From NCBI GenBank assembly GCA_964468645.1, contig CAYXUU010000033.1:2138-66137 (forward strand): a stretch of DNA of 64,000 nt, in the 5' to 3' direction. This DNA is from an uncultured Bacteroidales bacterium (GTDB lineage Bacteria > Bacteroidota > Bacteroidia > Bacteroidales > JAIOZK01). The notes under the pieces are model-generated. The model was not told the DNA's origin. It was given only the letters and a program-made list of their open reading frames with translations, and did no database searches. Position 1 is the stretch's first letter. Every line of letters begins with the position of its first letter. Made by a program: the position numbers and the translations under genes. Below are positions 1-64,000 of the stretch, piece after piece.

Positions 1-120
1 TCCAGCATACAATTTCCACCTTCTTTCATCTTTTATCAAAAATTATTAAAATAATTAGGTTTATAACGTAAACTAGTCTAATTTCGTAAAATATTTATTG
101 TTAACCTAAATCAAAAAGTT

Positions 121-696
121 ATGAATAATGAATTAAATCAGGAAAACAGCCTGCAGCTAATCCAAAAAATGATCGAAACTTCCAAAAACAATTTAAGGGA
201 TAATGGAATATTTTTTCTCCTCTGGGGATGGCTGGTGTTAATTGCCAGTATTTCTCATTTTATTTTAATAAAATTCGGGTTTGAATATTCATGGATACCC
301 TGGCCTATTCTAATGATAATAGGTACCATTGCATCGGTTATTATCGGGATCAGGATAGGGAAGAAGTCACGGGTAATTACCTATTTCGATAAGATGATGA
401 TCTATTTATGGTATGGGTTCTTCTTTGTTGTTGTACTTATTATTGTGATGGCTTATATGGACAAGATCTCCTGGGAGGTTGCCCAGCCATTGATCATTGC
501 CATGTATGGAATGGGTACCTTTGTTTCGGGAGGAGTATTGAAATTTAAACCGCTTATCATAGGTGGGGTATTATGCTGGATCACATCAATTGTAGCCTTT
601 TTTGTACCTTATGATTTCGTCCTGTTGATAATTGCAGTATCAATAATAGTATCTTATCTTATCCCGGGTTACATGTTACGGGCTAAAAAAGCTTAG
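121..696 (+). CDS. Integral membrane protein (~6 TM), hypothetical
   Basis: 191-aa ORF with six hydrophobic segments; 6 bp upstream of a small wHTH regulator gene. Confidence 0.75.
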   Translation: MNNELNQENSLQLIQKMIETSKNNLRDNGIFFLLWGWLVLIASISHFILIKFGFEYSWIPWPILMIIGTIASVIIGIRIGKKSRVITYFDKMMIYLWYGFFFVVVLIIVMAYMDKISWEVAQPLIIAMYGMGTFVSGGVLKFKPLIIGGVLCWITSIVAFFVPYDFVLLIIAVSIIVSYLIPGYMLRAKKA

Positions 697-702
697 ATCG
701 CG

Positions 703-987
703 ATGTTTAAAAATTTAGATCCTTTGCTTCATTCCCAGGTTCGATTATCTATTATGTCGATCCTGGTAAGTGTTGAATCGGCGGAGTTCAGTTTTTTACT
801 GGAGAAAACCGGTGCCACCAAAGGCAATTTAAGTGTACAGATCAGTAAGCTTGAAGAAGCCGGATATATAGAAGTCATTAAAACCTTCAGAAAAAAATAC
901 CCCCTTACAACATGTAAGATCACAAAAGCTGGTATTGTAGCTTTTGAGAAATATGTGGAGGCGATAAGTGGCTATCTGAAGAAATAA
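703..987 (+). CDS. Winged-helix transcriptional regulator (HTH_34, MarR/ArsR-like)
   Basis: LDPLLHSQVRLSIMSIL...GNLSVQISKLEEAGYI...KITKAG motif pattern. Confidence 0.85.
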   Translation: MFKNLDPLLHSQVRLSIMSILVSVESAEFSFLLEKTGATKGNLSVQISKLEEAGYIEVIKTFRKKYPLTTCKITKAGIVAFEKYVEAISGYLKK

Positions 988-1043
988 TAGGAACTGGCAT
1001 ATCAGGCAATACAATACAGCAAGTCACTCACTATATTATGTTT

Positions 1044-1140
1044 CAATGTCCAAATACCAACACCGAATGTCCAATATCCAATCGGGGTATGCATATTATC
1101 GATTGGATATTGGGAGTTGGATATTCGATATTGGATATTC
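1044..1140. repeat. Heptamer-based (aatatcc/ggatatt) tandem repeats arranged as an inverted pair
   Basis: ccaatatccaatcg (1071-1084) pairs with cgattggatattgg (1100-1113); degenerate 7-mers on both sides; lies between convergent genes. Confidence 0.7.
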
Positions 1141-1150
1141 CTGGTAAGGT

Positions 1151-1233
1151 ATTCATCGGATGACTGTGTTTGCCACAATTCCCTGTAGTATTAAACTTGA
1201 TTATGACATAAATGCCATAGTCATCCGATGAAT
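1151..1233. repeat. REPIN-like element copy 1
   Basis: attcatcggatgact - 53 bp - agtcatccgatgaat, perfect 15-bp inverted arms. Confidence 0.8.
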
Positions 1234-1271
1234 TTGTATAAACCTATAATTCCTCTTGAATTTGCATAAAC

Positions 1272-3539
1272 CTATAATTCCTCTATTTGTATTCTTAGTG
1301 CATCGATCTGCGCTTGCAGGTTCTGTATCTGCTGATCCTTGTTTTCCAGTTCTGTATTGAGTTCCTGAACGGCTTTTACAAGGGGAACCACAAATTCGGC
1401 ATAGCGTATGCCATAGAAATCTTCATTGTTCTTTGGTTTGTCAACGCCACTAAAATCATAACCGGCCGACCTGGCTGCCTGATCCACTTCCTGGGCAATG
1501 AACCCGGTGTAGCGTTTTTCTCCCTTATCATAGTTTTGTGGTAGCACTGATGCATCCACCATGCCATAATGATCCTGAAAAAACTGCTCAATTTGATACA
1601 GATCTATGTTGTAGCTCACCGGTCGAAGCAGGGTTAAAAATTCCAATCCTTTCACATCTTCTTCTACATTGACCTTGAACCTTGCATCTGAGGGCAGGGT
1701 TGTCCAACTTACGAAACCGCCTATACTACCCACATTACTGTCACCAATGCGCACCTGGTTACTGGCAGTGTTTCCGGCACCGACACCAAGGCATGTACTA
1801 TTACTGTATTCGGCACCTGAAAAGGTATTACTACCTATTGCTGTATTTTGATTACCGGTAGTATTGCCTGATCCCGCCCACATACCTATTGCTGTGTTTC
1901 CAGTTCCTGTTGTATTCCCGTGAAGTGCAAACCTTCCTGCAGCTGTATTGTTACTACCTGTGGTGTTAGTTGTAAGTGCAACGTCTCCGATTGCTGTATT
2001 TGAATTGCCGTTGGTATTTCCAGAAAGCGCATTGTTACCAGCAGCTGTATTATGAATACCTAAACTATCAGCTTTAAGTGCATAATAGCCAACAGCAGTA
2101 TTATTGGATACCCTGCATGTACTTAGTGCATGATCACCTACAGCAGTATTACCAACACCTACTTCGTTAAAACGAAGCGCGTAATTTCCAATCCCGGTGT
2201 TTGAAAACGCTTCCTCATTGGCATAAAGCGCATAATATCCGATCGCAACATTACGTCTTCCCGTTGTATTCTTATAAAGTGCCTGGTATCCGCTGGCGGT
2301 ATTGTTATAGCCGGTAGTGTTATCATACAATGATTTGTATCCACTTGAGGTGTTGTAATCCCCGGTTGTATTCGAGTAAAGGGCAGAATAACCTGTAGCA
2401 GTATTATGATCACCGGTCGTGCTGGAATACAGGGCTCTGGCACCGGTTGCAGTATTGTATGAACCATTGTTGTTGTATAGTGCTTCCAGACCGAATGCCG
2501 CATTACTAACACCTCCGGTATTTTCAACAAGCGTTCGGTTACCGAAGGCACAATTATTTATACCAGTTGTATTTGCATATAAGGCACCGACACCTGTTGC
2601 TGTGTTATCATCTCCAGTTGTATTGAAAGATAGGGCATTCTTTCCGGTTGCAGTATTGTATTCACCTGTTGTATTTGTATAAAGGGCACCTGCACCTGTG
2701 GCTGTGTTATGGCTTCCAGTTGTGTTATTACTGAGTGAGCTTTTTCCGGTTGCTGTATTGAAAGTTCCTGTTAAATTGGAGTAAAGGGCATCCAATCCTA
2801 TACCTGTATTTGAGTGACCGGTAGTGTTCGTTGCAATAGCCATCCGGCCAACAGCTGTATTGGCATACCCTGACGTGTTAGAAGCTCCAGCCTGATGACC
2901 AAGGAAAACATTTTCATTATCAGTTAGATCGTCAAATCTTCCAGCCTCATAACCAATAAATATAGATTTGCCGGTATTTTCAGGTTCCAGACGTGATCCT
3001 GTCATAATCCACCTTTCACTTCCTGCCAGCGTGAATCTTATTTTGTCTTCATCAGGATTTTTTTCTACCTGAATCCTGGTGTCCCCGTCACTATCTTCAA
3101 GTACCGAGCAGTTCCCTGAACCCCCGCTTCCCGCTGTTTTAGCATATCTGGCATGCAAAGCATAAGGCACTGAGAATATTTGACTTGTGCCAGCTATGGT
3201 ATAATTAGTGCCTCCATCAGGATCGGTTTCGGTTTTAATGAAGTAGGATCCATTCGCCCAATTTATGGATGAAAAATCACCGGAAACAACCGTTCCGTTA
3301 CCAATCATTAAACTAACCATCCCGTTGTTGTTGGTGGTTGGTGTATGTGTCTCAACATAAACAGCAGTACCGCTTATGGATCCCTGAAGTATGCTGATCT
3401 GCATGCCTATGGTTCTGTTATTTAGCAATTTGTTTGCTGTATCCCTGACAATAGCCTGGTAGCTCATCATTTGTGGGGCCTGGGCAAAATTGCATGCATA
3501 TATCATCAATGCTGCAAAACTTAAAATGAATCGTTTCAT
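1272..3539 (-). CDS. Secreted fibre-like protein with 14-aa beta-helix repeats and C-terminal S74 intramolecular chaperone domain
   Basis: Signal peptide; SYQAIVRD...SVPYALHA N-domain; many NTAxGxxALxxNTTG repeats; SDARFKVNV...GFIAQEV...YAEFVVPLVKAVQEL followed by a coiled coil. Confidence 0.85.
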   Translation of the reverse strand: MKRFILSFAALMIYACNFAQAPQMMSYQAIVRDTANKLLNNRTIGMQISILQGSISGTAVYVETHTPTTNNNGMVSLMIGNGTVVSGDFSSINWANGSYFIKTETDPDGGTNYTIAGTSQIFSVPYALHARYAKTAGSGGSGNCSVLEDSDGDTRIQVEKNPDEDKIRFTLAGSERWIMTGSRLEPENTGKSIFIGYEAGRFDDLTDNENVFLGHQAGASNTSGYANTAVGRMAIATNTTGHSNTGIGLDALYSNLTGTFNTATGKSSLSNNTTGSHNTATGAGALYTNTTGEYNTATGKNALSFNTTGDDNTATGVGALYANTTGINNCAFGNRTLVENTGGVSNAAFGLEALYNNNGSYNTATGARALYSSTTGDHNTATGYSALYSNTTGDYNTSSGYKSLYDNTTGYNNTASGYQALYKNTTGRRNVAIGYYALYANEEAFSNTGIGNYALRFNEVGVGNTAVGDHALSTCRVSNNTAVGYYALKADSLGIHNTAAGNNALSGNTNGNSNTAIGDVALTTNTTGSNNTAAGRFALHGNTTGTGNTAIGMWAGSGNTTGNQNTAIGSNTFSGAEYSNSTCLGVGAGNTASNQVRIGDSNVGSIGGFVSWTTLPSDARFKVNVEEDVKGLEFLTLLRPVSYNIDLYQIEQFFQDHYGMVDASVLPQNYDKGEKRYTGFIAQEVDQAARSAGYDFSGVDKPKNNEDFYGIRYAEFVVPLVKAVQELNTELENKDQQIQNLQAQIDALRIQIEEL

Positions 3540-3545
3540 GATTTT

Positions 3546-4025
3546 TTATTTTTTTATGATTTTGAATTTCTTTATTATCGCATGATTGTCTGTTACCAGG
3601 AGTAAATAAACAGCCGAGGAAAGATTCCCTGTTTGAATACCTGTCTGTTTCGAGCTTATCTTTTCATTGGCCAGAAGTATACCGTTCAGGTTATAAAGCC
3701 GGTATTCCAGGTTCTGAATTTTATAGTCATCTACATCCAGGTATAGCATCTCAGTTGCAGGATTAGGATAAGCTTTACATTCAAGTTGAATTTTCCTGGC
3801 TTCTTCAATGCCTGTTACAACAGATATCTCATAGGGTTGCTGCAATCCTGGAATCACAGAACCATTCGGTCCGGTCTGGGTGGTGTATACCACCTGACCT
3901 ACAGAATAACATACAGAGCCATCACCTGTTGCTTTACCGCCGGTGACCATAACAGATTCTTGTGCTTCTATGGTTGTCAACCAGAGACAGGATAAGAATA
4001 ATATTAGTAGTTTTAATCTTGTCAT
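3546..4025 (-). CDS. Small T9SS type A sorting domain protein
   Basis: Signal peptide, short GSVCYSVGQVVY...LQQPYEI domain, AYPNPA...YLL...KFKIIKK CTD. Confidence 0.85.
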   Translation of the reverse strand: MTRLKLLILFLSCLWLTTIEAQESVMVTGGKATGDGSVCYSVGQVVYTTQTGPNGSVIPGLQQPYEISVVTGIEEARKIQLECKAYPNPATEMLYLDVDDYKIQNLEYRLYNLNGILLANEKISSKQTGIQTGNLSSAVYLLLVTDNHAIIKKFKIIKK

Positions 4026-4054
4026 GATTTCAGATTTAAGTTAATAATATGAAC

Positions 4055-4117
4055 CAAAAGTAAGTTGTCAGGTACGATAACCATGTAAACATTTCAGCAT
4101 GTCTTTAAAGATTTTGG
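4055..4117 (-). promoter_or_regulatory. -7 promoter (TACTTTTG) with 20-bp-period direct-repeat operator
   Basis: caaaagta 4055-4062; taaacattt at 4086 and taaagattt at 4106. Confidence 0.6.
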
Positions 4118-4139
4118 AAAAAGAATGAAAGAACCATTT

Positions 4140-4222
4140 ATTCATCGGATGACTTTGTTTAGCCGGATGTACCGGAGTATAATATTTAGTAGTATTTTGT
4201 ACAGGGTAGTCATCCGATGAAT
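4140..4222. repeat. REPIN-like element copy 2
   Basis: Same 15-bp arms as copy 1, 53-bp spacer. Confidence 0.8.
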
Positions 4223-4247
4223 TGGTAAACCATAGCTGATATAAAAT

Positions 4248-4330
4248 ATTCATCGGATGCCTTAAGTCACTCAGAGGTACCGGAGTATAATATTTAGTCG
4301 GATTTTGCATGATATACTCATCAGATGAAT
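4248..4330. repeat. REPIN-like element copy 3 (degenerate arms)
   Basis: attcatcggatgcct - 53 bp - actcatcagatgaat; shares gtaccggagtataatatttagt with copy 2 (108-bp period). Confidence 0.75.
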
Positions 4331-4354
4331 TGGTAAACCATTTATTATGTGGTA

Positions 4355-5593
4355 TCATTTCGTAAGCATTATCTTACCACCTGAATAAGCCCTGTCAGAC
4401 AATACTTTAATGAAATAGGTTCCGGGTGAGTTTCCACCCAGGTTTACAATGATTTCGGTATCGTTGGCATCCTGGGAAAATACCAGTTGCCCCTGCATAT
4501 TAAAAACAGATATTTCCTCGATATTCCTGATTCCTTTTACGTTAAGGATACCGTTGGTATAGGTCGGGTAAATATTGACAGGCATATCAATGCCAACCTC
4601 CGGCAGGCTGTTTAACGGATCAAAGGCTGAATTATATATCCATGCTTCATCCAGGGCCTGGCCTTCCCTGAGGCCTCCAAAAATTAACATCTCAAAGTCA
4701 GAATCCTTAGCATCTCCTATTGTTATCATGGGTATTAGAGTAACGGAAAATTTACCAGTACCTGGGGTCCAATTCTTTGTTTGAATGTTAAATTTAGAAA
4801 CAGTTCCAACCTCAGGATAAGAGCCATTGACTTTTGTTGTACCTCCATGTACACAAAGTGTATTATTGTGAGTTGCAAAGGCTGAGAATTTAATATCCAC
4901 TGGTGCATCACCACTGAACTGTACATTGCTCCATTGCTGGGTAGAGATACTATAGGATTGCATATCGTTTTTAAAACCCTGATCATCAGCTCCTCCAAAA
5001 ACGTATAATTTGTCATCGTGATAGGATGTAACATGGCCATACCGTGCTCCCTCAAACGAAGCCCCTTTTTCCCATTGCTGGGTGTTTACATCATAAGCCC
5101 AGGTTTCATCAAATATTTCGGAAAGTGTACCACCGGTGATCCATATCTTATCCGGCCCGCTCACTGCCCTGTGATGAATACGCATAAGGGGAACCTGTGG
5201 GCCGCCATTGTTTTTCTGAGTCCAGTTGGTATCCTGCGGGTCATATTCCCATACTTCCTGGGTGATCCCTGTTTCCGCGGTTTCACCGAAGAATACATAC
5301 ATCTTGCCATCCTTGGCTGCAGCTGCGTGATATTTTCGGCCGGCGGGTGGGTTTGCTGGTACAAGCTCCTCCCAATCACCATTTGTATCATTATATTGCC
5401 ATATATCATTCAGGATATTTCGACTTGTAGTAGACTCACCCCCATAAACATAGATCATATTGTCAATCTTTACCATGGAATGTCCGTAGCGAGCCGGGGA
5501 AGTTGGTCCGGTTTGTTGCTGCCAGGGGTCCTGGGCATAAAGTGTTATTCCGAGAAAGAAAACAAAACAAAAAAGTAAGTTTAATTTTTTCAT
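4355..5593 (-). CDS. Kelch-repeat beta-propeller protein with T9SS type A CTD
   Basis: Repeated RxGH...YVFGG...W motifs; IYPT...FNMQGQLV...GTYFIKV CTD; signal peptide. Confidence 0.85.
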   Translation of the reverse strand: MKKLNLLFCFVFFLGITLYAQDPWQQQTGPTSPARYGHSMVKIDNMIYVYGGESTTSRNILNDIWQYNDTNGDWEELVPANPPAGRKYHAAAAKDGKMYVFFGETAETGITQEVWEYDPQDTNWTQKNNGGPQVPLMRIHHRAVSGPDKIWITGGTLSEIFDETWAYDVNTQQWEKGASFEGARYGHVTSYHDDKLYVFGGADDQGFKNDMQSYSISTQQWSNVQFSGDAPVDIKFSAFATHNNTLCVHGGTTKVNGSYPEVGTVSKFNIQTKNWTPGTGKFSVTLIPMITIGDAKDSDFEMLIFGGLREGQALDEAWIYNSAFDPLNSLPEVGIDMPVNIYPTYTNGILNVKGIRNIEEISVFNMQGQLVFSQDANDTEIIVNLGGNSPGTYFIKVLSDRAYSGGKIMLTK

Positions 5594-5621
5594 GGTTTAC
5601 AAGTTTGGTTAATACTTAAGC

Positions 5622-5685
5622 CAAATGTAGGCTGACATATTAATAAACCATGTAAAGATTTCGGAATACTTCTAAAGATTTCGGG
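5622..5685 (-). promoter_or_regulatory. -7 promoter (TACATTTG) with 20-bp-period direct-repeat operator
   Basis: caaatgta 5622-5629; taaagatttcgg at 5653 and 5673. Confidence 0.65.
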
Positions 5686-5756
5686 AAAAGACGATTTAAG
5701 CAAACATGAGGAGGCGGGATATGTTGAGGTGATCAATCCTTCAAAGAAAATAAGTT

Positions 5757-5865
5757 GTTACGCAAAGCTACGCGAAGAAAAAGCAAAGTTACGCTATGGA
5801 TTTCTTTGCGAACCTTAGCGACTCTTTGCGCAACTTAGCTATTTCTTTGCGCAACTCTGCGTAAC
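5757..5865. repeat. cgcaaag/ctttgcg short-repeat imperfect palindrome
   Basis: gttacgcaaagctacgcgaag ... ctttgcgcaactctgcgtaac. Confidence 0.65.
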
Positions 5866-5909
5866 AGTAAAAACTATTTAAAATTCTGGACTTTAAAGAC
5901 GAACTTTGA

Positions 5910-7697
5910 TTAAGGATTTATATTTCGGTAAACCGTTGGTGTTAAGCCTGTATTTCGCTTGAATGTCTGGTAAAAGGTGGTATTGTTATTAAACCCACAA
6001 TTCTCCGCTATGGCTTCCAGTGTCAGATGGTTGGAATCGTCAGCCCGCAACTCCTTCTTGGCCTTTTCAATACGGTAGGTATTTACAAAGGTGTTGAAGT
6101 TCATGCCTGTTTTATCCTTGATGGCTGTGGAAACATATTTGTTGTTTGTCCCCAGTTCCCTGGCCAGATAATCAACCGTTATCTGTGGATTGGTGTACTC
6201 CTGTTTTTCAACCACCAGGTCGTAAATATTTTTAAACAGGGTTGAACCTGGTTCAGTTGTCTCACTGGTGAAATAACTATCCTGTAGCTGATCCCACTGT
6301 CGGCTTAATTCTATATTCCTTTCCAGCAGGTTTTTATTTTTTATCCTTACTTTTTTCAGAAATCGCAAAACGATGATAAAGCCAAGCAGCAAAAGAAATG
6401 CAATGGTGGAGATCAGGATGATCTGCTTTTTCCGGTTCGATAATTGTAAATCCTGGAATCTGATCTGCCTGTCTTTCTGAGCCGTTCTGTAAATAACTTC
6501 GCTTTCTCCTATGCTTCTGAATTTTTCGATGGCTGCCAGGGTGTCTTTTCTGGCCATCGAAAGATTATAGTAATGGAGGAACTTCTGATAGTTACCGTTT
6601 TTTGCATAAAGGTTGGCCAGGTTCTGTTCAATCTCCAATAAGAGCGTTGTTGCTCCCAGTTTACTCAAACCATCAAAAGCGATGAGTAGATTCCCCTCTG
6701 CCTGTTCAAACTGGTTAAGGGCTGTTTGAACCTTACCCAGGCTTCCTGTCACCTGGAACCAGGTAGCGGGGAATTTTGAAGGGATACAATATTCAAGTGC
6801 TTTCTTATAGGTAGCATAAGCATCCTGCAGTTTATTCTGAGCGAAGAGTGCATCGCCGTAATCCTGGTAAATTTTCACCAGTCGTTCCTGGTCGTTTAAG
6901 GCAAGGCCAATGCCCAGTGCATTATTAAAGTAGTATTCAGCTTCAGCATAGTTTTTCCCGGCCATTTCAACTGAGGACATCATCCGGTAGGCTTCGGAAA
7001 TCCTAACGGAATCATTAAACTGCTTCAGCACTTCCAGTGCTTCGAGAATATTCCGGCGGGCTTCCTCCTGGTTGTTCATCCGGATATTCAGGGAAGCAAC
7101 ATCCAGTTTTGCCTCAGCCGCAACATAAGGCAAACCGAGTTCCTCATTTAAATTGATGGATTCATAATAATAGCCGGCAGCTTGGTCATAATCACCCAGG
7201 AATTCATAATTACAGCCTATGTTCAGGGCGCAGAAAGCACGAAATGACCCGGCCGTTGGAGACTCTTTTGCCCATGCTGTGGCCAGTGCCTTTTGATAGG
7301 TGTTGATGGAAAGGTTCCAGTAATGCATATAATAATAAGATATCCCCAGGTAATGGTAGGACCATGAAAGCAAACTGTCGTTATGATTGGCAATGGCGTA
7401 TTGAATGAGCTCTTCTGTGACCTCCTGTACGAGGTCAGGTTCATTCCAGACCGCTTCACCCGCCCAATCATTTAAGGCCATGATTTTAGCACCAACATCG
7501 GTCTTAATTGTATTCATATGGCTTGCTTCCTCCGCTTCAAGGATAATAGCAAGTATGCTGTCTTTCTTTGATTCATCGGAAACATCTGCATATGCGGCAA
7601 AACCCTTAAGCAAAATTAATAGCACCAATCCTTTTTTTATAAGGCAGGTAACACGGTGCGTATTATAAGCTGTAAACAGAGATGCATAAACTATCAT
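5910..7697 (-). CDS. Membrane-anchored TPR-AraC family transcriptional regulator
   Basis: TPR repeats, one TM helix, C-terminal FNTFVNTYRIEKAK...IAENCGFNNNTTFYQTFKRNTGLTP; true start may lie slightly downstream. Confidence 0.9.
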   Translation of the reverse strand: MIVYASLFTAYNTHRVTCLIKKGLVLLILLKGFAAYADVSDESKKDSILAIILEAEEASHMNTIKTDVGAKIMALNDWAGEAVWNEPDLVQEVTEELIQYAIANHNDSLLSWSYHYLGISYYYMHYWNLSINTYQKALATAWAKESPTAGSFRAFCALNIGCNYEFLGDYDQAAGYYYESINLNEELGLPYVAAEAKLDVASLNIRMNNQEEARRNILEALEVLKQFNDSVRISEAYRMMSSVEMAGKNYAEAEYYFNNALGIGLALNDQERLVKIYQDYGDALFAQNKLQDAYATYKKALEYCIPSKFPATWFQVTGSLGKVQTALNQFEQAEGNLLIAFDGLSKLGATTLLLEIEQNLANLYAKNGNYQKFLHYYNLSMARKDTLAAIEKFRSIGESEVIYRTAQKDRQIRFQDLQLSNRKKQIILISTIAFLLLLGFIIVLRFLKKVRIKNKNLLERNIELSRQWDQLQDSYFTSETTEPGSTLFKNIYDLVVEKQEYTNPQITVDYLARELGTNNKYVSTAIKDKTGMNFNTFVNTYRIEKAKKELRADDSNHLTLEAIAENCGFNNNTTFYQTFKRNTGLTPTVYRNINP

Positions 7698-7802
7698 ACA
7701 ACAAAATAAATATTATCCTGTGTTGAGATGCAATATCAGATAAAAGTAAAATAAAAATAACGAAAATATAAAAGAATCACGATGTTGTAAAAGTATAAAG
7801 GC

Positions 7803-8090
7803 TCAGTTGTTTGGTTCATTTGTTTTTTTGAAATATATCCCCATCCTATCAAATGCTTTATTGATCATTTCTTCGGGTACACAAAAGGAAAGCCTGATAT
7901 GATTTTCGCCAGTTGGCCCAAAAGCTATTCCCGGAGTTGTAGAAATCCTGGCTTTAGTTAACAGGTTTTTACTGAAATTAATTGAATCGTTTTCCTGATT
8001 CAAATTACCAAGCTCGTGTCCTGATGAAAAAATCTGGTAATTAAGAATATACAGTGATATTTGTTTGTTGGATAGTTTAGGTTGTTTCAT
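7803..8090 (-). pseudogene. C-terminal remnant of a class I/II PLP aminotransferase
   Basis: TPGIAFGPTGENHIRLSFC...AFDRM matches the aminotransferase C-terminus; the PLP-lysine domain is absent. Confidence 0.65.
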
Positions 8091-8166
8091 CTATCACGTG
8101 CATATTGAAAACTTTTTCGATTTCTTTTACAATGTGAAAAATCATAACAGATATATCAGCTTCCTT

Positions 8167-9303
8167 CTACAGCCTGCTAATCGTTTCCCTGTAAACAACC
8201 CCTCTCTCCTTCAGTCCATTCAGGATAAACTTAACACATTCAGGATATTTACCGATAAATTCGGGTGGTGAAATCCCTTTATCGGAGTAAAGTCCCCTGG
8301 CCACCATCCGAAGTGCCATTGTGGCTGTGTATCCAGTTGTACGGGCCATACTGTGGACACCGGATGCAGGATCGTATTCATCATAAAGATCCCATTCATA
8401 TCTTATATGATCCGAACCTTTGACACCTTCAACGATTACCTTCATCACCGTTATATCACCTTCTCCCTGTTCCAGTTTCCACTTGGGGAACAATAGCTTT
8501 GTAGTAAAATCAATTGGTTTGATGGTATTGCCATCAATCTCGATGGGCGTATCATTAAAGAATCCTGTTTCCTTCAAGACCTTAATTTTGTCGATATGCC
8601 CGGGATACCTTAATGTTTTTTCAATCATATAAGGGGCGTCAATTGTATGGATGATACTTCTGAGACCATCACTGTTAAATGCTTCCAGGGTACCAACCTG
8701 AGGAAACTCCATTAATTCTGGCTCTGTTAATGCCGGCTTAATGACCAGTTTATTATTCTCTACATACCTTGCCGGACGGGTATATTCTTCGATTACATCT
8801 ACAGGGGAAAATACCGCTTTATAATCCCAGGGCCAGGTCCTGGTTTTTGGCAATCCTCCAACAAAGATCTTTACTTTATTGGTTTTATCCAGAAGATGAT
8901 CGGCATATCCTATCAGGATATTGCTCATGCCAGGAGCAACTCCAATATCCGGGATTGCTACAACATTCCTTTCTGCAGCCAATTCTTTCAGTTCAAACAC
9001 ATCTTCAGGGAAAAAGGCAATATCAATTACGTTTTTACCTGCTTCGATTACTGCTTTCAGGGTTTGAAATCCCATGAATCCGGGGACTGCATTGAGCACA
9101 ATTTCAAAACCTGGGATGATCTCTTTTACATTCTTTCCGCTGCTGAGATCTTCTTCAATGGTGTTTACATTACCCTGCCTGGATAATCCATCCAGAAGTT
9201 CCCTGTTAATATCAGCTACGGTAACTTCAAAACCTTTATCCTTCGCCAGGTCAAGCGCCATAGGGCCTCCAACAAGCCCTGCTCCAAGTATGATTACTTT
9301 CAT
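8167..9303 (-). CDS. Saccharopine dehydrogenase / lysine 6-dehydrogenase family
   Basis: GAGLVG Rossmann motif; GVAPGMSN; IEEYTRPAR; EKTLRYPGH; MARTTG. Confidence 0.9.
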   Translation of the reverse strand: MKVIILGAGLVGGPMALDLAKDKGFEVTVADINRELLDGLSRQGNVNTIEEDLSSGKNVKEIIPGFEIVLNAVPGFMGFQTLKAVIEAGKNVIDIAFFPEDVFELKELAAERNVVAIPDIGVAPGMSNILIGYADHLLDKTNKVKIFVGGLPKTRTWPWDYKAVFSPVDVIEEYTRPARYVENNKLVIKPALTEPELMEFPQVGTLEAFNSDGLRSIIHTIDAPYMIEKTLRYPGHIDKIKVLKETGFFNDTPIEIDGNTIKPIDFTTKLLFPKWKLEQGEGDITVMKVIVEGVKGSDHIRYEWDLYDEYDPASGVHSMARTTGYTATMALRMVARGLYSDKGISPPEFIGKYPECVKFILNGLKERGVVYRETISRL

Positions 9304-9375
9304 GTGTTTAATTGTTTATTGTTATGCTTCTTCTTCTACAAAATTCAAAGATCTTTTCGAATTCTGCTCATCTCC

Positions 9376-10281
9376 TTACCCTTTCTTTCTCCTGAATTTC
9401 CTTACCTTTCTCAACTGAGTTAACAGTACACCGGTAATAACGATTATAATCCCAAGTATCTTGTTAAGATCAAATAATTCATCCAGAATAATATACGATG
9501 CCAGTGCTGCAAACACCGGGATAAGATTTGAATAAACGGCTGCTCTGCTTATTCCAAGTTTTCTTAGAACCATGGTATAAAGGACAAAAGCAAGTGAGGA
9601 TGCGAAAAGAGCGAGTTTCAATAGGGTGAAAATTAAGATAAAGTTGGGCTTAATGCTGATGAATTCATTCCACTCGAAAACCAGGAATAGGGGTAAAAAA
9701 TAAAAAACTCCTATAAAGTTCTGATAGGTTATGATTATTATTGGAGAGTAATGATCAGTAAGGATCCTAAGTAATACCGTGTAAAAAATCGCAGCGGTAA
9801 CAGCACCAAACAGGTACAATAATCCTACAGGAGAGGCTCTTAAGCTTAAATCAGCATTAAATATCATGATCATTACTCCGAAAAAAGAGAAGATAACACC
9901 GAAAATATTCAGCATGGAAATTTTTTTATTAAAGGCGATAAAAGCAGCAATGGGAGTGAACAGGGGGATAGTGGCAATGATCACTGCGCTGAGTGTTGCC
10001 GAAACAAGCTTTAATCCAAAACTTTCCCCGATAAAATAAAGAAAAGGATTTAACAATGCCGAAACCAGAAATAACCAGTAGTGTTTCTTTTTAATCTTCT
10101 GAAACTTGAAAAACAACGAAATAATTAAAAACAAAATAATCGTTGATAATAGCAGCCTCAAAAATACTGTTGTAAGCGGACTATAGTATTCGAATACGAT
10201 CTTCGTCCAGATATACGACATACCCCAGAAGAACATCGAAACAACAGCCAGGATATGTATTACACTATTGCCCTTTTTCAA
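9376..10281 (-). CDS. DMT/EamA family transporter
   Basis: 10 TM with two EamA repeats (FWGMSY...; NLIPVFAAL). Confidence 0.9.
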   Translation of the reverse strand: MKKGNSVIHILAVVSMFFWGMSYIWTKIVFEYYSPLTTVFLRLLLSTIILFLIISLFFKFQKIKKKHYWLFLVSALLNPFLYFIGESFGLKLVSATLSAVIIATIPLFTPIAAFIAFNKKISMLNIFGVIFSFFGVMIMIFNADLSLRASPVGLLYLFGAVTAAIFYTVLLRILTDHYSPIIIITYQNFIGVFYFLPLFLVFEWNEFISIKPNFILIFTLLKLALFASSLAFVLYTMVLRKLGISRAAVYSNLIPVFAALASYIILDELFDLNKILGIIIVITGVLLTQLRKVRKFRRKKG

Positions 10282-10360
10282 TTACAGTGGTTTTTGGTAA
10301 ATATAGATAATTATTTGAATTTTTATTTTTTAAAAATAATCGTTTAATTTTAATGAAAAG

Positions 10361-10387
10361 TGTAACAATAAAATTATTCAAATGTCT
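10361..10387 (+). promoter_or_regulatory. Putative ECF-type promoter
   Basis: TGTAAC-N17-GTCT directly upstream of the ECF sigma gene. Confidence 0.5.
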
Positions 10388-10408
10388 TTCAGCAAAAATC
10401 AAGAAGAA

Positions 10409-10972
10409 TTGAAGGGTAGTATTAAAAACATACACCAGGAATTAATTGATGGTTGTAAACAGGGGGATCAAAAGGCGATGGTAGAGTTATATAAACTATA
10501 TTTTAAATCAATGTATAATACCTCATTAAGGATAGTCAGGGATACCGGAGATGCAGAGGATGTTATGCAGGACTCTTTTCTTGATGCCTTTCAGAAAATT
10601 GATCAATATGATGAAAGGGCAACATTTGGTGCCTGGCTTAAACGGATAGTCATCAATAAATCACTCGACCAATTAAAAAGAAATAAAGGCAATGTTTCCT
10701 ACGAGGAGGTCAATCCTGAAATTTTACCTGAAACACAGGAAGACCATCTGGAAGTACTTTCCTATCAGGTTGAGCAGATAAGAAAAGCTATTGATTCATT
10801 ACCTGATGATTACAGGATCATTATTTCCCTTTATCTGCTTGAGGGTTATGATCATGAAGAGATCTCGAAGATCCTGGATATTTCATATGAAAATACCAGA
10901 ACAAGGTATTCCAGGGCTAAAAAACGCCTTATACATGATTTGCATTCTTATAAAATCAACGAAGCAGTTTAA
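10409..10972 (+). CDS. ECF RNA polymerase sigma-70 factor
   Basis: DAEDVMQDSFL, FGAWLKRIVIN, EGYDHEEISKIL; start placed at in-frame TTG 10409 (ORF track gives 10382). Confidence 0.9.
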   Translation: MKGSIKNIHQELIDGCKQGDQKAMVELYKLYFKSMYNTSLRIVRDTGDAEDVMQDSFLDAFQKIDQYDERATFGAWLKRIVINKSLDQLKRNKGNVSYEEVNPEILPETQEDHLEVLSYQVEQIRKAIDSLPDDYRIIISLYLLEGYDHEEISKILDISYENTRTRYSRAKKRLIHDLHSYKINEAV

Positions 10973-10984
10973 TATTAAACTATT

Positions 10985-11533
10985 GTGCCAATGTCGATAC
11001 TTGAAGAGAAAATAAAAAGAAATAAAGACTGGTTCGATAAAAATGAACCACCACCCGGGCATCTTGATCGCTTTAGAAATAAGCTTTCAGATGTTTATCC
11101 TGAAAAAGAAACCAGACGTAGGACATTCTCAATAATATTGAAAATTGCTGCTTCCGTAATTCTGGTTGTTGCGATTACCTTTTTTGTCGTACAACTCTCA
11201 TCTAAAAATCAGATGCTGGCTTCAGCTGCTGTTTCCGATCAGAATCTTCCGGAAGAACTTAAAGAATTAAGACTGTATTACAACCATATTAATGCCGGGA
11301 AAATTGAAACTATTGAAACCTATACCTGCGATGAGAACGATCCATGTGAGGAGCTTAAGGAAATTGCAAAGCATGAACTCAAAGAGCTTGAGAACAATAC
11401 CGTTGAACTTGAAAAGGAATTGGAAGAAAGCAATAATAATGGCCGGGTCATGAGCGCAATTGTCAATAATTATCAATTGATGTCGAAGGTGCTGGATAAT
11501 GTTATTGCCTCAATGAATAAAACAAGTGAATAA
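10985..11533 (+). CDS. Putative anti-sigma factor (single TM)
   Basis: EPPPGHLDRF N-terminus, IAASVILVV TM segment, follows the ECF sigma gene. Confidence 0.7.
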   Translation: MPMSILEEKIKRNKDWFDKNEPPPGHLDRFRNKLSDVYPEKETRRRTFSIILKIAASVILVVAITFFVVQLSSKNQMLASAAVSDQNLPEELKELRLYYNHINAGKIETIETYTCDENDPCEELKEIAKHELKELENNTVELEKELEESNNNGRVMSAIVNNYQLMSKVLDNVIASMNKTSE

Positions 11534-11559
11534 CCAATAATCAAAAAAAAATTATAAAA

Positions 11560-12597
11560 ATGAAAACAATCGTTAAAACAATTACAGCTATTATGTTCTT
11601 CACTTTCCTGATGGGTTCGGCCTATGCAGATAAAGTAGAGAGAAAAATTCAAAAAGAGTTTGCAGTGAATAAGGATGCCCTGCTGAAGGTCTCCAATAAA
11701 TATGGTTCCATTCACTGTGAGAACTGGGGGCAGAACAAGGTATCCATAACCGTTAACATCAGCATTGAAGCTGGAAGTACATCTAAAGCGAAATCCGTTA
11801 TGGATAAGATAAAAATTGATATTTCAGGTAGTGCGAGCAGGGTTGAGGCTATTACTCAACTCAATAATCTTAATTGCAACAACTGTGACATTGAAATTGA
11901 TTACTTCATAAAAATGCCGGCAACGTTAAATGTTGACCTGCTGATGAAGTATGGGGAGTTATTTTTTGATGAGACATCGGGTGAAGCAAAGATCGGTGTG
12001 AAATACGGCACCATGGAGGTAAATTCACTGAGTCATGATAGCAAGGTTTACCTGGGTTACAGTGAAGCTTCCATCGGGAAAATAAGCAGTGGAAATGTCG
12101 ATATCCAGTATTCAGAATTCTCACTTGATGAAGCAGATGAAATTGAGCTTGAATCAAAATACTCCGATGTTAAGATTGGATCGATAAGGAGCATGGAACT
12201 CAATACAAGTTATGACGATCTTGGGATAAATGAAGCTTATGCCCTGAATTGCGATGCAAACTTCTCGGATGTTGAGATAGGTTTAATACAAAAAGAATTG
12301 ATTATCGACATGAATTATGGTGAACTGGATGTTGATAATGTTGACAATGAATTTAACAAAATCGTGATTTATTCAAATTATGCCGATGCTGAGATCGAAA
12401 TTGATGAGAATGCGGGTTATACCCTCGAAGCGGACCTGAGTTACTGTTCGCTTTCATTTCCCAAAAGCAGGGCCGATATCAGGATATATGAGAAATCGCA
12501 TAGCTCTGAAACGATTAAAGGAACGGTTGGAAGCAAGAATGCCCAATCATCCGTATATGTTAAAGCCAAACATGCAGATATTAAAATTAGTGACTAA
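11560..12597 (+). CDS. DUF4097-like beta-solenoid exported protein
   Basis: Signal peptide; repeated KYG/YS/YD beta-turn units. Confidence 0.7.
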   Translation: MKTIVKTITAIMFFTFLMGSAYADKVERKIQKEFAVNKDALLKVSNKYGSIHCENWGQNKVSITVNISIEAGSTSKAKSVMDKIKIDISGSASRVEAITQLNNLNCNNCDIEIDYFIKMPATLNVDLLMKYGELFFDETSGEAKIGVKYGTMEVNSLSHDSKVYLGYSEASIGKISSGNVDIQYSEFSLDEADEIELESKYSDVKIGSIRSMELNTSYDDLGINEAYALNCDANFSDVEIGLIQKELIIDMNYGELDVDNVDNEFNKIVIYSNYADAEIEIDENAGYTLEADLSYCSLSFPKSRADIRIYEKSHSSETIKGTVGSKNAQSSVYVKAKHADIKISD

Positions 12598-12618
12598 TCA
12601 AAATAACAGGAGATTATT

Positions 12619-13341
12619 ATGAAACCAAAAAATTATTTTAAAGCAATAGCAATCTTAATCATTGGATTGTTATTTACAGGTACTGCGCTTTTTGCTCAGA
12701 GAGAAATAAAAGGAAACGGAAATGTTGTCAAGGAAGAAAGAAATATCCAGTCATTTACTGAAGTTTCCATCAGCAGCGCATTTGAAGTTTATCTTACACA
12801 GGGTAACAGGGAAGAACTAATTGTTGAGATAGATGAGAACTTACTTGAAGGAGTCAAAACAGAAGTTGTTGGTGGGAGGTTGAAGATTTATACAAGTAAT
12901 TCAATCCGGAAAGCTGAAGAGATGAATATTTATCTCACTTTCAAAGACCTGGAACAGATAAAAGTAAGTGGCGCTGTGGAGATCAATGGTCAGAACAGCT
13001 TTGATCTGGATGAGTTTGAACTTGAATGCAGCGGAGCCTCTGAGATTGACCTGGATCTTTCAGCAAATAAGCTGGAATTGGATTTAAGTGGGGCAAGTGA
13101 GATTTACCTGAAGGGAAAGGTGAAAGAATTTATGATTGATTGTTCAGGAGCTTCTGAGCTTGATGCATCGGGCCTTGAAGCAGATTACCTGAAGCTAGAT
13201 GCCAGTGGTGCCTCAGAAATTAAGGTCTTTGTTAATGAAGAACTCGATATTGAAGCTTCCGGTGCATCAACAGTTCGGTACAAAGGAAATCCAAGGATTA
13301 ATATGGATAATTCCGGGGCAAGCAGCGTTAAAAGATATTAG
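12619..13341 (+). CDS. DUF2807 (GIN domain) exported protein
   Basis: IKGNGNVVKEER and repeated SGASE motifs. Confidence 0.85.
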   Translation: MKPKNYFKAIAILIIGLLFTGTALFAQREIKGNGNVVKEERNIQSFTEVSISSAFEVYLTQGNREELIVEIDENLLEGVKTEVVGGRLKIYTSNSIRKAEEMNIYLTFKDLEQIKVSGAVEINGQNSFDLDEFELECSGASEIDLDLSANKLELDLSGASEIYLKGKVKEFMIDCSGASELDASGLEADYLKLDASGASEIKVFVNEELDIEASGASTVRYKGNPRINMDNSGASSVKRY

Positions 13342-13379
13342 AGGTTCAGTTTGAATCCCTATATGTTTGTTTTACATGT

Positions 13380-13417
13380 AAAAAAAACACCGTTGGAAGA
13401 CGGTGTTTTTTATTTTT
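13380..13417. terminator. Bidirectional intrinsic terminator
   Basis: aaaaaaacaccgt-tggaag-acggtgtttttt between convergent genes. Confidence 0.8.
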
Positions 13418-14808
13418 TAATGATGGAAACTTGTGCCTTCCTTTGTTGGAACATGCTTCGGTTTCTCAGCATAATACTTCATACATCGTTTAATATCATC
13501 CAGCAGCAGGTTGGCCATGTCGCGGCTGAAACCTTCTTTTACAACGATACGTGCAACAACAAGGTCTGTCCTGTTTTCAGGCATTGAATATGCCGGAATG
13601 AGCCATCCTCTTGCCCTCAGCTTATCAGTAAGATCATAGAGAGTGTAGTTTTCTTCATGTTTGAGTTTGAATGCAAAAACAGGAATCTCACTACCATCAC
13701 TGATCAATTCGTAAGGACCGAGCTTCGAGATCTGATCCGACAGATACATGGCAATATCCTGTGAATTTTGTTGTATTCTGCGGTATCCTTCAAATCCAAG
13801 CCTTAAAAAATTATAATACTGAGCTACGATCTGGTTTCCCGGCCTTGAGAAATTAATGGCAAAAGTTGGCATTTCCCCACCCAGGTAATTCACATAGAAA
13901 ATAAGATCCTCGGGTAATTCATCTTTGTCGCGCCATACAACCCATCCAACACCGGGATAGACCAACCCATATTTATGCCCGGAAGTATTGATGGATTTTA
14001 CCCATTTCAACCTGAAATCCCATTCAAGATCAGGTTGAATAAATGGGGCGATAAAACCTCCTGATGCACCATCAACATGTATGGGGATGTCCCATCCTGT
14101 TTCCCCGTTTAACTTATCCAGGGCATCATTAATTTCTTTGACGTTTTCATATTCCCCGGTAAACGTAGTGCCCATGATAGCTGTAACGCCTATAGTATTC
14201 TCATCACATCGTTTGATAACCTCTTCGGCATTGATCTTGTACCTGTTTCCTTCCATCGGTATCAGCCTGGGTTCGATATCCCAGTACCTTGCAAACTTTT
14301 CCCAGCAGATCTGTACGTTGACACCCATTACGATATTGGGTTTATCAGCCTGTTTTCCTTTAGTCTTCATTCTTTCACGCCATTTCCATTTCAAGGCCAT
14401 GCCACCAAGCATAGCTGCTTCGCTGGATCCAATGGTGGAACAGCCGGTAGCTTCTTCATGATCAGGTGAATTCCATAAACGGGCAAGAATATTGACACAA
14501 CGCATCTCTATCTCTGCTGTTTGTGGGTATTCATCCTTGTCGATCATGTTCTTGTCGAAGGTTTCAGACATCAATTGCCTGGCTTCAGGTTCCATCCATG
14601 TTGAAACAAAGGTAGCCAGGTTCATCCTGGAATTACCATCAAGCATCAATTCATCCTTGACAACGTCGTAGGCTGTTCTTGAGGGTAAACCGGATTTAGG
14701 GATCTCATACTTTGGAATATCAGAATCAGCAATTCGCTGTCCATATGCAGGGACCAGAATGCTTTCATCATAATCCATGTTTTTCAGATTAACTTTATTA
14801 TGTGTCAT
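13417..14808 (-). CDS. gadB: Glutamate decarboxylase
   Basis: NLATFVSTWME, IDKDEYPQT, HVDGASGG, SGHKYG (PLP lysine). Confidence 0.95.
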   Translation of the reverse strand: MTHNKVNLKNMDYDESILVPAYGQRIADSDIPKYEIPKSGLPSRTAYDVVKDELMLDGNSRMNLATFVSTWMEPEARQLMSETFDKNMIDKDEYPQTAEIEMRCVNILARLWNSPDHEEATGCSTIGSSEAAMLGGMALKWKWRERMKTKGKQADKPNIVMGVNVQICWEKFARYWDIEPRLIPMEGNRYKINAEEVIKRCDENTIGVTAIMGTTFTGEYENVKEINDALDKLNGETGWDIPIHVDGASGGFIAPFIQPDLEWDFRLKWVKSINTSGHKYGLVYPGVGWVVWRDKDELPEDLIFYVNYLGGEMPTFAINFSRPGNQIVAQYYNFLRLGFEGYRRIQQNSQDIAMYLSDQISKLGPYELISDGSEIPVFAFKLKHEENYTLYDLTDKLRARGWLIPAYSMPENRTDLVVARIVVKEGFSRDMANLLLDDIKRCMKYYAEKPKHVPTKEGTSFHH

Positions 14809-14820
14809 ATATTTATACTT

Positions 14821-16248
14821 TTATTTTGATTCATCCGGAAGTTTTTTCTTCCATTCAGGTTTTTTAATATAGCCAATGATGATGGGCACAATTACAAAAA
14901 AAGCAACTCCACAGACAAGAAATACAACATAGAATGTCGGGCTTCCTACAGCAAGTTGATCAGGAGGGAAAAACCCGATAATAAAAGCAAATATTACGGC
15001 AAGAATACCAAATCCGGCGATAAGCCACATACCGAAGTTCCCCCATGGGAGCCTGTAATCTCTTTTAACGTCAGGTTTTTTATATCTCAACCTGATTGCT
15101 GAAACATATAGCAACATATACATGATAAGATAAGGTGCGATGGTAAGTATTGAGAGTACAAAGAATGCGCTACTTACACTGGGCATAATAAGAAATACCA
15201 GAGATGCAATTGTTACGATACATCCCTGTATGATCAGGATATTCTTTTGAACACCGAATTTATTTGTTTTGGCCATAAAGGGAGGGAGGTCTCCATCTTC
15301 AGCAGTTGCCAGCAAACCTTTACTTGGCCCTGCAATCCATGCAAGTACACCTGCTATCGCTCCAAATGTAATCAATAATCCGATGACAGGAAGAAGCCAT
15401 CCTATACTGAATTTATCAAGTAATTCATTGAATGCCTGCATGATCCCTGAATTAAGATCGATGCTTGAAGCTGGTTTTACAGCGGCAATGGCCAGTGCAC
15501 CCAGGGTAAATATGATGATAATTATAAACATGGCCATAAAGATCGCTTTCGGGAAGCTTTTGGGATTTGCTAGTTCGGTAACATGAACAGCCCCTACTTC
15601 CATACCTGCAAAAAGCAGGATGATTGCTGCAAGGAAAGAGATGGTACTGAATTTAGTAAAATCAGGTATGATATTTATAGTTTCTCCCGGTGCAACTTTC
15701 AGAAATTCAATTGGATTGCCTGCTGCTGCCCATATTATACCAAGGAATATTATAAAAACCCCAGGTAAAAGGGTTCCACTTATAACCCCTATGGTTGTCA
15801 CTTTTCCGGCAACTTTAATACCTCTGAAATTAATGAATGTTGCAGCCCAGTAAACAACAATAATGACAGCGACATTAAAGTATTTATTGGTTGCAAGTGC
15901 CTGGTCAAGAAACAGGTAGCTCAGGGCAGCAGCAGCAAAGGAAAGAACTGTTGGGTACCAGATAACATTCTGTAGCCATTGCAGCCATATGGCTACAAAA
16001 CCTGTGCGGCTCCCAAATGCTTCGGTAACCCAGCGGTACACCCCTCCTGATTGAGGCCATCCCGTGGCAAGCTCTGCAGAAACCAGGGAAACAGGGACCA
16101 GGAATAAAACGGCTGAGAATAAAATATAAAAAATCATCTCCAGGCCTTCGACTGCCATCATCGGAAGCCCCCTTAAACTCATTACAGCAGCCACACTCAT
16201 CATGGCCAACGCGAATACACTTAAATAATGTTTTTTCGATTTTTGCAT
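14821..16248 (-). CDS. gadC: Glutamate/GABA antiporter (APC family)
   Basis: 12-TM APC transporter (AELATGWPQSGG, FAGMEV) adjacent to gadB; start placed at MQKSKK. Confidence 0.85.
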   Translation of the reverse strand: MQKSKKHYLSVFALAMMSVAAVMSLRGLPMMAVEGLEMIFYILFSAVLFLVPVSLVSAELATGWPQSGGVYRWVTEAFGSRTGFVAIWLQWLQNVIWYPTVLSFAAAALSYLFLDQALATNKYFNVAVIIVVYWAATFINFRGIKVAGKVTTIGVISGTLLPGVFIIFLGIIWAAAGNPIEFLKVAPGETINIIPDFTKFSTISFLAAIILLFAGMEVGAVHVTELANPKSFPKAIFMAMFIIIIIFTLGALAIAAVKPASSIDLNSGIMQAFNELLDKFSIGWLLPVIGLLITFGAIAGVLAWIAGPSKGLLATAEDGDLPPFMAKTNKFGVQKNILIIQGCIVTIASLVFLIMPSVSSAFFVLSILTIAPYLIMYMLLYVSAIRLRYKKPDVKRDYRLPWGNFGMWLIAGFGILAVIFAFIIGFFPPDQLAVGSPTFYVVFLVCGVAFFVIVPIIIGYIKKPEWKKKLPDESK

Positions 16249-16481
16249 AATAATTTGGTTTAGTGGTTGGCCTAAAAGTAAGGAAAAAATAACATACACC
16301 AAAATGGTTTTAATCAGTATGGATGAAAAAAAGATATGAATGAGGAAGAATTATGAAAGTTATTGAAAAATTCCAGGGCAAGTATCTTGTTGTCAACTAT
16401 TGAGTTAGATATCGCCCATATAGGAAAGAATAATACAATTCAATGTATCTGGATTAAATGAAAAAACAAATTACCAAAACA

Positions 16482-18542
<2,061 letters not shown>

Positions 18543-20075
18543 CTATGGTGATGATACTGGCATTTTTTCAGTATTCCTGTATATATAAATTACCTGATTG
18601 GCATTCTTTGGATTTAACCAGTGAAGCAGTTTATCAATCAATCCGGGTTCTATTCTGGTTTCAAAAATAAGTCCGGGCATAATTTTCTGCAGGGCAACCA
18701 CCCGTTTATCGATGTTTTTTTCTTCAAAGAAAAGAACAAAAGAGGGCTTGTTTTGTCCTGTCAGGGTCTGGTGTTCTATATGCCAGTCAAGCGGTTTTGT
18801 TTTATTAAGTTTCATCTCATGAACCCATTCTTCAAGATAAAACCGGGGACTCATTTTTGTTTGATCCTTGTTTGTATTTTCAAGAAGTATATATTCGATG
18901 TTCTGATACTTTGAAAGATAAGTCATTGATTCAACCCGGGCTTTCTTCGAATACATCGTTGTTACAAAAGGTAACAATGCAAGATTCAATACCCAGAAAA
19001 AGATCCATGAATTCCTGAGCAACCTGGTATTCTTTTTCCAGAATTCTGATTTATCTATATAGGCATACCAGCCAGCTGTACCAATAATGATTATAAAAGG
19101 TATAATGGGGATGATAAAACGTTCCTGCTTATTCGGGAAGGCAGAATGGAACAGAAGAAACAGGAATGTGGGAAGAAAAATTATAAGATGTTTTTTCCAG
19201 CTTCTCAGAAATCCGAAGAACAAATAAAAACTGATTGGTGGAAGAATCATTCCAAATATTACTAGGAAATAACTATACCATGCTATGACATTATAATCAT
19301 TAGCATGAAAATAGTTATACCTGACATATTCAGCAACCTCGGCAAATGGATATCCCCACAGGAACATATCAACGCTTCCCTGAATGAGTAGTATTGAAAG
19401 AAATAATCCGATGCCAAGAATGATTGTTTGCTTCCACTCTTTTTTAATAAGCAGTGCCAGTCCCAGGCCACCGGCAAACAATAAGGTTTGAAACCTGATA
19501 GAGAAAGCAATACCCATAAAAAATCCTGACCAGAAGAAATATTTTAATATCCGCTCTTTATCCTGGTTTTTCAGAATAAGCCAAACAGCATAAAGTAGGG
19601 GAGGGATACAAACAACTTCAACAAGATTCCTGACACTGAGGAAAGGCATAAACCATAAAACGGCAAGTAACAGGCCAGCTATTCTTGCAGCTTTTTTATT
19701 ATACAGATGTTCGGTGATTCTGTAGCCAAGCACAATGGTTAATAATGAGTAGGCGGCATGAAGAAACCGGATGATATACATTTTCGCCTGGGCGTCTTCA
19801 ATATTGATCCACTCCAGTAATGAGAACAACAGGTAATGTAAGCCTACATAAAAAAAAGAATGTCCTGAAGGTGTGGTGTTACCATTACTGCCGGGCAACC
19901 AGTTATTATAATCAGTTCCATCCACCCACGATTGAGAGGCCTCGATAATCAGGAAATGATCATCATGCATTCCAAAACCTTTTGAAAAAATCGCTGCAAC
20001 AATTCTAAGCAGAATACCTAATCCAAGTATTAGCTGAAGCGGATGGTTTTGCCAGTAATATTTAAACCTGCTCAT
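18543..20075 (-). CDS. GT-C fold polyprenol-phosphate-sugar glycosyltransferase (GT22/GT39-like)
   Basis: Multi-TM; HDDHF loop; HSAFPNKQERF. Confidence 0.75.
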   Translation of the reverse strand: MSRFKYYWQNHPLQLILGLGILLRIVAAIFSKGFGMHDDHFLIIEASQSWVDGTDYNNWLPGSNGNTTPSGHSFFYVGLHYLLFSLLEWINIEDAQAKMYIIRFLHAAYSLLTIVLGYRITEHLYNKKAARIAGLLLAVLWFMPFLSVRNLVEVVCIPPLLYAVWLILKNQDKERILKYFFWSGFFMGIAFSIRFQTLLFAGGLGLALLIKKEWKQTIILGIGLFLSILLIQGSVDMFLWGYPFAEVAEYVRYNYFHANDYNVIAWYSYFLVIFGMILPPISFYLFFGFLRSWKKHLIIFLPTFLFLLFHSAFPNKQERFIIPIIPFIIIIGTAGWYAYIDKSEFWKKNTRLLRNSWIFFWVLNLALLPFVTTMYSKKARVESMTYLSKYQNIEYILLENTNKDQTKMSPRFYLEEWVHEMKLNKTKPLDWHIEHQTLTGQNKPSFVLFFEEKNIDKRVVALQKIMPGLIFETRIEPGLIDKLLHWLNPKNANQVIYIYRNTEKMPVSSP

Positions 20076-20107
20076 GTTTATATATAGTGGATGACAAATT
20101 TACAATT

Positions 20108-20145
20108 AAAAAAAACCCCCGTTAAAACTAACGGGGGTTTTTTTT
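20108..20145. terminator. Intrinsic terminator after the usp gene
   Basis: aaaaaaaacccccgtta-aaac-taacgggggtttttttt. Confidence 0.8.
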
Positions 20146-20980
20146 ATCTGTCAACAATCTTTCGCCAGTTAAAATCTCTGGGATTAATGCACATTACAGG
20201 TATCTGGGAAGTGTTAAATATCATGTCTTCATCATAACTACCGAGAATAAATTTTGTAAAACTCTTATCAGGGTTGGTCATAATCATAATTAATTCAGCA
20301 TTTAACGCGGTTGCATAATCAATGACCTGTTTTGTGAAGTTGCCACCTTCAGCAGCTTTAACCTCAAATTCTACCTCATTGGCTTTGAAATGATTTGTAA
20401 TCAACTCAACAGCATCATTAATACTATCATTGTCAATATGAAGAATACGTATTTTAGCATTGAATTGTTTTGCAATGAAGGCTGCCCATTTTGTTTTTTC
20501 CCAGGGCCCTGCATCACTGGTGAGTGGCAGGATAATTTCCTTATAAGGTTTCTCAAAATATCGCTTTTGAGCAACGATAACAGGAACTTCCGAACTGATT
20601 ATCACTTTTAATGCAAAGCTGCCGGTAACTTTTTGCATACCGACTTTACCATGGGTGCCAAGATAGATCAAGCTGGCTTTAATGTCTTTAGCCACTTCAC
20701 TGATGGTAGTGAATATCTGCCCTTCTCTTGCGATGGTTTCAACTTCAATACCATACTCTTTTTTAATTTTTCCTGCAATTTCATCCAGTCTTTCGTGAAC
20801 ACTTTCAATTCCTTTTTTTTCTTTTTTTAGCTCTGCCTTGGTGTTCTTGTCGATAATATGCAGGATGCTTATTTTGAAATTAATCTGCCTGGCAGCATTC
20901 GCAGCAAGCTTAACTGCATTTGTGCAAACATCTGAGAAATCGGTTGGTACAAGAAATACATTATTCATTTTTGTTTCCAT
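20144..20980 (-). CDS. Universal stress protein (tandem Usp domains)
   Basis: LVPTDFS, GTHGKVG, LGSY...IPVMCINP. Confidence 0.9.
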   Translation of the reverse strand: METKMNNVFLVPTDFSDVCTNAVKLAANAARQINFKISILHIIDKNTKAELKKEKKGIESVHERLDEIAGKIKKEYGIEVETIAREGQIFTTISEVAKDIKASLIYLGTHGKVGMQKVTGSFALKVIISSEVPVIVAQKRYFEKPYKEIILPLTSDAGPWEKTKWAAFIAKQFNAKIRILHIDNDSINDAVELITNHFKANEVEFEVKAAEGGNFTKQVIDYATALNAELIMIMTNPDKSFTKFILGSYDEDMIFNTSQIPVMCINPRDFNWRKIVDR

Positions 20981-21046
20981 ATATGAAAAATATTTTGAGT
21001 TTCTAATATATCAGACAAATATAAAAAATATTTGGTTCAATACTTT

Positions 21047-21643
21047 TCACTTCTTTAAATTCTGGTTTAATAATTCCAAAATTTGTTCAAGGTTATTTTT
21101 TTTAACCTCCATACGCAGATCCCGGGCTGTTTTGGTGTAATACTCGTGTTCGTGAAGGAAAGCGACCTGGAGGTGATACCATTCTTTCAGTGTGGTATCA
21201 AGATAATCAAGTCCTATCCATTCCTGTCGAAGCCGATGGGAGATCATAAAAAAATCTTTCCTTCCAAGGTAGTCCAGATCGGCATCACATATAATCTTCT
21301 CAAGGAAAGTCTTAGCATTTTGTGGCAATTTAGTGGTCATTATGATCTTACCAATAACATCGATATCTTCCCTTGTATAACCAAATCTTGGTAATACCTG
21401 TTCGATAATCTCAAGTGATGCTTCCTCGTGGTTTTTATACGTTTTTAGCATTCCTGAATCGTGATAAAGTGCAGCGGTTTTTAGTAAATCCATATCCCGA
21501 CCATTTACCCCTTCTTTTGTTGCAATAGTAATGCTGGAGTTATAAACATCAAGTGTATGATCCAGATTATGGTAGTATAATTCAGGATTTCCTTCCCGGT
21601 CTATCCTGTTTAGTATGTAATTCTTGGCATCAGTAATGTTCAT
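21047..21643 (-). CDS. HD-domain metal-dependent phosphohydrolase (possible cNMP phosphodiesterase)
   Basis: YHNLDHT, ALYHDSG, HEEAS, CDADLDYLG; start placed at MNITDAK because the longer ORF overlaps the cyclase gene. Confidence 0.8.
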   Translation of the reverse strand: MNITDAKNYILNRIDREGNPELYYHNLDHTLDVYNSSITIATKEGVNGRDMDLLKTAALYHDSGMLKTYKNHEEASLEIIEQVLPRFGYTREDIDVIGKIIMTTKLPQNAKTFLEKIICDADLDYLGRKDFFMISHRLRQEWIGLDYLDTTLKEWYHLQVAFLHEHEYYTKTARDLRMEVKKNNLEQILELLNQNLKK

Positions 21644-21698
21644 TATGTATTTACCTTTCTTCTTATGATCTCCTAATTTAGCAGTGTCTGCTAGTTCA

Positions 21699-23816
21699 TT
21701 AGATTTTATGTTTTTCGTCAATTCTTTCAATACCATCCCAGTCATCAGGAACGCCAGTTTGGATAAGCTTTTTACAACGTTGAATATAAATGTTTGAAGC
21801 CTTATCCTGGGGATTGATGGTGTAAATAGTGATAAACATTTCAAGTGCCTGTTCAAATTGCATATTCTTATAAAGCTGCAATGCCGTTCCGAATTCATCT
21901 TTTGTTTCTACCTTTAGTTTTTTTATCTCCTCGGGTTCGCCATCGAGGATCTCAAAGATATAAACAGCTTCTTTACGCCCCTTCACTTTAACGATGTCAA
22001 GAAACCTGAAATTATAAAGGCTGGGATCATTAAGCCTTATTAACGTGTCCTCTGAAATGATGATGGAACCACCATAAAGTTTTGTTAATCCTTCCAGCCG
22101 GGATGTGAGATTCACAGCGTCAGAGATAACTGTGCCGTCCATCCGCCCTTCTCCACCAACAACTCCAAGCATCAGGTTGCCAGTGTGTATACCAATTCCA
22201 TTGTCGATAGGAGGTTTGCCAAACTGGCTGATAACCTGGTTAAATTCCACGAGTTTGATTCTCATCTCAATGGCGGCATTGATAGCGTCTTCAGCATTCT
22301 TAGAGAACAGGGCCATAATAGAGTCGCCAATATATTTATCAACAAAACCTGAGTTGTGCCCGATAACCGGTTCCATATATCCCAGGTAATTATTCAGAAA
22401 ATTAAAGTTTTCTCGTGGTGTCATGTCTTCAGAAATTCCTGTGAAATCACGAATATCACAAAACATAATGGTCATTTCCTTTTGAACCTGATCCCCAAGT
22501 TGAATATCTGATATGTTTTCTTTGCCCAGGTATTCAAGAAACTGTTTGGGAACAAATCTTGAATTGGCCTCGTTGATCCTTGAAATACTTTCAATATAAT
22601 CATTGATCTTTTTCGACATATCATTGTACCCTTCCGTTAGTACACCAATTTCGTCATTTGTGCTTACAATGCCATAGTGGTTCAATTCCCCGCGGCCGGT
22701 GGCCTGCATGTTTCGTAGCAGGGCCCTAACAGGTTCAACAATGTCGCTTGTTGTCCAGTTAACAAAAAACAGGAGGTAGATAATAGCAATGAGTATTCCG
22801 GAAAAAATACCGGAAAACATCAACAAACTGTCGATAATATTAACATAAAAAAGATCTTTGAAATTTATGATCTCGATATTTGAAAAATAGGCGATATATT
22901 TTCCAAAAAGGATTTTAAGCTGATCCTCATCCAGTTTCTCAAGATTCAGGTCGCTCATTGTTGTTATGCTCAGAAAAAGATAGAACAATACGATAAACAA
23001 TGGCAATAGAGTGGTCATTGCATTGCTGATCCATAACCTGTTCTTAAGCTTGCCAATTTTACCTTTGAATACCCTCTTCTTTAATTCGCTGGTTGGATAA
23101 ACCCACCTGAGGTACCTTAAATGAACCCTGTGCTTTTCCCAGAAAAACACAAACAGTAAGGTCAGGATCGTTGAGACCAGCGAGATGGTAAAAAACCGCA
23201 GAAAAAATCTCCTGGTAATTTCATCAAAGCTGTCATTAAAGAGGAGAATCCCAACCATATAGATCAGGGTAACACCATATGAAAGGAATAATATGCCAAT
23301 ATTGATCAAGGGTACTCTGAGCAGGAAACGCTTGCAAAATCTGGCAAGCTTCGGTGGAATTTTTTTATTCTTTCTTTTCTTTGAGAAATAAATCTTAAAA
23401 GGAAGGTTAAAGGCCAGTCCAAGTAAATAACTGATGGCGAGCAGCTGAATGAGCCTGGTTAATGTAGTAACAAACTTATTGTCGGTTTGCCTCCCATCAG
23501 TAACTGCTTGGAGATCATCATTATATTCCTCCTGGTTGCTTTCTCCCAGGAACGAGATTACAACCGAATCACTGACAACATCACCGGGCAGCAGTACCAG
23601 GGTATCTCCCCGTATTTCGAAAATTGTGTCAGCCATTGGAATGTTACCTATGGTATCCCGGTTATCAACTGCATGAATATTATCCTCCAACCACTCAGGG
23701 CCATACTTTGCATATAAGATCAGGGCAATAGGCATGACGAGCATAAAGAATATCATCGTTGAAATAAGATATATTCTTAATCCGTGAAAACGTGGGATAT
23801 TGTTGTTAACAGCCAT
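21699..23816 (-). CDS. Membrane-bound class III adenylate cyclase with HAMP domain
   Basis: Multi-TM, HAMP (DEIGVLTEGYN), FCDIRDFT, DKYIGDSIM, ISDAVNLTSRLE. Confidence 0.9.
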   Translation of the reverse strand: MAVNNNIPRFHGLRIYLISTMIFFMLVMPIALILYAKYGPEWLEDNIHAVDNRDTIGNIPMADTIFEIRGDTLVLLPGDVVSDSVVISFLGESNQEEYNDDLQAVTDGRQTDNKFVTTLTRLIQLLAISYLLGLAFNLPFKIYFSKKRKNKKIPPKLARFCKRFLLRVPLINIGILFLSYGVTLIYMVGILLFNDSFDEITRRFFLRFFTISLVSTILTLLFVFFWEKHRVHLRYLRWVYPTSELKKRVFKGKIGKLKNRLWISNAMTTLLPLFIVLFYLFLSITTMSDLNLEKLDEDQLKILFGKYIAYFSNIEIINFKDLFYVNIIDSLLMFSGIFSGILIAIIYLLFFVNWTTSDIVEPVRALLRNMQATGRGELNHYGIVSTNDEIGVLTEGYNDMSKKINDYIESISRINEANSRFVPKQFLEYLGKENISDIQLGDQVQKEMTIMFCDIRDFTGISEDMTPRENFNFLNNYLGYMEPVIGHNSGFVDKYIGDSIMALFSKNAEDAINAAIEMRIKLVEFNQVISQFGKPPIDNGIGIHTGNLMLGVVGGEGRMDGTVISDAVNLTSRLEGLTKLYGGSIIISEDTLIRLNDPSLYNFRFLDIVKVKGRKEAVYIFEILDGEPEEIKKLKVETKDEFGTALQLYKNMQFEQALEMFITIYTINPQDKASNIYIQRCKKLIQTGVPDDWDGIERIDEKHKI

Positions 23817-23941
23817 TAATAGCCTTTAAAATAATGTTTTTGCAAAGATATTTAATAATAAACAAATATATGTTTTTATTGGAGTTTTACAGTTGGATTA
23901 AGAGTCTTTTCATATATTTGATTGACATTAGAAGTTCAGTT

Positions 23942-25870
23942 ATGAGAAAAGGTGGTTTAGCCTACAAATTGTCATTAGAGATAATATCAGCAATTGTTAT
24001 TGTTGTAGGGGCACTTCTGATTTTTAATTATACGGCATCACGTAAAATGATCCTCGAAAGTGTTGAAAACAGCGCCGGGAATCTCACCAACGCAGTGGTG
24101 AATAAAATTGATGGTGTGTTGAAAACTATCGAGCAGATTCCGGAAAATAAGGTATATATCCTGGAAAGCTATGAAATACAACCTGACAGGTTACATGAAT
24201 TCATCAGGCTGACGGTTGAGAATAATAAAGAGATTTTTGGCAGTTGCGTCGCCTATGAACCTTATGGTTTATTTAAAGACACCATGTATTATGCCCCTTA
24301 TTATTACTGGAATGGTGATGTGGTGAAATATAAAAACCTGGCGGATACATCCTATAACTATCCTGAGCGAAGCTGGTATAACATTCCAAAAGAGCAAAAG
24401 AGGAATATCTGGACAAGTCCTTATTTTGATGAAGGGGGCGGTGATGTACTGATGTGTACTTATTCGGTACCCATTTATAAGGATATGAACAGTGATAAAG
24501 TGTTTAATGGTGTCATTACTGCCGATATCTCCCTGAAATGGCTTGATGATCTTGTTGACAGGACAAGAGTATCGGAAAGCAGTTACGCCATCCTGTTCGA
24601 TAAGAATGGTGCTTTTATTTCACACCCAATTCAGGAATATGAATTCAATGAGACCATCTACAGTATAGGACAAAAATTCAATAAACACAGCCTGGAAGGG
24701 ATCAGTAAGGTTATCTTCAGCGGAGAAAACGGGTTTATTAAATTTTACTCTGAATACCTCAACAAGAATTGCTACATGTATTATGCACCTTTAAAAACAA
24801 CAGGGTGGACACTGGGAGTAGTTATTCCCATTAATGAACTGTTTGCGGATTTGCATAATTTAAGCATTTTCCTGCTGGTGATAGGTGTGTGTGGAATTTC
24901 ATTGATATTACTCCTGGTTATTCTTATCTCTAAGAAAATGACAAGGCCCCTCACAAAATTAACACTGGCTACAGAGGTTATTGGTGCAGGCAACTTTGAT
25001 TTTAAGATACCGGCCCCCCGGTCAAATGATGAAATTGCACAACTTGGAAGTTCTATCAACCTGATGCAGAAAGAACTTAAAAGTTATATTGAGAACCTCC
25101 GATCAACAACGGCAGCAAAGGAACGGATAGAAAGTGAATTGAAAATTGCCCATGATATTCAGCAGGGAATAATTCCGAAAACTTTTCCGCCATTTCCTGA
25201 ACGGAGTGATCTTGATATTTTTGGAATTCTAAAACCTGCCAGGGATGTAGGTGGCGATTTATACGATTTTTTCTTTATCAGGGAAGATGAACTATGTTTT
25301 ATCATAGGGGACGTTTCCGGTAAAGGAGTTCCGGCTTCTCTGTTTATGGCCATCACCAGAACCCTCTTCAGGGCAAAGGCAGTGCAGGATGCCAGGGTTA
25401 ACCAGATTGTTGAAAGTATAAATAATGAGCTTTGTCAATCGAATGACAACAGCATGTTCGTTACTTTCTTTCTGGGAATTATAAACCTGAAAACCGGCGT
25501 GGTTGATTACTGCAATGCTGGGCATAATTATCCCTGCCTGATACGGAATTCCGGTAAAGTTGAGATGTTCCCGAAAACTCATGGACCTGCACTTGGCGTT
25601 ATTGGAGATATTGACTTTTCATCCAATCGCCTTGATCTGAGTAACAGAGATACTATCGTTTTATATACAGATGGGATTACCGAAGCAATGAATGTGAAAA
25701 ATGCATTGTATGGCGAGGAACGATTATTTGAACTGTTGAAAAAGGTTGCCGGCCGGCCGGCAAAAACCATTACTAATGCAGTGGTGGATGATGTGATTAA
25801 ATTTACTGAGGGCGCTGAACAATCGGATGATATTACTTTATTAACTTTAACCTATCAAAAAGAGTCATGA
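23942..25870 (+). CDS. Cache-HAMP-PP2C (SpoIIE/RsbU-like) phosphatase
   Basis: dCache domain (WTSPYFDEGG), HAMP, VGGDLYDF, DVSGKG, YTDGITEA, DDIT; TATATTTG promoter at 23913 supports start 23942. Confidence 0.9.
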   Translation: MRKGGLAYKLSLEIISAIVIVVGALLIFNYTASRKMILESVENSAGNLTNAVVNKIDGVLKTIEQIPENKVYILESYEIQPDRLHEFIRLTVENNKEIFGSCVAYEPYGLFKDTMYYAPYYYWNGDVVKYKNLADTSYNYPERSWYNIPKEQKRNIWTSPYFDEGGGDVLMCTYSVPIYKDMNSDKVFNGVITADISLKWLDDLVDRTRVSESSYAILFDKNGAFISHPIQEYEFNETIYSIGQKFNKHSLEGISKVIFSGENGFIKFYSEYLNKNCYMYYAPLKTTGWTLGVVIPINELFADLHNLSIFLLVIGVCGISLILLLVILISKKMTRPLTKLTLATEVIGAGNFDFKIPAPRSNDEIAQLGSSINLMQKELKSYIENLRSTTAAKERIESELKIAHDIQQGIIPKTFPPFPERSDLDIFGILKPARDVGGDLYDFFFIREDELCFIIGDVSGKGVPASLFMAITRTLFRAKAVQDARVNQIVESINNELCQSNDNSMFVTFFLGIINLKTGVVDYCNAGHNYPCLIRNSGKVEMFPKTHGPALGVIGDIDFSSNRLDLSNRDTIVLYTDGITEAMNVKNALYGEERLFELLKKVAGRPAKTITNAVVDDVIKFTEGAEQSDDITLLTLTYQKES

Positions 25871-26319
25871 GTGATCCACAAGCGGGTAAGAAGACATTGA
25901 AGTTAATTCTTGAGAATGAAATTTCTGAGTTGAGTAAATTGAATGTCTTTCTTGAGGATATGGCTGATAAGTGGAAACTGCCACCCAGAATTGTTTCCAA
26001 TATCAATCTTGTTATCGAAGAAGTGTTCTCTAACATCGTATTTTATGCTTTTGAAGATACCTCCCGGGAAGATATTCAATTGAGGTTTGATAAGTTGGAT
26101 GATAAGGTAATGATCATTATTACCGATAACGGAAGGGCATTCAATCCTACCGATTCAAAAATCCCTGATCATCTTGATAAGCCAGCCGAGGAACGCAGGA
26201 TCGGAGGCCTGGGAATCCATTTTATGAACACCCTGATGGATGATGTTAATTATGAGCGTAAAAGCAATAAAAATATATTATCTTTAACAAAGAATCTAAC
26301 ATCAAAATCCAATAATTAG
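25867..26319 (+). CDS. RsbW-like anti-sigma factor / Ser kinase
   Basis: EEVFSNIVFYA, DNGRAFNP, GGLGIHFM. Confidence 0.9.
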   Translation: MSDPQAGKKTLKLILENEISELSKLNVFLEDMADKWKLPPRIVSNINLVIEEVFSNIVFYAFEDTSREDIQLRFDKLDDKVMIIITDNGRAFNPTDSKIPDHLDKPAEERRIGGLGIHFMNTLMDDVNYERKSNKNILSLTKNLTSKSNN

Positions 26320-26326
26320 CATTACC

Positions 26327-27838
26327 ATGAAAGAACAAACGGTGAAAGTAGTTATTCCAAATGAACTAGGGTTTTTATCAATGATCATAGATGTTGCCGG
26401 CAATATAGCCAAGAAAATGGGATTTTCTGAGGGCGAAATACAACATATTGAAATAGGATCAGAAGAAGCCATTTCAAATATTATTAAGTATGCGTTTGAT
26501 GAGGGAGAAGAGACAACCGTTGATATTGATTTCAATCTTAAAAAATTAGGATTGGAGATCGTGATCAGCGAAAAGGGTATGCCCTTTGATCCTTCTGTGG
26601 TACCTGAATTCTCTCCTGAAAAATTCAAGGAAGATCTTTCCGAAGATGGCCTTGGGATGTATCTGATGAAAAAGTTTATGGATGAATTTGCCTTTCACAA
26701 TCTGGGCAAAGAAGGAAAGAAAACATGTTTGTTCAAGTATCTTGCATCCAGTAAAGTGGAAGAAGTGCTGAGCGACGACGAACTGGAAAATGCTCAGAAG
26801 GAACGGGAAGCTGCAACTTTGCCAAAAGGCAGTGTTCATTATACGGTACGAAGAATGAAGCCCGAGGAAGCTGTTGAAGTATCGAGATGTGCCTATACCT
26901 CTTATGGGTACACCTATGTTCATGAGGATGTTTATTATCCTGATCGTTTGCGCACCCTGAATGAGAATGAAGATGTTATTTCTTTTGTATGCGTGACAGA
27001 TGATGGTGAAATCATTGCTCATGCCGCCCTTGAGAGGGAAAAAGACAGGATGGTACCCCAGCTTGGAATTGCAGCTACCAAACCTAAATTCCGCGGACAG
27101 GGTTGCCTGGGTGCTTTGAATAATGCACTTATTGAGGAGGCAATAAGAAGAAAGTTCACTGGCTTTTATGCCAGGGGTATCACAACACATGTATTTTCTC
27201 AAAAATCTATTTTAAAGATGGGGATGGTTTCATGTGGCATTCTTATTTCAAGTGGAAAGGAGAGAGAGTATAAAGGTATTGAACAGGGGAAAATTCAACG
27301 TGAAAGCGTGGTGCTCATGTTCAAATACCTGAACAAACCTCTCGATCAGGTTGTGTTTTTGCCGGAAAAGCATGCCCAAATAATTGAAGATATATATACA
27401 AACCTTGACCATATGCCTGTTATTGCTGAAATTGATCTGGGCATTAAGCTGCCAGATGAAGCTTCTGATATACTGGTTTCACCAAATAATGCAAGCCTGA
27501 CGGCTGATATTTATGTGCATGTTTATGGTAAAGATGTATTATATAATGTACAGGATAAACTCAGAATCCTTTGTCAAAACAGGTACGAAACAATATACCT
27601 GCATCTGAAACTTAAAGATCATTTTACTGCATTATTTACAGGCGAATTTGAACGCATGGGATTCTTTTTTGCTGGCGTTATGCCACATTCAGAGAATAAC
27701 GATGTCTTGATCCTTCAGTATCTTAACAATCATGTTATTGATTATGACTATGTGAATGTAGCAGATGCATTTGCCGAAAAACTGAAAGCGTATATCAAGG
27801 ATAATGATATTAATCTGACGATAAATGAGAAAAATTAA
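26327..27838 (+). CDS. RsbW-like HATPase fused to GNAT-like domain(s)
   Basis: EEAISNIIKYA...GLGMYLMKKFMD, then ATKPKFRGQG acetyl-CoA motif A. Confidence 0.75.
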   Translation: MKEQTVKVVIPNELGFLSMIIDVAGNIAKKMGFSEGEIQHIEIGSEEAISNIIKYAFDEGEETTVDIDFNLKKLGLEIVISEKGMPFDPSVVPEFSPEKFKEDLSEDGLGMYLMKKFMDEFAFHNLGKEGKKTCLFKYLASSKVEEVLSDDELENAQKEREAATLPKGSVHYTVRRMKPEEAVEVSRCAYTSYGYTYVHEDVYYPDRLRTLNENEDVISFVCVTDDGEIIAHAALEREKDRMVPQLGIAATKPKFRGQGCLGALNNALIEEAIRRKFTGFYARGITTHVFSQKSILKMGMVSCGILISSGKEREYKGIEQGKIQRESVVLMFKYLNKPLDQVVFLPEKHAQIIEDIYTNLDHMPVIAEIDLGIKLPDEASDILVSPNNASLTADIYVHVYGKDVLYNVQDKLRILCQNRYETIYLHLKLKDHFTALFTGEFERMGFFFAGVMPHSENNDVLILQYLNNHVIDYDYVNVADAFAEKLKAYIKDNDINLTINEKN

Positions 27839-27871
27839 TAATATTGTACCATCATAAAAGTTAATGTTAGT

Positions 27872-28207
27872 ATGGAAATAAAAGAACAGAATAAGGGTAA
27901 TTATTACGTAGTTTCAATTGTTGGGAGATTGGATACAACCAATTACCAGGAGCTTGAAGAGAAATTACAATCGATACATGATGAAGGCCATAACAACCTG
28001 ATCATTGATTGTGGCGAGATGGATTATGTGAGTAGTTCAGGTTTGCGGGTATTCCTGATGTTTCTTAAGAAAATTAAATCTGTAAATGGCAAATTCCTTT
28101 TATGCAGTTTACAGGATAGTATTCAGGAGATTTTTAAGATATCAGGTTTTATCAGCATCTTCGATATTTATGATGATCTTGGTAAGGCTGAAGAAGCTGC
28201 CGGTTGA
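27872..28207 (+). CDS. STAS anti-anti-sigma factor (RsbV-like)
   Basis: GRLDT, MDYVSSSGLRV phosphoserine motif, IFKISGF. Confidence 0.9.
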   Translation: MEIKEQNKGNYYVVSIVGRLDTTNYQELEEKLQSIHDEGHNNLIIDCGEMDYVSSSGLRVFLMFLKKIKSVNGKFLLCSLQDSIQEIFKISGFISIFDIYDDLGKAEEAAG

Positions 28208-28272
28208 TTTTGCCTGAATTGATAATTCTAAAGAGTTACCGGTTCAGCTTCCTGTCATAAACAATTAACTTC

Positions 28273-28920
28273 ATGGCCAAGTATATTCATTATCTTAATC
28301 CGGCATCAACAGAACTCGGTAAAGAGCTTGAGTCAATTTCCAAATGCCCGGGCACATGTTTTTTTATTGACCTGGTTGGATCTACGGCAATAAAGTATAA
28401 GGAAGATCTTAAAAGCTGGGGAAGAAAACTGAATAATACTTTTAACTTTATTTCCATTCTGAACGACTTTCCTAATAATGTTGTTAAGGGAATAGGGGAT
28501 GAGATAATGCTTTATATCCCTGATGAGGAGTTGAATAAGAAATCAACAGTGAATGATTATTTTTCACTTCTTCAGGAAATCTATTCCACCATCTACAACA
28601 TTAAGTATCACCCGCTTCAGGATTCATTTATGCAATGCAAAGTAGCCATACACCATTGCCTTGATGTGTATAATATAACATTCCTGGAGGGTGTAAATGA
28701 TTATTATGGGAAGGATATTGATCTTTCTGCACGTCTTATGTCAAAATCAAGGGCAAACAGAATCGTGATCAGTGAGGCCTTTTATCAGAAAGTAATAAAA
28801 AACCATCAGGATAAATATTCGAATTATTCCACTTCTTATCTTGAGCATATCTCAGAAAAATTTGTCCACGAATTCAAGGGAGTTCCGTCTCCCGTTTCAT
28901 TCCGGCATTTAGAGGTTTAA
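28273..28920 (+). CDS. Stand-alone class III nucleotide cyclase-like protein
   Basis: FIDLVGST, VVKGIGDEIM, DYYGKDIDLSARL, IVISE, FKG. Confidence 0.75.
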   Translation: MAKYIHYLNPASTELGKELESISKCPGTCFFIDLVGSTAIKYKEDLKSWGRKLNNTFNFISILNDFPNNVVKGIGDEIMLYIPDEELNKKSTVNDYFSLLQEIYSTIYNIKYHPLQDSFMQCKVAIHHCLDVYNITFLEGVNDYYGKDIDLSARLMSKSRANRIVISEAFYQKVIKNHQDKYSNYSTSYLEHISEKFVHEFKGVPSPVSFRHLEV

Positions 28921-28932
28921 GGAGGGCAAAGA

Positions 28933-28975
28933 TCAAGTTTCAGGTTTCAGGTTGCAAGTTTCATGTTGCAGGTTG
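28933..28975. repeat. Heptamer tandem repeat (caggttt/caagttt-like)
   Basis: tcaagtttcaggtttcaggttgcaagtttcatgttgcaggttg. Confidence 0.6.
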
Positions 28976-29109
28976 GATATACAATATTCAGAGATGTTTC
29001 GTATATCGTTAAATCGGGAAATCATTAACTTGTGAAATCAAATCAAACCAAACCTCAATGTTATCCAATGGATTATATCGCTTGCGGTTGATTGACTGCT
29101 TGCTAATAA

Positions 29110-31947
29110 CTACCTAACCAACGTCACAACTCCCTGCACTTTTATCTCTGGTCTTGGATAAAAACTGACCTCCTTATAGATAAGCATCCAGACGTAGGAA
29201 CCAATCGATGCAGGCTTGCCACTTATAGTGCCATCCCATCCCTGATCGATTTCGCTGGTTTCGTAAATTAGCATACCCCAACGATCGTAGATCCTGAGGG
29301 TATAGTTCTTGTAAATACATTCTGATTCGATCGCAAAAATATCATTCAGGCCGTCGCCATTTGGTGAAAAAGCATTCGGGGCATAGGTAGTACAAAGAGG
29401 TTCATCAACAATGTAAAATACCTGTATGGTATCGGCAGCTGTAGCACAGGTATTGCTGAGTATTACATAATAGGTGCCGTTTTCTGTAACCAGGAATGTT
29501 GAATCCGTAGATCCGTCCTGCCAGAGATACCGGACTCCCGGAAAGGAAGCATCAAGAAGCAGCGTTGTGCCAAGTAAAAGATTGGTATCATTTCCAAGTC
29601 TTACTTCAGGTAGCAAGATTATTGAAAGATTTGTAGTTTTTGAGCTGTCACAACCGGAAGTAGTCAGGTAGCTGTCAAAATAAATACCTGCCTCCGTTTG
29701 ATAATCACCACCGGCATAAATAGACTCCCCTTCACAAATACTGGTATCGATAAAGATATCGTAGGTTTCTGCAATTGACAGAATTGTGGTAAAGTTGCTG
29801 TCGCATCCTGCAATGCTAAAATAATCATCATAATAAGTTCCAGCCGATGACTGGTATCCGCCACCAGCATAAATTGAATCAGTATCACATATCAAGGTAT
29901 CAATTAATGTAGCATAAACCTCATTAACAAAGAGATAAATGGTGTGGATGCTATCGCATCCGGCAACTGAAACAGCAGTATCGGCATATACCCCTGTAGT
30001 TTTTTGATAATCACCTCCTATAAATATAGAGTCCCCGTCGCAGATGCTAATATTCTCATTGAAGTAAATGATATCATCTACTGTAAGTATGGTGTTGATA
30101 GTACTGTCGCATCCATTGGCTGAAGTAAATACGTCATAATAAGTACCACTTTCGGTTTGCCATGCTCCCCCTACAAAAACCGAATCCCCTGTACATATGC
30201 TCATATTATGTGTAATATCAAATGTATCCCTAAGCGTAAGGTTAATGACTATTACGCTATCGCAACCCAGCGTAGTATTTAATGAATCATAATAAGTGCC
30301 AGGTTCAGTAATGTAATTTCCACTAATAAAAATACCATCACCTTCACAGATCGAAGTGTCGGTGTTCACTGTAAAGGTTGGATAGACCGTGATATTGATG
30401 GTGTCGATATCAAAACAATTTGATTCGTTGGTTACTTTCACCCAGTAGGTGCCACTGGTATCGGCCATAAACAACCTGGCTGTATCACCATTATGCCATT
30501 CATAGGCGAAGTACCCTGCGCCGGGATCGAGAATTACCGAATCACCCTGGCAGAATGTAGTGTCATTTCCAAGCGTAATTTCCGGATTTTCACCAACGAC
30601 GACGATATGGGTTACCGAGTCTTTTTTACCAACCATATATGCGACCAGTTTAACACCGAACCAACCCGGGCTTGTGAACTCATGCTGGGGATTCATCTGT
30701 TGAGAGAAATTGTTGGCCCCGGATGGAGGGTCCCCAAAATTCCAGAAAACAGAATCGGGTACGGAAGAACAATTTTCATAAAACTGGGTTATCGATCCGA
30801 AACATGCAGGATCATAAAAGAAAGCAACATTAAGGCTGAAGAATGACTGGACAAAGGGAGGGAGTCCGTATCTCGAGGTTCTCCCCGCAAGAGCGACACC
30901 ATTCTCTTTAAACTGGCATCCGTTGCCCGGGGTATTTGGTTTGCTGATTGAACTCAGGTAATTCTGGTTATTTCTTGCGGCATATATTTTATTATCAGGG
31001 CCAAGCTGTAATGCGCCAACCAGGCCTGAGAATGAATGGATCTCTTTCCTGGAGTTTAAGATATCTTCAGGGGTCCCGGCTTCCAGGTCATACTGATATA
31101 GTTTACCATTTGCTTTCCAGGTGGAGATATACAATAATTTATTATTTGGTGAAAATTCCACTCCATACGGAAGTTGACCGGGAAAACGCGTATCTTTAAA
31201 GGTGTTGGTAATTTCCCCGGTACTGTTATTAAAATCAAAGAATTCAACGGTAGCCAGCCCTGCATTTGCTTTCACAAGGGTAGAGCCATCAGGTGATACT
31301 TTCAGATATCCTTTTGCGTTTTCGTCCTGGCCTGAGACGATATCCCCAATTTCACTGGTCACAGGTGTCGTATTGAGACCAAAAGCGGTAACAAGATAAG
31401 CGTAGAATTTATTCGTGCCCCATTTATGTGTGATTACCCATGTTCCATCTCCTATATCATTACCCACGGCAGTAACTTTCTCAAACACATTGGGTACCAG
31501 TAAAATATTTTTATCGCCGGGAACAATGTCTCCCATGCCACCATCCAGGTCCATATTAACAACTGAATACCTAAATCCTTCATTCTCACCTTCAATGGCT
31601 TCTATTGTAAAAAGATAAAAACGTTTGGTACTGCCAGGAACAGGAACAATGATCCCTGACTGTGTGCTGGAGCTATGACCGGTCAATCCAGTACCATTAG
31701 GCATAACAATATTATTCCTGTTCCAAACCGTCTGGCCGTCGGTATAAAAAAGAAGATCACCGGTAGATGATGAAATAGAAGAACATCCTTCACCTGTGTA
31801 AATCTGGCTGTTTTGTAACGGAACAGGGAAACCACTCGAGAAATCCAACCCGGCGTTTAATCCGAAATGCCAGAACGTGGCTTCGTTTTGTGCATGTGCT
31901 GAAATAAGTAATGAAATGAGCACTGTTAGTATAAAAATCCTTTTCAT
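29110..31947 (-). CDS. T9SS type B (gliding-motility CTD) surface protein with beta-propeller, PKD domain and ~51-aa repeats
   Basis: WHFGLNAGLDF N-domain; WNFGD PKD; repeated SICxGDS...GxYxD...GCDS; PNAFSPNGDGLND...IYDRWG CTD. Confidence 0.9.
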   Translation of the reverse strand: MKRIFILTVLISLLISAHAQNEATFWHFGLNAGLDFSSGFPVPLQNSQIYTGEGCSSISSSTGDLLFYTDGQTVWNRNNIVMPNGTGLTGHSSSTQSGIIVPVPGSTKRFYLFTIEAIEGENEGFRYSVVNMDLDGGMGDIVPGDKNILLVPNVFEKVTAVGNDIGDGTWVITHKWGTNKFYAYLVTAFGLNTTPVTSEIGDIVSGQDENAKGYLKVSPDGSTLVKANAGLATVEFFDFNNSTGEITNTFKDTRFPGQLPYGVEFSPNNKLLYISTWKANGKLYQYDLEAGTPEDILNSRKEIHSFSGLVGALQLGPDNKIYAARNNQNYLSSISKPNTPGNGCQFKENGVALAGRTSRYGLPPFVQSFFSLNVAFFYDPACFGSITQFYENCSSVPDSVFWNFGDPPSGANNFSQQMNPQHEFTSPGWFGVKLVAYMVGKKDSVTHIVVVGENPEITLGNDTTFCQGDSVILDPGAGYFAYEWHNGDTARLFMADTSGTYWVKVTNESNCFDIDTINITVYPTFTVNTDTSICEGDGIFISGNYITEPGTYYDSLNTTLGCDSVIVINLTLRDTFDITHNMSICTGDSVFVGGAWQTESGTYYDVFTSANGCDSTINTILTVDDIIYFNENISICDGDSIFIGGDYQKTTGVYADTAVSVAGCDSIHTIYLFVNEVYATLIDTLICDTDSIYAGGGYQSSAGTYYDDYFSIAGCDSNFTTILSIAETYDIFIDTSICEGESIYAGGDYQTEAGIYFDSYLTTSGCDSSKTTNLSIILLPEVRLGNDTNLLLGTTLLLDASFPGVRYLWQDGSTDSTFLVTENGTYYVILSNTCATAADTIQVFYIVDEPLCTTYAPNAFSPNGDGLNDIFAIESECIYKNYTLRIYDRWGMLIYETSEIDQGWDGTISGKPASIGSYVWMLIYKEVSFYPRPEIKVQGVVTLVR

Positions 31948-32059
31948 GATATTTTCTGTGACGAATGATAATTTAGCGTTTACGAAATTACAGAATATTT
32001 GTATTTAATGGCCAGTTTTACTTTAGAAATTGGTTGAAGGTTTAGGATTAGGAGTATAG

Positions 32060-32118
32060 AGAAATGAAGAGTGAACAGCGAACAGCGACTAATGACTAAT
32101 GAGCAATGACTAATGACG
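32060..32118. repeat. Heptamer tandem repeats
   Basis: gaacagc x2 and ctaatga/gcaatga x4. Confidence 0.6.
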
Positions 32119-32157
32119 ATTCTCAATCCCACAGGCTCAACTTTCAACACTCCAATA

Positions 32158-33375
32158 TTAATCCTGGCGTCTTGTGGTAGCATATTCCTCAACTTCCCGC
32201 ATCACCCTCATCAGATTTCTACCCCAGATCTTTTCAATCTCTTCCTCGGAATAACCACGCTTAAGAAGTTCCATTGTAATATTTCCCATTTCGCTCACAT
32301 CATAACAATCTGAAAGACCACCACCACCATCAAAGTCGGTACCTATCCCAACGTGGTCAATGCCTGCTATACTGACTGCATGATCAATATGATCAACCAT
32401 ATCTGATACTGTAGCTAATTTCCTGGGAAACTTTTTATCTGTGGCTATCCATTCCTGGCGTGCCTGCTTATATTCTTCCTCACTAAGGTCTTTAAAATAT
32501 TTATACTTTATCCTGATAGCATCAAAGGCACTGTCGCGTTCGGGATTAGGGCCCATATCTTTAATGTAATCGCTGAGAATACAAATCTGAATTACACCAC
32601 CGTTCGCTGCCAGCTTCTGTAACATATCATCGGTTAGATTTCTGGGATTATCCCTGACAGCCCTTATGGATGAATGCGATGCAATAACAGGTGCCTCTGA
32701 CAGGTTAATAACATCATAAAAGCTACTGTCGGAAATATGCGACACATCGATCATTATTCCAAAACGGTTCATTTCTTTAACAACCTCCTCCCCAAAAGCA
32801 CTCAGTCCGTTATGCTCTGTTGTATCGGTAGATGAATCACAAATTTCGTTATTAGCTGAATGACATAGTGTAATATACCTGACACCCCTGTTATAAAATT
32901 CTTTCACATTGGAAATATCTGTACCAACAGGATAGCCATTCTCAATACCAATAAAGACAGCTTTTCTTCCTTCCCTCTCACAGCGGTAAGCTTCATCTGG
33001 GCTGGTTACGATTTCTGCAACCTCAGGGTATCTTTCCACACAGGTATAAATGGAATCGATAATCCGGTTAATCCTTTCTTTGACTTTTGCATTTGCTTCA
33101 GGTGTTCTTTCTCCCTGACCAACAAATGCAGCAAAGAATATTCCATCAAGCCCACCCTCTTTCATCCTGGGGAAATCTACCCTGCTGCGTGTCTCTCTTG
33201 AATCGTGTCTGGTATTAAGATCAAAGGCTGATCGTGTAAACCACAATGGTGTATCCGTATGGGAATCAATGGTGAAAATCCTTTCATGTATTTTTTCTGC
33301 TTTTTCACTGAGGGATTCGTGGTTGCAGGAGGTCAGGAAAAGAAGGGTCAGTAGAGATAGTATTGGTCTGTGCAT
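32158..33375 (-). CDS. Membrane dipeptidase (peptidase M19) lipoprotein
   Basis: Lipobox LTSC; DSHTD, GIENG, DVSH, SHS, HVGIGTDFDG. Confidence 0.92.
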   Translation of the reverse strand: MHRPILSLLTLLFLTSCNHESLSEKAEKIHERIFTIDSHTDTPLWFTRSAFDLNTRHDSRETRSRVDFPRMKEGGLDGIFFAAFVGQGERTPEANAKVKERINRIIDSIYTCVERYPEVAEIVTSPDEAYRCEREGRKAVFIGIENGYPVGTDISNVKEFYNRGVRYITLCHSANNEICDSSTDTTEHNGLSAFGEEVVKEMNRFGIMIDVSHISDSSFYDVINLSEAPVIASHSSIRAVRDNPRNLTDDMLQKLAANGGVIQICILSDYIKDMGPNPERDSAFDAIRIKYKYFKDLSEEEYKQARQEWIATDKKFPRKLATVSDMVDHIDHAVSIAGIDHVGIGTDFDGGGGLSDCYDVSEMGNITMELLKRGYSEEEIEKIWGRNLMRVMREVEEYATTRRQD

Positions 33376-33380
33376 TGATA

Positions 33381-33650
33381 TTGTTTAAATGTTGAATCGT
33401 TGAATTGTTGATTTGTTGATTTGTTGAATCTTTTCCGATTCACATTGTTCATCGGGATTTCGGCTTTCAGCCTCAACAATCGTCAATATTTTTAGTTTCA
33501 CGCAAAGGTCGCAAAAAATGAATACAAAAAGCCCAAAGAAGGACTTGCGTTTTCGTTGCGCTTTTGTATTTCGTCTTTGTATTTTCTTTGTGTGAAATAT
33601 TTCTTATAAAGCAAAACACAGAACACAGAACACAGAACACAGAACACATA
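33381..33650. repeat. Composite intergenic short-repeat tract
   Basis: ttgttgaa/ttgttgat octamers, cgcaaag palindrome, (aacacag)x5. Confidence 0.65.
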
Positions 33651-33669
33651 CCTCCTTACCCGCATCCTT

Positions 33670-34695
33670 TTACATCGCCCAGGTCTTAAGCCCCCTCGAA
33701 GTAAACTCATACCGTTTGATTTGCCCGCCGAATTCTTTTAAAGCATCCATTACGTTGTATTTACTGTCGCCGGGACAATAGAATATCATAAATCCGCCAC
33801 CACCAGCACCGGAGATTTTACCTCCGGAGGCCCCTTTATCGATAGCGGCCTGGTAAATCTCATCAATCATTGGATTCGAAATGCCGGATGCCATCTGTTT
33901 TTTAAATTGCCACCCAAAATCAAGGATCTCTCCAATCTTATCTATTTCCCCCCGTAACAGGGCTTCCTTCATCCTGACCGATTGTTCCTTGAGTTTATGC
34001 ATAGCCTCTATCGACTTTTCATTTTTGCTCGATACACTTTCTTGCTGAGCTTCGATGATCTTTGAAGATAGCCTGCTGGTACCGGTATAATAAAGGATAA
34101 GATTATGCGAAAGTTCCGACATATATGCGCTCTTGATCCGCAGAGGATTTACGATTACCTTATCATCCTTATAAAACTCCATGAAGTTAAAACCTCCAAA
34201 AGTTGCAGCATACTGGTCCTGTTTACCTCCTGACATATTCAAATCGATACGTTCAATTTTATAGGCAAGGTGGGCCATGTCGTACTCACCAAGCGGAAGT
34301 TTAAGCCATTCGGCAAAAGCGCCCAGTATGGTAACAACCAGTGTGGAGGAAGTCCCGAGTCCGCTGCCTGGCGGAGCATCAACGGCAGTGATCAGTTCAA
34401 AAGAAAGGGGATGATGTGTAAAATCCCTGACAATACGATTGTAGATCCCTCTGTGAAGAATCAGGTCATCATCAATGGGTAATTCCTCGCTGCTGGCAAA
34501 TTCCAGTACAAGGTTCTTATCCATCGACCGGAGTATGATCTTATTATCCGTTCTTGGTTTGATGGTGGCAAAAGCGTACATGTTTATGGTGCCATTTAGA
34601 ATAGCACCGCCGTAATAATCGGAAAAAGGCGATACGTCAGAACCACCACCGGCTAATCCAAGTCTTAAAGGAGCTTTGCTTCTGAATATCTTCAT
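33670..34695 (-). CDS. hddA: D-glycero-alpha-D-manno-heptose-7-phosphate kinase (GHMP family)
   Basis: KAPLRLGLAGGGSD, PPGSGLGTSS, GGKQDQY, KISGAGGGGF. Confidence 0.85.
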   Translation of the reverse strand: MKIFRSKAPLRLGLAGGGSDVSPFSDYYGGAILNGTINMYAFATIKPRTDNKIILRSMDKNLVLEFASSEELPIDDDLILHRGIYNRIVRDFTHHPLSFELITAVDAPPGSGLGTSSTLVVTILGAFAEWLKLPLGEYDMAHLAYKIERIDLNMSGGKQDQYAATFGGFNFMEFYKDDKVIVNPLRIKSAYMSELSHNLILYYTGTSRLSSKIIEAQQESVSSKNEKSIEAMHKLKEQSVRMKEALLRGEIDKIGEILDFGWQFKKQMASGISNPMIDEIYQAAIDKGASGGKISGAGGGGFMIFYCPGDSKYNVMDALKEFGGQIKRYEFTSRGLKTWAM

Positions 34696-34703
34696 TGATA
34701 AAG

Positions 34704-36278
34704 TTAGTTTTTACATATAACAAATTTCTCAATAAATCTATTGCCTCCAATTTGAATATTTAAGTAATAAACGCCATCAGCAAACTTTGTAACATCAATA
34801 TTGTTGGATGTCAGGTTGTCTTTAAAGCGATAGCGATGAACCAATCTCCCAATATCGTCATATAAATCAATATTAATTTCATTGATCAGATCTGGTAGAT
34901 TAATAATCTTGATTGTTATTATTTCATCCGACGGATTAGGGAATATATTTAATGCAAGTTGATCGTCAGGTTCAGGAATACTTATATTAATGGTTTTGCA
35001 GGTATTTGAGTTACCACATTGATTATATAAATGTAAGCATATATTAAATTCTCCTGAAGAATCATAGAGATGTACTGGATTAATAATGGTTGAGTATAAG
35101 TTATCCCCAAAATCCCAGTACAAAGAATCATAATATTGACCATTACAATAAAAACAGTATTCCCTTTCTTGGTTTGTGAAATAAAAATCAGCAACTGGAT
35201 CGATACAATAGAGAATTGTATCACAATAATAGGCTGTGTCACAATCATTAAATACCATTAAACAGACAAGATATTCACCAAATGAAGAAAAGTGATGTTC
35301 TGGATTTTCAAGACTTGAGTAATTACCATCCCCGAAATCCCAAAATATCGAATCTGCCAGAGATGAATAATTGTTAAAGTATATTATATCATCAAATATA
35401 TCAAAATCAAACTTTGCTACAGGCGGAATACAATAGTGGATGGTATCGCAAAATGTGTCTTGACCACATGAATCCTCAATAGTCAGACAAACAAGATATT
35501 TGCCAAATGAATGGAACTGGTGTGATGGATTTTGAACTGTTGAGAATTGCCCATCTCCAAAATTCCACAACCATGAATCTGAATTTGAAGAGTGATCAAC
35601 GAAATTAAAAATGGAATCTGTAAAATAATAATCAAAAATAGCTATAGGTGGCGCACATTCTGAATATATGACAATTATTTCAGGCCTGAGATCTCTGTCA
35701 GAATGATCACTTGAGGCAAATACCATACAATTGTATGTGTCTTCCACCTCAAGTTTAATCATTAATCCAATTGAAGAATCGCCTTGAGTAAGAATCTCAT
35801 TTATTAAGGATAAGATGTCAATATCAAGATAATTCTGAGTATTGATGGAAGATGTTGGTAATACTATTTGATTTGCTATAGTAGTGGTAGGTTGGTTGTC
35901 CCAGGTTATGGATGATTCATCCCATTCCTCGGTTATCATTCGTAAATTGCTCTGGTTATAACCTGATTGAAGTTGATGATGACCGGAAGTAATATTACAA
36001 TACAAATTTAATTTAGCAGATATTATCTCACTGTTCGCAGGAATTTGATCAAGGCTAAAGTCTATATAACTTCTTTGAATAAAGAAATCTCCCTGAAAAG
36101 TCCAGGCATTGGCAATATAATTTGGATCATCACCATAATTTGTGTTAGGTTGATCTGTTCGCACAGTGGCATCTTTACCTTCATCAGGGTCAGGTTTAAT
36201 AACTAATATTGTTTGAGATTTGCTTCCTAATACGATTAAGATTAGAATAAAAAAGATCGGTATCTTTTTAGTGTTCAT
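34704..36278 (-). CDS. DNRLRE/CBM96-like + 3x PKD + T9SS type A CTD protein
   Basis: GKDATV...RSYIDF...WDESSITWDNQP; three WxFGD repeats; IFPNP CTD. Confidence 0.8.
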   Translation of the reverse strand: MNTKKIPIFFILILIVLGSKSQTILVIKPDPDEGKDATVRTDQPNTNYGDDPNYIANAWTFQGDFFIQRSYIDFSLDQIPANSEIISAKLNLYCNITSGHHQLQSGYNQSNLRMITEEWDESSITWDNQPTTTIANQIVLPTSSINTQNYLDIDILSLINEILTQGDSSIGLMIKLEVEDTYNCMVFASSDHSDRDLRPEIIVIYSECAPPIAIFDYYFTDSIFNFVDHSSNSDSWLWNFGDGQFSTVQNPSHQFHSFGKYLVCLTIEDSCGQDTFCDTIHYCIPPVAKFDFDIFDDIIYFNNYSSLADSIFWDFGDGNYSSLENPEHHFSSFGEYLVCLMVFNDCDTAYYCDTILYCIDPVADFYFTNQEREYCFYCNGQYYDSLYWDFGDNLYSTIINPVHLYDSSGEFNICLHLYNQCGNSNTCKTINISIPEPDDQLALNIFPNPSDEIITIKIINLPDLINEINIDLYDDIGRLVHRYRFKDNLTSNNIDVTKFADGVYYLNIQIGGNRFIEKFVICKN

Positions 36279-37435
36279 TTTTTGTATTCCCGGAGTTTCT
36301 TATAAAGGTAGTCAATCTTTTCTATCATCCTATCCCAGCTATACTTTTTCTTAAATTCTTTAACGTTTTTACTGAACTCAGTTTCCTTGTTCAGACTATA
36401 AAACTTATACAATGCATCAGCAACTTCTTTCGGGTCTGGTTTAACAACATACCCCACAATATCATTCGGGACAATTTCCGATAAACCACCTACATCAGTT
36501 GTGATCATCGGTTTATTGAAATGATAAGCTGTTTGTGTAACACCGCTTTGAGTTGCATTTTTATAGGGTTGAACAACAATATCACATGCCGAAAAGTAAA
36601 AGGCAATTTTGTTGTTAGGGATAAACTGATCTGGCATGATGACTACATCTTCCAAACCCAATTCCTTAACCAGTGCAAGATAATCATTGTAGTTTGCATA
36701 GAATTCCCCGGCCACCAGAAGCTTTAGAGGGATTTTACGTAAGCGATCATCATTCAATGCTTTTAAAAGTATATCCAATCCTTTATACTCCCTGACAAAT
36801 CCGAAGAAAAGGATATAGTTCGTATTGACATCAAGTTCAAGTTTAATCTTAGCTTCCTTTTTAGGAATGAGTTCCCCATAATTATCATAAAGTGGATGAG
36901 GAAGATATGCTTTTGGTTTAGCTTGGTCAAATTGCTTAAGATCCTCAAGTACTGACCTGGACATTGTTATGAATCCATCAATTGGTTTTACAAAATAGTT
37001 TGAAAGAATTTTGTCAGTAAAAGATGGTTCATGTGGTATAATATTATCTGTAATTGCTAAAACAATAGTTTTCTTGTTTTTTTGTATTCTTCTTGCCATG
37101 GTTCCAAAACAGGGCCCCATAAAAGGAATCCAAAAACGAAATATAACGATGTCGAAATGTTTGTTTTTAATTTTATTTCCTGTTCTTATCCAATTTAAAG
37201 GATTAATGGAGTTTATGTTTCGTTCAATTTTTAATTCAGGTGGTTTATCCTCTGTTGTTGTCTGGAATTTACCAGGAAATAGAAATCGGGGATATTGTAA
37301 AGTGAAAGTGTAAATTGTAACATCATCCAGGTTCTCCATCAACGCTCTGGCCAGCCTTTCATTAAACGTAGATATACCACCACCTCTGTACGGATAAGCT
37401 GACCCTATAATCAATATTTTTCTTTGTTCACCCAT
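36275..37435 (-). CDS. Glycosyltransferase family 4
   Basis: FFGFVREYKGLD, PYKNATQSGV, TDVGGLSE. Confidence 0.9.
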   Translation of the reverse strand: MGEQRKILIIGSAYPYRGGGISTFNERLARALMENLDDVTIYTFTLQYPRFLFPGKFQTTTEDKPPELKIERNINSINPLNWIRTGNKIKNKHFDIVIFRFWIPFMGPCFGTMARRIQKNKKTIVLAITDNIIPHEPSFTDKILSNYFVKPIDGFITMSRSVLEDLKQFDQAKPKAYLPHPLYDNYGELIPKKEAKIKLELDVNTNYILFFGFVREYKGLDILLKALNDDRLRKIPLKLLVAGEFYANYNDYLALVKELGLEDVVIMPDQFIPNNKIAFYFSACDIVVQPYKNATQSGVTQTAYHFNKPMITTDVGGLSEIVPNDIVGYVVKPDPKEVADALYKFYSLNKETEFSKNVKEFKKKYSWDRMIEKIDYLYKKLREYKK

Positions 37436-37459
37436 AGTTCAATCAACACAGACAGGTTC

Positions 37460-38413
37460 TTATTCATTTGTTTCCCTGAAGCCTGTTTCGGTCTCAACAT
37501 TATATTTATTCCTGTCGTTGCCTGATCTGGTGATCATCTCGCCCAGAAATCCTGCAATAAATACCTGGGTGCCAATGATCATGGCAAGCAATCCAAAGTA
37601 AAACAATGGCCTTTCCGTCATCTTGTATTCTGAAAGAAATATTTTTGCATATGTAAGATATACTGCAATAATGAAACCTGCAAAGAAAAGCAATGTTCCT
37701 ATGGTGCCGAACAAATGCATTGGACGTTTACTGAACCGGGTGATAAAAGTGATGGTTAACAGGTCGAGATAGCCTTTGATGATCCTTTCGGATCCGAATT
37801 TTGTTTTTCCGAATTTCCTTTTCTGATGTTCAACAACCTTTTCGCCAATATTCGAAAACCCTGATCGCTTGGCAATAACGGGTATATACCTGTGCATCTC
37901 ACCAGAAACTTCTATAGATTTCACTACTGAATGATTATAAGCCTTAAGCCCGCAATTAAAATCATGAAGTTTAATTCCGGATAGCCTGCGAGTAGTCCAG
38001 TTGAAGAATTTTGAAGGAAATCGCTTACCTATAGGGTCATGCCGTTTTTTCTTCCATCCTGAAACCATGTCATATCCATCATCTTTGATCATCCGGTAAA
38101 GATCAGGGATCTCATCGGGGCTGTCCTGCAGATCAGCATCCATGGTGATGACCACATTCCCCCGGGCTGATTCAAATCCCATGTTCAGGGCGGCCGATTT
38201 GCCATAATTCCTTCTGAACTTAACTCCTTTGACCGATTGGTTTCCGGCTGCCAGTTCCTCAACAATTTTCCATGAATTATCACTACTGCCATCATCAATA
38301 AAGATGATCTCATAGGAATAATCACCGGAATCCATTACTTTCTTTATCCAGTCAGTTAGCTCGGCCAGCGATTCCTCTTCATTATACAACGGTATGATTA
38401 CAGAAATATCCAT
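37460..38413 (-). CDS. Glycosyltransferase family 2 (ArnC/DPM-like, two C-terminal TM)
   Basis: IPLYNEE, DDGSSD, MDADLQD. Confidence 0.9.
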   Translation of the reverse strand: MDISVIIPLYNEEESLAELTDWIKKVMDSGDYSYEIIFIDDGSSDNSWKIVEELAAGNQSVKGVKFRRNYGKSAALNMGFESARGNVVITMDADLQDSPDEIPDLYRMIKDDGYDMVSGWKKKRHDPIGKRFPSKFFNWTTRRLSGIKLHDFNCGLKAYNHSVVKSIEVSGEMHRYIPVIAKRSGFSNIGEKVVEHQKRKFGKTKFGSERIIKGYLDLLTITFITRFSKRPMHLFGTIGTLLFFAGFIIAVYLTYAKIFLSEYKMTERPLFYFGLLAMIIGTQVFIAGFLGEMITRSGNDRNKYNVETETGFRETNE

Positions 38414-38436
38414 TTATAAGTACGACTGTCATTCAC

Positions 38437-38955
38437 TTAAAGTCTGTTCTCCTTTTTAATAAAAATAGCAATAATAAGTGACATCACCAGGTTTACAACA
38501 GTTGTCCACAAGAAAGTTGATATGCCTATCATGGCAGGTGTGGAGAATTTTCGTGCCCATTCCAGGGCACTTTCTATCTGTGCATCTGAGGTGAGCCTGG
38601 GATTTTCATAGATCTTTTCTTCTGCCTGCAGGATCATCTTTTCAACAAGTGCAGCATCAAATTTAAAAAGGAAGAACATCATCAATGAAAAAAGAATGGT
38701 ACCAACCAACCCCACGAGGAACCCTGAAGTAAAGGCCTGTCCATAAGTGCAGAAACCACCCCTGTATATATCACGATATGTTTTTGATCCCCATATTATT
38801 CCGCCAAGCAGAAATGCGTAAATTAAAAGATTCAGGGAGGACTCCCTGTCTATCTCCAGTAAATACATGATCAATGTAAAGATGATTAGCATTGCCCCGG
38901 TTATCAGACCATAATTAAGGGCGACTTTCCATACGGATCCTGTTTTTTCTTCCAT
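38437..38955 (-). CDS. DUF4199 family membrane protein
   Basis: ALNYGLITG...GGFCTYGQAF...AIFIKKE, 4 TM, first gene of the GT2-GT4 run. Confidence 0.8.
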   Translation of the reverse strand: MEEKTGSVWKVALNYGLITGAMLIIFTLIMYLLEIDRESSLNLLIYAFLLGGIIWGSKTYRDIYRGGFCTYGQAFTSGFLVGLVGTILFSLMMFFLFKFDAALVEKMILQAEEKIYENPRLTSDAQIESALEWARKFSTPAMIGISTFLWTTVVNLVMSLIIAIFIKKENRL

Positions 38956-39288
38956 TGGTTTTGAGTTTTGGTTTAAGTATGCAAACTTAATTATTTTTTG
39001 TAAAAAGAGTTAGATTGTTGTTGATTCATTTATTCGTTGAATTGTTTTATAAACTTCACATGCGAATGTTCTTGCATTCTGCCCAACTTCGAGTTTTTCA
39101 AATCCAAATTGAAATTTTTCTTTTGATTTCATGATAGGTATTTTTATATTAATACAACAGGCAACATAAACGTTCCTGAAATTTCAGTTTTTTTTTACTC
39201 TTCAATTGACTCTCATTCAATCTACCAATTCAACAATTTGTTACACTCAACAGTTGCATCCAAGCCACAAATTTCGTACTTTTGCAAC

Positions 39289-39384
39289 GGGTAAGTCTTA
39301 TACGACCAGCTCCTGCTGAACTCCCCCAGGTCCGGAAGGAAGCAAGGGTAGGCGGTTGAGCGGTGCGATGTAAGTAGCTTACCC
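39289..39384 (+). ncRNA. ffs: Signal recognition particle RNA (small, 4.5S type)
   Basis: caggtccggaaggaagcaa domain IV motif, terminal gggtaag/cttaccc pairing, TACTTTTG promoter at 39277-39284. Confidence 0.92.
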
Positions 39385-39493
39385 ATTTTTTATTATTGGT
39401 TATTAATCAATATAAATGGATATTGTTGGATGAAAATGGGAAGGCTAAGGTTAAGGAAGGCTCATTCAAAAGCAAAAAACGAAAAAATAAAAA

Positions 39494-40105
39494 GTGTTAC
39501 TGAGAATACATCCGGAAACTCCTGCAGCAAGACAAATTGCAAGAGTTGTTGATTGCCTTGAGAGGGGAGGGGTGATCATTTATCCTACTGATACTATTTA
39601 TGGCATGGCCTGTAATATCTATAAACCCAAAGCCATTGAAAGGATAGCAAAGATCAAAGGACTGATCAAATCAAAGGCTGATTTTTCATTTGTATTCAAT
39701 GACCTCAGCCATCTATCAGAATATACATTACCCATCAACAACCAGGTTTACAAGCTGATGAAAAAAAGCTTGCCTGGGCCATATACCTTTATTTTGAATG
39801 CTAATAATAAGATTCCAAAGATATTTCAGACCAATAAGAAAACTGTTGGTATCCGTATCCCGGAGAATAATATTCCTCAGGAAATTGTACGGGAACTGGG
39901 TCATCCCATCATGACCTCCTCAATCAGGGAGGAAGATGAAGTAACTGAATACCTTACTGATCCTGAGCTTATTTATGAGAAATACCAGGGACTGGTTGAT
40001 ATTGTCATTGACGGTGGTCATGGTGATAATGAACCTTCCACCATTATTGATTGTACCGGAGAGGAAATTGAGGTTATCAGGGAAGGTAAGGGAGCGATAA
40101 TATAA
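39494..40105 (+). CDS. Sua5/YciO/YrdC family (threonylcarbamoyl-AMP synthase-like)
   Basis: YPTDTIYG, LPGPYTFIL, KTVGIRIP, PSTIID. Confidence 0.9.
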   Translation: MLLRIHPETPAARQIARVVDCLERGGVIIYPTDTIYGMACNIYKPKAIERIAKIKGLIKSKADFSFVFNDLSHLSEYTLPINNQVYKLMKKSLPGPYTFILNANNKIPKIFQTNKKTVGIRIPENNIPQEIVRELGHPIMTSSIREEDEVTEYLTDPELIYEKYQGLVDIVIDGGHGDNEPSTIIDCTGEEIEVIREGKGAII

Positions 40106-40172
40106 AAGGTATTTTTGGTTTGTATATCTAAAAAAAAGTATCTACTTTTGCACCCTCATTTGAAAAAATGAC

Positions 40173-40245
40173 GATTCCGTAGCTCAGCTGGTAGAGCAAC
40201 GGCCTTTTAAGCCGTGGGTCCTGGGTTCGAATCCCAGCGGGATCA
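40173..40245 (+). tRNA. tRNA-Lys (UUU)
   Basis: Acceptor gattccg/cgggatc, anticodon arm acggc-ctTTTaa-gccgt, T-loop ggttcgaatcc; TACTTTTG promoter at 40143. Confidence 0.96.
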
Positions 40246-40437
40246 CTCCGAAGAACAAAAAATCCTTGATAATAGTATATTTCAAGGGTTTTTTGTTTTT
40301 CAGGTATAACAACACCTCATTCTCAATTGATTTCCGGTTATTTCGCAAACATGCTTTTTCAATTTTAAACATGTTAACATTGCATCCTGTTTCATACACC
40401 CATTTTCGTTTCACATTCTTAACAACTAAATAAAGAA

Positions 40438-40710
40438 TTATTTCCTCAGTTCATTAAGGAGTTTAATTACTCCCCTGAACTGGCATGTTCTCTGAACACC
40501 TTTATGTAGGATTTTCTCAAGATAAGGATTTTTATTATTAATTATTGGAATAACAGCTTCTTTGGAAACCGTAAAATAATACAAACCCTGACCTTCTTCA
40601 TCTGGGGATATTTGCCTTGAGACCATGGCTAAATCAGCACTCCCTGATCATAACTTGCTTAATCCCCTGTCAGAGCCACCCATCGAAACACTGATCTTGA
40701 GATGCTTCAA
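40438..40710 (-). pseudogene. Fragment of a pstS-like paralog with an in-frame TGA
   Basis: LKISVSMGGSDRGLSKL*SGSADLAMVSRQ...VSKEAVIPIINNKNPYL aligns with the intact binding protein at 51690. Confidence 0.7.
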
Positions 40711-40838
40711 TAATATAATTGATTAATATCAATTATTTCATTAATGTCATATCCCCAATATAATAATATAATCCCGGAATTGAAGTTTACTTTTGCTGCA
40801 TACAAGTTATAGTAATTACGAGTAAATAAAAAGTAAGC

Positions 40839-41177
40839 GTGAGAAAAATTGCCTTACCGGTTATTGATGACTCATTAAGTTCTGATTTTCGTAGTTTTCC
40901 GTATTTTAAATTATTTTACGAGAAGAACGGTAAAATTATTAAGGAAGAATTAATTCCTGCACCACCAAATCAATATGGTATTTATCCTTATCTGCTTGCA
41001 AAAATGGAAGTAACCGATATTATTGCTAACAACATTGGATTGCGGGCAATTAAAACGTTTATGAAACATAAAATTAATGTGTTTTGCGGTGTGCAAATAA
41101 AGGATGTGAAAGAAGTGATAAAAGAATTTATTAACGGAACACTTGAAACGAACGAGATCAATGACTATATTAACTAA
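40839..41177 (+). CDS. NifB/NifX family protein
   Basis: KIALPV...LSSDF...PPNQYG...IIANNIGLRA...VFCGV; degenerate (no HFG motif). Confidence 0.7.
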   Translation: MRKIALPVIDDSLSSDFRSFPYFKLFYEKNGKIIKEELIPAPPNQYGIYPYLLAKMEVTDIIANNIGLRAIKTFMKHKINVFCGVQIKDVKEVIKEFINGTLETNEINDYIN

Positions 41178-41445
41178 TTAATTGTCCTGTAATAAAGTAT
41201 AGCATAAATTCAAATAATGAATTGAAAGGGGTATTAGCTATCATTGCTGAAGATATTGCCAAACACGAAAGTAAACCGATATTAAGTGTTAAAATTAGAA
41301 ATTTTCCTGTAAATATCTTATGGAAACAACATTCTAGTGAACACTTTGAATCGATGGGATTGTAATTTTATATGAATTGAAATAAAAGAATTGTTATACG
41401 AACAGGATCTTGGTTCGAGGATTGAATTTCACAAAAATATTCTAA

Positions 41446-41850
41446 ATGATAATATCAAACAAATCAATCAGAGTCAGGTATGATGAAGTGGATAAAATGG
41501 GATTTGTCTATCATGGGAATTATGCCAGGTATTTTCACATTGGCAGGACACATTTGTTGCGAAAGATTGGGATATGTGACAAAACACTTGAAAAACAGAA
41601 TATTATTATGCCTGTAGTTGATATGAGTATAAGATATATTAAACCTGTTTTTTATGATGACAAGATCAGGATTAAAACAACTTTGCTGGAGCTGTCTGGA
41701 ATCAGGTTGAAATTTCTTCATGATGTATATAATCAGTCAAATGAAATTATAAACATAGCAAGCAGTCAAGTGGTTTTTGTGGATGCCATAAAACATCGAT
41801 CAATGAGAATTCCAGACAATATACTTGATAATCTCAAAAAAATAACATAA
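41446..41850 (+). CDS. YbgC/4HBT-family acyl-CoA thioesterase
   Basis: VRYDEVDKMGFVYHGNYARYF. Confidence 0.88.
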   Translation: MIISNKSIRVRYDEVDKMGFVYHGNYARYFHIGRTHLLRKIGICDKTLEKQNIIMPVVDMSIRYIKPVFYDDKIRIKTTLLELSGIRLKFLHDVYNQSNEIINIASSQVVFVDAIKHRSMRIPDNILDNLKKIT

Positions 41851-41867
41851 ATAATAAAACTATTAAA

Positions 41868-43052
41868 ATGAACACTACAGATTTAGGATTTAATTCGAAG
41901 TTAATACATGCAGGCGATTTACAAGATGAATATGGCAGTGCAGTTACCCCAATCTACCAAACTTCAACATTTTCATTTAAAAGTTCAAAGCAGGGTGCTG
42001 ACTTATTTGCAGGCAAGGAGAAAGGTTATATTTATACCCGTATTGGAAACCCGACAATAAATGCCCTGGAAAATAAATTGGCAGAACTGGAAAACGGATA
42101 TGGAGGTATTGCTTTATCATCAGGTATGGCTGCTGTTTCGGCGGTTTATATGACGATATTAAGCCAGGGTGGTCACATGATAAGTACCAGTGCAGTATAT
42201 GGGCCAAGTCGTTGCCTGATGGAGGATCATTTTTCAAAATTCGGAGTGGAATACTCATATATCGACACTTCCAATCTTGAAGACTTAGCCAATACGATAA
42301 GACCGAATACAAAGTTGTTGTACATAGAAACTCCTGCAAATCCAACAATTGTGTTAACTGATATAAAGAAAGTATCAAAAATAGCCCATGCTCATGATAT
42401 TATTGTTGTGGTTGATAATACTTTCTGCAGCCCTTATCTTCAGAAGCCACTTGACCTTGGTGCCGATGTGGTATTGCATTCATTGACCAAGTTTATTAAT
42501 GGCCATGCCGATATTGTAGGAGGCGCTCTGATCGCGAAATCAAAAGAATTATATAATCAATTGCGTAAAACAATGGTTTATACAGGAGGAAACATGGATC
42601 CTCATCAGGCATATATGGTTATACGTGGAGTTAAAACATTATCTCTGCGGATTGATAAAGCCCAGGAAAATGCCTTGGCAATTGCACATTTCCTTGAGGA
42701 TCATCCGAAAGTGGAATGGATTAAGTACCCCGGACTAAAATCATTTCCCCAGTACGAACTGGCCAGGGATCAGATGCAAGGTTCGGGTAGTATGATCAGC
42801 TTTGGATTGAAGGATGGATATGGTGCAGGAAAGACATTGATGGATAATGTTAATCTGGCAACACTGGCAGTATCATTGGGTGGCGTTGAAACATTAATAC
42901 AACATCCTGCTTCCATGACCCATGCTGGCGTGTCCCCTGAAAACAGGCTTGCAGCAAATATAACAGATGGGCTTGTAAGATATTCTACAGGAATAGAAGA
43001 CAAAGAAGATTTAATCAATGATCTTAAGCAGGCTTTAGATAAAATTAATTAG
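41868..43052 (+). CDS. megL: Methionine gamma-lyase (Cys/Met metabolism PLP enzyme)
   Basis: PIYQTSTF, YTRIGNPT, ETPANP, SLTKFINGH, AVSLGG, HPASMTH. Confidence 0.8.
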   Translation: MNTTDLGFNSKLIHAGDLQDEYGSAVTPIYQTSTFSFKSSKQGADLFAGKEKGYIYTRIGNPTINALENKLAELENGYGGIALSSGMAAVSAVYMTILSQGGHMISTSAVYGPSRCLMEDHFSKFGVEYSYIDTSNLEDLANTIRPNTKLLYIETPANPTIVLTDIKKVSKIAHAHDIIVVVDNTFCSPYLQKPLDLGADVVLHSLTKFINGHADIVGGALIAKSKELYNQLRKTMVYTGGNMDPHQAYMVIRGVKTLSLRIDKAQENALAIAHFLEDHPKVEWIKYPGLKSFPQYELARDQMQGSGSMISFGLKDGYGAGKTLMDNVNLATLAVSLGGVETLIQHPASMTHAGVSPENRLAANITDGLVRYSTGIEDKEDLINDLKQALDKIN

Positions 43053-43107
43053 TGTTATAGTATAAGATGATCAGGCTTGATCAATAACAGATATATATAA
43101 AGTATAA

Positions 43108-43623
43108 ATGAAAGGTTATATTCATATCTATACAGGAAATGGAAAAGGAAAAACGACTGCCGCATTTGGGTTAGCTCTTCGAGCCTGTGGAGCTGGCCTG
43201 AATGTTTTTATTGGCCAGTTTATTAAAGGGAAAAAATATCACGAATTCATTCCTGTAAAAAAATATATGAACAATATCACGATCAGGCAGTATGGTTTGG
43301 AATGCTTCATTGTTAATACGCCATCTGAAGATGACATCAGCGCGGCAAAAGAAGGTCTGAAGGAAATGGCCAGGATCATTCAAAGTAGCAATTATGACCT
43401 CGTAATCATGGATGAAGTATTCATAGCATTATATTATAAATTGTTTAATCTTAAGGAATTAATAACAGCTATTCATAATAAACAGGAAAACATTGAACTT
43501 ATCCTTACCGGAAGGTATGCACCCCAGGAATTAATTGATATTGCAGACCTTGTTACTGAAATGAAAGAAGTGAAACATTATTATGCAAAAGGTGTGATGG
43601 CAAGAAAAGGTATTGAATATTAA
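43108..43623 (+). CDS. btuR: Cob(I)yrinic acid a,c-diamide adenosyltransferase
   Basis: YTGNGKGKTTAA, QFIKG, MDE, LTGR, KHYY...RKGIEY. Confidence 0.92.
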   Translation: MKGYIHIYTGNGKGKTTAAFGLALRACGAGLNVFIGQFIKGKKYHEFIPVKKYMNNITIRQYGLECFIVNTPSEDDISAAKEGLKEMARIIQSSNYDLVIMDEVFIALYYKLFNLKELITAIHNKQENIELILTGRYAPQELIDIADLVTEMKEVKHYYAKGVMARKGIEY

Positions 43624-43728
43624 GGTTGCCACCTGAATAAAATAAATAATTCAATCGCAATGAACTTGTTGGCACTGTTGACGTAACTGTTTACTATGTA
43701 TCTTTGTTAAGTAAATTCTTATTTGATC

Positions 43729-44676
43729 ATGCTAACACTTGTTGCACTTATTATTTCCATTATTCTGCAGTTTGTTGCGGCCTTTATCGCCTTCAGGTTA
43801 ACCAAACGCACGAAATATCGTTTATCCTGGATATTGATCTCTGTAGGCCTTTTGTTTATGGCCATCAGGAGGTTCCTGGAATTTATCTCTTTTGTCCGGC
43901 CTGAAAAAGCTGAAGATCTTACAAATTTCAACAACTGGCTTACGGTGGTCACCTCATTCGTGATCACCGCCGGAGTTATATTGATCAGTGAACTGTTTAA
44001 TTACCTGAAAAGGATTGAAAAAATAAGAGAGGATGCCGAGAAACGTGTTCTTAATGCCATCATTGAAACAGAAGAGAAAGAGCGGAAACGATTTGCAAAA
44101 GACCTTCATGATGGCCTTGGACCATTGCTTTCAACAGTAAAAATGTCGGTTTCTGCCCTGGCCGGACTTGTGAATGACCAAAAAACCAGTGTGATTATTA
44201 TTAATACAAAAAATGTTATTAATGAATCCATTAAAAGCCTGAAGGAAATATCCAACAACTTAAGCCCTCATATTCTAAATAATTTCGGATTGGCCAGCGC
44301 CATTAAGAATTTTACTGAAAAAATTAATGAAACCAATGCTGTAGTGGTTGATTTTGAAACCAATATACAGAAACTGAGGTTCGATGAAAATAAAGAGGTG
44401 ATCCTTTACAGGGTATGTTGCGAACTGGTCAACAATACACTGAACCATGCACAGGCAAATAACATAACAATACGACTCAATAAAATCAATAACCAGCTAA
44501 AGCTGATCTGTTCGGATGATGGTAAAGGATTTGATGTTCATAAGGTATTATCGGAGAAGGGCCCGGGAATGGGACTGTCCAACATGATTTCAAGAATAAA
44601 ATCTATAAAAGGTACCGTTAATATGTTTGAATTGGTACAGGGAGGAGTCCGTACAGAGATTAACATTAATATTTAA
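43729..44676 (+). CDS. Membrane sensor histidine kinase (HisKA_3)
   Basis: 3 TM; ERKRFAKDLHDGLG; DDGKGF, GMGL. Confidence 0.9.
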   Translation: MLTLVALIISIILQFVAAFIAFRLTKRTKYRLSWILISVGLLFMAIRRFLEFISFVRPEKAEDLTNFNNWLTVVTSFVITAGVILISELFNYLKRIEKIREDAEKRVLNAIIETEEKERKRFAKDLHDGLGPLLSTVKMSVSALAGLVNDQKTSVIIINTKNVINESIKSLKEISNNLSPHILNNFGLASAIKNFTEKINETNAVVVDFETNIQKLRFDENKEVILYRVCCELVNNTLNHAQANNITIRLNKINNQLKLICSDDGKGFDVHKVLSEKGPGMGLSNMISRIKSIKGTVNMFELVQGGVRTEININI

Positions 44677-44681
44677 TAATC

Positions 44682-45320
44682 GTGAAAACACATAGAATCG
44701 TAATCGTTGATGATCATAAACTATTCAGGAATGGATTGAAACTTTTACTCTCCGGATATGAAAATATGGTAGTTGTTGATGAAGCTTCAAATGGAAAGGA
44801 GTTTATCGACCGGATTGAAATTAATAAGGATTGCATCATACTTCTTGATATAGACATGCCTGTAATGAATGGTATTGAGGCCACCAGACAGGTTATAGGG
44901 AAATATCCTGAAACCAAAATCATCGCTTTGTCGATGTATGGTGAAGAAGAATATTATTATAAAATGATAGATGCCGGGGTAAAGGGTTTCCTGCTAAAGA
45001 ATTCTGATATCACAGAGGTGATAGATGCCATTGAAACAGTTGCAAATAATGGAAACTATTTTGCCAGGGAGTTATTGTATAATGTTGTCAGGAATATTAA
45101 AAAGATCACTGCCGCTGTAAGATCCAACCTTTCCGAACGCGAAACAGAGGTTTTATATCACATATGCAAAGGGATGTCGAACCAGGAAATTGCAACATTG
45201 CTGAATATCAGTAAAAGAACTGTGGATAAACACCGGGCCAGTCTGCTGAGTAAAACAGATTCGAAAAATACTGCAAACCTGGTTATGTATGCTATTAAAG
45301 AAAAACTTGTTGAGTTATGA
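44682..45320 (+). CDS. NarL/LuxR-family response regulator
   Basis: VDDH, LDIDMP, LSERETEVL...KRTVDKHR. Confidence 0.92.
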   Translation: MKTHRIVIVDDHKLFRNGLKLLLSGYENMVVVDEASNGKEFIDRIEINKDCIILLDIDMPVMNGIEATRQVIGKYPETKIIALSMYGEEEYYYKMIDAGVKGFLLKNSDITEVIDAIETVANNGNYFARELLYNVVRNIKKITAAVRSNLSERETEVLYHICKGMSNQEIATLLNISKRTVDKHRASLLSKTDSKNTANLVMYAIKEKLVEL

Positions 45321-45335
45321 AAAATCCAGCATAAA

Positions 45336-47276
45336 ATGCCCATTCGAATAAAACTTTCGATAGGATTACTCATCATTATTTTATCCTCCAATATTCTGTT
45401 AGCTTTAGTTACGTCCCTTTATGTTAATACTGTATATTTTGAAGAAGTGCAAACCCGTGTACGCCTTGATTTGAATTCAGCCCGTAATATTTATAGTAAT
45501 TCCATTGATCAGATAGAGCAAGTCTTAGGGGCGATCTCAATCAGGCGCTATATTCCTAGCCCTATCGAAGCAGGAGTTAAAAGTGAACTGACACAGGTAC
45601 TTCAAAACCTGTATAAAGGATATGACTTTGATATTCTGATGCTTATTGGAAATGATGGGCGTGTGATCTACAGGGCCCATAATCAAGAAAAGTATGGTGA
45701 TGATGTATCGGGATTCTCACTTGTTGGAAAAGCATTGGAGGAGGGGTGCGCCATTAATGGCACCATGGAAATCTCAAATGAATCATTGGGGAATGAAAGC
45801 CTTTCCCTGGCCAAAAAGGCCATAGTCAGAATTGAAGATACCCCTAAAGCCATCCCTTCCATGAAAGAGGTTGAAAAAAGAGGAATGGTCATTGGCGCGG
45901 TGGTTCCTTTTATTTCGCTGGATAAACATAATAGAGAGAATAAACTGGGATTGCTCTTTGGTGGTAAATTGTTAAACAACCATTTTAATATTGTTGACAA
46001 GATAAAATCAGAAGTATTTCAAGGCCAGTTTTACCAGGGTGAAGATATAGGAACGGCAACAATATTTTTTGATGATATCAGGATATCTACCAATGTCAGA
46101 ACAAGTGATGGTCAAAGGGCAGTTGGGAGCAGGATGAGTGCTGAGGTTTACGACCATGTAATAAATAATGGACTTATTTGGGCCGATCGTGCATTTGTTG
46201 TTAATAACTGGTACATTACTACGTATGAACCAATTAATGACCCTGAAGGGAAAATAATAGGTTCACTATATGTAGGTCTTCTTGAAGAACCTTTCAGGGA
46301 ACCACAAAGGGTAATCATAATTTTTTTTATAATCATGATATGTGTCAGCACCATTGCCAGTGTGATTATGATGTTGGTTTATACCGGAAAGTTGCTTAAA
46401 CCAATGGATAATATCATCGGAATGAGTAAAAAGGTAATTGATGGTGATTTAACCGCCAGGAGCGGTATAAGCCCATCGGGAGAAATGGGGATCCTTTGCC
46501 GGTCAATTGATCATATGGCCGAAGCAATTGAGCAACGTGAAGAGGAGTTACAAAAGATAACACAGCAACAGATCAGCCAGAGTGAAAAGTTAGCTTCGAT
46601 CGGCAGGTTGTCTGCAGGTATTGCACACGAAATTAATAACCCTCTCACAGGAGTGCTTACATTCGCGCATTTACTCAAGCAAAAGAGGAACAATGATCTT
46701 GAGGATGTGAAAGATCTTGATACGATTATCAGGGAAACAACAAGGGTAAGGGAGATCGTAAAAGGCTTGCTTGATTTCGCACGCCAGACCCCTTTTAAAA
46801 AAGAATACCACAACATCAACGATATCCTGCGCCAGATAACGAAACTCATTAAAAGCCAGAAAGAATTCAATGGAATTGCGATAAGCGAAAATTTCAAACA
46901 TAATATACCTCAGTTCTTTGGGGACAAAAACCAGTTACAACAGGTCTTTCTTAATATCATTCTTAATGCCGGTGAGGCTATAACAGGTAAAGGGGAAATA
47001 AAAATTTCCACGGATGTTGAGGATAATAAAATTGTTGTGAGGATATCTGATAATGGTTGTGGAATAACAAAGGACAGTCTTGATAAAATTTACGATCCCT
47101 TCTTTACGACCAAAGCTGTTGGAAAAGGCACTGGCCTGGGCCTTAGTATTAGCTATGGCATAATTCAGCAGCATGATGGATTAATTAAATGTAAAAGTGA
47201 AGCAGGTGTGGGTACAACTTTTTCAATTTATTTGCCACTTTATAGACAGGTAGTAAATGAAAGGATCAGGCAATGA
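45336..47276 (+). CDS. Cache-HAMP sensor histidine kinase (NtrB-like)
   Basis: RISTNV...RAVG Cache domain, GIAHEINNPL, DPFFTTK, GTGLGL. Confidence 0.92.
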   Translation: MPIRIKLSIGLLIIILSSNILLALVTSLYVNTVYFEEVQTRVRLDLNSARNIYSNSIDQIEQVLGAISIRRYIPSPIEAGVKSELTQVLQNLYKGYDFDILMLIGNDGRVIYRAHNQEKYGDDVSGFSLVGKALEEGCAINGTMEISNESLGNESLSLAKKAIVRIEDTPKAIPSMKEVEKRGMVIGAVVPFISLDKHNRENKLGLLFGGKLLNNHFNIVDKIKSEVFQGQFYQGEDIGTATIFFDDIRISTNVRTSDGQRAVGSRMSAEVYDHVINNGLIWADRAFVVNNWYITTYEPINDPEGKIIGSLYVGLLEEPFREPQRVIIIFFIIMICVSTIASVIMMLVYTGKLLKPMDNIIGMSKKVIDGDLTARSGISPSGEMGILCRSIDHMAEAIEQREEELQKITQQQISQSEKLASIGRLSAGIAHEINNPLTGVLTFAHLLKQKRNNDLEDVKDLDTIIRETTRVREIVKGLLDFARQTPFKKEYHNINDILRQITKLIKSQKEFNGIAISENFKHNIPQFFGDKNQLQQVFLNIILNAGEAITGKGEIKISTDVEDNKIVVRISDNGCGITKDSLDKIYDPFFTTKAVGKGTGLGLSISYGIIQQHDGLIKCKSEAGVGTTFSIYLPLYRQVVNERIRQ

Positions 47277-47288
47277 AAATTATTTATC

Positions 47289-48719
47289 ATGGAAAATCCT
47301 AACGGGAATGCAGTAAAATACAGGATACTGGTTATCGATGATGAACCTATCGTAGCGATGAGTTGTGACCGTATCCTCAGACAGGGGGATTTTTATGAAA
47401 TTCAACTTGAATATGATCCCCTGCAGGGACTTAAGAAAGCTTTGACCGGTACCTACGATATCATACTGCTGGATTTGGTGATGCCTGATCTTGACGGCCT
47501 TGAAATATTGAAGAGATTAAAAACCTCCGGAATATCTTCCGAGGTTATCATCATAACGGGATATGCAACTATAAAAACAGCCGTGGAAGCAATGAAACTG
47601 GGTGCAGCAGATTATATCAGTAAACCCTTTACACCTGATGAATTGAACATTGTCGTCAGGAAAGTAATTAAGCATTCGGATTTACTGAAAGAAAACATTG
47701 CCTTAAGAAATGAATTGCATCTTAATCAGGGCTTTGAAGGGATCATTGGTGACACTCGCGGGATGGAAAAGGTTTTCGCCCTGATGAAGAGAGTAGCGCC
47801 GACTGACGGAACGATCCTGATTACCGGTGAGAGCGGAACAGGTAAAGATATAATTGCAACGGCATTACACAGGTTAAGCAAAAGGAATCACAGACCCTTT
47901 GTTGCATGTGATTGCAGCTCCCTCGCCCCTACATTGCTTGAAAGTGAACTTTTCGGTCATATTAAGGGTTCCTTTTCAGGGGCAATAGCCAACAAAAAAG
48001 GGCTTTTTGAAATAGCTGATAACGGTACCCTTTTCCTCGATGAGGTATCCAACATTAGCCTTGAAACCCAGGGCAAACTACTTAGAGTGCTTGAAAACCA
48101 GCACATAAGAAAAGTTGGTGATGTGTCTGAAATAAAAATTAATATACGTTTGATTGTCGCGACAAACAGGGATTTGCATAAAATGATCGGTGATGGGACT
48201 TTCCGTGATGATCTCTTCTATCGGTTGCAGGGTGTTCCGATTCATATTCCCCCTTTAAGGGAAAGAAAAGGGGATATTCCTAAGCTGGCTTTGACATTTC
48301 TCGAAAGGTTTTCAAAAAAGAATATAATCACCGCACGTGATTTTTCACCTGAGTCCATCGAATTGATGGAGAGTTATTCATGGCCAGGAAATGTCAGGGA
48401 ATTGAAAAACCTTGTTGAAAGAATGGCTATTCTCAGCCAAAAAGAAACAATCGAACCCTACCACTTTCCTGAAGAGATAACAAACATGACGAAATACGAA
48501 GGTTTATTTAAAGTGCCTCAAACATGGGATGAGTTCGGATCGCTCAGGCAACGAATACGGGATGATGCTGTGAGGAATTTTGAAATAAAGTTTCTGATTG
48601 AAGCAATGAGACGCTCTCATGGAAACATAAGCCGGGCTGCTGATGAGGTTGGGATTCAGCGCACAAACCTTCACCTACTGCTTAAAAAACATGGAATACA
48701 AGCGAAGGATTGGAAATAA
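47289..48719 (+). CDS. Sigma54-dependent NtrC-family response regulator
   Basis: REC; GESGTGK; ESELFGHIKGSFSGA (GAFTGA variant); WPGNVREL; Fis-type HTH. Confidence 0.93.
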   Translation: MENPNGNAVKYRILVIDDEPIVAMSCDRILRQGDFYEIQLEYDPLQGLKKALTGTYDIILLDLVMPDLDGLEILKRLKTSGISSEVIIITGYATIKTAVEAMKLGAADYISKPFTPDELNIVVRKVIKHSDLLKENIALRNELHLNQGFEGIIGDTRGMEKVFALMKRVAPTDGTILITGESGTGKDIIATALHRLSKRNHRPFVACDCSSLAPTLLESELFGHIKGSFSGAIANKKGLFEIADNGTLFLDEVSNISLETQGKLLRVLENQHIRKVGDVSEIKINIRLIVATNRDLHKMIGDGTFRDDLFYRLQGVPIHIPPLRERKGDIPKLALTFLERFSKKNIITARDFSPESIELMESYSWPGNVRELKNLVERMAILSQKETIEPYHFPEEITNMTKYEGLFKVPQTWDEFGSLRQRIRDDAVRNFEIKFLIEAMRRSHGNISRAADEVGIQRTNLHLLLKKHGIQAKDWK

Positions 48720-48787
48720 ACCCAATAATCCCAACTGGATCTTGCTCACGTTTAATCGCTTTTGGCATCGTAAATGTATTCTTGCAA

Positions 48788-48828
48788 AGTGTATTAACTG
48801 GCCATACACTGTATAATAATTACATACA
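48788..48828. promoter_or_regulatory. Tandem palindromic enhancer-like sites
   Basis: AGTGTAT-N9-ATACACT (48788-48810) and TGTAT-N9-ATACA (48810-48828). Confidence 0.65.
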
Positions 48829-48977
48829 ATTTTTGGTATAATTTAAAATAATTCGATATTCGGAGCATTTTGACTTTTTGTTTTATTCCTTATAAAGTAA
48901 AGATACTGAGCTTTATAACAAAGCCTCCTTGCACTATTTTACCAACAATATAAAAATATTCTCAAAATATAAGAGTT

Positions 48978-48993
48978 TGGAACATGTGTTGCA
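48978..48993 (+). promoter_or_regulatory. Sigma54 -24/-12 promoter
   Basis: TGGAAC-atgtg-TTGCA, GG-N10-GC spacing, ~80 bp before the ATG at 49072. Confidence 0.8.
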
Positions 48994-49071
48994 TAGTTAT
49001 AAATGTTGTAAGTGATGGATTGAAATTTATTGATATAAACAAGATATAAAAACTTTTAAAAAGGAGGCATT

Positions 49072-50706
49072 ATGAAAACAAAATCAAACATATTGGTCAT
49101 TGATGATGAACGGGTAATCTGTGAAAGTTTAACAAGGATATTATCCCCGGAGGGATATAATGTCGATACAAAAACGCATCCCGGTGAAGGTTTAAATCTG
49201 GTAAAAGAGCACAATTATGATCTGCTTTTTCTGGATCTGAAGATGGAAGAGATGGATGGGTTGGATGTGCTTAAGAAGATTAGGATGGATAATAAAGAAT
49301 TACCTGTTGTTATTATAACAGGTTATCCGGGTACAGATTCGGCCATCGAATCGCTCAGGTTAAGAGCAACTGATTATATTGTGAAACCATTCTCACCTGA
49401 AGAAATACTGAATCTGGTGAGTACTATCATCCCACAGAAGGAAATTATAAGTAAAGAAAGTATTCCAAGACAGGACCAATTGGAATTACCGAAATGGGTG
49501 CCTGCAAACAAATCTGTCCGGTTCCATGAGATTTCCTGGTTAAAAGAGGGCAATGACGGGACAGTGCATTCGGGTTGTCAAATCCCCTTGTATATTGCAG
49601 GAACAATTTCAGAAATCAAATTACTAAAAGTTAATGATATCGTTTATCGTGGACTCCCATTAGCCATGGCGGTAACGAAAGATAAATCCAGGATTATGCT
49701 GCCCTCGTCAGTATCAGGTAAAATACTGGATGTCAATTATGAATTGGGGAATGATTTAACAGTTCTTGAATCCAACTTATTTGATAATAGCTGGATTGCC
49801 AGAATAGGGCCAATTGATCTTGCCGACGATTTGAAATCAACCCAGATCAGAAACGTGATGCTGATACGTAAAAACTTATCTGACATTAATCCATATTTGC
49901 CTAAACTCACTGATCTGGGTTGTAAAGTTGTTATGGAAGAATTAAACGATGTGATTTCTGGAAATTCCAAAATTATAGAAGGAGGCCTCATTATTCTTGA
50001 TGCAGTTCCCCTCGGCAAAGAAGGGCCTGAGTTTGTTCGTAAAATGAATATGGAATATCCGGAAGCAAAAATTGTGGTGATCATTAAACCAGATTCTGCA
50101 TATGAAGAGTATTATTATCAATGCAAATTATTTTATTATTGTATCGATTCCTTATTTGAGGAGGAGATAACTGATATTCTGTTCTCAGCCTTTACTTCAA
50201 TTAATATTGAAGAGAAACTTGAAACTAACCATTCAGGTATTTTGCCCGATACAATGAGCAGATTAAGGATTATTAATAAACATGGAAAACGAGTGGCATT
50301 ACTTGTTTTTGGTGAATTATTACACGTCAATAAAGGAATCGGCTATGCCCTTCTGAACAGCTTGTGTAGAAAATCCTATCCTGTTGATATACTCCGGGGC
50401 ACAAACCATGCTATACCTTCAGAAAAAGAAGGTCGGTTAATCATTGAGAGTGTTATGCAGAACAATGACCTGGTGATTACATTACATGCTGAAGACAAAC
50501 ACAAAATTCCGGGCTATATCAGCAGGGATGTTAAGGCATATTTGACCACCGATGGACTGAAGCAGAGGAAAGTAAGCCTGGTTATTCAACCAAAAATAGA
50601 GGAAGAGATCCCTTCAAGCAGGTTTAACAATGCGACCATCAAGGCTGCATCAGATTTGATTTATAATGAAATGACAACCTATGGCCAGTCAGAACAGGCT
50701 GATTGA
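49072..50706 (+). CDS. Response regulator with REC + GcvH-like (lipoyl-domain fold) + degenerate REC + unknown C-terminal domain
   Basis: IDDE/LDLKM/KPF REC; SWLKEGNDGTVHSG...SSVSGKILDVNYEL...SWIARIGP resembles the H-protein. Confidence 0.7.
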   Translation: MKTKSNILVIDDERVICESLTRILSPEGYNVDTKTHPGEGLNLVKEHNYDLLFLDLKMEEMDGLDVLKKIRMDNKELPVVIITGYPGTDSAIESLRLRATDYIVKPFSPEEILNLVSTIIPQKEIISKESIPRQDQLELPKWVPANKSVRFHEISWLKEGNDGTVHSGCQIPLYIAGTISEIKLLKVNDIVYRGLPLAMAVTKDKSRIMLPSSVSGKILDVNYELGNDLTVLESNLFDNSWIARIGPIDLADDLKSTQIRNVMLIRKNLSDINPYLPKLTDLGCKVVMEELNDVISGNSKIIEGGLIILDAVPLGKEGPEFVRKMNMEYPEAKIVVIIKPDSAYEEYYYQCKLFYYCIDSLFEEEITDILFSAFTSINIEEKLETNHSGILPDTMSRLRIINKHGKRVALLVFGELLHVNKGIGYALLNSLCRKSYPVDILRGTNHAIPSEKEGRLIIESVMQNNDLVITLHAEDKHKIPGYISRDVKAYLTTDGLKQRKVSLVIQPKIEEEIPSSRFNNATIKAASDLIYNEMTTYGQSEQAD

Positions 50707-50790
50707 TCTGCGGGATTTTTGAAAATAAATCAGCATACCTATTTCAACTATACTAACGAATAAGATGAAACCAGTTAAAAACTCGAACAA

Positions 50791-51165
50791 ATGATCAAAG
50801 AGATCAGGAATAACCCTACTGCTTTAGGGTACTGTAATTTGAATTTTGTCTATGATGTTAATACCAATCTACCGGGATTAAACCTACAGATCCTGCCCAT
50901 TGATGTGAATGGTGATGGCAGGATAGATAACAGGGAAAAAGCTATTAAAGAATTTGACAATTTCAGAAGGGCAGTTTGTATAGGTAAATATCCAAGAGAT
51001 CTGTGCAGAACGCTGTATGTCTTTTCCAGGGAAAAGCCAACGGAAGAAGCATCCAGATTGTTTCTTCGGTGGATACTGAAGGATGGCCAGCAAATGGTTG
51101 AGGATGCCGGATATTCAAAACTGACCAGTGTGGCCCGTGATCATGCATTAAAGGAACTGGATTAG
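50791..51165 (+). pseudogene. C-terminal fragment of a pstS-like paralog
   Basis: LGYCNLNFVYD...PIDVNGDGRID...GKYP...RTLY...WILKDGQ...AGY aligns with the last ~125 aa of the 51690 protein. Confidence 0.7.
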
Positions 51166-51247
51166 ATTTTAGTAAAGCAGCTTTATATAAGCTTACGTCA
51201 GGGTAGTATTTGTACCCATATTGTATTGGGGGAATACACTCATAGTT

Positions 51248-51284
51248 AAAAACCCCTTAAAATTAAGTGTTTAAGGGGTTTTTT
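51248..51284 (+). terminator. Terminator-like hairpin
   Basis: aaaaaccccttaaa...tttaaggggtttttt. Confidence 0.6.
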
Positions 51285-51329
51285 GGTTATGGCCGTAACA
51301 ATAATTTTGTTGTTTATAATCTGCTGTCT

Positions 51330-51677
51330 ATGAAAGCGCGTATGATTTTTCTGTTCCTTTTTCTACTGGTAGTTTCCTTCATAATATACCTGGATCGGGG
51401 TACTGAAAAGAAGAAAAAAAAAACAAAAGATTTTGTTTGTGTTGGTGGGGCTTACGCATTATCCCCCCTGTTGGAACTTTGGAAAGATAAATATGAACCC
51501 TCGCACAAAGGTATCAAAATACATGTTTTTCCATCCAGTTCATCCAATGGTAATCTTGCTGTTATAAAAAAAATGATCGATGTTGGTATGTATTCAGGTG
51601 ACAGAAGCACATTGCAAAATAGAGAATTGTTAAATGTTTATCCCGTTGCAATGGATGGATTAATTTATAACTTATAA
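51330..51677 (+). CDS. Membrane-anchored N-terminal lobe of a PstS-like protein (truncated or pseudogene)
   Basis: TM segment, then GGAYALSPLLELW...DVGMYS...VAMDG; stops at the hinge. Confidence 0.5.
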   Translation: MKARMIFLFLFLLVVSFIIYLDRGTEKKKKKTKDFVCVGGAYALSPLLELWKDKYEPSHKGIKIHVFPSSSSNGNLAVIKKMIDVGMYSGDRSTLQNRELLNVYPVAMDGLIYNL

Positions 51678-51689
51678 AACACCACCAAA

Positions 51690-52658
51690 ATGATTAAAAA
51701 AAACACTTATTTATTTGCAGTAAGCCTTGCATTTATTGTTATTGGATGCAATCATCCTGAAAAGAAAACGGCACAACAAACAAATAATATGAAAGGGGAA
51801 ATATCTATTTCAGGCGCTTTTGCTTTATATCCTATGACGGTTAGATGGGCTGAAGAATTCAACAAAGAATATCCTGATGTCCGGATTGATATTTCTGCTG
51901 GAGGGGCAGGCAAAGGGATGGCGGATGCTTTATCAGGAATGGTTGACTTGGGTATGTTTTCACGTGGGATTACAAAGGCTGAACTTGAAAAAGGCGCCTG
52001 GTATATTGCTGTAACCAAAGATGCCGTATTACCAACGATTAATGCAAGCAATCCTTTCCTCAATACGATCAGGAAAAGAGGAATGAACAGGGAAGATTTC
52101 CGGAGTATATTTTTGGAAACCGGGATACAAACATGGGGTAGCGTTCTAAATGAACATAATAATAATGCCAGGATAAATACTTATACAAGATCTGATGCCT
52201 GTGGAGCTGCCCAGATGTGGGGGGAATACCTTGGAAAGAACCAGGAAAGCTTATGCGGTATTGGTGTTTTCGGGGATCCTGGTATGGCCAGCGCCGTTAA
52301 AAGTGACCTGTTTGGCATCGGTTACAATAACGTAATCTATGTTTATGATATCCAAAGCCGTAAAAAGTATCCAGGACTTGAAGTCGTGCCTGTTGACCTG
52401 AATAATAATGGAGTAATCGATGGTGATGAGGAATTCTTTAATACCCTTGATGAGGTGATGAATGCCATTAAAACAGGAAAATATCCATCACCACCGGCAA
52501 GGGATCTTTACTTTGTGGCGAAAGGTAAGCCGGGAAACCACCTTGTAATTACCTTCCTGGAATGGATATTGACTAATGGACAGGACTTTGTAGATGAAGC
52601 CGGTTATGTACAGTTGTCAGGCGGGAAAATAAAAGCCGAATTAGAAAAGATCAAGTAA
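51690..52658 (+). CDS. pstS: PstS-family ABC substrate-binding lipoprotein with a non-canonical ligand site
   Basis: Lipobox IIGC; PBP2 motifs ISGAFALYP, GGAGKG, RSDACGA, GKYP..RDLY. Confidence 0.85.
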   Translation: MIKKNTYLFAVSLAFIVIGCNHPEKKTAQQTNNMKGEISISGAFALYPMTVRWAEEFNKEYPDVRIDISAGGAGKGMADALSGMVDLGMFSRGITKAELEKGAWYIAVTKDAVLPTINASNPFLNTIRKRGMNREDFRSIFLETGIQTWGSVLNEHNNNARINTYTRSDACGAAQMWGEYLGKNQESLCGIGVFGDPGMASAVKSDLFGIGYNNVIYVYDIQSRKKYPGLEVVPVDLNNNGVIDGDEEFFNTLDEVMNAIKTGKYPSPPARDLYFVAKGKPGNHLVITFLEWILTNGQDFVDEAGYVQLSGGKIKAELEKIK

Positions 52659-52673
52659 GATAAACATCTGCTG

Positions 52674-53579
52674 ATGATGAAAAGAACAATAAGTATAGGG
52701 AGGCATTTGAATAGCCGTATCCACTCCTCATGGATGCTTGCATGCCTGGTTGTTGTTGTGGCTTTGCCTTTTATACTTGGTGTCGGGCTGTTTCTCAAAT
52801 CGGAATTAATATTCCATGATCATTCTATATGGAATCTTCTTTTTTCTAAAGATTGGCGCCCCCTTGCAGGTGAGTTCGGATTCTATCCCTTTATTATCAG
52901 CTCACTCTGGGTTACAGCCCTGGCGCTTTTTATTGCAGGGCCAATTTGCCTTCTTACCGCTATTCATCTTACCCAATATGCAAAAACCTGTGTGCTGAAG
53001 ATCATGCATCCTGTTATCGATATACTTGCTGGTATCCCTTCCGTGATATATGGGGTTTGGGGGATACTGGTCATCGTGCCTTTTATATCCAATTACCTGG
53101 GGCCCATGTTAGGTAAACAGGTTTCCGGTTATTCCATTCTGGCCGGGGCCATTGTATTGTCCATCATGATCATCCCTTTTATTTTGAACGTACTCATAGA
53201 AATATTTAAAACTATCCCTGTGGAGTTATCAGAGGCTTCGCTGTCGGTAGGCGCCACAAAATGGCAAACCATAAAATTCGTCATTGTAAAAAAAGCTTTA
53301 CCGGGAATCGTATCAGCTTTTGGCCTGGGATTGTCAAGGGCTTTCGGGGAAACAATTGCCGTACTGATGGTGGTTGGTAATGTTACCAGAATCCCTCATG
53401 GGGTATTCCAACCGGGTTATCCCCTGCCGGCGCTTATTGCCAACAACTACGGTGAAATGCTCTCGATCCCTTTATACGACTCGGCCCTCATGCTGGCAGC
53501 ATTGATACTATTTGTTATTGTGATCCTTTTCAATTTTGCTTCCAGGTTGATCATCATTAGAACAGAAATACATAATTAA
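52674..53579 (+). CDS. pstC: PstC-family permease
   Basis: LAGIPSVIYG, EASLSVGATKWQ, SRAFGETIAV. Confidence 0.9.
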   Translation: MMKRTISIGRHLNSRIHSSWMLACLVVVVALPFILGVGLFLKSELIFHDHSIWNLLFSKDWRPLAGEFGFYPFIISSLWVTALALFIAGPICLLTAIHLTQYAKTCVLKIMHPVIDILAGIPSVIYGVWGILVIVPFISNYLGPMLGKQVSGYSILAGAIVLSIMIIPFILNVLIEIFKTIPVELSEASLSVGATKWQTIKFVIVKKALPGIVSAFGLGLSRAFGETIAVLMVVGNVTRIPHGVFQPGYPLPALIANNYGEMLSIPLYDSALMLAALILFVIVILFNFASRLIIIRTEIHN

Positions 53580-53588
53580 ATCGAGCAT

Positions 53589-54446
53589 ATGCAATTTAAC
53601 CATAAAAAAGTGGAAGAAGGTTTTTTCAGGGTCTTAATGTTTTTATCGACCTGCATGATAGCCCTGGCCCTTATTCTCATTATTTTTAGCATACTTTATA
53701 AAGGAATACCCTCACTATCATGGGAAATGATATCACAAACACCGAAGGGAGGATTTTATTTCGGGAAAGAAGGAGGAATACTGAATGCAATTATCGGATC
53801 CATATACCTTTCTGTCGGGGCAACTTTACTTGCATTTGTGATCGGGCTCCCTGTTGCCTTATTTATGAATGTGCACCTGGTAAAAAGAAAAAAAATTGTA
53901 AATGCCATTCGCTTCCTGCTTGACCTGCTCTGGGGGGTACCATCCATTGTATATGGTGCATTTGGGTTTACCATTATGATATTTCTGGGCATCAGGACAT
54001 CGCTTCTTGCCGGTATTATTACGGTGACACTTTTTATCATCCCTATTATGGTAAGAGCCATGGATGAGGTGCTTAAAGCTGTACCCAGGGAATTGCTTGA
54101 GGCAGCCATGTCACTGGGATCAACACGATCTGAGATATCGTATCGTGTTTTCTTCAAACAATGCATCCCCGGTGTAATTACTGCAGTATTGCTGTCGTTT
54201 GGCAGGGCAATAGGGGATGCAGCATCCATACTATTTACAACGGGTTATACCGATCATATTCCTACAGGATTAAATCAACCAACCGCTACCCTTCCTCTTT
54301 CGATATTCTTTCAACTGAGCTCCCCAATACCTGAAGTACAGAATAGGGCATATGCCTCGGCTGTCATTTTAGTCGGATTTATATTGATTATAAGCATCCT
54401 GGCCAGGATTTTTTCAGTAAAATACAAAAAAAATAAAATTGAATAA
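53589..54446 (+). CDS. pstA: PstA-family permease
   Basis: GGILNAIIGS, GVPSIVYG, EAAMSLG. Confidence 0.9.
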   Translation: MQFNHKKVEEGFFRVLMFLSTCMIALALILIIFSILYKGIPSLSWEMISQTPKGGFYFGKEGGILNAIIGSIYLSVGATLLAFVIGLPVALFMNVHLVKRKKIVNAIRFLLDLLWGVPSIVYGAFGFTIMIFLGIRTSLLAGIITVTLFIIPIMVRAMDEVLKAVPRELLEAAMSLGSTRSEISYRVFFKQCIPGVITAVLLSFGRAIGDAASILFTTGYTDHIPTGLNQPTATLPLSIFFQLSSPIPEVQNRAYASAVILVGFILIISILARIFSVKYKKNKIE

Positions 54447-54449
54447 AAG

Positions 54450-55211
54450 ATGGAATGCAAAACAAAAATTAAAATCATCAACCTCGATCTCCATATAGGC
54501 AAACATCATATCTTGAAAAACATCAATGCAAAGATACCAGATCGAAAGATCACTGTAATTATGGGACCTTCCGGATGTGGTAAAACTACATTATTGAAAA
54601 GCCTGAACAGGCTTACAGACTTGTATCCCGAAGTGAAACTGAGTGGCAGTATCCTGATTGATGAAGAAGATATACTGCATACCCATGAAGATATCACCCG
54701 GATCAGGAAAAAAATGGGACTGTTGTCACAAAGACCTTATCCCCTGCCAATGAATATTTATAACAATATTGCCTATGGGCTTCGGATCAGTGGAAGAAAG
54801 AAAAAGAAATACCTGGACAGACGGGTTGAATTATACCTACAACAGGTTAGTTTGTGGGAAGAGGTGAAAAGCAGATTGAAGGAACCTGCATGCAGGCTCA
54901 GCATTGGTCAGCAACAACGGCTATGCCTGGCAAGAGGCCTTGCTGTGGATCCGGAGATCATTTTAGCAGATGAACCTACATCAGCGCTTGACCCGATCTC
55001 AAGCCAGGCTATTGAGGAAAAATTCAGAGAGCTGAAAAGGAGATATCCCATCGTTTTGGTTACGCATATCCTGCGACAGGCTAAGAGAATTGCCGATTAT
55101 GTTATTTTTATGTACATGGGTGAAATCATAGAACAGGGCCCGGCTAAGGAAATTTTTGACAATCCGGAAAATGAAATGACGAAATCATATCTGAAAGGGG
55201 CGTTTTACTAA
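54450..55211 (+). CDS. pstB: PstB-family ABC ATPase
   Basis: GPSGCGKT, LSIGQQQRLC, DEPTSALDP. Confidence 0.9.
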   Translation: MECKTKIKIINLDLHIGKHHILKNINAKIPDRKITVIMGPSGCGKTTLLKSLNRLTDLYPEVKLSGSILIDEEDILHTHEDITRIRKKMGLLSQRPYPLPMNIYNNIAYGLRISGRKKKKYLDRRVELYLQQVSLWEEVKSRLKEPACRLSIGQQQRLCLARGLAVDPEIILADEPTSALDPISSQAIEEKFRELKRRYPIVLVTHILRQAKRIADYVIFMYMGEIIEQGPAKEIFDNPENEMTKSYLKGAFY

Positions 55212-55246
55212 AATTTATTTTTCTAATAAACTTGAATTCAATTTAA

Positions 55247-55343
55247 TCCGCCGGTAGGCGGACGAGGGTTTAATTCCCCGCTCCTTGGGGCGAAATATTT
55301 TACTCCAATTGATACCCCGTTGCTTGCCTTGGGGTGGTTCGTT
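55247..55343. mobile_element. Non-autonomous palindromic element resembling an IS200/IS605 end or REP-like remnant
   Basis: GC-rich hairpins tccgcc-ggta-ggcgga, cccc-gctcctt-gggg and gatacccc...ggggtggttc in an AT-rich spacer. Confidence 0.5.
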
Positions 55344-55391
55344 TTGGGAAATGTCTTTGGAAGAATAACCTAAAAATATAAATATCATATC

Positions 55392-56675
55392 ATGAAAAAG
55401 CATGTTTTTCTTTTCCTATTGATTGCTGGAATTTTCATATCGGAAATAAGTTATTCCCAGTTTACTGTCAATGCTGAGTTGAGGCCCAGAATTGAATTGA
55501 GAAACGGCTACAGGTTACTTCGGTCAGAAGCTAAAGATCCTGCTGTCTTTGTTAGCCAGAGAAGTAGGATCTCCCTGATGTACGGATCCGATAAACTTAA
55601 TGTGGGATTCAGCTTCCAGGATGTGCGGGTATGGGGTGATGAAAGCTTGTTCTCGAGCACAGGGGTTTATGGTGATGCAGCAAGCCTTGATGTGAATGAA
55701 GCCTGGATAGGACTTCGCTTTCTGAGGAACTCTTACCTTAAAATAGGTCGGCAGTATTTCGATTATGACGACAAACGATTGTTGTTTACACGAAATTGGG
55801 GTCAGCATTCTGTTGCCTATGATGCATTATTATACCAGTTGGGAAAAAATAATTTTAAACTGGATGTTGCGGTTTCCTATAATAATAACAGGGAAAATAT
55901 TTTTCGAGACCTTTTTACAACCGGGAAAATAAAAACCCTGAACTTTATTCATCTTGAGAAAAAATTATCTGTTTCATTTAAGATTTCGTCAATACTGATT
56001 ATATCCGGAATTGAGAAATCGGATACTTCAAAAACGATCTATATAAAAGCTACCTACGGTTTGTATGTCAATTATCAGAAAGACGATTTTAACGCTGAAT
56101 ATTCAGGTTATTATCAGAATGGAAAGAACAACTCCGGGCAGGATGTAAGTGCTTTTTGTCTTCATGCCAAAGCAGGATATGCTTTCAGGAACATCGGTTT
56201 TCATATCGGATTTACACTGATCTCGGGCGATAATATCAACACTGATAAAGATAACTTATTTGATAACCTGTATGGCGCAAGACATCGTTATTACGGATTT
56301 ATGGATTATTTTAATAATATTCCCAAATCGACGCAGAATGGAGGCTTGCAGGATTTATTTGGCAGTTTTAATTATACACTTTTTGATGTGGTTACCTTTT
56401 CCATCGATTATCATATGTTCTGGAATCAAAAAAAGGTAGTCAGCGCCCTTATCAATGATGCATGTGTTGTAATGCCTAAATCACTGGGGCAGGAAATTGA
56501 CCTTTACTTTGCTGTCAACTTTCTGAAGGGTGTTAATCTTCGCGGTGGTTATTCCGTTCTGAATCCGACGGTGACCCTGGAAGCAATACAGGGCATATCA
56601 AAGGGGGGGAGTCGGTTCTCGTATTGGGGTTGGCTGATGTTGACCGTTAAACCAGCCCTGTTTAGTACGAAATAA
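55392..56675 (+). CDS. Alginate-export-family outer-membrane beta-barrel (porin)
   Basis: Signal peptide; ELRPRIELRNG, QDVRVWG, KIGRQ, LYGARHRYYGFMDYF. Confidence 0.8.
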   Translation: MKKHVFLFLLIAGIFISEISYSQFTVNAELRPRIELRNGYRLLRSEAKDPAVFVSQRSRISLMYGSDKLNVGFSFQDVRVWGDESLFSSTGVYGDAASLDVNEAWIGLRFLRNSYLKIGRQYFDYDDKRLLFTRNWGQHSVAYDALLYQLGKNNFKLDVAVSYNNNRENIFRDLFTTGKIKTLNFIHLEKKLSVSFKISSILIISGIEKSDTSKTIYIKATYGLYVNYQKDDFNAEYSGYYQNGKNNSGQDVSAFCLHAKAGYAFRNIGFHIGFTLISGDNINTDKDNLFDNLYGARHRYYGFMDYFNNIPKSTQNGGLQDLFGSFNYTLFDVVTFSIDYHMFWNQKKVVSALINDACVVMPKSLGQEIDLYFAVNFLKGVNLRGGYSVLNPTVTLEAIQGISKGGSRFSYWGWLMLTVKPALFSTK

Positions 56676-56899
56676 AATATCAACAATAAATACCTTGTTC
56701 ATTTGAGGTTGTGTAATTGATAAAGGAACAACCAGATGATAATTGTCGTCGGCCTTGTTTTCGAAAATTTATTTGAAAATTCCCTTGCAGCGAATTCTCG
56801 AATACTCATCCATTTTCCAGTTCACCCAACAACCCAACTACATAACAGATTCAATCAATGAACATGATGAATAGCTCCCGGGTCAGATTTTAGTGAATG

Positions 56900-57094
56900 T
56901 CAATTTTCTTCCTTCATTTGTTTGGATGCAGCACAAATGCATCCTCTTATTGTACACACAATAAAAACAAGAACTGCTGCAATGAAGAAGATCAGTGAAT
57001 AACAACAGAGGTCAGAAAAAAACAATGAAAGTATCAATGTTAAAAATCCTAAGCCACCCAGAACAATACCAAAATATGGAAGATATATTTTCAT
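56900..57094 (-). CDS. Small Cys-rich two-TM protein
   Basis: 64 aa, ATG 11 bp after the qmoC-like stop, two hydrophobic helices, five Cys. Confidence 0.5.
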   Translation of the reverse strand: MKIYLPYFGIVLGGLGFLTLILSLFFSDLCCYSLIFFIAAVLVFIVCTIRGCICAASKQMKEEN

Positions 57095-57105
57095 AACTAT
57101 AGAAT

Positions 57106-58263
57106 TTAGGTTTTACTTTTTTGAAGTTTTTTCGCAGCGGTAACTACATTATTAAAATATATAGCAAATGGCCTGTAAGCCAGATGCGACCATTTCGAGA
57201 ACGGCACCTCAATCATTAGCATTGGAAAGAGTACCATAATATGAAAAACATAGGTATAATATGTTGCATATGGCATTCCATAAATCCTGAAGAAGTGTAC
57301 CAGGATACCAGAGATGGTTGTCAGGAAAAGCAATACCAGGAATGTCCAGTCGGTAATATGCGAATGTTTGCTCTTCTCCTGGTCTTTCTTCAGTCTTGAG
57401 TAAAAAAAGTATACAACGCCGATGGTCAGTCCTATGGTTGCATAGTAGCCCAGGATTCTTTGCGGATGCCACCAATCATAAATATTATCCGTTTGGAACC
57501 ATTTTAAGAATACAACTATCATTGTGAACATTAACACATAACTTGTCATCAATAAAAAATGCACAACCCAATAAGTACTCAGGTTAAAGGATTTCTTAGA
57601 TTCAAGCCTGTTGCATTTTGAAAATTGCCATTGTGTGAAAAAGTGCAAAATTACTTTCCAGAATTCTGCAAAGTAAAGTTTAAGCGGTATTTTTAAGCGC
57701 TTATCCTTTCTGATGATTTTCAGGTACATATTAAAAATATTCGTCAGGAGGAAGAAAGATAAGATCCCCGCCATTATCCAGTCACCCAATTCAATCTGTT
57801 TCCATGGTGCGAAGGTATTAAGCTTGACACCGCCATCGGCTGTGAGCTCTGTTGTCATTGGTCCATGGAATAAAATAAACAACACCAGGATTACTGCAGC
57901 TAAGAACAATATGGAACCGAACTCCCAGAGTTTTGAAGTATATAATTTCCTTGCAAAGCCGGTCCAGTCATATTTTGAAGTTAGATACCTTCTTAAGGAC
58001 ATCATCAATTCGCCGGGATTGGCTTCTTTGGGGCAGGTTTCGCTGCATTCGCCGCAATAATAACACAACCATGGATCCACTGAAGCCTGAAGTTCATCTT
58101 CCAAGCCCAGAACACTTAGCCTTATCATCTTTCTGGGGAATGAATTCTCATCATCAGATAGCGAACACACTGCAGTACAGTTTCCACAATTATAGCAGGC
58201 ATTAAAATTAATCGCGCCAAATTCCTGAAGTTCCCCTGCAAAGCCTGGATTTATTTTAGCCAT
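57106..58263 (-). CDS. qmoC: QmoC-like subunit: HdrC-type 2x[4Fe-4S] domain plus heme-b membrane domain
   Basis: CYNCGNCTAVC, WLCYYCGECSETCP; ~6 TM with His residues (VVHF, LVHF, VFHI, PFSKWSH). Confidence 0.8.
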   Translation of the reverse strand: MAKINPGFAGELQEFGAINFNACYNCGNCTAVCSLSDDENSFPRKMIRLSVLGLEDELQASVDPWLCYYCGECSETCPKEANPGELMMSLRRYLTSKYDWTGFARKLYTSKLWEFGSILFLAAVILVLFILFHGPMTTELTADGGVKLNTFAPWKQIELGDWIMAGILSFFLLTNIFNMYLKIIRKDKRLKIPLKLYFAEFWKVILHFFTQWQFSKCNRLESKKSFNLSTYWVVHFLLMTSYVLMFTMIVVFLKWFQTDNIYDWWHPQRILGYYATIGLTIGVVYFFYSRLKKDQEKSKHSHITDWTFLVLLFLTTISGILVHFFRIYGMPYATYYTYVFHIMVLFPMLMIEVPFSKWSHLAYRPFAIYFNNVVTAAKKLQKSKT

Positions 58264-58265
58264 TT

Positions 58266-58538
58266 TTATTTCTTGTTTACTAGTTTGTAACTATAGTATT
58301 CATCCATATCGTCAATTTCATCGGTTTCAATTGCACCGAATTTTCTTAATGTCATCAGGTTATAGGTTGTCGTGTCCTGTGAAAGGCCAGATTCCTGAGC
58401 TATTTGAGGAATGGTTTTCGGCCCTTCCTTCAATGCACCCAATATTATTTTCTTAATCCTGTTATATTCCTTTACACGGTCTTTAACCGCTACAGGAACC
58501 GCTCTTTTTTCTTTTATAATATCGATAGTCTTCTGCAT
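58266..58538 (-). CDS. Small winged-helix protein
   Basis: ILGALKEGPKTIPQIAQESGL...NLMTLRKFGAI. Confidence 0.75.
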   Translation of the reverse strand: MQKTIDIIKEKRAVPVAVKDRVKEYNRIKKIILGALKEGPKTIPQIAQESGLSQDTTTYNLMTLRKFGAIETDEIDDMDEYYSYKLVNKK

Positions 58539-58586
58539 TTTAAATAAATTATTATGATCCTACATTATCAATAGTTAAACGCATGA

Positions 58587-60521
58587 TTATGACACTAAGG
58601 CCTCGATCATGCTTTCTATTTCCTGATCAGTGTATCCAATTAACTGGATAGCGTTAACAGGACAAACCGGAAGACACATTCCACAACCTTTGCAATTGGC
58701 ATTGTTGACATCAGCAATAGCTTTCCCATTATGATCGGTTTTAATTATAGCATCATAAGGACAGGCTTTCAAACATTCATCACACCATTCGCAAATGGAT
58801 CCATCGATTGTTGCCATTGTAGGTTCCAGTTCGATTTCCCCTTTGCTAACGAGCGAATCAGCTTTGGCAGCAGCTGATAAAGCAGAATTTACCGACTCGG
58901 TAATATTCTTAGGCCCCTGGCATGCCCCTGCAATATGAATCCCATCGATTACTGTTTCTACAGGGCGGAGTTTGGGATGTATTTCATTGTAAAATTTATC
59001 CCTGCCAATTGGCACCTTTAAGATATTACCTATTGTATCAGGATTCCGGGGTACCATTCCAGTTACCAGAACTACCATATCAACTTCGGCAGTAAGTTCC
59101 TTATCTTCCGTCAGGTAGTCATGCATCCTGACTATGGTGTTACCATCCATATTTTCCACAACAGGTGGATCATCTTCAAAGAACTGAAGAAAAATATCGC
59201 CGGAAGCAGAGGCCTGTTTATACAACATTTCCTGCTTACCATAAGTTCTTATTCCACGATTGAAATGAAAGTTATTTATCCCTTCATATTTTTCTCTTAA
59301 TAGGATAGCTGTGTGTATGGCAGAAGTACAGCAATAGCGCGAACAATACTTGTTTTCACCATTTACCTGCCTGCTTCCTACACAATAGATGTAAGCTACA
59401 TTCCGGATTTTCTTACCATTAAATACAAGTTCCTTTTCATTCAACTCAATCAAACGCTTAAGCTGTTGCAAAGTAACTACGTTCTCTAATTCGTGATAAC
59501 CGTATTCGCCCTTTTGAGGTTCATAGGGATCGAAACCTGTAGCCAGTAAATATGCCCCGGCCCTTACGTTCACAATTTCATCTTTTTGGTCAAGGTCAAT
59601 TTTTTCGCATATATTAACGCACTCACCACAACGATTGCAATGATCGGTATCTATGGCCGGGATTTCCGGAAATTCACTTGGGTAGTTCTTATAAATTGCT
59701 TTTTGTTTTGTAAGTCCAAAGTTGAAAGGATCATCGAATTCAATGGGACAAACTTCAACAGCTTTTTTGAATTTATCCCAATCAAGTTCACAATCGGGTT
59801 TAATGTGCCTTGCCTTTATTCTTATCTGTATTTCGAAGTTACCAACACTACCCTTACTAGAAATGATCTCGGCGCCAGTAAACAGGGTAATCCTGTCATA
59901 CTCCATGATCTTTTTGTACAACTTAGTAACAACTTCACGACCGGTTTCATTGGTTGTGAATAGTTCGTTCCATTGTGATGAACGCCCACCGACAAAATAC
60001 TCCCTTTCCAGTAAGTAAACATATGAGCCCATATCTGCCAGTTCGATAGCAGCACGCATGCCTGCAATTCCGGCCCCGACAACAACGACTACATTTTCAG
60101 CAGATATGCTTACCGTAGTTAATGCTTCGGAATATTTAACCCTTGCAACACCGCTTTTAATTAGCTGTGTCGCTTTTTCTGTTGCCTCGGCCGGTTTATC
60201 CGAATGTGCCCAGGAACATTGCTCGCGTATGTTAACCTGAACATAATTATACGGATTTAATCCTGCTCGTATAGCTACATTCCTGAAAGTATATAAATGA
60301 AGCTTTGGTGAGCATGAGGCAACGACAATTGAGTCAAGTCCATACTCCTTGATATCACTTACAATTTCCTGTTGGGTTGAATCAGCACAGGCAAACATCG
60401 TTGTTTTTGATAGGACTACGCCTTCAATTTTCTCAATGGCATTTTTGACTTTTTCGACATCGACATAATCGGAAATATTCGATCCGCATTGACAAATATA
60501 AACCCCAATTTTACTCTTCAT
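58587..60521 (-). CDS. hdrA: HdrA-family flavo-FeS subunit (full architecture)
   Basis: ICQCG N-domain, NIREQCSW, GAGIAG, CVGSR...CSRYCC, C-terminal 2x[4Fe-4S]. Confidence 0.92.
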   Translation of the reverse strand: MKSKIGVYICQCGSNISDYVDVEKVKNAIEKIEGVVLSKTTMFACADSTQQEIVSDIKEYGLDSIVVASCSPKLHLYTFRNVAIRAGLNPYNYVQVNIREQCSWAHSDKPAEATEKATQLIKSGVARVKYSEALTTVSISAENVVVVVGAGIAGMRAAIELADMGSYVYLLEREYFVGGRSSQWNELFTTNETGREVVTKLYKKIMEYDRITLFTGAEIISSKGSVGNFEIQIRIKARHIKPDCELDWDKFKKAVEVCPIEFDDPFNFGLTKQKAIYKNYPSEFPEIPAIDTDHCNRCGECVNICEKIDLDQKDEIVNVRAGAYLLATGFDPYEPQKGEYGYHELENVVTLQQLKRLIELNEKELVFNGKKIRNVAYIYCVGSRQVNGENKYCSRYCCTSAIHTAILLREKYEGINNFHFNRGIRTYGKQEMLYKQASASGDIFLQFFEDDPPVVENMDGNTIVRMHDYLTEDKELTAEVDMVVLVTGMVPRNPDTIGNILKVPIGRDKFYNEIHPKLRPVETVIDGIHIAGACQGPKNITESVNSALSAAAKADSLVSKGEIELEPTMATIDGSICEWCDECLKACPYDAIIKTDHNGKAIADVNNANCKGCGMCLPVCPVNAIQLIGYTDQEIESMIEALVS

Positions 60522-61809
60522 TATTCCCTCCTCTTATATAACTTGCAGTTTCTGATGAAGCGGCGCCAGCTGATAATATGGAATCGGGAATATCCATTGG
60601 GCCAGATGCAGTACCTGCAACAAAAATCCCATCAACACTTGTTTTGGCAGGGCAACACAATTCATCGATTTGTTTAATGTAGTTGAATTCGTCATGTTCA
60701 ACAGTTTCATTAATAAACATTGAGGAATAATCAGTATTCGGCATAATACCAACTGACAGAACTACGAGATCATGTTCAGCTTCTTTTACCCGTCCATCTT
60801 CAAAATCCTCATATCTTAATATCAGGTTACCGTCTTCCTTTTCATCTATTCTTCCAATTTTACCCTTAATAAATTCGACCCCCATTCCCCTTGCCTGGTT
60901 ATAGAACTCACAGAAACCTTTTCCGAAAGCCCGGATATGGATATAATAAATGGTAACATCAGCCATAGGCAATGCCCCCATCAGAAGTTGTGCCTGCTTG
61001 GTTGAATACATGCAACACACCTGGGAACAAATTGGATTTCCAACGGTATCATCACGTGATCCGGCACAAAGCACATAGGCTATATTATCGGGCATTTTAC
61101 CATCCCCGGGCCGCAGAACTGTATTGAAAGGCCTAGTCGGGACAAGTTGACGTTCCATTTGCATGGAGGTAACAACATTTTTAAATTTTCCGAAACCATA
61201 ACGTGGAATAAGACTTGGATCGAAAAGTTTAAACCCGGTAGCAAAAACAATTGAAGAAATATTAATATTCGTAATAATATCCTCCTGGGTAAAATCAATT
61301 GCATTTGCCGGACAAACTTTTTCACAAGCACCACATAGAATACAGTTATCGATATCAATGGCAGCAATCCTGGGATTTGCAATACTGAATGGAACATAGA
61401 CCGCTTTTCTCCCTACCAGATCGTACTGGTACTGGTCTTCAACAACTACAGGACACTTTTCCTCACATAACTGGCAACCTGTACAATCAGTGGTTACGTA
61501 TCTTGGTTTCTCAACCAGGTCAGCTGTAAAATTATTTTCCCCATGCTTTTTAATATTTTCAATAACTGAGTTGGTATAAATTGTGATATTAGGATGCCTT
61601 GCTGTTTCCGATACCTTGGGAGTGGTGATACATGCAGAACAATCGAGGGTTGGAAAGACCTTGCTGAGATGTATCATTTTCCCTCCCAATGAATAGTCCT
61701 TTTCAACAAGCAATACCTTATAACCAAGGTTTGCCAGATTTAATGCAGCCTCTTCCCCTGCAATCCCACCACCAATAACCAGGGAATCAAATTTATGTGA
61801 TTGTGTCAT
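60511..61809 (-). CDS. hdrA: HdrA-family flavo-FeS subunit (core plus inserted ferredoxin only)
   Basis: GGGIAG, FPTLDCSAC, two CxxCxxCxxxCP, CAGSR...CSQVCCMYSTK, GPMDIP. Confidence 0.92.
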   Translation of the reverse strand: MTQSHKFDSLVIGGGIAGEEAALNLANLGYKVLLVEKDYSLGGKMIHLSKVFPTLDCSACITTPKVSETARHPNITIYTNSVIENIKKHGENNFTADLVEKPRYVTTDCTGCQLCEEKCPVVVEDQYQYDLVGRKAVYVPFSIANPRIAAIDIDNCILCGACEKVCPANAIDFTQEDIITNINISSIVFATGFKLFDPSLIPRYGFGKFKNVVTSMQMERQLVPTRPFNTVLRPGDGKMPDNIAYVLCAGSRDDTVGNPICSQVCCMYSTKQAQLLMGALPMADVTIYYIHIRAFGKGFCEFYNQARGMGVEFIKGKIGRIDEKEDGNLILRYEDFEDGRVKEAEHDLVVLSVGIMPNTDYSSMFINETVEHDEFNYIKQIDELCCPAKTSVDGIFVAGTASGPMDIPDSILSAGAASSETASYIRGGNNEE

Positions 61810-61864
61810 ATTTCTCCGACCTGTTTAATTAATAAATCTCATTATCCAGACTAGCATATATGGC

Positions 61865-62257
61865 CTAATCAGACAATGCCGTTACAAAATTTTTCATATG
61901 TTTAACAAAAGGTTCCGAACAAACGGAGCAGATTGCAGCCATTTTTAATCGTGAAGGATCAATGCCTTTTTTCTTCATGATTTCATGGGAATTCTTCACC
62001 ACTTCCCCTGTTTTCTCAGTACATGTTTCACTGAAGGAACAATCTGTCCCATCTGCAGCGATAAATATTCCGTCAAATCCTTTCTCGAACGCATGAAGAA
62101 TCCATCTTGTCTTTATTGCGCTTGAGCAGGGAATGTTCACTGTATAAACAGAGGGCGGATAATGCATCTTCAACAATCCCGCTAAATCAATAGCGGGATC
62201 TGAAATTTTCTCCGTTGAAAAAACAAGAATTCTTGGAACTTTGTTTTTTGCATCCAT
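61865..62257 (-). CDS. mvhD: MvhD/FlpD-like FeS subunit with an atypical Cys pattern
   Basis: DLAG...YPP...PCS...AFEKGFDGI...GIDPSRL. Confidence 0.8.
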   Translation of the reverse strand: MDAKNKVPRILVFSTEKISDPAIDLAGLLKMHYPPSVYTVNIPCSSAIKTRWILHAFEKGFDGIFIAADGTDCSFSETCTEKTGEVVKNSHEIMKKKGIDPSRLKMAAICSVCSEPFVKHMKNFVTALSD

Positions 62258-62261
62258 GTAA

Positions 62262-62513
62262 TTATGCTTTTTTCAGGTAGATTTTGAAATACCCTGATTC
62301 TTCCACAGTTCCAAGGTATTCATGCCCCTTTTTACCTGCCCACTTCGGAACATCACGCCTTGTTCCTTCATCTGATGAAAGAATCTCCATAATTTCCCCT
62401 GAAGCAATTGTTCCGATAGCCTTTTTGGCTTCCAGTAATGGTCCCGGACAGGCTGTACCTCTTGCATCAACTGTTTTATTTACAGCTACTGTTTGTAATT
62501 CTTCGATTGTCAT
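62262..62513 (-). CDS. tusA: TusA-family sulfur carrier
   Basis: DARGTACPGP motif. Confidence 0.92.
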   Translation of the reverse strand: MTIEELQTVAVNKTVDARGTACPGPLLEAKKAIGTIASGEIMEILSSDEGTRRDVPKWAGKKGHEYLGTVEESGYFKIYLKKA

Positions 62514-62532
62514 GTTTATTTGTTTTAATGGT

Positions 62533-62946
62533 TTATATAAAAATGTGTAAATCAGATTCTTCGGCTGATGTAAGATATTCCCCTATTCCACAGAGGTCGT
62601 CCACCAGGTCGTTAAAGTCTTCAAGCTTTTCGCCCCCCCAGATCTTTCCGGCCAGGCTGCAGATATAAACCTTAACATTGGTCATCTCCCTGGCCATGGT
62701 AAAGAATTCATACCAGGATGACACATTCAGGTCCTTAAGCGCTTTCATAAAATCTTCTTTCAAATGAGGAGCTTCAGCCACATTATCAATCTTATTCTCG
62801 TTCCCTTTAATAAAAGCACGGGCACCCTGAAGCAGTACATATACTTCAACATCCATATCATCAGCGGCTGCACCACTGAGTATAACACCAGCAGCCGTTA
62901 GTTTATCCAGACTTCCTGAAAAAAGCCCCATACATAATTTTGCCAT
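62533..62946 (-). CDS. DsrE2/DrsE-family sulfurtransferase
   Basis: FSGSLDK...SGAAA...VKVYICSL...GIGEYL...LHIFI. Confidence 0.82.
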   Translation of the reverse strand: MAKLCMGLFSGSLDKLTAAGVILSGAAADDMDVEVYVLLQGARAFIKGNENKIDNVAEAPHLKEDFMKALKDLNVSSWYEFFTMAREMTNVKVYICSLAGKIWGGEKLEDFNDLVDDLCGIGEYLTSAEESDLHIFI

Positions 62947-62996
62947 GGTTTAAATTGTTTTTGTTTTCAATTATTTATTCAAATTATTTATCAAGT

Positions 62997-63518
62997 TTAG
63001 CCTCCGCACCCACCGGATTCCTCTACTTTGGGTGCAGTTTCCTCCCCCGGGGTATCGGCTCCGGTTTCTATCGAATCAGGATAATATGCCTTCCAGCCCT
63101 CCCAGCCATTCTCTATCATTTTAACCTTGCTGTATTTTAATGCCTGAAGGCTTTCTGCTGCCAGCGCAGAGCAATCATCCGAATAGCCATAAATATATAT
63201 CTCATCCCTTCTGTTGGTAAGCTTATCTGAAAACCCAATCATCCCTCTGGTGATACTTATTGCTCCAGGGATGTGCCCTTTAATAAAATCTCCATCCTGT
63301 CTGCAATCAATGATAACAATGTTATCATTCTGATCCATTAAATCCTTGAATTTATCAACTGAAATTGAATTCACATTTGACCTGGCTTTTAATACCATAT
63401 CATCAAGATTCCCAATCTTCACTTCTTGCTGGCATCCGGTTAGAAGAAATAGTAATAAGCCAATGAGGATTACCGGGGCATGGATTATTAAATTGTTGTT
63501 AGTTATCAGTTTCTTCAT
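62997..63518 (-). CDS. Rhodanese-like lipoprotein with C-terminal GGCGG
   Basis: Lipobox LTGC; IDCR...GHIPGA; ENGWEGW; ends EESGGCGG*. Confidence 0.85.
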   Translation of the reverse strand: MKKLITNNNLIIHAPVILIGLLLFLLTGCQQEVKIGNLDDMVLKARSNVNSISVDKFKDLMDQNDNIVIIDCRQDGDFIKGHIPGAISITRGMIGFSDKLTNRRDEIYIYGYSDDCSALAAESLQALKYSKVKMIENGWEGWKAYYPDSIETGADTPGEETAPKVEESGGCGG

Positions 63519-63540
63519 CTCAGTATTTATTTAGATGATT

Positions 63541-64000
63541 TTATTTTATGGGATTATCAGTGTTAGCTGTCCACTCGTAGAATGCGCCATCATATACCCT
63601 CACATCAGGGTAATCGAGGATGTACTTAAGGGCCAGATAAACGATACCTGCCCTGGCACTGGTTTCACAATACAGGATCACCTCTTTATCATCGGTTATA
63701 CCTGCATCATTGAAAACTGCCGCCAATGCCTCAGCCGATTTAACACTTCCATTTTCTTTAAGCACACCTTTATATTCAAGGTTAATTGCACCAGGAATAT
63801 GTCCTTTACGGCTTGCCTCACCTTTAACACCATCGAATTCATCCTTGCTTCTTACATCTACAATCACAACACCAGGATCATTCAAGTGTGAATTAACATA
63901 GGCTTCTGTAGCAATTTTGCTGGCATCAGGTGATGCTGTAAAAGTTACCGCTTTAATCGTTGTAGGATTTTTTGTAAGTGGCAAACGGTTCTTGCGCCAT
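63541..64000 (-). CDS. Multidomain sulfurtransferase (TST/MST type), 5' end outside the window
   Basis: Frame open to the window edge (WRKNRLP linker); DVRS...GHIPGA, YCETSAR, YDGAFYEW. Confidence 0.88.
   Translation of the reverse strand, partial: WRKNRLPLTKNPTTIKAVTFTASPDASKIATEAYVNSHLNDPGVVIVDVRSKDEFDGVKGEASRKGHIPGAINLEYKGVLKENGSVKSAEALAAVFNDAGITDDKEVILYCETSARAGIVYLALKYILDYPDVRVYDGAFYEWTANTDNPIK

Follow-up and report, generated by a model that had tools for sequence, protein, structure and literature searches.

What does an Hdr/Qmo-like membrane complex do when its genes stand among those for sulfur carriers and neither HdrB nor AprAB is encoded beside it? The question is raised by a minus-strand operon at the end of the window, by which we mean the whole 64,000-nucleotide stretch of an uncultured Bacteroidales genome analysed here. 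Gene content, domain architectures, motif patterns, synteny and distribution can all be read directly, and they describe a conserved operon, carried here by a marine Bacteroidales genome, that comprises a sulfur uptake and carrier chain together with an Hdr-related membrane redox complex. Its most likely role is to turn over carrier-bound sulfane sulfur in redox reactions that are coupled to menaquinone and ferredoxin and need no HdrB; through it, a “fermenter” probably respires or oxidises sulfur compounds by means of an undescribed enzyme. A search of the literature found no published description of the operon.

Operon layout and the putative uptake genes upstream

An earlier note on this DNA had assigned domains to ten minus-strand ORFs, and an ORF check and profile searches recovered all ten (Table 1). 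Packing is tight, hdrA_s and hdrA_l overlapping by 11 nt and the winged-helix gene lying 2 nt from qmoC. The small Cys-rich transmembrane peptide of the earlier list is present as an ORF, but its standing as a gene is weak because a single homologue (L033, 35% identity) occurs across all loci examined, and it may be no gene.

Table 1. Features of the operon within the window, with their best profile matches
Feature	Position	Strand	Profile match
rhd1 3' part (rhodanese)	63541..64000+	-	PF00581 74.1 bits
rhd2 (rhodanese lipoprotein, 173 aa)	62997..63518	-	PF00581 65.5 bits
dsrE2 (DsrE2B-like, 137 aa)	62533..62946	-	DrsE_2 PF13686 33.9 bits
tusA (83 aa)	62262..62513	-	PF01206 81.6 bits
MvhD/FlpD-like (130 aa)	61865..62257	-	PF02662 97.5 bits
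hdrA_s (432-aa HdrA core)	60511..61809	-	NF040770 457.5 bits, model positions 141-564
hdrA_l (644-aa full-length HdrA)	58587..60521	-	NF040770 582.5 bits
winged-helix-like (90 aa)	58266..58538	-	weak Pfam matches: DUF7342 24.5, HTH_5 19.7 bits
QmoC-like membrane subunit	57106..58263	-	NF038018 211.7 bits, cut-off 300
hydrophobic Cys-rich 64-aa ORF	56900..57094	-	no family match

The operon had been expected to continue past position 64,000, and it does so. The contig ends 465 nt beyond the window, and the start of rhd1 falls in this margin, at window-equivalent 64401 (401 nt past the window, which leaves 64 nt of contig). The full gene (L001:7679-8539) encodes 286 aa that form a tandem rhodanese of the periplasm, with a signal peptide and a single hydrophobic segment at the N-terminus; orthologues of 41-71% identity hold the equal operon position in L025, L031, L034, L122 and L132. 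In L122, from a closed relative (genome G111), and in L132, a metagenome contig 71-81% identical, the whole operon order is contiguous, and synteny with these two loci places an Fnr-like regulator, a second tusA (tusA'), yeeE, two rhodaneses and an anion porin upstream. Contig C42 of the genome under study (G000) carries, in order, the N-terminus of an rhd333-like gene, rhd167 (with a tail ending SGCGG), yeeE, tusA' and a divergent Fnr-like gene. The join between C42 and the window's contig, C33, is presumed from this synteny rather than from continuous sequence. On this layout the window would hold ten of about 14-15 genes, the distal part of an operon flanked by the Fnr-like regulator.

Pfam assigns the porin to Porin_O_P and the YeeE transporter to Sulf_transp. 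The best NCBIfam matches all fall below cut-off (YedE/FdhT at 134.8 bits for YeeE, ExtI at 46.6 against 150 for the porin and ExtH at 50.5 against 200 for rhd1), as do the TsuA models for YeeE (94 against 400 and 77 against 645). The same uptake module stands beside other HdrA/QmoC-like genes on other contigs, and Chloroflexota versions are flanked by pairs of YeeE and TusA. The envelope uptake half and the altered MvhD described below were absent from the earlier note.

Sulfur carriers

The translation of rhd2 reads as a single rhodanese domain with a lipobox-like N-terminus and a C-terminal GGCGG. A GGCGG, SGCGG or GGCG tail ends 10 of 10 small rhodaneses in L025, L031, L033, L034 and L039, both of those in L122 and 8 of 12 in metagenome loci. 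The periplasmic rhodanese lipoproteins thus end in an arm of the SoxY type; in SoxY itself the cysteine of GGCGG is the established site of sulfur binding (PMC6067878). Four related contigs have a TGA followed by a hairpin instead of the codon for this cysteine, which possibly specifies selenocysteine.

The closest solved structure to DsrE2 is PDB 2QS7 (E 5.5e-15), and its Cys96 is kept in 16 of 16 sequences. A hydrophobicity check of the protein found no transmembrane segment, and we therefore regard it as a soluble DsrE2B-like protein. TusA has the CPGP active-site motif, with Cys22 present in 35 of 35 sequences and invariant in alignment A3.

The HdrA pair, the winged-helix protein and the membrane subunit

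The shorter flavoprotein, hdrA_s, consists of an FAD domain with an inserted ferredoxin domain, an architecture like that of QmoA. Its identity is 33.5% with the QmoA of this genome and 39% with a hydrogenase-linked HdrA (HdrA_h1), and its Cys57, part of a methanogen-type DCSxC motif, occurs in 29 of 29 sulfur-linked orthologues, the residue being Pro in canonical QmoA. The longer hdrA_l has an N-terminal domain, an FAD domain and a C-terminal 2x[4Fe-4S] ferredoxin domain (Fer4 at 570-630); residues 3-633 are collinear with residues 4-640 of the solved HdrA 5odc_A (E 3.7e-140), and the DCSxC motif present in hdrA_s is missing. Some orthologues of the short HdrA carry an inserted GltD/NfnB-like NAD(P)H module (Pfam, 3 of 9 long forms), and these variants retain DsrE2, TusA and the MvhD-like gene. 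Apart from those of cluster type, we found no cysteine in HdrA that marks out the sulfur-linked clade; HdrB and its CCG domain are absent from the locus, in which we identified no catalytic site for S-S chemistry.

Between hdrA_l and qmoC lies the gene for the winged-helix-like protein, which has no Cys and no His and whose Pfam matches are below cut-offs. It adjoins 30 of 44 sulfur-linked QmoC genes, its position being conserved in Bacteroidota, Chloroflexota and Verrucomicrobiota. The QmoC-like subunit joins an HdrC-like 2x[4Fe-4S] domain to a His-rich, cytochrome b-like domain that spans the membrane several times and has at least five hydrophobic segments. Its eight cluster cysteines occur in 58 of 58 sequences, and His207, 235, 266, 302, 323, 341 and 360 are 83-100% conserved.

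A distinct subtype of MvhD

The AF2 model of the MvhD-like subunit (pLDDT 88.5) has 5odc_D as its best Foldseek match (TM 0.89, rmsd 1.3). The protein belongs to a distinct subtype, without the canonical N-terminal CxxC but with a new C-terminal one (Cys110 and Cys113), and the change is tied strictly to sulfur context: the C-terminal motif is found in 38 of 38 sulfur-linked and 0 of 26 hydrogenase-linked proteins, and the N-terminal motif in 0 of 38 and 26 of 26, respectively. In the model the new CxxC follows strand 4, at the same sheet edge as the lost ligands. This proximity, together with the five cysteines kept in 23 of 38 proteins, means that the CxxC could merely re-ligate an Fe-S cluster; 6 of the 38 have at most three cysteines in the entire protein.

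Distribution and separation from canonical Qmo

We surveyed the best 80 of at least 584 QmoC relatives, top-ranked against our query and hence not a random sample, calling ORFs with our own script and labelling them by BLAST or with HMMs built from the same loci. Within -8/+6 kb of QmoC, 39 of these 80 had TusA or DsrE, 18 MvhA, one AprA and 17 none of these partners (mostly on short contigs); five had no called QmoC. Restricting the survey to loci flanked by 6 kb or more upstream and 5 kb or more downstream left 47, of which 29 had TusA/DsrE, 14 an Mvh hydrogenase, one Apr and three none. The proposed linkage of sulfur carriers to hdrA-hdrA-qmoC is conserved across phyla. The 39 sulfur-linked loci come from six phyla, namely Chloroflexota (23), Bacteroidota (8), Verrucomicrobiota (2) and Krumholzibacteriota, Planctomycetota and Myxococcota (one each), plus three without a phylum label. 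Within the order, the MvhD-like marker gene is present in 68 of 301 genomes.

The absence of HdrB and AprAB holds for the window but not for the genome, which has aprB-aprA-qmoA-qmoB-qmoC on contig C15, all above NCBIfam cut-offs, and CCG-domain proteins on C41, C6 and C28, none adjoining the operon. The Apr-linked QmoC scores 390.2 bits against 211.7 for the operon's, at a cut-off of 300. The operon QmoC is 27% identical to this protein and 54% identical to its nearest paralogue, which is linked to a hydrogenase in the hdrA-qmoC-hdrA-mvhDGA cluster on C26 of the same genome. In a 94-row QmoC tree the Apr-linked proteins lie outside, on very long branches. Neither in this genome nor in the relatives inspected does aprAB, sat or hdrB adjoin the operon, and its subunits fall outside canonical Qmo; the complex is not canonical QmoABC. 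The framing of the phylum as usually fermentative needs amendment: the genome also has a PhsA-like molybdoenzyme operon elsewhere, and with AprBA-QmoABC this makes the organism, on paper, not purely fermentative.

A proposed mechanism and its alternatives

The earlier note proposed an exchange of electrons among quinone, ferredoxin and persulfides. The linkage and distinctness on which it built are borne out; the exchange itself and its direction, like the substrate, the catalytic site and the use of quinone and ferredoxin, belong to the part of the model that we infer. To the full model, in which an uptake half supplies carriers and these supply an Hdr/Qmo-like complex that reduces sulfane sulfur by confurcation, we assign a probability of about 0.5. 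Oxidised or zero-valent sulfur (polysulfide, S0 or thiosulfate being the candidates) would be captured by an anion porin of the OprO/P type and by four rhodaneses in the periplasm, of which two are lipoproteins with SoxY-like GGCGG arms. A transporter of the YeeE/YedE family, paired with a TusA-like protein of its own, would import this sulfur across the inner membrane. TusA and the soluble DsrE2B-like protein would carry the sulfur as cysteine persulfide or thiosulfonate and hand it to the membrane-anchored complex. This complex would consist of a heterodimer of core HdrA and full-length HdrA with two FAD, the MvhD-like subunit (whose C-terminal CxxC holds its sole invariant cysteines), the small winged-helix protein and the QmoC-like subunit, which would supply 2x[4Fe-4S] and a b-haem-type membrane domain. 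The catalytic subunit HdrB may be replaced by an exchange of thiol and persulfide, either at the CxxC of the MvhD-like subunit or at a site near the flavin. Carrier-bound sulfane sulfur would thereby be reduced to H2S with electrons from menaquinol, via QmoC, and from reduced ferredoxin, entering at the C-terminal ferredoxin domain of hdrA_l, in a flavin-based electron confurcation.

The potential of S0/HS- is about -270 mV and that of ferredoxin about -450 mV. Menaquinol, at -75 mV (PMC3333476), therefore cannot reduce sulfane sulfur alone; its average with ferredoxin, on these figures, is near -260 mV. A confurcation scheme of this kind has been proposed for QmoABC and APS reductase, in the source that also gives the composition of Qmo (PMC3333476).

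Since these energetics are near balance, sulfide oxidation with bifurcation is equally allowed, and the same complex might run in reverse, turning sulfide (or carrier thiol and HS-) into carrier persulfide, sending electrons to menaquinone and ferredoxin (or NAD(P)+) and exporting zero-valent sulfur through TusA/DsrE2, YeeE, the GGCGG rhodaneses and the porin. The hydrogenase-linked paralogue would most naturally run from donor to quinone and ferredoxin, relays of Rhd, TusA and DsrE2 are best known in sulfur oxidisers (PMC11094781), and the AprBA-QmoABC of the genus could work oxidatively. However, H2S needs neither porin nor transporter, so the anion porin and YeeE fit uptake better, YeeE/TsuA being an importer by precedent (cited via PMC11094781, with which the NCBIfam names agree); the NAD(P)H modules of the variants fit a reductase fed by cellular reductant; and the locus is linked to no oxygen-inserting enzyme (sHdr HdrB/LbpA, Dsr or Sox) for further processing of sulfane, with dsrA found in none of six genomes of the genus. 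We consider the reverse direction unlikely, if still a serious competitor.

Reducing thiosulfate requires electrons of low potential (E0' about -400 mV), and an HdrA coupled to ferredoxin could be their source. In a thiosulfate-specific version, YeeE/TusA' would import thiosulfate, the complex would reductively cleave carrier thiosulfonate to sulfide and sulfite and, in this genus, AprBA-QmoABC would oxidise sulfite to APS, amounting to a Dsr-independent disproportionation with menaquinone cycling between two Qmo-type complexes. A yeeE and a tusA-like gene do head the operon, similar pairs flank the Chloroflexota versions, and AprA exceeds its cut-off in 6 of 41 relatives (G000-G004 and G029; G005 has a sub-cut-off fragment only, at a contig edge), the genus having yielded no dsrA. 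Against it, searches for ATP sulfurylase came up empty (none of the 6 genomes of the genus has PF01747, and G000 lacks TIGR00339), the TsuA models stay far under cut-off, and AprA is missing from 4 of the 9 sulfur-cluster genomes among the 41 relatives (G006, G024, G039 and G014), so Apr is not a general partner. This version strikes us as improbable.

Somewhat more doubtful still is a generic bifurcating quinone/ferredoxin/NAD(P)H module with non-sulfur partners, TusA and DsrE2 serving cofactor maturation or sensing and regulation. The NAD(P)H module of the variants would alone complete a bifurcating enzyme, and the operon includes a gene for a winged-helix protein; yet those variants still hold DsrE2, TusA and the MvhD-like gene, the basic form has the carriers as its sole candidate third redox partner, an entire envelope uptake system lies in the same operon, and the MvhD subtype co-varies strictly with sulfur context.

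That the substrate is selenium or tellurium, taken up as selenite or selenotrisulfide and reduced for detoxification, respiration or selenium supply, is very unlikely. The best NCBIfam names are selenium-flavoured (YedE/FdhT, ExtH, ExtI, and YedF for both TusA proteins), but all are under curated cut-offs; the possible selenocysteine of four rhodanese tails signals a reactive residue, not a selenium substrate; DsrE2, TusA and the GGCGG arm together are the hallmark of sulfur relays; and a module present in roughly a fifth of the order's genomes and common in Anaerolineae fits an abundant substrate. Finally, aprBA in the genome and subunit types as in Qmo (two HdrA-like and one QmoC-like) might suggest an ordinary QmoABC serving a distant AprAB, a reading with next to no chance, contradicted by the separate aprBA-qmoABC above cut-offs, the sub-cut-off operon QmoC at 27% identity and the occurrence of the cluster in relatives lacking AprA.

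Comparison with known systems

Like the QmoABC of sulfate reducers and Chlorobia, the operon encodes two HdrA-like flavoproteins, a QmoC-type fusion and an MvhD-like module. It differs in lacking adjacent aprBA, in a QmoC under the equivalog cut-off, in an MvhD module that is a separate gene with another cysteine pattern rather than a C-terminal fusion in QmoB, in a long HdrA that keeps its C-terminal ferredoxin domain, in the extra winged-helix gene and in the inclusion of TusA, DsrE2, rhodaneses, YeeE and porin. Closer is type II Qmo, with which it shares flavoproteins nearer methanogen HdrA than canonical QmoA/B and an occurrence with or without Apr/Dsr, and whose function Neukirchen et al. 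2023 call unclear (PMC10504309).

With the methanogen MvhAGD-HdrABC (5ODC) the operon shares a long HdrA collinear over 630 residues, an MvhD-like subunit (TM 0.89), an HdrC-like domain and the logic of a bifurcating flavin that links ferredoxin to a partner of middle potential and an acceptor of high potential. Unlike that complex, it lacks both HdrB, with its CCG domains and noncubane clusters, and MvhAG; its two HdrA proteins, one truncated and one full-length, would form a heterodimer, with DCSxC in the short one only; and its HdrC part is fused to a membrane domain, whence the high-potential partner is presumably quinone.

As described in PMC11094781, sHdr likewise ties an HdrA-family flavoprotein to TusA, DsrE2-type carriers, rhodaneses and YeeE-like importers, but is soluble, has a single-cluster HdrA and needs sHdrB1/B2/C1/C2 and the lipoate-binding LbpA. 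None of these partners is linked to the operon, which has the QmoC membrane anchor.

In the envelope, the GGCGG arm of the rhodanese lipoproteins is the same motif as the substrate-binding arm of SoxY, although these proteins are rhodaneses in which Pfam sees PF00581 only. Geobacter ExtH-ExtI is a rhodanese-porin pair, as the NCBIfam names also indicate, and the operon similarly has a rhodanese lipoprotein encoded beside an outer-membrane porin, with the ExtH and ExtI models far under cut-offs.

The nearest counterpart is the hdrA-qmoC-hdrA-mvhD-mvhG-mvhA cluster of C26 and many Bacteroidota, which shares two HdrA-like proteins, the closely related QmoC and, often, a nearby Fnr-like regulator. 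It differs in its [NiFe] hydrogenase, its canonical MvhD and its gene order, and has neither sulfur carriers nor the winged-helix gene. It is evident from this paralogue that one scaffold can be fitted with different redox partners; in the operon that slot is filled by sulfur carriers only.

Gene content of the operon

Ten tightly packed minus-strand open reading frames (ORFs) make up the operon, as judged from ORF reading, Pfam and NCBIfam (see the table). The earlier note had described a ten-gene operon and assigned domains to its members; all ten ORFs are found and the description is confirmed, the 64-aa ORF alone being doubtful, with a single homologue (in locus L033).

Coordinates and features of the operon, its surroundings and related clusters. 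Locations are given in the window, on contigs of the source genome G000 (C) or in examined loci (L).
Feature	Location	Strand	Remarks
Operon	window 56900-64000	minus	ten ORFs, listed in the next ten lines
rhd1		minus	286-aa tandem rhodanese with signal peptide; cut by window end
rhd2		minus	173-aa rhodanese lipoprotein (Rhd2)
dsrE2		minus	137-aa DrsE_2 protein
tusA		minus	83 aa
mvhD-like		minus	130-aa FlpD/MvhD protein, separate gene
hdrA_s (short HdrA)		minus	432-aa HdrA core, covering positions 141-564 of the HdrA2 model
hdrA_l (long HdrA)		minus	644-aa full-length HdrA
wHTH		minus	90 aa; weak winged-helix matches only
qmoC-like		minus	385 aa; HdrC-like N-terminus; NF038018 211.7 bits (cut-off 300)
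Small ORF		minus	64 aa, hydrophobic, no family
Genes downstream of the operon	window 53589-56675	plus	PstA-like, PstB-like and Alginate_exp genes
TusA-like gene	C42:1940-2161		upstream module
Intergenic region of C42	L119:2162-2347		TGTG-N8-CACA palindrome
Paralogue of the uptake half	C9:3196-6226		rhd333-porin363-rhd287
Wider C9 region	C9:69-6226		also periplasmic rhd288 and two Fnr-like genes
Small ORF of C9	C9:1159-1368		69 aa, hydrophobic, Cys-containing
Molybdoenzyme operon of C9	L120:6234-13279		beside an Fnr-like gene
apr-qmo cluster of C15	L016:1838-9178		aprB-aprA-qmoA-qmoB-qmoC
Hydrogenase-linked cluster of C26	L013:8150-17185		hdrA(603)-qmoC-like(382)-hdrA(583)-mvhD-mvhG-mvhA-maturation protease
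TGA-tail rhodanese	L134:2545-3084		metagenome
TGA-tail rhodanese	L136:945-1484		metagenome
TGA-tail rhodanese	L137:748-1287		metagenome
TGA-tail rhodanese	L148:7001-7588		metagenome

The long HdrA has the full HdrA layout, namely an N-terminal domain, a TrxR-like FAD domain, and inserted and C-terminal ferredoxin domains, the last of the 2x[4Fe-4S] type, and its residues 3-633 are collinear with residues 4-640 of the solved methanogen HdrA (5odc_A, E 3.7e-140). In the short HdrA the conserved Cys57 is probably a cluster ligand, because it matches the methanogen DCSxC motif; a clade-specific catalytic cysteine was also considered and rejected, the candidate pair Cys385/Cys386 being unconserved (0.03). 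The QmoC-like protein carries all eight cluster cysteines, kept in 58 of 58 homologues, together with seven histidines at 83-100% conservation and at least five hydrophobic segments, and it is predicted to join an HdrC-like domain to a haem b-type membrane domain, the haem being predicted from the histidines and hydrophobic segments. The DsrE-family protein has no hydrophobic segment and is closest to 2QS7 (E 5.5e-15), described in a section of PMC11094781 as a DsrE2B homotrimer. The Cys-Pro-x-Pro motif of TusA, the conserved active cysteine of DsrE and the rhodanese domains have the features of a Rhd-TusA-DsrE2 relay, and sulfur transfer along it is predicted.

A scan for sigma-70 promoters, which does not cover Bacteroidota promoters, performed at chance (30 found, 24.8 +/- 4.3 expected), as did a terminator scan (5 found, 5.1 +/- 2.3 expected). 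The locus occurs in 11 sequencing runs, all of DNA, from marine or seawater metagenomes. Past the downstream end of the operon, in convergent orientation, are genes for a PstA-like permease and a PstB-like ATPase (both from translations only) and for an Alginate_exp-family outer-membrane protein of 427 aa (PF13372, 64.4 bits); these genes mark the end of the operon and are unrelated to the sulfur cluster.

The upstream continuation and the uptake half

That the operon runs past base 64000, as had been claimed, is borne out by the start of the 286-aa rhodanese gene and by synteny with two contiguous loci, L122 of the closed genome G111 and the metagenome contig L132. The source contig C33, of which the window covers positions 2138-66137, stops 465 nt past the window end, and the start codon of the rhodanese gene lies 64 nt from the end of the contig. 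A second contig of the same genome, C42, has at its start the initial 37 codons of a lipoprotein gene, near-identical to the N-terminal part of a 333-aa rhodanese encoded on contig C9, followed on the same strand by a 167-aa rhodanese lipoprotein, a 404-aa YeeE (Sulf_transp, PF04143, 178.7 bits) and a TusA-like gene with 77% identity to tusA76 of L122, and then by a divergent Fnr-like gene. In L122 the whole arrangement is contiguous: Fnr, divergent from tusA76-yeeE404-rhd158-rhd321-porin348-rhd268-rhd167-dsrE2-tusA83-mvhD-hdrA432-hdrA644-wHTH-qmoC349. L132 has the same yeeE-to-qmoC order, also with a divergent Fnr-like gene; its proteins are 55-81% identical to those of the window, and its upstream Rhd338 and porin, for which the window offers no counterpart, are 37-44% identical to other references. 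Since three further loci (L025 of genome G039, L031 and L034) agree in gene order with L122 and L132, we infer that the end of C33 and the start of C42 are neighbours, separated by a gap of about 2 kb that would hold the rest of the partial rhd333-like gene and a porin. The operon porin belongs to Porin_O_P (68.6 bits). A paralogue of this uptake half lies on C9, and such a repeat would account for the assembly break between C42 and C33, of which it is probably the cause. The wider C9 region also encodes a periplasmic rhodanese (rhd288), two Fnr-like proteins and a small hydrophobic, Cys-containing ORF that loosely recalls the 64-aa ORF of the window.

The extent of the cluster varies. Two genomes of the same genus (G001 and G003) have a shorter cluster that begins at dsrE2 and directly adjoins an Fnr-like gene, and on seven metagenome contigs (L134-L137, L146, L148 and L157) the tusA-yeeE-rhd-rhd-porin-rhd module is coupled to other HdrA/QmoC-like genes. 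Assignment of the C42 YeeE to the TsuA/TsuB (YeeE/YeeD) thiosulfate uptake system is not supported by its scores (NF052577, 94.1 against a cut-off of 400; NF041049, 77.2 against 645); against the YedE/FdhT model it reaches 134.8 with a cut-off of 350.

Carrier-arm tails of the small rhodaneses

The single-domain periplasmic rhodanese lipoproteins, such as Rhd2 of the window and Rhd167 of C42, end in GGCGG, SGCGG or GGCG. In SoxY the cysteine of a C-terminal GGCGG carries the substrate, as stated in part of PMC6067878. Every small rhodanese of the inspected genome clusters has such a tail, including all ten in five other loci and both in L122, as do 8 of 12 in metagenome loci. The four metagenome exceptions, three of them on near-identical contigs, end in SGG followed by TGA-GAT-stop, with an inverted repeat or hairpin directly after; the TGA stands exactly at the position of the relatives' GGCGG cysteine, and these proteins may carry selenocysteine at the carrier position.

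A distinct subtype of MvhD

The MvhD-like protein matches PF02662 at 97.5 bits (gathering threshold 22.3), and its fold is unchanged: the AF2 model (pLDDT 88.5) matches 5odc_D in Foldseek with a TM of 0.89. It is nonetheless a distinct subtype that does not have the canonical cysteine set. The N-terminal CxxC, which the solved 5odc_D has, is found in 26 of 26 hydrogenase-linked MvhD proteins and in none of 38 sulfur-linked ones, whereas a C-terminal CxxC (Cys110 and Cys113 in the window protein) is found in 38 of 38 sulfur-linked and none of 26 hydrogenase-linked proteins. Cysteine content otherwise varies across the 38 members, with five cysteines kept in 23 of them, three or fewer in the whole protein in 6, and the CxxC as the only cysteines in two, so that the CxxC is the only invariant pair. 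Members that have only two or three cysteines could not by themselves bind a four-cysteine cluster, and for this reason we favour a redox-active dithiol as the role of this motif. In the model the CxxC follows strand 4, along the edge of the sheet where the lost ligands lay, and from there it could also ligate a cluster anew, perhaps one shared with a partner subunit. Co-folding of the MvhD-like protein with TusA returned ‘no answer’ (score 0.00), which weighs neither for nor against binding.

Conserved linkage and distribution

A scan with a QmoC alignment, using one genome per species, found at least 584 relatives of the QmoC-like protein, of which the best 80 were examined; ORFs were called with our own script, and TusA, DsrE and MvhA were recognised with HMMs built from the loci themselves. 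Within -8/+6 kb, 39 of the 80 loci have TusA or DsrE, 18 have MvhA and one has AprA; 17, mostly on short contigs, have none of these, and in 5 the QmoC was not called. The linkage of tusA/dsrE with hdrA-hdrA-qmoC, for which the earlier note had proposed a synteny survey, is thus conserved across several phyla: among the 47 loci flanked by 6 kb or more upstream and 5 kb or more downstream, TusA/DsrE is present in 29, MvhA in 14, AprA in one and none in three. By the phylum in the record title, the 39 sulfur-linked loci comprise 23 from Chloroflexota, 8 from Bacteroidota, 2 from Verrucomicrobiota and one each from Krumholzibacteriota, Planctomycetota and Myxococcota, with no phylum given for 3. 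The Chloroflexota form reads tusA-mvhD-hdrA-hdrA-wHTH-qmoC-dsrE, with a DsrE of 120 aa, and often adds a second tusA together with yeeE, as well as LysR or ArsR regulators. Within the order, a profile of the MvhD-like protein used as marker matches 68 of 301 evenly drawn genomes at E <= 1e-20, representing 56 of 208 genera. Closed genomes with the operon are G111, G079, G182, G257 and G299.

A quick maximum-likelihood tree built from 94 QmoC-like proteins puts the window protein in a group of 23 rows from Bacteroidota and Krumholzibacteriota (SH-aLRT 92) that contains no hydrogenase-linked protein; a neighbouring group of Bacteroidota gathers most of the hydrogenase-linked ones, and a third clade (99) unites the Chloroflexota-rich set of sulfur-linked proteins. 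Two canonical Apr-linked QmoC proteins (from contig C15 and locus L107) lie outside on very long branches, and a third Apr-labelled row, a second QmoC-like gene beside the apr-qmo genes of L107, lies inside the Chloroflexota-rich clade. Context labels are clustered yet not monophyletic, which implies that hydrogenase and sulfur contexts have been exchanged more than once.

Variants of the cluster and its regulation

In nine loci (L037, L038, L084, L105, L026, L123, L125, L126 and L129) the short HdrA is 904-939 aa long, and Pfam, run on three of them (L037, L084 and L026), identifies the insert as Fer4_20 plus Pyr_redox_2, a GltD/NfnB-like NAD(P)H module; in a further locus, L097, the GltD/NfnB-like protein is a separate gene. 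DsrE2, TusA and the MvhD-like gene remain present in these variants, and the winged-helix gene is absent from eight of the nine loci with the longer protein, L084 having it.

An Fnr/Crp-family gene is divergent from the first operon gene in nine of the ten complete loci L122-L131, L125 being the exception, and by raw count an exact GTGAT-N4-ATCAC palindrome occurs in the Fnr-to-operon intergenic region of five of nine loci (L123, L126, L127, L129 and L130). The corresponding region of C42 contains a palindrome of a different form, TGTG-N8-CACA.

Other sulfur and redox systems of the source genome

The source genome (5.35 Mb, 85 contigs, 94.7% complete), most closely related, among named genomes, to uncultured Bacteroidales MAGs (75-79% identity on QmoC), has three QmoC-type genes: that of the window and those of contigs C15 and C26. 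The C15 cluster is a genuine AprBA-QmoABC, all of its proteins exceeding NCBIfam curated cut-offs (AprA 891.7, AprB 194.7 and QmoC 390.2 bits), and its APS reductase is an orphan as regards a source or sink of APS: neither dsrA (TIGR02064) nor ATP sulfurylase (TIGR00339, PF01747) was found in this genome, and dsrA and PF01747 occur in none of six genomes of the genus. The earlier statement that no HdrB or AprAB was in view stands for the window and fails for the genome, which has aprBA on C15 and CCG (HdrB-type) domains, these only in proteins of 251, 699 and 438 aa on C41, C6 and C28, all unlinked to hdrA. AprA exceeds its cut-off in 6 of 41 relatives (G000-G004 and G029) and is missing from four genomes that have the sulfur-linked cluster (G006, G024, G039 and G014), so Apr is not a general partner of this cluster.

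An Fnr-like gene precedes the C26 cluster on the same strand. The cluster would couple a [NiFe] hydrogenase to a quinone module of QmoC type and is plausibly a bifurcating hydrogenase that links H2 to menaquinone and ferredoxin. Such hydrogenase-linked loci make up 18 of the best 80 QmoC relatives and are common in Bacteroidota and Ignavibacteriota. At 54% identity the window QmoC-like protein is closer to the hydrogenase-linked QmoC than to the Apr-linked one (27%), and the window HdrA proteins share 27-34% identity with QmoA and QmoB of the same genome. Judged from its genes, the molybdoenzyme operon of C9 is a second sulfur-related respiratory system, encoding a PhsA/PsrA-like molybdoenzyme (747 aa, Tat-type N-terminus; 458 bits against the PhsA cut-off of 694), an Fe-S subunit, NrfD, a YeeE split in two (176 and 196 aa) and two membrane-anchored rhodaneses.

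Proposed function and alternatives

The most far-reaching reading, to which we give a probability of about 0.35, is an unrecognised Hdr-type class: a ‘protein-persulfide oxidoreductase’ that lacks HdrB, is coupled to menaquinone and ferredoxin and works by flavin-based bifurcation or confurcation. Its substrate would be sulfur carried on TusA/DsrE2, with thiol exchange at the clade-specific CxxC of MvhD and supply by GGCGG rhodaneses, a porin and YeeE. It would serve energy-conserving respiration or oxidation of zero-valent sulfur and thiosulfate in the absence of Psr, Dsr, Sox and sHdr, in Bacteroidales (about one in five sampled genomes), Anaerolineae and other supposed fermenters.

The only candidates for a third redox partner in the sulfur-linked cluster are TusA and DsrE2, which a complete uptake chain would supply. 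The C-terminal ferredoxin domain of HdrA is reportedly the ferredoxin link in the methanogen HdrA structure paper, and by analogy that of the long HdrA would connect the flavin to ferredoxin. Analogy to HdrABC and to the Qmo model outlined in a section of Ramos et al. (2012; PMC3333476) likewise suggests that the QmoC-like protein would connect the flavin to menaquinone. An anion porin, a YeeE importer and arms that carry persulfide suit the import of polysulfide, S0 or thiosulfate more than a system for H2S, which diffuses freely, and for this reason we favour cytoplasmic reduction of carrier-bound sulfane sulfur to H2S. The S0/HS- couple lies at about -270 mV. Menaquinol, at -75 mV in the part of PMC3333476 that treats it, is by itself too weak a reductant for it, and its use with reduced ferredoxin as joint donor (confurcation) would solve this problem.

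The main rival to reduction is the reverse reaction, in which sulfide oxidation would bifurcate electrons to quinone and ferredoxin while the relay exported sulfur; it is energetically just as possible, and the import-like uptake parts are what lead us to prefer reduction. Thiosulfate cleavage coupled to the orphan AprBA-QmoABC of the genus is attractive for the source genome, but that genome has no sulfurylase and this version cannot be general. A selenium pathway is suggested only by family names, and these score below cut-off.

Anoxic sediments, sulfidic waters and digesters have Bacteroidales and Anaerolineae among their most abundant heterotrophs, and models usually treat both as fermenters. 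An operon this widespread, joining the uptake of sulfur to a quinone-linked complex based on HdrA, would add a hidden route to the sulfur cycle, by reduction of sulfur or thiosulfate or by oxidation of sulfide, that marker-gene surveys of dsr, apr, sox, psr and sqr miss. It would also show how Hdr-type bifurcating modules can do without HdrB, and would provide the ‘type II Qmo’ proteins, whose role is left open in published work, with a function that can be tested. Hydrogenase and sulfur carriers replace each other strictly on the one scaffold, and the MvhD cysteine motifs change with them; both swaps offer clear handles for mutagenesis.

Comparison with known systems

All parts of the operon are known families. 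In the open full-text literature, subscription journals being outside its scope, we found no coupling of such a complex to TusA/DsrE2 and an envelope uptake relay, no alternation of hydrogenase and sulfur carriers on one scaffold, and no remodelled MvhD or GGCGG-armed rhodaneses.

The sHdr system has shdrC1B1AHC2B2 (or B3) with LbpA, and HdrABC has a CCG-domain HdrB (PF02754) encoded with HdrA and HdrC, whereas the sulfur-linked cluster of the source genome has no linked CCG gene; the ORF lists of the relatives' loci contain no HdrB either, their neighbours being mostly BLAST-labelled against a reference set that lacks HdrB. With SoxY, Rhd2 shares only the GGCGG tail, and Pfam finds the rhodanese domain alone in Rhd2.

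The likeness to QmoABC is closer, both having two HdrA-like flavoproteins and an HdrC-like domain fused to a membrane domain. Assignment to canonical QmoABC was nevertheless rejected: the QmoC-like protein is below the NF038018 cut-off of 300 (211.7, against 390.2 for the Apr-linked QmoC), aprBA is absent from its surroundings in the window, and AprA lies near a QmoC relative in only 1 of 47 well-flanked loci. QmoB of the source genome has a fused MvhD-like end (VhuD match, residues 620-752), which in the sulfur-linked cluster is a separate 130-aa gene, the long HdrA ending in its ferredoxin domain. The sub-cut-off score and the placement of Apr-linked QmoC outside on long branches set the QmoC-like protein apart from canonical Qmo and support the earlier proposal of a distinct complex.

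Among named concepts, type II Qmo (Neukirchen et al., 2023; PMC10504309) comes nearest; part of that paper characterises it as HdrA-like, its subunits being closer to methanogen HdrA than to the QmoA/B of canonical bacterial type, as occurring with or without Dsr/Apr, and as having a function said to need experiments. We compare it by description: the long HdrA, 27% identical to QmoB of the source genome, matches the HdrA2 model collinearly at 582.5 bits, and that QmoB matches it at 416 bits in three stretches. The portion of the paper's supplement consulted contains neither ‘TusA’ nor ‘type II’ as text. The hydrogenase-linked paralogue has the same scaffold of two HdrA proteins, an MvhD-type adaptor and QmoC, and differs in its third partner, a [NiFe] hydrogenase. 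Hdr-type persulfide turnover that dispenses with HdrB has a fair chance of being new enzyme chemistry.
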